A DNA stretch of 27,203 bases, taken from the NCBI GenBank assembly GCA_044356725.1, contig JBIKVS010000013.1, positions 1 through 27,203 on the forward strand, read 5' to 3'. This document shows positions 1 to 27,203 of this stretch, piece after piece. Under the pieces are notes generated by a model, which was not told the DNA's origin, ran no database searches, and saw only the letters and a program-made list of their open reading frames with translations. Each line of letters opens with the position of its first letter. Positions within the stretch are counted from its first letter, which is position 1. The stretch comes from Minisyncoccia bacterium. Lineage in GTDB: Bacteria; Patescibacteriota; Minisyncoccia; SW-4-49-11. The translations under genes were made by a program, and so were the position numbers.

Positions 1-1080
1 CGCATATTCTATAATCAAAAGCACCACTAGGGTATATAATAAATAAGTAGTGGCATATATAAGCTAAGAAATAGAATATATGAAACATATAGATATAGAA
101 GAAAGGGTAAAAATAAGTGAATTTGTCAATCAAGGCAAATCTTTAAGACAAATAGCTATGCTATTAAATAGACATCATAGCTCTATTAGTAGAGAACTTA
201 AAAGAAACTCTTATGTTAAAAATATATATCATCCTATTAAGGCTAATTCCTTAGCCTTAAAAAGAACTCATTATCCTAAAGGTAATTCCAAAATTCTAAC
301 TAATCCTTATCTTCAAGAATATGTTCTTTCTAAATTAAAGAAAGAGCATTATTCTCCTACTCTTATTTCTCATCAATTAAAGACTAATTTTTGCCCTAAT
401 AAAGGCTATTTATCTCATGAATCTATTTATAAATTTATCTATACCTATAAAAAAGATTATGCTAAATTCTTTCTAACTAAAAGAAAGAGAAGAAATAATA
501 GAATTCCTAAAAGATATTCTTCCAATATCTTATTTAGGAATTCTATTCATACTAGACCTTCTTTCATTAATGAGAGACTTATGGCCGGTCATTGGGAATC
601 TGACACTGTAGAATTCTCTAAAAAATCTGCTTATCTATCTGTACAGGTTGAGCGTTCTACTGGTTTTGTCTCTATTCGTAAAGTGTCTTCTAAATCTGCT
701 CATAATACTTTGTTTGCTTTAAAGCAAACAAAAAAGAACTATAAAGTTCTTTCTGTTACCTTTGACAATGGTACTGAGGGTGCTTACCATTACAAGCTTA
801 ATGTCCCTACTTTCTTTTGTGATCCTTATGCTTCTTGGCAAAAAGGTTTAGTTGAATATACCAATAGGCTTATTCGTCTATTCTTCCCTAGAAACATAAA
901 TCCACAATCTATTTCTCATTCTGATGTCGCTCAAGTTCAATTCCTTATTAACTCCCGTCCTAGAGCTAATCTTAACTTTAAAGCTCCTATTAACTTCCTT
1001 CATCTTATCTCTAAATCTCCTAAACTTTCCTCTAAACCTTCCAAACTCTAAAGTGGTGCGTTTGTTCCTTGACTTTTCCA
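1..1080 (+). mobile_element. IS30-family insertion sequence; the left end may extend about 1 bp beyond the window
   Basis: Contains an IS30-type transposase. Imperfect terminal IRs: 1-28 (...CAAAAGCACCACT) versus 1052-1080 (AGTGGTGCGTTTG...TTGACTTTTCCA), 12/13 identity in the inner core. The right end resembles the IS30 IRR layout. Confidence 0.85.
80..1051 (+). CDS. IS30-family DDE transposase
   Basis: N-terminal HTH (SLRQIA..L.RHHSSISRELKRN). DDE motifs GHWESDTV, TFDNGTE and WQKGLVEYTN.LIR; C-terminal N.RPR..L.FK.P. Frame is intact. Confidence 0.96.
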   Translation: MKHIDIEERVKISEFVNQGKSLRQIAMLLNRHHSSISRELKRNSYVKNIYHPIKANSLALKRTHYPKGNSKILTNPYLQEYVLSKLKKEHYSPTLISHQLKTNFCPNKGYLSHESIYKFIYTYKKDYAKFFLTKRKRRNNRIPKRYSSNILFRNSIHTRPSFINERLMAGHWESDTVEFSKKSAYLSVQVERSTGFVSIRKVSSKSAHNTLFALKQTKKNYKVLSVTFDNGTEGAYHYKLNVPTFFCDPYASWQKGLVEYTNRLIRLFFPRNINPQSISHSDVAQVQFLINSRPRANLNFKAPINFLHLISKSPKLSSKPSKL

Positions 1081-1170
1081 GGTCTTAGCGAATATAGCAT
1101 ATTTCTACTATTTTGTAAATATTATATAGTTTTATATAATATAGTATATAAATTCAACACCTTAAATTTT

Positions 1171-1728
1171 ATGAAAACTCAAGAAATAGAATGTAGATTT
1201 TTAGAGATAGATAAGGATAAGCTTATACAAAGGCTATTAGAGCTTGGAGCTACTGATAAAGGAGAGGTTTTATTGGAGGAGATAATAATATATGACCCTG
1301 CGGAGGAGTGGAGAAAGGATAATAAGTTCATAAGATTAAGAAAAGCTGGGGATATGGTAACAGTTGCTTATAAAGAGTATAAAAGCCAATCAGTTGATGG
1401 GGCTTATGAAATTGAATTTAAAGTGGATGATTATGAAAAGGCTGTATTGTTTTTTGAAAAAATAGGATTTAAACCTTTTAGATATCAGCAAAAGAGAAGG
1501 CATTCTTTTATGCTTGATAATATAATTTTTGATATTGATACTTGGCCTAATATTCCCTCTTATCTTGAGATTGAAGCTGAGTCTAAACAAGATTTACAAA
1601 AAGCTACTCAAGTTATTGGCTATGACTGGGCAGAAGCTGTTTTTAATAATGCAAAGTGGATATTGGAAAATAAATATAATATCCCACTAAGAGATTTGAG
1701 ATATTTTACTTTTGATAGAGTTGAGTAG
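1171..1728 (+). CDS. CYTH-domain protein (class IV adenylate cyclase/triphosphatase family)
   Basis: ExExRF N-terminal motif (QEIECRF), IRLRK, EIEF, QKRR, DIDTWP and YLEIEA. Start moved to ATG 1171 because the ORF-track start at 1069 lies in the IS end. Confidence 0.88.
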   Translation: MKTQEIECRFLEIDKDKLIQRLLELGATDKGEVLLEEIIIYDPAEEWRKDNKFIRLRKAGDMVTVAYKEYKSQSVDGAYEIEFKVDDYEKAVLFFEKIGFKPFRYQQKRRHSFMLDNIIFDIDTWPNIPSYLEIEAESKQDLQKATQVIGYDWAEAVFNNAKWILENKYNIPLRDLRYFTFDRVE

Positions 1729-1822
1729 ATATAGAACAAGTTATATAACAGAATTAAATATTATTTACACTAATGTTTTATAGATTATTATAAAATAATT
1801 TAAGCTGTATTGTTGTTTACTA

Positions 1823-1851
1823 TTGACAAAATTAGGAAAATGTGGTATAGT
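1823..1851 (+). promoter_or_regulatory. Near-consensus sigma70 promoter with extended -10
   Basis: TTGACA (1823-1828), 17 bp spacer, TG-N-TATAGT (1846-1851). Confidence 0.8.
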
Positions 1852-1883
1852 TATACTTGAAATCTACCTTTTTGGAGATCCTC

Positions 1884-2126
1884 GTGACTAACACCCCCGA
1901 CACTCTCCCTGTCAACATCTACAGCCTGTCTTTTGATGAAGCCAAAGCCCTTGCACGAGAGTGCACCCGTGGTACAAAGTCTGAGGCAGAGGTGAAGGAA
2001 CGTCTCACTGAAGCTGGATTTCATGGAGCAGCAGCAGCTGTAACATCTCGCGGTAGTGGGGAAATGTTCATGTTCATGGCCATGATTCATGGTCCAGATG
2101 GCAAAATCATCAATATCTCGGGGTAA
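1884..2126 (+). CDS. Small orphan protein (80 aa) in a stand-alone transcription unit
   Basis: GGAG at 1874-1877 before GTG 1884. Has its own promoter and terminator and is much GC-richer than its flanks. The TTG start at 1857 sits at the predicted transcription start. Confidence 0.7.
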   Translation: MTNTPDTLPVNIYSLSFDEAKALARECTRGTKSEAEVKERLTEAGFHGAAAAVTSRGSGEMFMFMAMIHGPDGKIINISG

Positions 2127-2148
2127 CTCCCCTTGAAAGAATCTACCA

Positions 2149-2174
2149 CCCCAGTAGCAATACTGGGGCTTTTT
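2149..2174 (+). terminator. Rho-independent terminator
   Basis: CCCCAGTA-GCAA-TACTGGGG followed by CTTTTT. Confidence 0.85.
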
Positions 2175-2202
2175 CATTTCTCCCAAAAACACACTAAACT
2201 TA

Positions 2203-2847
2203 CTAATACCTTATTTCTACATCTGTTCTATTCAGATGCATATCCCAAAAGATATTTGCTAATAGAGCTGGTGAATATTGTTTACTCTCTTCCTGAATAT
2301 GCCCATTAATAGTCAGTGTGCCTACATAGATATCATCTTCTTTTAAAGCTTGATTTAGTTGAAGTGCTAAATTTCTAAGTCCAGCCTTACCTAAAGACAA
2401 GGAGCCGTATTCATAATTAGGCTCTAAAGCAAATCCCCCACCTGTTAATAACACCGCCCCCTTTGTTTGTCTTAAATCATCCAAAAGATATTTTACTAAA
2501 TGAAAGACATTGGCAACATTTAATCGAAAGTCGTTAATTAAATCATCAGTTTCTTCAGATAATAAATCTTTTTTCTTCTTGCTAGCAGCATTATAGAACA
2601 AAACATCTATAATACCCATTTTATTCCTCAAGGCAGAGATAGCCAGTTCCAAGTCATCTTTATTATATGCATCAGCTGAATGATAAAAAGCCTGAATCCC
2701 TTGCTCTTTTAAGATATTGGCTTTCTCTTTTAAACTTTCTTCATTACGACTAATCAGACCAACTCTAAATCCTTTCTCTCCAAACTGCTTTGCCATTGCA
2801 AAACCTAATTTAGGCCCCGCTCCAATGATGATGATATTTTTATTCAT
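2203..2847 (-). CDS. Short-chain dehydrogenase/reductase (SDR) family oxidoreductase
   Basis: Rossmann IIGAGPKLG, LFYNA and TGGG motifs, with an atypical active site (SLSLGKAGLRNL). Confidence 0.9.
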   Translation of the reverse strand: MNKNIIIIGAGPKLGFAMAKQFGEKGFRVGLISRNEESLKEKANILKEQGIQAFYHSADAYNKDDLELAISALRNKMGIIDVLFYNAASKKKKDLLSEETDDLINDFRLNVANVFHLVKYLLDDLRQTKGAVLLTGGGFALEPNYEYGSLSLGKAGLRNLALQLNQALKEDDIYVGTLTINGHIQEESKQYSPALLANIFWDMHLNRTDVEIRY

Positions 2848-2856
2848 ATATTGACA

Positions 2857-3219
2857 CTATGTCCGTAAAATCTTTTCCATCTTTTTACCTTTTGCCAATT
2901 CATCTACTAATTTATCTAAATATCTGACCTTTTTGGTCAATGGATTGTCAATATCCTCTATTCTATAGCCACAAATAACTCCTGTTATAAGATGAGCCTT
3001 GGGATTTAATACTGCTCGCTCAAAGAAAGTCTCAAATGCAATATCCTCTGCAATCAGCTTCTCTATTATCTTGTTATCAAAACCCGTAAGCCAGTGTATG
3101 ACCTGATTTAACTCATCTTTAGTTCTACCCTTTTTCAGTATTTTATTTAAATATAATGGATAGACTGTACCAAATGTTATTTGTGCCATTCTTGCATTAT
3201 GTTCAGGAGTTATAGTCAT
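2857..3219 (-). CDS. DUF2200-family protein
   Basis: F..VYPLY..K..KKGRT..EL..VI.WLTG, LITGVICG.RIE.I and RYLDKLVDELAKGK.MEKILR are characteristic of the family. Confidence 0.9.
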   Translation of the reverse strand: MTITPEHNARMAQITFGTVYPLYLNKILKKGRTKDELNQVIHWLTGFDNKIIEKLIAEDIAFETFFERAVLNPKAHLITGVICGYRIEDIDNPLTKKVRYLDKLVDELAKGKKMEKILRT

Positions 3220-3356
3220 ATAATTTTTCTATTAAATTCTATTTTGAGAGGATTATATAAAATCTATAAGTAATCTTAACAATTAAATTCACTATATAAA
3301 ATAAGGATAACATACTCATATTCTAATGTCTACGATGTGTTTCATCTTATGTTCCC

Positions 3357-3704
3357 CTACCCCCTCACCAGCAACCAAATATCTATAGCAGTGATGGTGA
3401 GGGTTGTTAGTATAGCAATGGCGACTATGCTGGAGCCGATGTCTTTGATCCTTTTGATTTGGATATTCCATTTTGGCTGTATAAAATCACAGATTAGTTC
3501 TATGCTAGTGTTGATTAGTTCTAGTATGATTACTAGGCTGCCGAATAATATAGTTTGTTTGATTAGCCCCCAACTTTCTAGATATATTTCTAAGATTATT
3601 AGTAAGGCTATTATTACAAAGGTTTGTATAAATAGATTTCTATCTTTGCTAAAGGCGAATTGTAGGCCTTCTAGCCAAAGTTTATATTTTCGTAATAATT
3701 TCAT
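3357..3704 (-). CDS. dgkA: Prokaryotic diacylglycerol/undecaprenol kinase (DgkA family)
   Basis: Three TM helices, plus ELINTSIE..CD and IKRIKDIGS motifs. Confidence 0.85.
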   Translation of the reverse strand: MKLLRKYKLWLEGLQFAFSKDRNLFIQTFVIIALLIILEIYLESWGLIKQTILFGSLVIILELINTSIELICDFIQPKWNIQIKRIKDIGSSIVAIAILTTLTITAIDIWLLVRG

Positions 3705-4312
3705 AATAGCTCTTCTATTGCTTGCTTGAATTGATGGTCTCGCCAGATGTCTTGATGTGGGTTGGGTAAATTGTATAACGGGTAAAATTTAGCTTCTTGT
3801 CTTTGTGGTGGATATAGTCCGATTGGGATATATCTATTGAGTAATGTGGAGGTAATAAGAGCTGGATCCCACCAGCACCAAAAATTTATAAATTTTGCTT
3901 GAATTGGTAAATTGGCTGAGTTTAACTCTTCCCTACTGATATCTGCTTGGACGAATATGATACTCTGGACTGATTTTGATAATTTATAGTCTGCTAGATA
4001 ATTAACTAATAATCTAGCTCCTGAGGAATGAGCAATGATGGTTTTGGGTTTGTGTGTGGATAGTTCTTGCTTTAATCTTTGATGTTCTACTGGGTTTTGG
4101 GTCTTATCTCTCTCTTTATAATATAATTGTAGTTGTGTGACTAGATTGTATGGGGTAAATCTATTTCTTTTGACCTCTTCCGCCCAGATATAGGGATAGG
4201 CTTGTTGGTTAGATATCTCGGTATCAAAGATATAAAAGCCTCCGTTAGCTGGAATAGTTGGCTCTTGTATGTCTAGGGCTTTGCCATAGCCATGAATGAG
4301 AAAATATTGCAT
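3701..4312 (-). CDS. Putative alpha/beta-hydrolase
   Basis: LIHGYG oxyanion-type motif, IIAHSSG nucleophile elbow and a C-terminal His (NPHQD). ATGA overlap with dgkA. Confidence 0.6.
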   Translation of the reverse strand: MQYFLIHGYGKALDIQEPTIPANGGFYIFDTEISNQQAYPYIWAEEVKRNRFTPYNLVTQLQLYYKERDKTQNPVEHQRLKQELSTHKPKTIIAHSSGARLLVNYLADYKLSKSVQSIIFVQADISREELNSANLPIQAKFINFWCWWDPALITSTLLNRYIPIGLYPPQRQEAKFYPLYNLPNPHQDIWRDHQFKQAIEELL

Positions 4313-4317
4313 ATAGC

Positions 4318-5709
4318 TTATCTAGCTTTCTTGTCTGCCATTTCGACTGTGATGGTATTGAAGGCGAGGTTTATATCTTGTTTATTAAAGTCTATTAAAA
4401 TATTTTCTGACAGTGTCTGCAACATTGCTCGATAACTTCCTACACTGGCGGGGAACCAGATAGATAATCTTACTCCTGTGTCGGCTATGCTGGTGTAGAT
4501 TTGTGGGACATAGGCTTGGGTTATTTTATGCTCTTTGATATAATCTGGGGTATACACTTTGTCTATGATTTTTTGTAGAATTTGTTTGGCCTGTTTCCAG
4601 TCGGATTCAAAGGTTATGATTAAGTCTAAGGTTTGCCAAACTATTTTATTGTCTTGTGTAGCGTTGATGACTGGTTGTTTTAAGAACATATTATTTGGTA
4701 TGGAGATTATTCTTCCAGTAACTCTTTCTTTGTCTATTTTCTCCCCTTCTAGGGTTCCTTCTCTTTCCATTAACAGTGTTCTGAAGGCTTCGATTTTCTT
4801 GACTCGTCCTGAGTATTGATTATTTCCACTAAATCCAGCTATTTGAATTATATCTCCTTCTTTGAATTTATTGCGGGCTCGGATGAATATCCATGCAAAA
4901 AAACTTGAGATAAAATCTTGTAATGCCACCACCAAAGCGGCTGAGAATAGGGATATAATTGTAAAGAGATTACTAAACTGTCCTATGAATAGATAGGTTA
5001 GCATTAATATTATCCCTATTAAATAGATTATATTGATGGCTACTGAAAATAAATCTTTGATGGCTGGAGGGGCATACTGTTGATTTAATCTCTTGATAAA
5101 TAGATAGATTATAAATGAAATGATAAATCCAATTATATATGGGGCATATTGTCGTATATTGTCTATAATTGTATTGAAAAACTGATTTTTTTGTTCTTCT
5201 AGCTGTTGATTAACTTCTTGTATTTGAGTGTCTATTTTGCTAATTGCATCACGATTGACTTCTACTTGCCCTCTTTTTTCAGTGAGTTGCTTTTGGATTT
5301 CGACTAACTCTAATTTGACTTGATCTGATTCTTTTTTAAGATTATCTTCAGTATTTTTTCGCTGTTCTATTATCTCTTTATCTTTACTTTTGGAGTCTAC
5401 CTGAGATAAGTTCTTAATACTATCATTTAGGCTGTTGATTTTGGTTTGTAATTCTTGTTCTTGTCTTTCTAAATCTTGAATTTCTATGTTTAGCTTATCT
5501 GTATCTCTTAAGAGTTGGTTTTGCTTTTGTTGTAATTCGGCTTTGGTCTCTTGTTTGTTTTTGAGGGCTTCTCCTTGTGAGTTGACGGAGCTATCACTTG
5601 GTAATAACCCAGAGATTGGGTTGGCGGAGCTGATAGAAGGTACTATTAAGCTAACCAGTATTATTAGTCCTAGACTTAGTTTGGATAATTTCTGTATTGT
5701 GGAATTCAT
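4318..5709 (-). CDS. MscS-family mechanosensitive channel with N-terminal signal/TM segment and coiled coil
   Basis: ALQDFISSFFAW, FKEGDIIQI, GRVKKI and IPNNMFL..PVIN motifs, preceded by a ~130-aa heptad-rich Q/E/K region. Confidence 0.88.
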   Translation of the reverse strand: MNSTIQKLSKLSLGLIILVSLIVPSISSANPISGLLPSDSSVNSQGEALKNKQETKAELQQKQNQLLRDTDKLNIEIQDLERQEQELQTKINSLNDSIKNLSQVDSKSKDKEIIEQRKNTEDNLKKESDQVKLELVEIQKQLTEKRGQVEVNRDAISKIDTQIQEVNQQLEEQKNQFFNTIIDNIRQYAPYIIGFIISFIIYLFIKRLNQQYAPPAIKDLFSVAINIIYLIGIILMLTYLFIGQFSNLFTIISLFSAALVVALQDFISSFFAWIFIRARNKFKEGDIIQIAGFSGNNQYSGRVKKIEAFRTLLMEREGTLEGEKIDKERVTGRIISIPNNMFLKQPVINATQDNKIVWQTLDLIITFESDWKQAKQILQKIIDKVYTPDYIKEHKITQAYVPQIYTSIADTGVRLSIWFPASVGSYRAMLQTLSENILIDFNKQDINLAFNTITVEMADKKAR

Positions 5710-5720
5710 TTGATTTAAGT

Positions 5721-6041
5721 TTATTTAATTAGTTCTAAGCCCGCTTTATTCCAATGGATAATACCTACACTACTGTTGATTACTTGTAATCCTTTTTGTT
5801 GCATAATCATTGAAGCTAGTTGTGATCTACCCCCACTTCGGCAATATACTATATATGTTTTGGAATGATCTAAATTCACAATTTCCTGCATTATATTAGG
5901 ATGACTAATGTCAAGATTAATAGCCCCTGCTATATGTCCTTGCTGAAACTCCTCAGGCGTCCTAACATCCAGTAACACTTCGGCTAACTTTAAGTTATTG
6001 ACTTTTTGTTGGAGTTCTTCAGTGGTTTTAATAGATTTCAT
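5721..6041 (-). CDS. Rhodanese-like domain protein
   Basis: LLDVRTPEEF..GHI.GAIN and active-site VYCRSGGRS. Confidence 0.93.
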   Translation of the reverse strand: MKSIKTTEELQQKVNNLKLAEVLLDVRTPEEFQQGHIAGAINLDISHPNIMQEIVNLDHSKTYIVYCRSGGRSQLASMIMQQKGLQVINSSVGIIHWNKAGLELIK

Positions 6042-6095
6042 AATATAATTTAATTATCTATAGTATATTATAAATTATATTATGTTTCAAACCAA

Positions 6096-7073
6096 CTACA
6101 TCAAAACTGTAATTACTAGAAAATAAATCAATAAACTGAGTATATCTCTCAAAACTGTGGCGAATGGGCCACTAGCTATGGCTGGGTCTATTCTTAGTTT
6201 AGATAAGACTAGTGGTAGTAAGATAGCTATAACGCTCGCCATAATAATGGTAAAGAAAAGTGAAACTCCCAAAACCATTCCTAAACTAAATGATTGTAAA
6301 ATAACCGCTCCTAATAAATAGCTAAATATACCTAATACGATTGCTAATAACATTACTATATTGAATTCTCTTTTTATATATTGTGATAAATTTAATTGAT
6401 GTTGCAAGCTTAGAGAACGGATAAATATAGTCTGAGTTTGACTGCCCACAGCATCAGCCATATAGACTATTGTTGGGATGAAGGCTGCTAATAAAATCTG
6501 GGCTTCCAGATAACTCTCAAATCTACTCACGGTATAGGCTGCTACCAAACCTCCAGCTAAACCTCCTAAAAGCCACGGGGCTCGCTTATTAAAATGTGTT
6601 CTTGCATTTGCCTTAATTATATTAATAGCTGGATTATCTAAATTACCTACTCCGACTGACTTCAAGGTATCTTCAATGCTTTCATTATGTAATACGTTTA
6701 ATATAGTATCTGAAGTCACTACACCTTGGAATACTCCATTATGGTCAACTACTGGGATAGAGCGTATATTATGTTGTATAGCCAAAAGTGCCACTCTTTC
6801 TTGGTCGGTATGAAGCTTAGCGGTAATCAGATCCCTTGACATAACCTGTCTAGCTTTTTTATCTCCATCTAGACAATATAGTTCTTTGATTGTTATAACT
6901 CCTCTTAGAATATTTTGTTTATTAATAACATAAATATAGCCTATGCTTTCATAGTCTTTGACTTTGTCTTTGAGTTGTTTGTGAATATCTTGAATAGTAT
7001 CATTTAAGCCCACTGTTGGGATATTTGTGGCCATAATCCTGCCAGCTGTCTCTGCAATTCTGTGTTTACTCAT
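6096..7073 (-). CDS. mgtE: MgtE-family magnesium transporter (CBS pair plus membrane domain, lacking the N-domain)
   Basis: ETAGRIM, CBS repeats, R.PWL, G.QTQT..IR.L and DPA.ASGPF.T...D. Confidence 0.9.
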   Translation of the reverse strand: MSKHRIAETAGRIMATNIPTVGLNDTIQDIHKQLKDKVKDYESIGYIYVINKQNILRGVITIKELYCLDGDKKARQVMSRDLITAKLHTDQERVALLAIQHNIRSIPVVDHNGVFQGVVTSDTILNVLHNESIEDTLKSVGVGNLDNPAINIIKANARTHFNKRAPWLLGGLAGGLVAAYTVSRFESYLEAQILLAAFIPTIVYMADAVGSQTQTIFIRSLSLQHQLNLSQYIKREFNIVMLLAIVLGIFSYLLGAVILQSFSLGMVLGVSLFFTIIMASVIAILLPLVLSKLRIDPAIASGPFATVLRDILSLLIYFLVITVLM

Positions 7074-7157
7074 ATTTGTATTATTGAATTAATTTAATTA
7101 TATCATAAATATAATATTGTGTTATAATATGGATTACCATTTAATATAATTTATACT

Positions 7158-8144
7158 ATGCTGATTACATTTATCTTACTGATCTTAGGTTTATATGTTT
7201 TAATCAAAGGCTCAGACTTATTAGTGGATGGAGCTTCTGCTGTGGCTAAAAAGTTTAATGTAGCTCCTATGATTATTGGGCTTACTATTATTGCTTTTGG
7301 GACTAGTGCTCCGGAATTACTTGTCTCTATTGTATCATCCACTCAAGGAGCTAATGACTTGGCTTTGGGAAATATCTTTGGATCAAATATTGCTAACTTT
7401 TTGCTTATTTTAGGAATAACAGCTACTATTAGTCCAATCAATATACCTCATAGTACTATTTGGAAAGAAATTCCGTTCACCCTTTTAGGGGCCTTTGTAT
7501 TGACAATTCTTGGAATTCGCAATCAAATTGATAGCTTAGAGTTAGGAGCTATTAATTTAAATAGCACTGAGACTATTAATACCATTGGTATCAGTGGTGG
7601 TTTAATTTTATTGTTATTCTTTGTGATTTTTATGTATTATACCTTTAGTATTAGCAAAAACAATTCAGAGGACGAGCCTGAGATTAAACTTATGTCTATC
7701 ACACAGTCTATAGTATATATTGTGTTAGGGCTTTCTTTTTTGGCCTCTGGAAGCTATTTATTAGTAAATAATGCTATTAATATAGCCAGTCAACTAGGAT
7801 TAGCTCAAGGATTTATTGGGCTTACTATTGTCGCCCTCGGAACTAGTTTACCTGAGTTAGTCACTAGTATTGCAGCTGCTCGTAAGGGTCATTCTGAGTT
7901 AGCGGTTGGGAATGTGGTAGGATCTAATATCTTCAATATATTCTTTATCCTAGGAGTAACCAGCCTTATTAACCCAATTCCTATTACCGGTCAAAATTTG
8001 GCAGATATACTGACTCTGTTAGCTGTGACTGTATTTATGTTTATCTTAATCTTTATCTTTACCGCTAGGAGAGTTGGTAAAATTGAAGGTTATCTGATGT
8101 TGGGAGCTTATGGGTTTTATTTGTATTATATATTTATAAGGTAA
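7158..8144 (+). CDS. Calcium/sodium antiporter (YrbG/CaCA family)
   Basis: Two alpha repeats: GTSAPEL...GNIFGSNIAN and GTSLPEL...GNVVGSNIFN. Confidence 0.95.
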   Translation: MLITFILLILGLYVLIKGSDLLVDGASAVAKKFNVAPMIIGLTIIAFGTSAPELLVSIVSSTQGANDLALGNIFGSNIANFLLILGITATISPINIPHSTIWKEIPFTLLGAFVLTILGIRNQIDSLELGAINLNSTETINTIGISGGLILLLFFVIFMYYTFSISKNNSEDEPEIKLMSITQSIVYIVLGLSFLASGSYLLVNNAINIASQLGLAQGFIGLTIVALGTSLPELVTSIAAARKGHSELAVGNVVGSNIFNIFFILGVTSLINPIPITGQNLADILTLLAVTVFMFILIFIFTARRVGKIEGYLMLGAYGFYLYYIFIR

Positions 8145-8206
8145 AAGTTATTGACAAGATGAGAAATATTTTACCTACTATCTTTAGTATATATACTGTT
8201 GTATTA

Positions 8207-8315
8207 TGTCCCTCGCTGGCGAGTGGGGACCACGAAGTAGTGGGTGTGGACAAATAGTTTATTTTTTAAATCATCCTCCTCCGTCACTTCGTGACACCTC
8301 CCCCAAGGGAGGACA
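8207..8315. repeat. Inverted doublet of GC-rich double-hairpin REP-like units
   Basis: 8207-8250 and the reverse complement of 8274-8315 share TGTCC-hairpin-G-rich linker-CACGAAGT hairpin-GG.G.GGA, separated by an AT-rich spacer. Confidence 0.7.
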
Positions 8316-8359
8316 ATGTATGAAGTATAATTTGTAATGTATTCGTCATACACAAACCC

Positions 8360-8388
8360 TTGTAAATATCTAAAAAATATATTATGAT
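8360..8388 (+). promoter_or_regulatory. Candidate sigma70 promoter of speD
   Basis: TTGTAA, 17 bp spacer, TATGAT. Confidence 0.45.
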
Positions 8389-8424
8389 ATAGCGGTTGTT
8401 AAAATTTATAATATACTAAATTCT

Positions 8425-8784
8425 ATGAAAAATTTGGGTATAGAGATTGTGGGTGATCTCAAGGGTATTGATAAAGTTTTTTTAGCTAATATTGATATGG
8501 ATTTACTCCAAACTCAGATATCTGAATTAATCAAGAAATTTGGGTTTAATAAACTTGGAGATTATTATCATTCATTTGAACCTGGGATTACAGGGGCTGT
8601 GGTTCTCGCTGAATCTCATATTGCCTTTCATACTTGGCCGGAGTTTGGTTATGTGAGTTTGAATGTTTTTACTTGTAATTATACTAAGGATAATGATGAC
8701 AATGCCAAAGGGCTATTCGATGAAATTGCTAAAATCTTCCAGCCAACTGAAATTGATAAACAAATTGTAATTAGAAATCATTAG
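8425..8784 (+). CDS. speD: Pyruvoyl-dependent S-adenosylmethionine decarboxylase family proenzyme (class 1b SpeD/SpeH type)
   Basis: H.FEPG.TG.VVLAESHIAFHTWPE.G...NVFTC, with the ES self-cleavage site. Confidence 0.88.
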   Translation: MKNLGIEIVGDLKGIDKVFLANIDMDLLQTQISELIKKFGFNKLGDYYHSFEPGITGAVVLAESHIAFHTWPEFGYVSLNVFTCNYTKDNDDNAKGLFDEIAKIFQPTEIDKQIVIRNH

Positions 8785-8785
8785 A
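8746..8785 (+). repeat. Direct repeat copy 1 (speD 3' end)
   Basis: ACTGAAATTGATAAACAAATTGTAATTAGAAATCATTAGA, 38/40 identical to 10632-10671. Confidence 0.95.
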
Positions 8786-9006
8786 AGAATAAAAATTAGC
8801 CATTAATTTGATTTTATATAATCATATACACAAGATATCTTGATTATTAAAAACTTAATATCTATAACATGATATGAATATATGGTTGCTTCGACCCCAA
8901 ATTAAACTTAAAAACAACCCCTTAAAACAATCTATATGACTTAAATTAAGCTTAAACACAAAATATTCTATAGTGAATATAAACTTAATTTTAATAGATC
9001 ATAGTT

Positions 9007-9075
9007 TTTAAAGTGAATTTAAAGTGAACAAATTAAACATTTGATATTGCATATATTTTTATTATATATTATAGT
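9007..9075 (+). promoter_or_regulatory. Fasciclin gene promoter with upstream 11-bp tandem repeat
   Basis: TTTAAAGTGAA x2 (9007-9028). TTGCAT (9047-9052), 17 bp spacer, TATAGT (9070-9075). Confidence 0.55.
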
Positions 9076-9107
9076 AAAAATGTATTAATAATTAACATAT
9101 TAAAAAT

Positions 9108-9746
9108 ATGAAGTCATTAAAGCAAAGTATTGCCCTGTCATTATTAGTTTTTGCTCTTGTGTTAAGCCCTATTTATGCAAGTGCTGCTACAGACACAATA
9201 ACTGGTTTGTTAAACAAAACAAGTGATTTATCTACTCTTAAAACTCTTGTTGGTTTAGCAAGTTTAGATGGAGCCTTAGATAGCACTTCGTCTCAGTACA
9301 CTGTATTTGCACCCAAAGATTCTGCTTTTGCAGCTTTACCTAAATCAGTTACTGATGCACTAGTAAAACCTGAGAATAAAACTGTTCTTGCTGGAATTCT
9401 AAAATATCATGTTATTCCTAGTAAAATTCTTTCTACAGACCTAGCTGCAGATCAAACTGTAACTACTTTAAACGGAGATACCTTGGTTGTAAAAAAAGCA
9501 GACGGTAAAGTTACTATAACAGATAAAACTGGTGGTGTTTCAACTGTAACTACAGCTGATGTAGAAGCTACAAATGGAGTAGTTCATATTGTAGATAAGG
9601 TTCTTCTTGATAAAGCATATGATTTCTCTACTCCAACAAAATTACATGATACAGGTATAAACTTAATTGTTCCTGCGGTTGTAAGTGGTTTATTACTTCT
9701 AGTTGCAGTATTTGTATATACTAGAAAGTCTTCTTCAAAAATATAA
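9108..9746 (+). CDS. Fasciclin (FAS1) domain surface protein with signal peptide and LPxTG-like sorting signal
   Basis: Signal peptide ending ASA-A. FAS1 H1 (YTVFAPKDSAF), ILKYHVI and H2 (ATNGVVHIVDKVL). C-terminal LHDTG, TM helix and RKSSSK tail. Confidence 0.93.
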   Translation: MKSLKQSIALSLLVFALVLSPIYASAATDTITGLLNKTSDLSTLKTLVGLASLDGALDSTSSQYTVFAPKDSAFAALPKSVTDALVKPENKTVLAGILKYHVIPSKILSTDLAADQTVTTLNGDTLVVKKADGKVTITDKTGGVSTVTTADVEATNGVVHIVDKVLLDKAYDFSTPTKLHDTGINLIVPAVVSGLLLLVAVFVYTRKSSSKI

Positions 9747-9761
9747 TTTTGTATCTATAAA

Positions 9762-9805
9762 AATTAAAAAGAGGTTTTTATTAATACTAAAACCTCTTTT
9801 TAATT
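9762..9805. terminator. 17-bp-stem hairpin between fasciclin and sortase (terminator/attenuator)
   Basis: AATTAAAAAGAGGTTTT ... AAAACCTCTTTTTAATT. Confidence 0.7.
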
Positions 9806-9829
9806 AAAATTTTAACCTAAATAATAATT

Positions 9830-10468
9830 ATGAGGCCCAGATTTCTAAAAATTGCAAATACATTTTTATTAATACTTATTATTATAACTACTGTATATAT
9901 TATATCATCTCCATTTTTAATTAAATTATTTAAAAATGATGTTTCTAACACCTATTCTCAAGAATCTAAGGTGTCAAAAGAAATATCTAATACTGTCATT
10001 AAAGATCCTGTAATTTTAAACCCTAATCAAAACAAATCCAAAGAGCGACCTCCAGCTGATAAAAATAATGCTGATCCAAATTTTAATATAACTATGTCAT
10101 CTCTTAATTTAAATTCTAAGCTTTTCACCAGTACCAGCAGTAAAGATTTAAATAAAGGCATTTGGCATAGGAGTAGTTCTGGGAACCCTCTTTCTGGAGG
10201 AAATATGGTTATAACTGCTCACAGATTTTTGTATACTGGAAATAATAATACTTTTTATAATCTACCTAATATAAAATTAGACGATACTATAGTAATAACA
10301 TGGGAAGGTAAACAGTATGACTATAAGGTAACAAATTTATTTGAGGTAACACCTGATGCAGTTGAAATTGAAGCTCCTACAGAAGAACATATACTAACTC
10401 TTTACACTTGTACGCCTCTTTGGACTAGTGCTAAACGTTTTGTAGTACAAGCTAAGCCTATACTTTAA
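9830..10468 (+). CDS. Sortase (class D/E-like)
   Basis: N-terminal TM anchor and catalytic triad: GNMVITAHR (His), LTLYTCTP (Cys), KRFVV (Arg). Confidence 0.93.
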   Translation: MRPRFLKIANTFLLILIIITTVYIISSPFLIKLFKNDVSNTYSQESKVSKEISNTVIKDPVILNPNQNKSKERPPADKNNADPNFNITMSSLNLNSKLFTSTSSKDLNKGIWHRSSSGNPLSGGNMVITAHRFLYTGNNNTFYNLPNIKLDDTIVITWEGKQYDYKVTNLFEVTPDAVEIEAPTEEHILTLYTCTPLWTSAKRFVVQAKPIL

Positions 10469-10474
10469 TATTTT

Positions 10475-10570
10475 ATGAATATGTCTGAATTTAAAAAAAC
10501 TATTATATTAAGTTTTATCCTATTGATTCTAATAGCTACTGTATTAATTACTCAGTACTCTCCATTATAA
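10475..10570 (+). CDS. Unannotated 31-aa single-TM peptide (MNMSEFKKTIILSFILLILIATVLITQYSPL)
   Basis: Starts 6 bp after the sortase stop on the same strand. KK followed by an ~18-residue hydrophobic stretch. Confidence 0.5.
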   Translation: MNMSEFKKTIILSFILLILIATVLITQYSPL

Positions 10571-10631
10571 TTATATTGCTAATTGTGCTTATCTAAATTT
10601 AAATTAGTACCTTTAAATTTTGGTTTTAGCT

Positions 10632-10671
10632 ACTAAAATTGATAAGCAAATTGTAATTAGAAATCATTAGA
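10632..10671 (+). repeat. Direct repeat copy 2 (orphaned speD 3' end, TKIDKQIVIRNH*)
   Basis: ACTAAAATTGATAAGCAAATTGTAATTAGAAATCATTAGA, 38/40 identical to 8746-8785. Confidence 0.95.
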
Positions 10672-10816
10672 GTAAAAGACCCCGCCTTAAAAGGCAGGGC
10701 TTTTACTTTATATAACTATATTTTACTTCGCTCGCAAGCTCTTCGCTTGCTTTAGCTATCGGAAAATTTGGACAGTCATCCCCGCCCTTAAAAGGGTGGG
10801 GTTTTCTGTCTTTTTA
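10672..10816 (-). mobile_element. Non-autonomous IS200/IS605-family miniature element (PATE/MITE-like, 145 bp)
   Basis: Minus strand left end: TTAT|TAAAAAGACAG-AAAA-CCCCACCCTTTTAAGGGCGGGG. Right end: AAAG-CCCTGCCTTTTAAGGCGGGG-TCTT-TTAC|. The guide/cleavage pairs AAAA/TTAT and AAAG/TTAC follow the IS608 rule. Confidence 0.78.
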
Positions 10817-10854
10817 ATAAAAAATCCCCCGAGCGACGGTGCTGGAGGAGGGGA
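10816..10854 (-). terminator. Probable terminator of the minus-strand orphan gene
   Basis: Imperfect GC stem (TCCCC/CCTCC-AGC...GCT-CGGGGGA) followed by TTTTTTATT on the minus strand. Confidence 0.55.
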
Positions 10855-10875
10855 GAGGTGTGTTTGGACGATGGT

Positions 10876-11097
10876 TTACTTCACCTGAGCTGGTGCTGAA
10901 GGGAGTTGAGGGAGAGATTGATATCTCTGTAAAACTACTCCTGTGAGGACAATACCTCCTAGTGCTAGGAGGATCCAAACAATACCCCATCTACCCCAGA
11001 CAGGGTAATATGAGTAGGAGATTGGAATCTGAACAGGATCTCCAGCAACACCCCTAACATTGGGTAGTTGAACCTGAGAGTGATGCGTGATTTTCAC
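10876..11097 (-). CDS. Small orphan single-TM protein (73 aa from GTG 11097)
   Basis: Own promoter and terminator, GC-richer than flanks, TM helix WGIVWILLALGGIVLTGVVL. The ORF-track TTG start at 11154 is the -35 box. Confidence 0.6.
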   Translation of the reverse strand: MKITHHSQVQLPNVRGVAGDPVQIPISYSYYPVWGRWGIVWILLALGGIVLTGVVLQRYQSLPQLPSAPAQVK

Positions 11098-11125
11098 TGA
11101 AATAAACGAACAGATTAACATAACA

Positions 11126-11154
11126 TATATACCACAAAAATACATTTTTGTCAA
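11126..11154 (-). promoter_or_regulatory. Near-consensus sigma70 promoter with extended -10
   Basis: TTGACA (11154-11149), 17 bp spacer, TG-N-TATATA (11131-11126). Confidence 0.7.
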
Positions 11155-11237
11155 GTCAGAATAACATAAAATACACCCTTATCTTGCATATTTTAGTGAA
11201 AAGTTTATACTAAAGCTATAATTATATAATTCAAAAT

Positions 11238-12386
11238 ATGAATATTTGGAATATTATTCGCAGTCTGAAGGCTAGGGTTTTATCTATTAATCTTCCCTCT
11301 TTGATTAGTATTTATATTGATAAGAGTGCTATTTTGCATAATTTACAAGAATATAGACAAGCCTATCCTGAGTTAGAATTTGCCCCAGTGCTAAAAAGCA
11401 ATGCCTATGGTCATAGTTTGGTATCTGTAGCTAGGATTTTAGATTCTCAAAAACTCCCCTTTGTAATCGTAGATTCTTATTATGAGGCGAGATTACTGCG
11501 GGATAATAATATTAAATCCCCTATTTTGATTATTGGTTATGTAGAGCCTAATATTATATTACAGTCTAGACTTTCTAAAATTAGCTTTTGTATTACAAGC
11601 CTAGAGCAAGTAAGACTGTTAGCTCACAGTAATAATCCTATCCAATTACATCTAAAAATTGATACTGGTATGCATAGACAGGGTATTATGATCTCTGAGC
11701 TAGATGAAGTGATAAAAATTATCAAACAAAATCCTAATCTGAATCTTCAAGGCATCGCCTCGCATCTGGCTGATGCGGATAATTCTAAAAGCAAATCTGT
11801 TAAACAACAATTAAAACAATGGAAGCAAATTCAAGAGAGATTAACTCAAGCATTCCCAAATATTACTTATACTCACATCTCAGCTACAGCTGGAGTGCTT
11901 CATACTAAATCCAATAGTACTCATAATCTTGCTCGATTAGGACTAGGGCTATATGGTATTAGTATAATAAATAATCCTAAAATTAACTTAAGACCGGTTC
12001 TGAGTATGCAGACTATTATTAGTGGAGTAAAGTCTATTAAAAAAGGTGATTCTGTTGGCTATAATAATACTTTTATTGCCCCTCGAGATATTCTAATAGC
12101 TACTATACCTGCTGGCTATGCTGAGGGAGTAGATCGCAGATTATCTAATATAGGACTAGTTGAAGTAAATGGTATTCTCTGCCCAATTATTGGTCGAGTT
12201 AGTATGAATATTACAACAATTGATATCTCTGATATTCCTCAAGTAAAGTTAGGTGATACAGTCACTATAATTAGCAGTGATAACTCCTCCCCTATTTCAA
12301 TTAATAATATTGCCAAGACTTGCAGTACTATTCCTTATGAAATTTTAGCTCATATACCTGCTCATCTAAGGCGAGTATTGAGATGA
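11238..12386 (+). CDS. alr: Alanine racemase
   Basis: PLP-lysine motif VLKSNAYGH, HLKIDTGMHRQG, SHLADAD, GYAEG (catalytic Tyr), GRVSMN and TIPYEIL. Confidence 0.96.
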   Translation: MNIWNIIRSLKARVLSINLPSLISIYIDKSAILHNLQEYRQAYPELEFAPVLKSNAYGHSLVSVARILDSQKLPFVIVDSYYEARLLRDNNIKSPILIIGYVEPNIILQSRLSKISFCITSLEQVRLLAHSNNPIQLHLKIDTGMHRQGIMISELDEVIKIIKQNPNLNLQGIASHLADADNSKSKSVKQQLKQWKQIQERLTQAFPNITYTHISATAGVLHTKSNSTHNLARLGLGLYGISIINNPKINLRPVLSMQTIISGVKSIKKGDSVGYNNTFIAPRDILIATIPAGYAEGVDRRLSNIGLVEVNGILCPIIGRVSMNITTIDISDIPQVKLGDTVTIISSDNSSPISINNIAKTCSTIPYEILAHIPAHLRRVLR

Positions 12387-12397
12387 CCTTGAGATAT

Positions 12398-12772
12398 TTA
12401 GGGTTTAAGATTTAACTCTTTAATCATTAGTGGATTTAGCAGAGACTCTTTGATACATTTATCTATAAATTCTTGTAATAGATTTTTGCCTCTATTAGTT
12501 AAGCTATATATTTTCCAATTTGGACCTGAGGGATTGTGTTTATCCTCATAGGTGACTAGCCCTGACTCATATAATTTTCGCAAAGCCCGATATAAGCTCA
12601 TTCTATCTATTTGAAAGTTAGATTGACTATACTGAGACATAAATTCCTCCATTGCCTCTACTTTTTTTGGGTTGTCTCTGAGAGAGATTAATATCCAAAA
12701 GGTGGACATACTTTTCATAAAAACCTGCTTCCAGCCATTGAATAATTGTTGTTCTTGCTTAGATAATTCCAT
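12398..12772 (-). CDS. PadR-family winged-helix transcriptional regulator
   Basis: SLYRALRKL...GLV and GP..KIYSLT..GK.LL. Confidence 0.85.
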   Translation of the reverse strand: MELSKQEQQLFNGWKQVFMKSMSTFWILISLRDNPKKVEAMEEFMSQYSQSNFQIDRMSLYRALRKLYESGLVTYEDKHNPSGPNWKIYSLTNRGKNLLQEFIDKCIKESLLNPLMIKELNLKP

Positions 12773-12782
12773 AAGTATTGGA

Positions 12783-13688
12783 CTAATTAAAGAATGCTTC
12801 TGCCTTTTTAGCTGTCATAGCTTTTTCTAAGAATACTTTTTGGAATTCTTCAGGGTTATTACCATTTTTATACCAAACATATAGTGATGTGGAGACTACA
12901 ATAGAAGCTAGTACTCTATAGAATAATATAGCTATTATGGATAACATAAAGGATAAAAAAGCAAATACTATATATCCATCCCAAAATACAGTAATCCAAT
13001 TACCTTCTAATCCTTTCATACTAGTGTTAGTTATAGCAGTATTAACATCTAGACTATAAAAAATCAAAGTCCCGATTACAAATATAGCTATTAAATAAAG
13101 TACTAAGAACAGTATGGCAACTAAAGCTAAATATGATTGAGAAAATATAGAATATCCAGCTAATTTACCAAACATATCTTTATTATCTTGTAGAGTATGC
13201 TTGATAGATTTGTCAGGATTATTAATAATTGTAGCTGGGATAAGAGATGTAACGGCTGGGACTACCAAACTATAAGCTCCACCGAATATACCTGGAATCA
13301 AAGCTCCTATGGTATTAGCTCCTAAACTAAATCCAGTATAAGCTACCACCTTTGACACTGAAATTCCAGCTTTAACTGTCTTGTCCCAATATTGAAGCAG
13401 GGTTTTGGTAATCACAAATTCAAAATAATAACTAATAAAAACTCCCCATATAATAGAAAGTATGGCAGCAATCATAAGTACTAACGGAAAAACTCCATTC
13501 CAATTTCCAGCAAAGAAATCATTAAGAGCTACAGCAGAAGATTGAGATAGGATAGCTCCCCACAATATAATAATTGGAGCAATCATTATAATAAAAAATA
13601 ATATGCCTAAAAACACAATACTAGGATTATCTTTAATAGTTGTAATAGTAGCTTTAGCAATCAAGCGAACCTTAGAAAAATTGTTCAT
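12783..13688 (-). CDS. Multi-pass membrane protein of unknown function (loosely DUF6159-like)
   Basis: About 5-6 hydrophobic segments; 10-bp gap to PadR suggests co-transcription. The family guess rests on N-terminal resemblance only. Confidence 0.7.
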   Translation of the reverse strand: MNNFSKVRLIAKATITTIKDNPSIVFLGILFFIIMIAPIIILWGAILSQSSAVALNDFFAGNWNGVFPLVLMIAAILSIIWGVFISYYFEFVITKTLLQYWDKTVKAGISVSKVVAYTGFSLGANTIGALIPGIFGGAYSLVVPAVTSLIPATIINNPDKSIKHTLQDNKDMFGKLAGYSIFSQSYLALVAILFLVLYLIAIFVIGTLIFYSLDVNTAITNTSMKGLEGNWITVFWDGYIVFAFLSFMLSIIAILFYRVLASIVVSTSLYVWYKNGNNPEEFQKVFLEKAMTAKKAEAFFN

Positions 13689-13716
13689 AATAGATAAACT
13701 TATTTATTATACATTA

Positions 13717-13745
13717 AGTATAATACATTTGGTAAATATTGTCAA
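13717..13745 (-). promoter_or_regulatory. Sigma70 promoter of the membrane protein-PadR operon
   Basis: TTGACA (13745-13740), 17 bp spacer, TATACT (13722-13717). Confidence 0.75.
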
Positions 13746-13816
13746 GAGCTTTAGATAAGATTTGAGGTTATTGTAAGAATGTGTTATTTTATAAGAGTTG
13801 TCCAAAAATTCAAAAC

Positions 13817-13996
13817 ATGGATGATTCTAAATTCGTTCTACTAGGTACATACACTCCTGAAGAAACAGACCCTATAACTAGTACTTGGGATTCTTTTAGA
13901 CAAGAACCTTCTACTGATCAACCTGGTTTAGTAACTATATATGTATGTCCAGAAGAAAAAGACTGGAGAGAAAAACAATGCAGTTCAGATATTTGA
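13817..13996 (+). CDS. Small acidic orphan protein (59 aa from ATG 13817)
   Basis: Sits alone between minus-strand genes and is followed by a strong terminator. ATG is preferred over the upstream GTG at 13781. Confidence 0.55.
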   Translation: MDDSKFVLLGTYTPEETDPITSTWDSFRQEPSTDQPGLVTIYVCPEEKDWREKQCSSDI

Positions 13997-14010
13997 AATC
14001 ATCTCCCCCC

Positions 14011-14040
14011 GCCCCGCACTAGACGGGGCTTTTTATTTTT
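14011..14040 (+). terminator. Rho-independent terminator
   Basis: GCCCCG-CACTAGA-CGGGGC followed by TTTTTATTTTT. Confidence 0.85.
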
Positions 14041-14066
14041 TGAGGACTATACTTTTTAAACTTATT

Positions 14067-15056
14067 TTAATTTGCAATATATTTTTTATTGATATTAACT
14101 GAGGCATAACCAAGTCCAATAAATATAAACCCTAAAAAGACTAGTGATATCGGCCATCCGAGTGAATTAGCAAAATATTCACTCGTAATATATGAAATAT
14201 GGGCAATAAGGAAAAGCGTACTTATAACAAGGATACTTCTACTTTTTAGGTATATAGATAGGTATACACTTCCAAATACAAGAATAAAGTAAAGTAACTG
14301 CCATAAGACTGAATCAAAGACCTGTGAAAATGAAGCCCCAAGAAATCCTATAATACCAAAAAAATTAAGTACCGCAATAAGTGGTTTGTTCCAACCATCA
14401 CGAAAAGCATATGCGAGCAATATATAGCTTATACCTATTATTATGGTTATATATGAATACAGATCTCTATAAAAATAATATGATGATGACGTCTCTACAA
14501 CTGACTGTATAAAAGAATATATGAAAGCCGTCCCATTAGCTATTGTAAAAAATGTTAAAATAGGACTTTTATGTACATAATTTAGCAATAGATAGAACAT
14601 AAAAATAACTGCAAATGTAATTGTAACAGGCCAAAAGGAAAACACCTCATTACTTAATTCTGAAAGTGTTACCAATGCCCCACCTGGAATCAATAAACCA
14701 CCAATAGCATGAAAAACATTTCCAATATTGTCATTTGGCTTACTCTTGAGTAGAGTTGATCCGATAGCAGTAGTTAACATTCCAAGACCTAAAGTAACTA
14801 CTATACGTCCAAAAGATCCAATGTCATACCAAATTTGAGAGACAAAAATAATAATCCCAATAACCACAATAGCAGCACCTAACACATAAAGCATTTTTGT
14901 TATAGAAAAAGGAGTAAATTTTTTAGGATTTTCTGGTGTAGATATACTTTGTTGTGATGTAGGTATAAGATTAAAACTTGTTACTATTTCTTCAGGACTT
15001 ATTTCTCCTGAACTTAATTTCATAGAGAGTTCGTGTAATAATTCTTCTTTATTCAT
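14067..15056 (-). CDS. DUF2157-like multi-pass membrane protein
   Basis: N-terminal GEIS.EE and LYVLGA.IV..GII.FV...W motifs, followed by about 11 TM helices. Confidence 0.75.
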   Translation of the reverse strand: MNKEELLHELSMKLSSGEISPEEIVTSFNLIPTSQQSISTPENPKKFTPFSITKMLYVLGAAIVVIGIIIFVSQIWYDIGSFGRIVVTLGLGMLTTAIGSTLLKSKPNDNIGNVFHAIGGLLIPGGALVTLSELSNEVFSFWPVTITFAVIFMFYLLLNYVHKSPILTFFTIANGTAFIYSFIQSVVETSSSYYFYRDLYSYITIIIGISYILLAYAFRDGWNKPLIAVLNFFGIIGFLGASFSQVFDSVLWQLLYFILVFGSVYLSIYLKSRSILVISTLFLIAHISYITSEYFANSLGWPISLVFLGFIFIGLGYASVNINKKYIAN

Positions 15057-15078
15057 AAATTTAGATAAATATTAATAA

Positions 15079-15657
15079 TTAATTTCTTCCTGGTAAAACC
15101 CAACCAATAAACTGAAAATGATATCTATAATAATACTGATCATAGTCATATATGAGATTTAGTTTCTTTTTAATTTCTCCCCTTGTGAGATAATACCCAT
15201 ATGTAGAAGAGCTCCCGCCAAATATAAAGAAGTCCCCGCCTCCGCTCCAATTACCAGTAACAGCAACTCCATCAGGGGATTTTTCAAAATTATTCAATGT
15301 CAAAGTCTGAGCTTCTTCAAAGGCTATTTCTCTACTCTCATTTTTTTCTGTATCATGTAAAATAATTCTGGTTGTATAATTTTCATTAATATCTGGTGTT
15401 GTATTATTATCTGAATCCAATGTTGGATCTATATTATTTATAACAATTCTATTGTTTACAACAGAGTAACGTTTTTGAATGTAGTTATTACAGTTATTAT
15501 ATCTATAATTATTTTCAGCACAAATTATATAGACAAAATTATATTTAGTTGATAGAAAAAGTGATGGGATATAAATACTCAAAGCCACTCCAATTATTAG
15601 TAGGATTGGTAATGAAAAAGCAATTAATATTACGATATTCTGTTTTATAAATTTCAT
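15079..15657 (-). CDS. Membrane-anchored hypothetical protein
   Basis: N-terminal TM helix and a soluble domain ending FQFIGWV; operonic with the DUF2157-like gene. Confidence 0.75.
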   Translation of the reverse strand: MKFIKQNIVILIAFSLPILLIIGVALSIYIPSLFLSTKYNFVYIICAENNYRYNNCNNYIQKRYSVVNNRIVINNIDPTLDSDNNTTPDINENYTTRIILHDTEKNESREIAFEEAQTLTLNNFEKSPDGVAVTGNWSGGGDFFIFGGSSSTYGYYLTRGEIKKKLNLIYDYDQYYYRYHFQFIGWVLPGRN

Positions 15658-15780
15658 ATTGTTAATTTATATTATTACATAAATACATTATCATAAATGT
15701 ATCTTCAGTGTAAAGTAGATTATAATGTCCTGAAAAACTATTAGTGGCTATTGATCTTTCCTGGAGAAGCTAACTAAACC

Positions 15781-16446
15781 TTATCTCCCTAACAATTTTT
15801 GTTCGCTGAGTTTGCGATATCCTCCTTCGGGGATATCGTTTAATTCTATATTGCCAATTCTAATTCTGAGCAAATCTATTACATTATACTTGAGGGACTT
15901 TAACATACGCCTAATTTGCCTGTTTTTGCCTTCTGTGAGAGTGATTTTGACAATATTGTCATCTAGTCTCCTAACTCGGCAGGGTTTGGTGTGATAACCT
16001 GTATCTATCTTTACTCCATCTCTTAGTTTTTCTATGTCTTTTTGAGTTATTGTCCGATTTAGTGTGACTACATACTCTTTTTCAAAGCTAAATTCTGGGC
16101 TTAGAATTTTTTTGGTTATTCTACCATCATTGGTGAGGATAATAAGACCTCTAGAGTCTTTATCTAGTCTACCGACTGGGAAAACATCCTCAGTAAAATT
16201 GGTAATATCTTGAATAGATTTCTCTCCAATTTGAGGACTATGAGTCACAATTCCTACTGGTTTATGATAAGCATAATAGACGTAGGTTTTATTATAATCT
16301 ATAATCTCAACCTTATCACCATCTTGTACATCTAAACCTAAAGTTGCTATAACTCCATTGACTAAAACCTTCCCCCCTTGGATTAGTTTGTCTGCTTCTC
16401 GTCTTGAACAGATGTCCTTCTGGGCTAAATACTTATTAATTCTCAT
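15781..16446 (-). CDS. rRNA pseudouridine synthase, RsuA/RluB/RluF family
   Basis: S4 domain (MRINKYLA....SRREAD), catalytic VGRLDKDSRGL and EGKNRQIRRM. Confidence 0.95.
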   Translation of the reverse strand: MRINKYLAQKDICSRREADKLIQGGKVLVNGVIATLGLDVQDGDKVEIIDYNKTYVYYAYHKPVGIVTHSPQIGEKSIQDITNFTEDVFPVGRLDKDSRGLIILTNDGRITKKILSPEFSFEKEYVVTLNRTITQKDIEKLRDGVKIDTGYHTKPCRVRRLDDNIVKITLTEGKNRQIRRMLKSLKYNVIDLLRIRIGNIELNDIPEGGYRKLSEQKLLGR

Positions 16447-16503
16447 AAAAATACTAATTATATGGCTATACTAGCATATTTTTGTAATTATGGTAAGAGG
16501 ATG

Positions 16504-18264
16504 TTAACTCTCCCCGTCTTTGGTTTTGATTAAATCTATAGCATGTTGGAAGTCTTCGGCTGGGGTGAGTATTCCTTGGCTGATAAAGAATATTTTATCG
16601 GCTTTTTTGATTGTATTGAGTCTATGAGCGATGATTACTTTGGTGGTGCTTTCTGGTAGTTGATTGATAATATCTTGTAGATGTTGCTCAGTAACTGTAT
16701 CTATATTAGCTGTTGCCTCATCTAGAATTAATAGTTCTGGTTGTCGTAAAATTACTCGAATAAATGATATAATTTGCTTTTGCCCTATACTTATACCGTT
16801 ATTAACTATGTTTGTTGTAATACCATTTTCAAAACTAGCTATTAAATCCAATAAGTTATTTTCTTTTAATATTTCTATTAGTTCTTGATTAGTTTTATTT
16901 TCTAAATCTGGATTTCCATACTTGATATTCTCTGCAATAGTACCGGTGAATAAAAAGGGTTCTTGGAGTATAAATCCAATGGTTTGAGTTCTATCTGTTT
17001 CTGTATATGTTCTGATATCTTTGTTATATAATTTTATTATTCCCTTCTGTGGGTCATAGAGCCGAGCCATTAAAGAGGCGGTGGTGCTTTTACCTCCACC
17101 TGTTGGACCAACTAAAGCATAAGTTTTACCTTTTTTTAAGACAAAACTCATATTATTGATAACTAGCTTTTCATCATAACCAAAGTTTACATTTTCAAAC
17201 TCTAAAATATGTTTGGTTTTCAACTTCCTAACCCCTGATTTATCTTCCTCCACTTTCAGATTACTCTCTAAACTAATTATTTCCTGTACTCTAGTCCACG
17301 CAGCTAAAGCTCCTTGCAAATTACCAACTATAGAGCCTAATATACGAAGTGGTTCAAAAAACTTTTGAGCATAGGCAAGAAATCCAATCAGAAGTCCAAT
17401 GGTAATCGTGCCTGAAAGTATAAAATTAAAACCTATAGCTAATAGTATAATTTGTGATAAATTAGCTACAAAAGTATATAGTGGGGCTATATTGTCATTC
17501 AGGATATTAGTTTGTATTTTAGTTTTATACACATCTTCACTAATTTTATTAAAGCTAGATTTATAATAATCTTGAATTTGAAAAGCTACTATGGCATTGA
17601 AATTCAATAATCCTTCTTGTACTTCTGAGGATAATGATCCTTGATTTTCTAAACCGACTTTATTCACTTCTTCTATGTAGGGAGTCGCTATTCTTGTAAT
17701 TATTAAAATTATAACGGTCAGTATAAAAACTATGCTAGCTAATTTCCAATTAAGATATAGCATCATTGAGGCTATACCAATAAGAGAAAAGAAAAGTGAG
17801 GTAAATCTCAAAACCCCTTCTGATAAAAATTGATTTATTCTATTAGTGTCATTATTAATTCTTGAAATTAAATCTCCTGCTTTATTGCGATTAAAAAAAT
17901 CTATTGGTAAGCTTTGTAATGAGCTAAATACCCTCGCACGGAGTCGAAATAAAACCCTTTGTGAAACATATCCCATAATTCTAGCCTGTCCATAGGCTGC
18001 AATGGCTGAGACTATAAATAATCCAATCAAACCAATAGATATGAAAGCTAAGGCTTGAATATCTTTATTAGCAATTGGCCCATCAATAGCTCTAGTAATA
18101 ATATATGGAGTTAAAACACCTGTCCCAATATTAATCAGTACTGTAATTACAATGACGATTAAGTTTTTTGTCTCCCCTGTGAATAATGGAATAATGGTAG
18201 CAATAGAATCTTCAAAAGATGGTTTGGCATTATTAGGTTGAGATAGATTATATGTTCTTTTCAT
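16504..18264 (-). CDS. Heterodimeric ABC exporter subunit B (TMD+NBD)
   Basis: Walker A GPTGGGKS, degenerate signature ISIGQ, canonical LILDE and IIAHR. Start moved to ATG 18264, just after the upstream stop. Confidence 0.93.
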   Translation of the reverse strand: MKRTYNLSQPNNAKPSFEDSIATIIPLFTGETKNLIVIVITVLINIGTGVLTPYIITRAIDGPIANKDIQALAFISIGLIGLFIVSAIAAYGQARIMGYVSQRVLFRLRARVFSSLQSLPIDFFNRNKAGDLISRINNDTNRINQFLSEGVLRFTSLFFSLIGIASMMLYLNWKLASIVFILTVIILIITRIATPYIEEVNKVGLENQGSLSSEVQEGLLNFNAIVAFQIQDYYKSSFNKISEDVYKTKIQTNILNDNIAPLYTFVANLSQIILLAIGFNFILSGTITIGLLIGFLAYAQKFFEPLRILGSIVGNLQGALAAWTRVQEIISLESNLKVEEDKSGVRKLKTKHILEFENVNFGYDEKLVINNMSFVLKKGKTYALVGPTGGGKSTTASLMARLYDPQKGIIKLYNKDIRTYTETDRTQTIGFILQEPFLFTGTIAENIKYGNPDLENKTNQELIEILKENNLLDLIASFENGITTNIVNNGISIGQKQIISFIRVILRQPELLILDEATANIDTVTEQHLQDIINQLPESTTKVIIAHRLNTIKKADKIFFISQGILTPAEDFQHAIDLIKTKDGES

Positions 18265-18265
18265 A

Positions 18266-19996
18266 TTAAGTAGTTTGTTGACTTTGCCAAATTTGAGCAT
18301 ATTCAATGGATCTTTTTATCATTTGAGAATGTGTACCGGTAGCTAATAATTCTCCTTCCATAATCAAAATAATTTGATCATAATCTTGAATTGGCTCAAT
18401 TTTTTGGGTAATAGATATTAAAGTTAAATAAGGATATTCTTGAGATAATGAAGCAACTATCTCTTTTTCAGTCTTAATATCTACTCTAGCTGTGAAATCA
18501 TCTAATAATAGGATTTTTGGACTTCTAACTAGTGCTCTAGCTAACATTATTCTCTGCTTTTGTCCTCCAGATAAATTACTTCCTCGCTCGCTAATCTTTG
18601 TATTAATTCCTTCTGGAAGAGAGTTTACTATTTCGGATACATTAGAAGTTATCAGTGCTTTTTGATAGTCTAATTCTTCCACTTTAGTATTAAATAAAAT
18701 GTTTTCTCGAAGAGTGGTATTGAATAAAATACTTTCTTGAAATACCAATCCCATAGTTTTAAATATATAATCTGGATTCCATTTTTGAAGAGGAATATCA
18801 TCTATTAGAATTTGGCCAGAGCTTGGCTGAATTAAACCGGTAATTAGTGATAATATAAGGCTTTTACCTGATCCTGTTGGACCTATAATAGCATTTTTAG
18901 TTTGAGGATGAATTTCAAAAGAAACTTCTTTTAATAAAGTTTTACCTTTTACTTCATAAGATACTTTGTCAAAAGTAATTTTACCTTTCACTGATTTAGT
19001 AATTAAATTTTTAGCATCCGATTTTATTTGTTCGGGGGCATTTAATACTTGCTGAATTCTAGACAAAGACACAAGTCCTCTAGAAATAAAATTACTAACA
19101 AATCCTAAAATAAAAATTGGGGTAATCAAAAGGTTAAAATACGAAATAAAAGCACTAAATTCTCCCAAAGTTAAGTCAGCTACCATCACTTGTCTACCTC
19201 CAAACCAAATAATAGTTACAATAGCAAAGTTAGATACCAAATTAATTGCTGGTATTAAACTGGAAAATAAATTAATAATTTTCAAACCAACCTCTCTTCC
19301 TTCCTGATTAATCTTGTCAAACTTAATATTTTCATATTTTTGAGCATTAAGAACTCTAATCAACATTGCCCCTAAGACACTTTCGTTGATTACCTTATTG
19401 ATTTTAGATAATATTTTTTGAGATGACCTAAATAGTTTAGATATATTTTTAAAGATAAAGGCAAAAACAGCTATAATAATTGGCAAGGAGATAATCGCAA
19501 TCAAAGCCAGCCTAACATTAATGGAAAATAATAAAATAACACTACCAATCAGAATAATCAAGGCAGAGAATATACTAGCAAAACCTTGTGAGATAATGTC
19601 TTTTACTTGTTCTACATCGGAGGTTATATTAGTGAATAATTCTGAGGAATCTTGTTCATTAATAAAGCTGATGGGCTGGGATAATATTTTTTTAATCAAA
19701 TCGTCTCTAAAGTCTCTAGCTACATTTTCAGCTACATATATTCCTATAACAGTTTGTACTAATGAGATTAATAATACAAATATTGATATTGCCGATAATA
19801 ACCATATATCTGGCGCTAATTTATAAATACTACCATTTTGACTAAGATTATCAATGCTGCCACCCAATATTCTAGGAATTAACAGATTAGCCCCATTAGA
19901 CAAAAATATAAATATAGTTAAAAGTATAGACCAACCTATATATGGTTTTATAAATTTTAAGTCAATCTTAGATGTATTGGTTTTAGATTTCTGCAT
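18266..19996 (-). CDS. Heterodimeric ABC exporter subunit A (TMD+NBD)
   Basis: GPTGSGKS, canonical LSGGQ, degenerate Walker B LLLDD and switch His replaced by Gln (ITQK). This is the classic TM287/288-type asymmetry. Confidence 0.94.
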   Translation of the reverse strand: MQKSKTNTSKIDLKFIKPYIGWSILLTIFIFLSNGANLLIPRILGGSIDNLSQNGSIYKLAPDIWLLSAISIFVLLISLVQTVIGIYVAENVARDFRDDLIKKILSQPISFINEQDSSELFTNITSDVEQVKDIISQGFASIFSALIILIGSVILLFSINVRLALIAIISLPIIIAVFAFIFKNISKLFRSSQKILSKINKVINESVLGAMLIRVLNAQKYENIKFDKINQEGREVGLKIINLFSSLIPAINLVSNFAIVTIIWFGGRQVMVADLTLGEFSAFISYFNLLITPIFILGFVSNFISRGLVSLSRIQQVLNAPEQIKSDAKNLITKSVKGKITFDKVSYEVKGKTLLKEVSFEIHPQTKNAIIGPTGSGKSLILSLITGLIQPSSGQILIDDIPLQKWNPDYIFKTMGLVFQESILFNTTLRENILFNTKVEELDYQKALITSNVSEIVNSLPEGINTKISERGSNLSGGQKQRIMLARALVRSPKILLLDDFTARVDIKTEKEIVASLSQEYPYLTLISITQKIEPIQDYDQIILIMEGELLATGTHSQMIKRSIEYAQIWQSQQTT

Positions 19997-20024
19997 TATT
20001 TTGGTGGGTTAAGAAAATGCAGAA

Positions 20025-21680
20025 TCAACTTCTATCTATAAATTCTTCTCGAGAACAAGCATCTGGCTTAGCAATATGCTCTGGAATCATAGCCTGTAAT
20101 AGTGATTCACTATTAGCCCCCAATTTGGCTATATCATAAGCTAATTGTCTGTAATTAATATGCCCCCCTGGTCTTACTCTAAGTTGTGTCATATAGCTAA
20201 TTTCTTTAGGAGAAGCATGAAAAAAAGAGGTAAAAATATGGGCAAAAGGTAGTAATTGAACATACATATATTGAGGAAACCATTCATATTCTGAACTTAT
20301 ATTGATGAAATTTTGTAGTTTTTGATAGTATTCTTGTAAATCTTGTTCAAACTCTTGTCTAATTGCTTGTAATTCTGGGTTATCTGTTAGATAAAGTGGT
20401 AAAGTATACCCTGTACATAATGTTTCCTTGTATTGATTTGTACTAAAAGCTGGAATATACCTCCCCCAAGCTCGATGACGATTCAAATCTCTTAGTTCAG
20501 AATTGGAACAAGTAAGCACAAAACTATGGGTGTTGACTCGGAATAAATTCCCCATTTGTTTATGATGATTAAAGTCTTTAAATACAATTTTAGAAATTTG
20601 AATTTGATGTTCCTGAGTTAAATTAGATATAAATTCTAAGATAGATTTAATACTGGCATTTGGGTATAAAGTTATAATGTTTTGTAACAAAATCTTAGCT
20701 CCAGCACTGAGATTAGTGTCTAATAATTCTGCATCTACTTTGTGGTATCTGATAATTTTTGACGTTTCTAAATTCTGCTCTATTTGTAATTCAGTCTGTA
20801 AATATTGTTTTAAAAATAATAGATTTTGATTTGTAATTGTATCTGCCTCAGTGTGACGAATTAAATCTGGGGCTTCTGGAGTATAGCCAAGTTTCTGAGC
20901 TTCAATATCGTCTGGAGCAAATAGTATTTCCAATTGCTCAGCTAAACAAACTAAATTATATTCATTGGAAGCCTTGAATACTGAGATTAATCTTGCCCAT
21001 TCGCGAGCGGAGGTAATATAGGCTAGAGAAGTTTTATTCATTAAACCTGAAGGTAAAAAATATCTAGTGGAGTCAAAAACTCTAGCTGTCAGAGCTCCTG
21101 TTTCGGATTTATTATCCTTATCTATCTCATAAACTTTAATATATTCTGTGGTTAATTTTTCTTGCCAATATTTATATTTTTCTAAAGAATATTGTTGTAA
21201 ATCAAGCAATGCCTGGTTAATTTTATCATAATCTTCTGAATTAGAATCTACACCTAAACTATCTAACCCGAGAGGTTTGCTATTACCAAAATCCTGATAT
21301 CTAGTAGATCTCTGTTGTCCCCCTCCAACACTAGTTTCATTAAAGAATATTGTAGAATAGTGGTCTGGTATCTGCTCAATATAAGCAAATAATTGTGCCA
21401 TATCTGCTACGGAGGAATGTCCGTAATTTCTAAAAATATTAGCTAATTTTTCATTAGCATTACTACCAGCTTGCCTGATTTCTTGAAATAACTCTTCAGC
21501 CGAGAGAGCTGAGCGTGAGAATCTAGCTCCTGCAAAGGCCATAATAGAGGCGGTTTGTTTCCCTGAATTTGGTAGAGCGGTTCTAACAGTGTATCCGGTT
21601 CTAGTATCTGTGACTGAGACTATAACTAAATCTGTTTTATCTGCCTCTGAGATACTAAATTGAAAGTGTGATTGATTCAT
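20025..21680 (-). CDS. thyX: FAD-dependent thymidylate synthase, tandem-domain ThyX
   Basis: ARFSRS, YGHSSVADMA, QQRSTRYQDF and FDSTRYFLP in domain 1; RDLNRHR and LRVRPGGHINYR in domain 2. Adjacent to dcd. Confidence 0.88.
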   Translation of the reverse strand: MNQSHFQFSISEADKTDLVIVSVTDTRTGYTVRTALPNSGKQTASIMAFAGARFSRSALSAEELFQEIRQAGSNANEKLANIFRNYGHSSVADMAQLFAYIEQIPDHYSTIFFNETSVGGGQQRSTRYQDFGNSKPLGLDSLGVDSNSEDYDKINQALLDLQQYSLEKYKYWQEKLTTEYIKVYEIDKDNKSETGALTARVFDSTRYFLPSGLMNKTSLAYITSAREWARLISVFKASNEYNLVCLAEQLEILFAPDDIEAQKLGYTPEAPDLIRHTEADTITNQNLLFLKQYLQTELQIEQNLETSKIIRYHKVDAELLDTNLSAGAKILLQNIITLYPNASIKSILEFISNLTQEHQIQISKIVFKDFNHHKQMGNLFRVNTHSFVLTCSNSELRDLNRHRAWGRYIPAFSTNQYKETLCTGYTLPLYLTDNPELQAIRQEFEQDLQEYYQKLQNFINISSEYEWFPQYMYVQLLPFAHIFTSFFHASPKEISYMTQLRVRPGGHINYRQLAYDIAKLGANSESLLQAMIPEHIAKPDACSREEFIDRS

Positions 21681-21691
21681 ATTATAATTTT

Positions 21692-22267
21692 TTAGTCTTT
21701 AGTATCGAAATTTTTATGCATATCACTAGCTTGTACTCCTCTAGAATCGTAGTATTTACTTCCAAGTTCTGCACTTCCATAAGCATTCTTAGCTGGAGTT
21801 TTAAGTTCATAAAAAGCAATTTGAGCAATTTTCATCTCTGGATAAAGACGAATTGGAACTGTATTGGTATTCACAAATTCTAGAGTAGCATTAAGCCTGT
21901 TTCCTGGATCAATAAAACCTGCTGTAGTATGTACAATCAGCCCATATCGAGCTAGAGAGCTTTTACCCATAATTTGACAGGCATACTTTTCATTACACCC
22001 AAAATAGTCTTTGGTAACCCCTAGGATAAATTGACCTGGATGAATTACAAAGTATTCATCCTTATTAGATAAAACCACTTTCTCCATAAAGCTATGTATT
22101 GGTTTTTTAGGGTCTATGCATTCAAATTTATGATTATTAAATATCATAAACTCATAGCCTAAAAGCACATCATAGCTGGCTGGTTGTAGCCTACTCTCAT
22201 CAAAATCATTAATAATAATATCCCCATCCTCAAGTGCTTGTTTTATATCTATATCAGACAATTGCAT
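21692..22267 (-). CDS. dcd: dCTP deaminase (probably the dUMP-forming DCD-DUT type)
   Basis: LSDIDI, LQPASYD, GKSSLAR.GL.VH.TAGFIDPG, TLE, IAQI.F and GSKY. Confidence 0.93.
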   Translation of the reverse strand: MQLSDIDIKQALEDGDIIINDFDESRLQPASYDVLLGYEFMIFNNHKFECIDPKKPIHSFMEKVVLSNKDEYFVIHPGQFILGVTKDYFGCNEKYACQIMGKSSLARYGLIVHTTAGFIDPGNRLNATLEFVNTNTVPIRLYPEMKIAQIAFYELKTPAKNAYGSAELGSKYYDSRGVQASDMHKNFDTKD

Positions 22268-22279
22268 ATAACTTATAGC

Positions 22280-23209
22280 TTAAACTTTCAAATACCGATT
22301 AATAGCAATTAAACTACTTCCTACTCCTAGAATAATTCCAACTATTAATTGTATCCCTATGATAAAGAAAGCATTTGCTAACACATATTCACTTAATGGC
22401 TGTGAGCCTGCTATAAATTCTTTTACCCCGGAGGATATTAATAAGACCACGATGAATAATATAAGAAAACTAATAAATGTTCCGAATATTCCAAATAAAA
22501 CACCTTCTACAAAAAATGGTCCTTTAATTTGAGCGTCACTAGCTCCAACCAATCTCATAATCTCAATTTCTTGCCTATATGAGTATAATGTCAATCTAAT
22601 TGTATTATAAGTTATCAATATAGCGATAGTAGCTAGTACAACAATAACACTGATTCCTACATTACGAGTTACTCTAATTATATTATTAAGTCTATCGATA
22701 ATTTCTTTAGAGGTACTTTTTTGATAATCTGTTTCTTGAATAGTAGACTCGGCGTACTCTGAGCTCATCAAAGTGTCATTGATACTTTGATAAAAATTAC
22801 TATTTTCAGCCTTAACAGTCAATGTTACTGGTAGAGGATTTTCGTCCAAAACCTGTAGTGATTGAATAATAGAAGGGTTATCTTTATAAGTTTCTTTAAA
22901 CTTTTCTAAAGCCATTTCTTTAGTAATTAGATTGGCCTCTGTGACTCCTTCTACTGTTTTTACATAAGACACAAAGTCATTAATTTGAGTTTCTTCTAAT
23001 CCGTCTTTTAGATACACACTAATGTCAACTCTATTTTGAATACCCTGTAAAGCATCACTACTAATCTGATTAATAACCATAAAAAATCCAAGCCCAAACA
23101 ATGTCAAAACCATTATACTAGTAGTGGCAATGGATAAAAATATATTACGACCAAAGTTTTGGAAACCATATTTTATACTGCGAATGATTGTAGAGAAGAA
23201 TAAATCCAT
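22280..23209 (-). CDS. ftsX: Cell division permease FtsX
   Basis: Four TMs, ISVYL, NPLP, NTIRL..Y.YRQEIEIMRLVGAS...I.GPF.VEG. Confidence 0.95.
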   Translation of the reverse strand: MDLFFSTIIRSIKYGFQNFGRNIFLSIATTSIMVLTLFGLGFFMVINQISSDALQGIQNRVDISVYLKDGLEETQINDFVSYVKTVEGVTEANLITKEMALEKFKETYKDNPSIIQSLQVLDENPLPVTLTVKAENSNFYQSINDTLMSSEYAESTIQETDYQKSTSKEIIDRLNNIIRVTRNVGISVIVVLATIAILITYNTIRLTLYSYRQEIEIMRLVGASDAQIKGPFFVEGVLFGIFGTFISFLILFIVVLLISSGVKEFIAGSQPLSEYVLANAFFIIGIQLIVGIILGVGSSLIAINRYLKV

Positions 23210-23227
23210 ATAATTAGTGTTTATGTT

Positions 23228-23914
23228 TTATATAATATATTTACCATCAAGACTATCTCGAATAATCTTACCTTTATCAAGACTAATAACTCTTTTATTA
23301 ATACTATTTACAACTTCTTTATTGTGTGTGGCAAAGATAATAGTAGTTTTGAGTTGCTCATTAATTTTTAACAATAAATTGACAATGTCCCAGCTATTGA
23401 ATACATCTAGATTTCCTGTTGGCTCATCTGCTAATAAAACTTTTGGTTCATTTATCAAAGCTCTAGCAATAGCAATTCTCTGCCTCTCTCCTCCTGACAT
23501 TTGACTAGGAAATTTATTAGCTTTAGCCCCCATACCAACAATATTCAAAAATCTAGGGACTTTTCTACTAATTTCCAAATTGTCCTTACCTAAAATTTCC
23601 ATTGCAAAGGCAATATTTTCAAAAGCAGTTTTACTTGGCAGAAGTTTAAAATCTTGAAAAATAATTCCTAGAGACTTTCTATGCCTTGGCATATCCCCAT
23701 ATCTTAAGTCGTTCACTCTAGTTTTACCTAAAAAAACCTCTCCCTTATCTGGCTTTTGCTCTCCAGTTATAAGTTTCATCAAAGTAGATTTACCCGCACC
23801 ACTCTGACCTACTAAAACCACAAACTCTCCACTTTCAATTTTTAAGTTTATATTTTCTATAGCAAAGGACTCTTCCTCGCCATAAGCTTTTGTTACATTT
23901 TTAAATAAAATCAT
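23228..23914 (-). CDS. ftsE: Cell division ATP-binding protein FtsE
   Basis: GQSGAGKST, IFQDFKLL, MSGGERQR, LADEPTGNLD and ATH; lies between prfB and ftsX. Confidence 0.95.
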   Translation of the reverse strand: MILFKNVTKAYGEEESFAIENINLKIESGEFVVLVGQSGAGKSTLMKLITGEQKPDKGEVFLGKTRVNDLRYGDMPRHRKSLGIIFQDFKLLPSKTAFENIAFAMEILGKDNLEISRKVPRFLNIVGMGAKANKFPSQMSGGERQRIAIARALINEPKVLLADEPTGNLDVFNSWDIVNLLLKINEQLKTTIIFATHNKEVVNSINKRVISLDKGKIIRDSLDGKYII

Positions 23915-23922
23915 ATTGCTAA

Positions 23923-25005
23923 TTAATGTTTATCTTTTTTGATTAATACTGAGGTAATAATTTCATCTAATTCTCCAGACAAAACCTTATCCACATCAGT
24001 AGTTTCAAAACCACTTCGCTGGTCTTTGACCAATTTATACGGATTCATTACATAAGATCGAATATGATTACCCCATGAAATTGACACATCCTCAGTATGA
24101 GATTGCTGTTCTTGCTTGTGCTCCGATTGTTTTAACTCCCATAGTTTAGACTTTAGAATATTCATAGCCAGAGTTTTGTTCTGCAACTGAGACCGCTCGG
24201 TCTGAATTGCTACTACAATACCAGTTGGAATATGAGTAATCCTCACAGCAGAATCTGTAGTATTTACACTCTGTCCACCGGCACCCTGTGAGCGATATAC
24301 ATCCACCTTAATATCATTTGGATTAATTATAATATCACTAGAGCTAATCTCATCCATTTCTGGCAAGACCTGTACCATCACAAATGAAGTATGTCTCAAA
24401 CCAGCTGCATTAAATGGAGAAACTCGCACTAATCGATGCACTCCTCGCTCTTGGCGAAAAATTCCATAAGCATATTGACCTTTTATCTGTAATAAAGAAC
24501 GCTTGATACCAGCCTCTTGGCCTTGTATATATTCTATCACATCTATCTCAAAATTTCGAGACCTTGCATAAGACATATACATCTTAGTGATAATCTCAGC
24601 AAAATCCTGAGCATCCACACCCCCAGCTCCAGCTTGAATAAACAACAAAGCATTACCCGAGTCATACTCTTCACTAAAAAACATTTCTTGCCAATAAGTA
24701 TTTACTTGTTTTTCTAAAGTTTCAAGTTCAGATTCAAAATCTGTATCTTGTTCTAGAATTAACTGCTCCACAAAATCTATAGTGTCTGGAATATTCTCTA
24801 AATCCTGCAGTTTTTTTTGAGAGTGAGATAATTTTTTTAATATAATCTGAGCTTGCTCTGGATTATCCCATAGATTAGGATTTTCTGATTGATTACTATA
24901 AGATTGAATCTCCTGTTTGAGCTTCTCTATATCAGTTCCTAGCTTTATTTGACTCCACTTTTCTTTAATTTCACTTAGAATATGTTGAGAGTGTTCTAAT
25001 GTCAT
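23923..25005 (-). CDS. prfB: Peptide chain release factor 2 (no programmed frameshift)
   Basis: SPF recognition motif (LVRVSPFN), GAGGQ, and conserved prfB-ftsEX synteny; a single uninterrupted ORF. Confidence 0.97.
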   Translation of the reverse strand: MTLEHSQHILSEIKEKWSQIKLGTDIEKLKQEIQSYSNQSENPNLWDNPEQAQIILKKLSHSQKKLQDLENIPDTIDFVEQLILEQDTDFESELETLEKQVNTYWQEMFFSEEYDSGNALLFIQAGAGGVDAQDFAEIITKMYMSYARSRNFEIDVIEYIQGQEAGIKRSLLQIKGQYAYGIFRQERGVHRLVRVSPFNAAGLRHTSFVMVQVLPEMDEISSSDIIINPNDIKVDVYRSQGAGGQSVNTTDSAVRITHIPTGIVVAIQTERSQLQNKTLAMNILKSKLWELKQSEHKQEQQSHTEDVSISWGNHIRSYVMNPYKLVKDQRSGFETTDVDKVLSGELDEIITSVLIKKDKH

Positions 25006-25247
25006 TACTTTAAATTACTCATTACCTCTCTTACATGCCTTACCGCCATATTGGCTACTGTGGGATTGTGAGCATATAACTTTTCTTCTACCTTACCTCT
25101 ATATATTATAGCGCTATCACTAGTTACTTGATAATATTCTGACCCATAGACACTAGTTACAGCATGATGGACTGCATTAGCAGCCTCACTGCCATGAGTA
25201 AACCTACCGGCTTCACAAATTTGTTTAATTATATCTTTTGCAGTCAT
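25005..25247 (-). CDS. Hypothetical protein (80 aa) overlapping the prfB start
   Basis: TAATG stop/start overlap with prfB and a 5-bp gap to the upstream ORF. Confidence 0.7.
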   Translation of the reverse strand: MTAKDIIKQICEAGRFTHGSEAANAVHHAVTSVYGSEYYQVTSDSAIIYRGKVEEKLYAHNPTVANMAVRHVREVMSNLK

Positions 25248-25252
25248 ATACT

Positions 25253-25528
25253 TTACTTTAATTCTAATTCTATTGCTTTTGACAAAGTTTCTATATCCTG
25301 CTCTGTCAAAATATCTTTTTTATTAGCTAATAATTCAGCCTTAATCTCTTGCCACTCTTCAATAGTAGCTAAATCCCTACCATCCCCATATCTATCAAAG
25401 GCATCGTCAAATACAACTTTAATATATTCTTTTTTTTGCTCATTATTCGCTCCAGAAGAAAATATACCTGGACTCTTGAAATATACTCTTCTCAATATAA
25501 TGTCGAATCTTGATTTAGAAATACTCAT
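25253..25528 (-). CDS. Hypothetical protein (91 aa), first gene of the prfB operon
   Basis: ATG start about 24 bp downstream of an extended -10 box; tight operon spacing. Confidence 0.7.
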   Translation of the reverse strand: MSISKSRFDIILRRVYFKSPGIFSSGANNEQKKEYIKVVFDDAFDRYGDGRDLATIEEWQEIKAELLANKKDILTEQDIETLSKAIELELK

Positions 25529-25551
25529 AAGCTTATAGTTTATTTATGTTT

Positions 25552-25560
25552 ATTATAACA
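25552..25560 (-). promoter_or_regulatory. Extended -10 promoter of the prfB operon
   Basis: TG-T-TATAAT on the minus strand. Confidence 0.6.
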
Positions 25561-25576
25561 TAGATTAGTAAAAATT

Positions 25577-25649
25577 ATAAATTATGAATTTGTAGAGTCG
25601 GCGCCCTCGCCGACATTGTTCTTTTGTAGGGGAGACCTTCCAGTCGCCT
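25577..25649 (+). repeat. GTAG-tagged REP-like palindromes
   Basis: GTAGA-GTCGGCG-CCCT-CGCCGAC (25592-25614) and a degenerate second type, GTAGGGGAGACCTTCCAGTCGCCT (25626-25649). Confidence 0.8.
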
Positions 25650-25664
25650 GTGTTTTTGAATTAA

Positions 25665-25771
25665 AATTCCCCTCTTGAGGGGTGCCCGTAGGGTGGGGTG
25701 GAAGGAGAAATTTAAGTTACAAAAACTATCCACCCCGTCAGGCAAGCCTGCCACCCCTCAAGAGGGGAATT
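25665..25771. repeat. Inverted doublet of double-hairpin REP-like units with 20-bp perfect terminal IR
   Basis: AATTCCCCTCTTGAGGGGTG ... CACCCCTCAAGAGGGGAATT, with inner GGGGTGGA/TCCACCCC. Confidence 0.85.
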
Positions 25772-25808
25772 AGACCAGTCCACCATCCCCCCCTCAGCTA
25801 CAAATCTC

Positions 25809-26876
25809 CTACACATTAAACTTAAAGTGACAAACATCTCCATCTTGTATGATATAAGACTTACCCTCTTGTCTTAGTTTACCGTTTTGCCTAGCTCCAG
25901 ACTCCCCCCCGCAATCGACAAAATCCTGATAAGATATTATGTCCGCCATTATAAATCCTCGCTCTATATCGGAGTGTATTACTCCTCCAGCTTGTGGAGC
26001 TAAGGTTCCTTGTTTTACTGTCCAAGCCTTTGTCTCTTGCACTCCAGTAGTAAGGAAAGAGATTAAGTCTAATAATTTATACCCCTCTTGGATCAGAGTA
26101 TCTAGTCCGCTCATTTCTCGCCCTAACATTGCTAAATATTCTTGTTGTTCTTCTATATTCATAAGACAAATCTCGGATTCAATTTTGATAGACAAAGGGA
26201 TAATATTATCAAATTTAGCTTGCAATTCTGGACTTAAAGTATAAGTCTCATCGGTATTAGCTACATACATCATCGGCTTGGCGGTAAGGAAATTATAGGA
26301 TTTAATAATATCCAATTCTTCTGAGCTTAGTTCGGCTTCCCTAATTGGAGTCCCAGCCTCTACTAGTGGCAGTATTTTTTGTAAAATTGGAAGAATTTCT
26401 AGAGCTAACTTATCTTTTGACTTAGCTTTTTTCTCAACCTGAGGTAGGGCTTTGGTAATTTGGTCTAAATCGGCCAATAATAGTTCGGTGTTAATAATAT
26501 CAGCATCCTCAATCGGGTCAATACGATTCTCAACATGAGTAATATCATCATTATGAAAGGCTCTAATTACATGACAAATAGCATCAACTTGCCTAATATT
26601 AGCAAGAAAAGCGTTGCCAAGCCCCTCACCCTTAGAAGCTCCTTTGACCAGACCAGCAATATCTATAAATTCTATAGTAGTTGGGATAACTTTAGCTGAT
26701 TTTGAAATTTGAGCCAAAACTTCTATCCTATTATCCGGTACCGGCACTACACCCACATTCGGCTCAATCGTACAAAAAGGATAATTCTCAGCCGAGACTT
26801 GTTTTTTGGTCAAAGTTTGAAATAGAGTAGATTTACCAACATTAGGTAGCCCCACAATACCAATAGATAAGGACAT
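25809..26876 (-). CDS. ychF: Redox-regulated ATPase YchF (Obg family)
   Basis: GIVGLPNVGKSTLF, NYPFCTIEPN, DIAGLVKGAS.GEGLGN.FL and TGS-domain APQAGGVIHSD. Confidence 0.98.
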   Translation of the reverse strand: MSLSIGIVGLPNVGKSTLFQTLTKKQVSAENYPFCTIEPNVGVVPVPDNRIEVLAQISKSAKVIPTTIEFIDIAGLVKGASKGEGLGNAFLANIRQVDAICHVIRAFHNDDITHVENRIDPIEDADIINTELLLADLDQITKALPQVEKKAKSKDKLALEILPILQKILPLVEAGTPIREAELSSEELDIIKSYNFLTAKPMMYVANTDETYTLSPELQAKFDNIIPLSIKIESEICLMNIEEQQEYLAMLGREMSGLDTLIQEGYKLLDLISFLTTGVQETKAWTVKQGTLAPQAGGVIHSDIERGFIMADIISYQDFVDCGGESGARQNGKLRQEGKSYIIQDGDVCHFKFNV

Positions 26877-26950
26877 ATGATTATAACTTATATAATATTT
26901 AGCTTAAATTATACTATAGAGTTAAGTTTTAGGCTAGATTTGTATAGAAT

Positions 26951-27048
26951 AATTATAAATTATGAATTGTGAGTTTCGTAGGGGGATAAACCCTCCGCTA
27001 CCAATATAATGTCGGCGAGGGCGCCGACTCTACGAACTCATAATTTAT
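26951..27048. repeat. REPIN-like GTAG REP doublet
   Basis: 27008-27033 is the exact reverse complement of 25592-25617. It faces a degenerate GTAGGGGG unit at 26978, and the flanks GAGTTTCGTAG/CTACGAACTC pair. Confidence 0.8.
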
Positions 27049-27122
27049 CATTTACCATTCATATTTCCGCATACCCTGTCTAGGATGAAACACATCGTGG
27101 AAAGAGAGAAGAGGGAGGATAA

Positions 27123-27156
27123 ATAGGAAGAGGAGCCGTAAGGCTCCTCTTCCTAT
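27123..27156. terminator. Perfect 15-bp hairpin, probably the terminator of a minus-strand gene beyond the window
   Basis: ATAGGAAGAGGAGCC-GTAA-GGCTCCTCTTCCTAT, with a pyrimidine-rich tail on the minus strand. Confidence 0.55.
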
Positions 27157-27203
27157 GGGGAATAAGATATAATAGTGATACAAATTATTAACTAAGAACT
27201 ACT

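Follow-up and report, generated by a model that had tools for sequence, protein, structure and literature searches.

An integrase-free sortase-fasciclin islet behind a duplicated speD tail in a lake Patescibacterium

Gram-positive bacteria possess housekeeping-independent sortase-substrate pairs, in which a dedicated sortase is matched to a single adjacent substrate. The sortase gene described here likewise adjoins the only protein with a matching C-terminal sorting signal, but it departs from such pairs in its motif (L[HQ][DS]TG, not LPXTG/LAXTG), in its FAS1 cargo, and in scoring below the class C, D, and E cut-offs. CIME-type elements provide a second comparison: as in these, the target gene is intact, its 3′ end forms part of the direct repeats on either side of the cargo, and no integrase is found inside. 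The islet differs from them in showing no trace of transfer genes or of a decayed integrase, in lying in a 0.9-Mb genome that has one Xer-like recombinase and yielded no cognate ICE, IME, or integrase of such specificity, and in targeting a protein-coding gene. Gain of foreign DNA beside a short homologous anchor is described for Acinetobacter, Pseudomonas stutzeri, and Streptococcus pneumoniae in work cited in PMC2884548. The islet resembles these transformation-type systems, namely homology-facilitated illegitimate recombination (HFIR) and Campbell insertion-duplication, in that no element-encoded enzyme is involved, RecA and ComEC are present in the host, and duplication of the anchor can result; it differs in that its anchor is very short (40–51 nt, 25 nt perfect) and that it is known from sequence alone. 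According to Touzain et al. 2010 (PMC2884548), 10–18% of small variable segments have direct repeats at their flanks, such segments are enriched in membrane and surface genes, and most of the repeats are shorter than 30 bp and are interpreted as deletion substrates. Our islet matches those segments in being a sub-5-kb strain-variable segment between direct repeats with surface cargo, and differs in that its repeat is a gene tail and its slot holds other cargo in another strain.

The window analyzed here is the whole 27,203-nt stretch of DNA, which comes from the ~0.9-Mb genome (G000) of a lake Patescibacterium of Paceibacteria type. The islet spans 8797–10631, is specific to the strain lineage, and starts 12 nt behind the stop codon of speD, between this gene and its terminator. 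The locus is composed of the following features:

8425..8784, plus strand: speD, S-adenosylmethionine decarboxylase proenzyme, 119 aa, intact (PF02675, 4.5e-21)
8746..8785, plus strand: direct repeat copy 1, the last 12 sense codons of speD, the stop, and 1 nt
8786..8796, plus strand: native post-stop sequence, 11 nt (AGAATAAAAAT), with the insertion point at 8796/8797
8797..9069, plus strand: unique AT-rich spacer (22–27% GC), inside the insert and outside the conserved cassette
9070..10574, plus strand: conserved cassette of three genes (38 promoter-proximal nt followed by fasciclin, sortase, and the small TM ORF), matching G006 over 1517 nt at 79.8% nt identity
9108..9746, plus strand: fasciclin (FAS1) domain surface protein, 212 aa, with signal peptide and C-terminal sorting signal (PF02469, 1.6e-32)
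9762..9805, no strand assigned: inverted repeat in the gap from fasciclin to sortase, with perfect 17-nt arms (100% complementary) around a 10-nt loop, a possible attenuator or terminator
9830..10468, plus strand: sortase, 212 aa, with N-terminal TM anchor (PF04203, 4.5e-23, 81.8 bits vs a 26.6 cut-off)
10475..10570, plus strand: single-TM ORF, 31 aa, kept with the cassette in G006 and G008 and absent after the G013 sortase
10632..10671, plus strand: direct repeat copy 2, 38/40 identical, a speD-tail remnant that does not code for protein
10671..10822, plus strand: dispersed three-hairpin repeat, 152 nt, a separate later insertion outside the islet
11238..12386, plus strand: alr, alanine racemase (PF01168 and PF00842), the conserved right-hand neighbor of speD in all relatives

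A repeat search of the window recovered the two copies at 8746–8785 and 10632–10671 (40 nt, 38/40, 95% identity, spacing 1886), so the duplicated speD tail on which the first-pass annotation had built its proposal is real. The mismatches fall at positions 4 (G/A) and 15 (A/G), and the longest exact block is 25 nt. Only one pair of at least 38/40 occurs in the window, versus none in 30 first-order Markov resamples, and the repeat is therefore not due to chance; the suggested search for further copies of the 40-mer returned just these two in the 897-kb genome. Copy 1 is 40/40 identical to the corresponding sequence of the closest relative, G012. In copy 2, position 10635 (repeat position 4) is A here and G in the islet-bearing strain of metagenome run X20. 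Since this position differs between two islet-bearing strains, copy 2 is drifting and drift accounts for the mismatches, which makes their earlier explanation by homology-facilitated illegitimate recombination unnecessary. The AGCT at 10628–10631, just 5′ of copy 2, is as in the speD alleles of other species and unlike G000's own CCA codon, which suggests that copy 2 may be of foreign origin. The A at position 4 is likewise found in alleles of other species, although the X20 islet-bearing strain has G there. The AGCT argument comprises 4 nt, and over 44 nt copy 2 has 3 differences to the nearest foreign alleles versus 5 to copy 1, a margin that is not decisive. A third, degenerate tail copy at the left end of the insert (AGCCA...TTGAT...AATCAT, spotted by eye) was discarded, as its local alignment scores were within those of shuffles (1914/2000, 1174/2000, and 398/2000 as high).

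The polarity of the event is evident from related genomes. Orthologues of speD in nine genomes of the same genus (72–96% aa identity) are followed directly by alr in all nine genomes that have the gene, with a speD-to-alr spacing of 319–569 nt in 10 loci of these relatives versus 2456 nt here, and G012 (88% core nt identity) lacks fasciclin and sortase in its entire genome. Five of six metagenome contigs covering speD are also empty (speD-alr). Aligning the speD loci in this manner upheld the view that the islet is an insertion relative to its kin, and it also yielded the different cargo at the same position that had been proposed as a check: the sixth contig, L063, has a 59-aa TM ORF between the copies of a repeat made up of the speD tail and the terminator (85 nt, 89% identity). 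Copy 2 of L063 is identical to that of G000 at 35/36 positions, and a 93-nt contig of the L063 type occurs in run X20 at a depth of ~195.

At the left border, the G012 alignment continues past copy 1 through 8796, and the empty-site contigs of run X20 match up to 8796 and then enter a CCCCC terminator stem. Of the islet bounds originally given, 8746–10671, the bracketing of the cargo by the repeats stands, but the insert begins at 8797, the sequence being native to 8796, and the conserved cassette covers only 9070–10574. The spacer at 8797–9069 is present at ~95% identity in the X20 islet contig; among the 11 other genus genomes, a search with 8786–9107 gave AT-rich noise only (matches of 22–55 nt). 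What comes right after copy 2 is the 152-nt dispersed repeat rather than the native terminator. This element has a fold z of -6.3, copies that are 97–99% identical at C5:3985-4136 of G000 and across the C19 end and C20 start, and at least seven pieces in G004. It was considered and rejected as the agent of the duplication: the C5 and C19/C20 copies are without a duplicated gene tail, and the X20 islet contig continues beyond 10671 in unlike letters, with no such element after copy 2. An Rfam scan of 8100–11300 gave nothing close to gathering scores. Further right, orf92 (10876–11154, minus strand) is an uncertain ORF, with no Pfam match and no protein-level homologue at the relatives' loci. 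Mosaic import of alr together with the islet was also dismissed: alr is 82% identical to G012 at the aa level versus 93–96% for left-flank genes, yet it is the faster gene in every pairwise comparison, so its lower identity is no evidence for import.

The contents first read between the repeats, a fasciclin, a sortase, and a small TM ORF, were confirmed by PF02469, PF04203, and a 31-aa TM ORF. The fasciclin C terminus consists of KLHDTG, 21 hydrophobic residues, and RKSSSKI, as expected of an LxxTG-type sortase substrate, and the sorting motif L[HQ][DS]TG is kept in 4/4 fasciclin homologues. Among 1354 frames scanned in the genome, no ORF other than fasciclin has a convincing sorting signal. 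The sortase contains TAHRF, LTLYTC, and AKRF, which we take to be the His/Cys/Arg sortase motifs (TLxTC-type), and all three motifs were read in each of the four sortase homologues. It scores 58 bits against TIGR01076, over the cut-off of that model, and 75, 64, and 61 bits against NCBIfam classes C, D, and E, below their cut-offs of 160, 140, and 160. PF04203 matches number exactly one in each of the 3/12 genus genomes that have any, G000 included. Judged from these signatures, the sortase would attach fasciclin covalently to the envelope, where the protein may play an adhesive role, and the data support the cassette as a probably self-sufficient module of a substrate with its own anchoring enzyme. 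The portable substrate-plus-enzyme cassette put forward in the first-pass annotation is thus borne out by the sole PF04203 match, the sole ORF with a convincing sorting signal, and the same cassette at other loci. In a search for close relatives of the fasciclin protein beyond its own family, three records among the 80 loci kept reach at least 68% identity and the remainder, from unrelated phyla, at most 54%. Among the papers searched, fasciclin and sortase occurred together only in an unrelated review.

Within the genus, three species carry the cassette, each at a different locus. Apart from the site behind speD, it was traced to three other loci. In G006 it has an ADO-like gene on one side and a CFA-synthase-like gene on the other, at a site where the sister species G011 has a different ORF of ~100 aa; in G008 its neighbors are a tRNA, L33, and a Fur-like gene, and in G013 it adjoins ychF. 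No flanking repeats were found at these other loci. Homology between G000 and G006 is confined to 9070–10574, and in nt identity the cassette (79.8%) and speD (79.4%) are equally diverged. Cassette similarity is incongruent with core similarity in these comparisons: 80% for the cassette vs 74–78% for the core between G000 and G006, and ~75% vs 81% between G000 and G008. The search for a carrier returned 0 matches of the 40-mer pattern in viral_contigs, 23 pattern matches for viral sortase relatives, none of which was confirmed, and no plasmid match for the islet.

No recombinase ORF lies between the repeats, in agreement with the initial description of the islet as integrase-free. The recommended genome-wide search for tyrosine and serine recombinases identified one Xer-like tyrosine recombinase (C19:991-2052) and no serine recombinase; the enzyme falls far under the XerC and XerD equivalog cut-offs and reaches 85 bits as an integron integrase, against a cut-off of 265 bits. 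The genome also encodes RecA (412 bits) and ComEC (181 bits), and an IS30 transposase is located 7.7 kb from the islet. As for known classes of mobile DNA, the direct repeats over a target gene 3′ end that mark site-specific elements and CIMEs are present (40 nt, 38/40, covering the speD stop), but a cognate integrase was found neither in the islet nor in the genome, and by eye the 40-mer has no obvious dyad symmetry of the kind considered for IMEX/dif sites. An integron gene cassette is not indicated, as 10571–10631 holds no imperfect palindrome (attC), and neither is a transposon, IS, or MITE, as no terminal inverted repeats occur at the islet or cassette ends and the duplication is at least 40 nt, versus 2–15 bp for those elements. 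The same genome carries tRNA-tail duplications of 53–57 nt around ~108-nt mini-inserts (C19, C9); as products of the same system these were rejected, since nothing in their sequence resembles the islet ends and the T-loop of the tRNA is where their repeats stop. Neither the 8785/10672 deletion joint nor a circular form was found in four runs of Logan contigs, which drop rare variants. The only joint listed there, from 10115 to 10812 (side 21), is short-sided and unrelated.

The explanation we prefer, to which we give about an even chance, is that homology-driven recombination in the tail of speD brought the islet in, either in Campbell fashion or through homology-facilitated illegitimate recombination. 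In the route we infer, a short piece of speD tail would already have lain beside the cargo on the imported DNA, and host homologous recombination would act on that DNA. A circular or concatemeric molecule could have integrated by one crossover (Campbell-type), or a right-hand homologous anchor could have been combined with an illegitimate joint immediately after the speD stop; either way speD would stay intact and a second tail copy, now non-coding, would end up beyond the cargo. This copy 2 would afterwards have drifted by two substitutions, and the 152-nt hairpin repeat would have landed beside it. The shared anchor, RecA, and DNA uptake on which such acquisition depends are present here as the speD tail repeat, RecA, and ComEC. 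Several observations count against homology-driven entry. The perfect block is 25 nt at most and the original homology at most ~51 nt, near or below the ~30-bp threshold for RecA-dependent recombination in E. coli given in PMC2884548, so that such an event would be rare. Islet-bearing strains aside, no donor was found in which the cargo directly adjoins a speD tail. For two cargos (the G000 type and the L063/X20 type), copy 2 has its left edge at the same position within a few nt, which a site-specific process or an ancestral slot common to both would explain better than illegitimate events that happened independently, and the equal divergence of cassette and speD between G000 and G006 also permits an old vertical presence with relocation.

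That shared edge bears on an alternative that we regard as unlikely though still of appreciable probability, in which the 40-mers are true attL/attR sites of an integrase-less element (CIME-like or IMEX-like) whose recombinase, the Xer-like enzyme or that of a transient element, is encoded elsewhere. The repeat spans the 3′ end of a conserved gene that is kept intact, a second and different cargo occupies the same place with a repeat start within a few nt, the tRNA-tail duplications around mini-inserts indicate that att-type integration occurs in this genome, and one tyrosine recombinase is at hand. However, this sole recombinase lies far under the XerC, XerD, and integron-integrase cut-offs and no serine recombinase accompanies it, repeat lengths differ by cargo (40–51 nt vs 85 nt), the 40-mer is without evident dyad symmetry or likeness to the tRNA T-loop sites, the cassette's other loci are without flanking repeats, and the contigs of the four runs, in which rare variants are dropped, contain no excision joint. 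The equal divergence leads instead to a rearrangement in situ with no horizontal transfer, in which the cassette is old in the genus and first stood upstream of speD, as in G006 today, a local duplication and subsequent deletion placed a complete speD copy ahead of it with just the tail of the first speD remaining behind it, and most species then lost the cassette. Both G006 and G000 indeed have speD sequence downstream of the cassette (the full gene 1.4 kb away in the former, the 40-nt tail in the latter), and L063 is a tandem duplication that starts in the speD tail at this very locus. We nonetheless consider this course of events decidedly unlikely: it needs several steps and at least eight independent losses versus one gain, the sister G012 (88% identity) has the cassette nowhere, G000 and G006 share no flank remnants, as their homology stops at the cassette, for G008 the cassette tree conflicts with the core, and comparison with the sister G011 shows the G006 cassette to be an insertion or replacement in its own right.

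Contigs from metagenome runs bear on two further readings. A 20-contig assembly of metagenome type with many dispersed repeats could in principle join a second repeat and a cassette wrongly to the speD contig, but the junctions are bridged by contigs of runs X1, X18, and X20, which belong to three different studies. In X1, a possible source run, one contig covers 8287–10700 with 0 differences over 2414 nt; an X18 contig bridges the left junction (8751–8975, 0 differences); and an X20 contig bridges both junctions (8761–10671 plus 19 nt, with 43 differences and 2 gaps). As depth is also even over flanks and islet (9.55 for the islet-spanning X1 contig vs 8.3–9.4 for the flanks), an assembly or binning artefact is effectively refuted, and its probability is close to nil. 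It is also very improbable that the islet serves as a population-level on/off switch of adhesion through frequent deletion between the repeats. Direct repeats in principle permit a precise deletion that leaves speD intact, and empty-site and occupied-site contigs do occur together in X20, branching exactly at 8796/8797. The empty-site contigs, however, differ at 2–3 of 36–39 nt and so may belong to other species of the genus, the X1 contig across speD and the islet is single and unbranched at the depth just given, and 25 nt of perfect identity at 1.9 kb predicts a very low deletion rate (cf. PMC2884548).

The islet is real, yet it is a fairly ordinary kind of genomic islet. A life in attachment to other cells is assumed for ultra-small Patescibacteria, and the gain and loss of surface proteins therefore matters for their host range. 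In this genus the sortase pathway is optional, being one 1.5-kb package with a single substrate, present in 3/12 species and at three loci, and this package travels without a mobile-element enzyme of its own. A broader proposal, tentative and rather doubtful at present, is that the last ~40 nt of speD and the terminator form a reusable docking slot in lake Paceibacteria, which unrelated promoter-bearing cassettes would enter and leave by way of one and the same tail sequence, without an element-encoded enzyme. This would amount to a general, undescribed "tail-anchored" cassette exchange of ultra-small bacteria, carried out by natural transformation and RecA or by a single Xer-like recombinase; if true, the candidates for such a slot would be the fasciclin-sortase module here and the small membrane-protein gene in L063 and X20. 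The speD case provides a dated and junction-resolved example of an integrase-free islet behind a duplicated gene tail, and gene-tail duplications around such islets may be a general way for genes to spread among organisms that have very few recombinases.

A 40-nt direct repeat brackets the islet: the 3' end of speD (copy 1, 8746-8785) recurs at 10632-10671 (copy 2) with 95% identity and a spacing of 1886 nt, the mismatches lying at repeat positions 4 and 15 and the longest exact block measuring 25 nt. Besides this repeat search of the window, a seed-and-extend count gave exactly one pair at ≥38/40 in the window, 30 first-order Markov resamples yielded no such pair, and the 40-mer occurs twice in the whole 897-kb genome (G000; 20 contigs, 33% GC), both times in the window, which is the entire contig C14. 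The speD tail duplication described in the first-pass annotation is thus real (38/40), and the further copies that it suggested looking for are absent from the rest of the genome. The features concerned are:

8425-8784, speD (PF02675), whose 3' end is copy 1
9108-9746, fasciclin-domain ORF (PF02469)
9830-10468, sortase (PF04203)
10475-10570, single-TM ORF of 31 aa, no Pfam match
10671-10822, dispersed 152-nt element directly after copy 2, three hairpins, fold z = -6.3

The assembly across the islet is sound. In the possible source metagenome (run X1), one 2414-nt contig spans 8287-10700 with 0 differences, at a depth of 9.55 that equals that of the flanks (8.3-9.4); a contig from run X18 crosses the left junction (8751-8975), also with 0 differences; and in run X20, from a separate study, a 1930-nt contig of depth 51 spans 8761-10671 (43 differences, 2 gaps) and runs 19 nt further. 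These junction-crossing contigs, together with the even depth in X1, rule out that the duplication is an assembly artefact.

Comparison of speD loci revealed the empty site. A homology search with the G000 speD found the gene in nine of the genus's 11 other genomes, and with this query not in G004 (95% complete) or G008 (93% complete). In all nine, alr directly follows speD (10 loci, G002 having two), at a distance of 319-569 nt versus 2456 nt in G000. A degenerate 30-nt tail pattern is present once in each of six other genus genomes and twice only in G000; the same pattern marks six loci in JGI metagenome contigs, five of which are empty sites. The closest relative, G012 (88% nucleotide identity over 11.6 kb of core sequence, 96% amino acid identity in speD), has the 40-mer in exactly the form of copy 1. 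The G012 alignment with the window continues through to 8796, and the empty-site contigs of X20 likewise match up to 8796 before entering a CCCCC terminator stem, so the insert starts at 8797, 12 nt past the speD stop. The original duplication may have been as long as ~51 nt; beyond copy 2, the position equivalent to the native 11 nt is taken up by the 152-nt element.

The neighborhood varies in other respects as well. In G003, alr (C3 3731-4510) aligns as three separate segments (residues 1-62, 49-111 and 228-382) and may be frameshifted or partly deleted. A PadR-like regulator and a 301-aa membrane ORF follow alr in G000, G009, G010, G003 and two metagenome loci (L063, L065), and are missing there from G012 (C24 ~24330-24916 versus window 12398-13688). 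On the minus strand of the window (10876-11154), the interval from the speD terminator to alr contains a small, rapidly evolving ORF with a single TM segment, whose extended -10 promoter is close to consensus; its versions in L063 and G006 share the C-terminus ...VDPT...VHK[DQ], and the G000 version is unalignable with them at the protein level. Upstream of speD, G006 (C11 4245-10040) has desaturase-like, aldehyde-deformylating-oxygenase (ADO)-like ferritin-fold and CFA-synthase-like methyltransferase genes, as does G011. At 8200-8320, ahead of speD, the window has a GC-rich hairpin region that lake runs cover 15-35 times as deeply as the sequence on either side (329 versus 9.5 in X1); it shows a weak whalefall-1-like Rfam match (RF01762, E 0.62) and has a contig joint implying inverted or tandem copies.

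Nucleotide homology between G000 and G006 (79.8% over 1517 nt) is confined to 9070-10574, which delimits a conserved cassette of the fasciclin, sortase and small TM ORFs; the AT-rich spacer at 8797-9069 has no homologue elsewhere in the genus, and 10575-10631 is likewise unique. The cassette is found in four settings:

G000, behind speD
G006, 1.4 kb upstream of speD, between the ADO-like gene (minus strand) and the CFA-synthase-like gene
G008, on a 2.5-kb contig, adjoining a tRNA, an L33 gene and a Fur-like gene
G013 (another genus), fasciclin and sortase adjoining ychF, without the small ORF

No repeats were found flanking the G006 copy, and the corresponding gap in its sister species G011 holds a different ORF of ~100 aa. 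Identity between G000 and G006 is 80% in the cassette versus 74-78% in the core, and between G000 and G008 ~75% (alignable parts) versus 81%; this incongruence points to exchange of the cassette within the genus. The nearest fasciclin relatives outside this family, among the matches listed, reach at most 54% identity and come from unrelated phyla. PF04203 matches occur in three of 12 genus genomes (G000, G006 and G008), one in each, so the cassette supplies their only sortase. The sortase has its His, Cys and Arg motifs in all four sequences read (G000, G006, G008, G013) and scores above the general sortase model cut-off and below those of classes C, D and E. All four fasciclin homologues combine a signal peptide with a C-terminal L[HQ][DS]TG, hydrophobic segment and basic tail, and a scan with permissive criteria, covering 1354 G000 frames of ≥80 aa, found no other convincing sorting signal. 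Low-depth X18 contigs are identical to the islet and then diverge at 8912 and at 9882, and one is identical over 9046-9257 and unlike it before 9046, which suggests that another lake sample has structural variants within the spacer and in the 5' part of the sortase gene.

The site also receives other cargo, as the first-pass annotation had proposed checking. In L063, speD is followed by an insert of ~262 nt with an 85-nt repeat on each side; the two repeat copies are 89% identical and combine the final ~36 nt of speD with the terminator. The insert encodes:

minus strand, TM ORF of 59 aa with its own promoter-like region

Copy 2 of L063 matches that of G000 at 35/36 positions, both with the AAG variant, and X20 contains a 93-nt contig of the L063 junction type at depth ~195, so other lake populations carry different cargo at this position.

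Copy 2 itself is drifting as non-coding DNA, since position 10635, its first mismatch, varies between islet strains: the X20 islet contig, which differs from G000 at ~5% of spacer and ~1.4% of coding positions, has G there. The ancestral islet had at most one mismatch between copies, so the two mismatches require no special mechanism, and the homology-facilitated illegitimate recombination earlier invoked for them is not needed. The four nucleotides that immediately precede copy 2, AGCT, correspond to the Ala codon of the speD alleles in G009, G005, G007, G003 and several metagenome contigs, where G000 and G012 have CCA; these 4 nt hint that copy 2 arrived with the cargo from another lineage. 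The 152-nt element is missing from the G012 empty site and the X20 islet strain and is therefore a later, separate insertion, after which native sequence resumes (AAAATCCCCC...). It has no Rfam match; further copies with 97-99% identity are found at C5:3985-4136 and split over C19:16634-end and C20:1-99, and every G000 copy begins 1-2 nt past a stop codon. G004 has at least seven pieces at contig ends, and in one copy unit positions 36 and 48 are separated by 434 nt, which implies a longer form.

Further repeat-bracketed units occur in G000. Two similar mini-inserts of ~108 nt (C19:15332-15545, C9:69392-69609) each lie between 53-57-nt duplications ending in tRNA T-loop sequence (spacing 161 nt); a 36-nt repeat (spacing 162) sits within coding-looking sequence at C17:4668-4865; and neighboring units at C6:18522-18739 and 19886-20575 share a block of 138 nt upstream (92%) and one of 38 nt downstream (100%) and differ in the sequence between, a cassette-like arrangement.

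The islet is an insertion after speD, which stays intact, between two copies of the gene's tail; it brings no enzyme of its own, and no recombinase ORF lies between the repeats. A genome-wide recombinase search yielded a single tyrosine recombinase (C19:991-2052, Xer-like, far under equivalog cut-offs) and no serine recombinase; an IS30-family transposase lies at the contig's very start (80-1048; NF033563, 195 bits), 7.7 kb from the islet. A repeat search found no inverted repeats or attC-like palindromes at islet and cassette ends, and no viral or plasmid relatives of the islet were found. RecA and ComEC are both encoded. We favor, at about even confidence, a scenario in which host recombination took up the islet from imported DNA with a speD-tail segment already beside the cargo, either by a Campbell-type single crossover or through a homologous anchor with an illegitimate joint just past the speD stop. 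Against this, the shared stretch is very short, with 25 nt of perfect match and at most ~51 nt in total, which is close to the RecA threshold quoted as ~30 bp (PMC2884548), and the scenario does not account for how cargo and tail were first joined.

Site-specific integration in trans, CIME-like or IMEX-like, would account for the nearly coincident left edge of copy 2 in two different cargos and has a parallel in the tRNA-tail duplications elsewhere in G000, but seems unlikely given the unequal repeat lengths of those cargos, the lack of repeats beside the cassette elsewhere and the lack of a cognate integrase in G000. In-situ rearrangement from a G006-like gene order is improbable, as it needs many steps and losses. 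As for an adhesion switch, nothing beyond the existence of the repeats speaks for it. Of the portable, speD-targeting islet first proposed, the observation and mobility without an own enzyme hold, and the argument from mismatches falls.

Among the closest concepts are CIMEs (as defined in PMC5704250), homology-facilitated illegitimate recombination with insertion-duplication in competent bacteria, and small variable segments flanked by direct repeats (as described in PMC2884548). Literature searches pairing sortase, CPR and fasciclin found nothing on a fasciclin-sortase module of this kind, and 'fasciclin' with 'sortase' gave an unrelated review only. A tail-duplicating, integrase-free islet belongs to a recurring kind and is not the first; what this case newly adds is the resolution of the junctions, the evidence of drift and a second cargo in the same place. 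Also new is that the genus's entire sortase pathway travels as a unit together with its one predicted FAS1 substrate.
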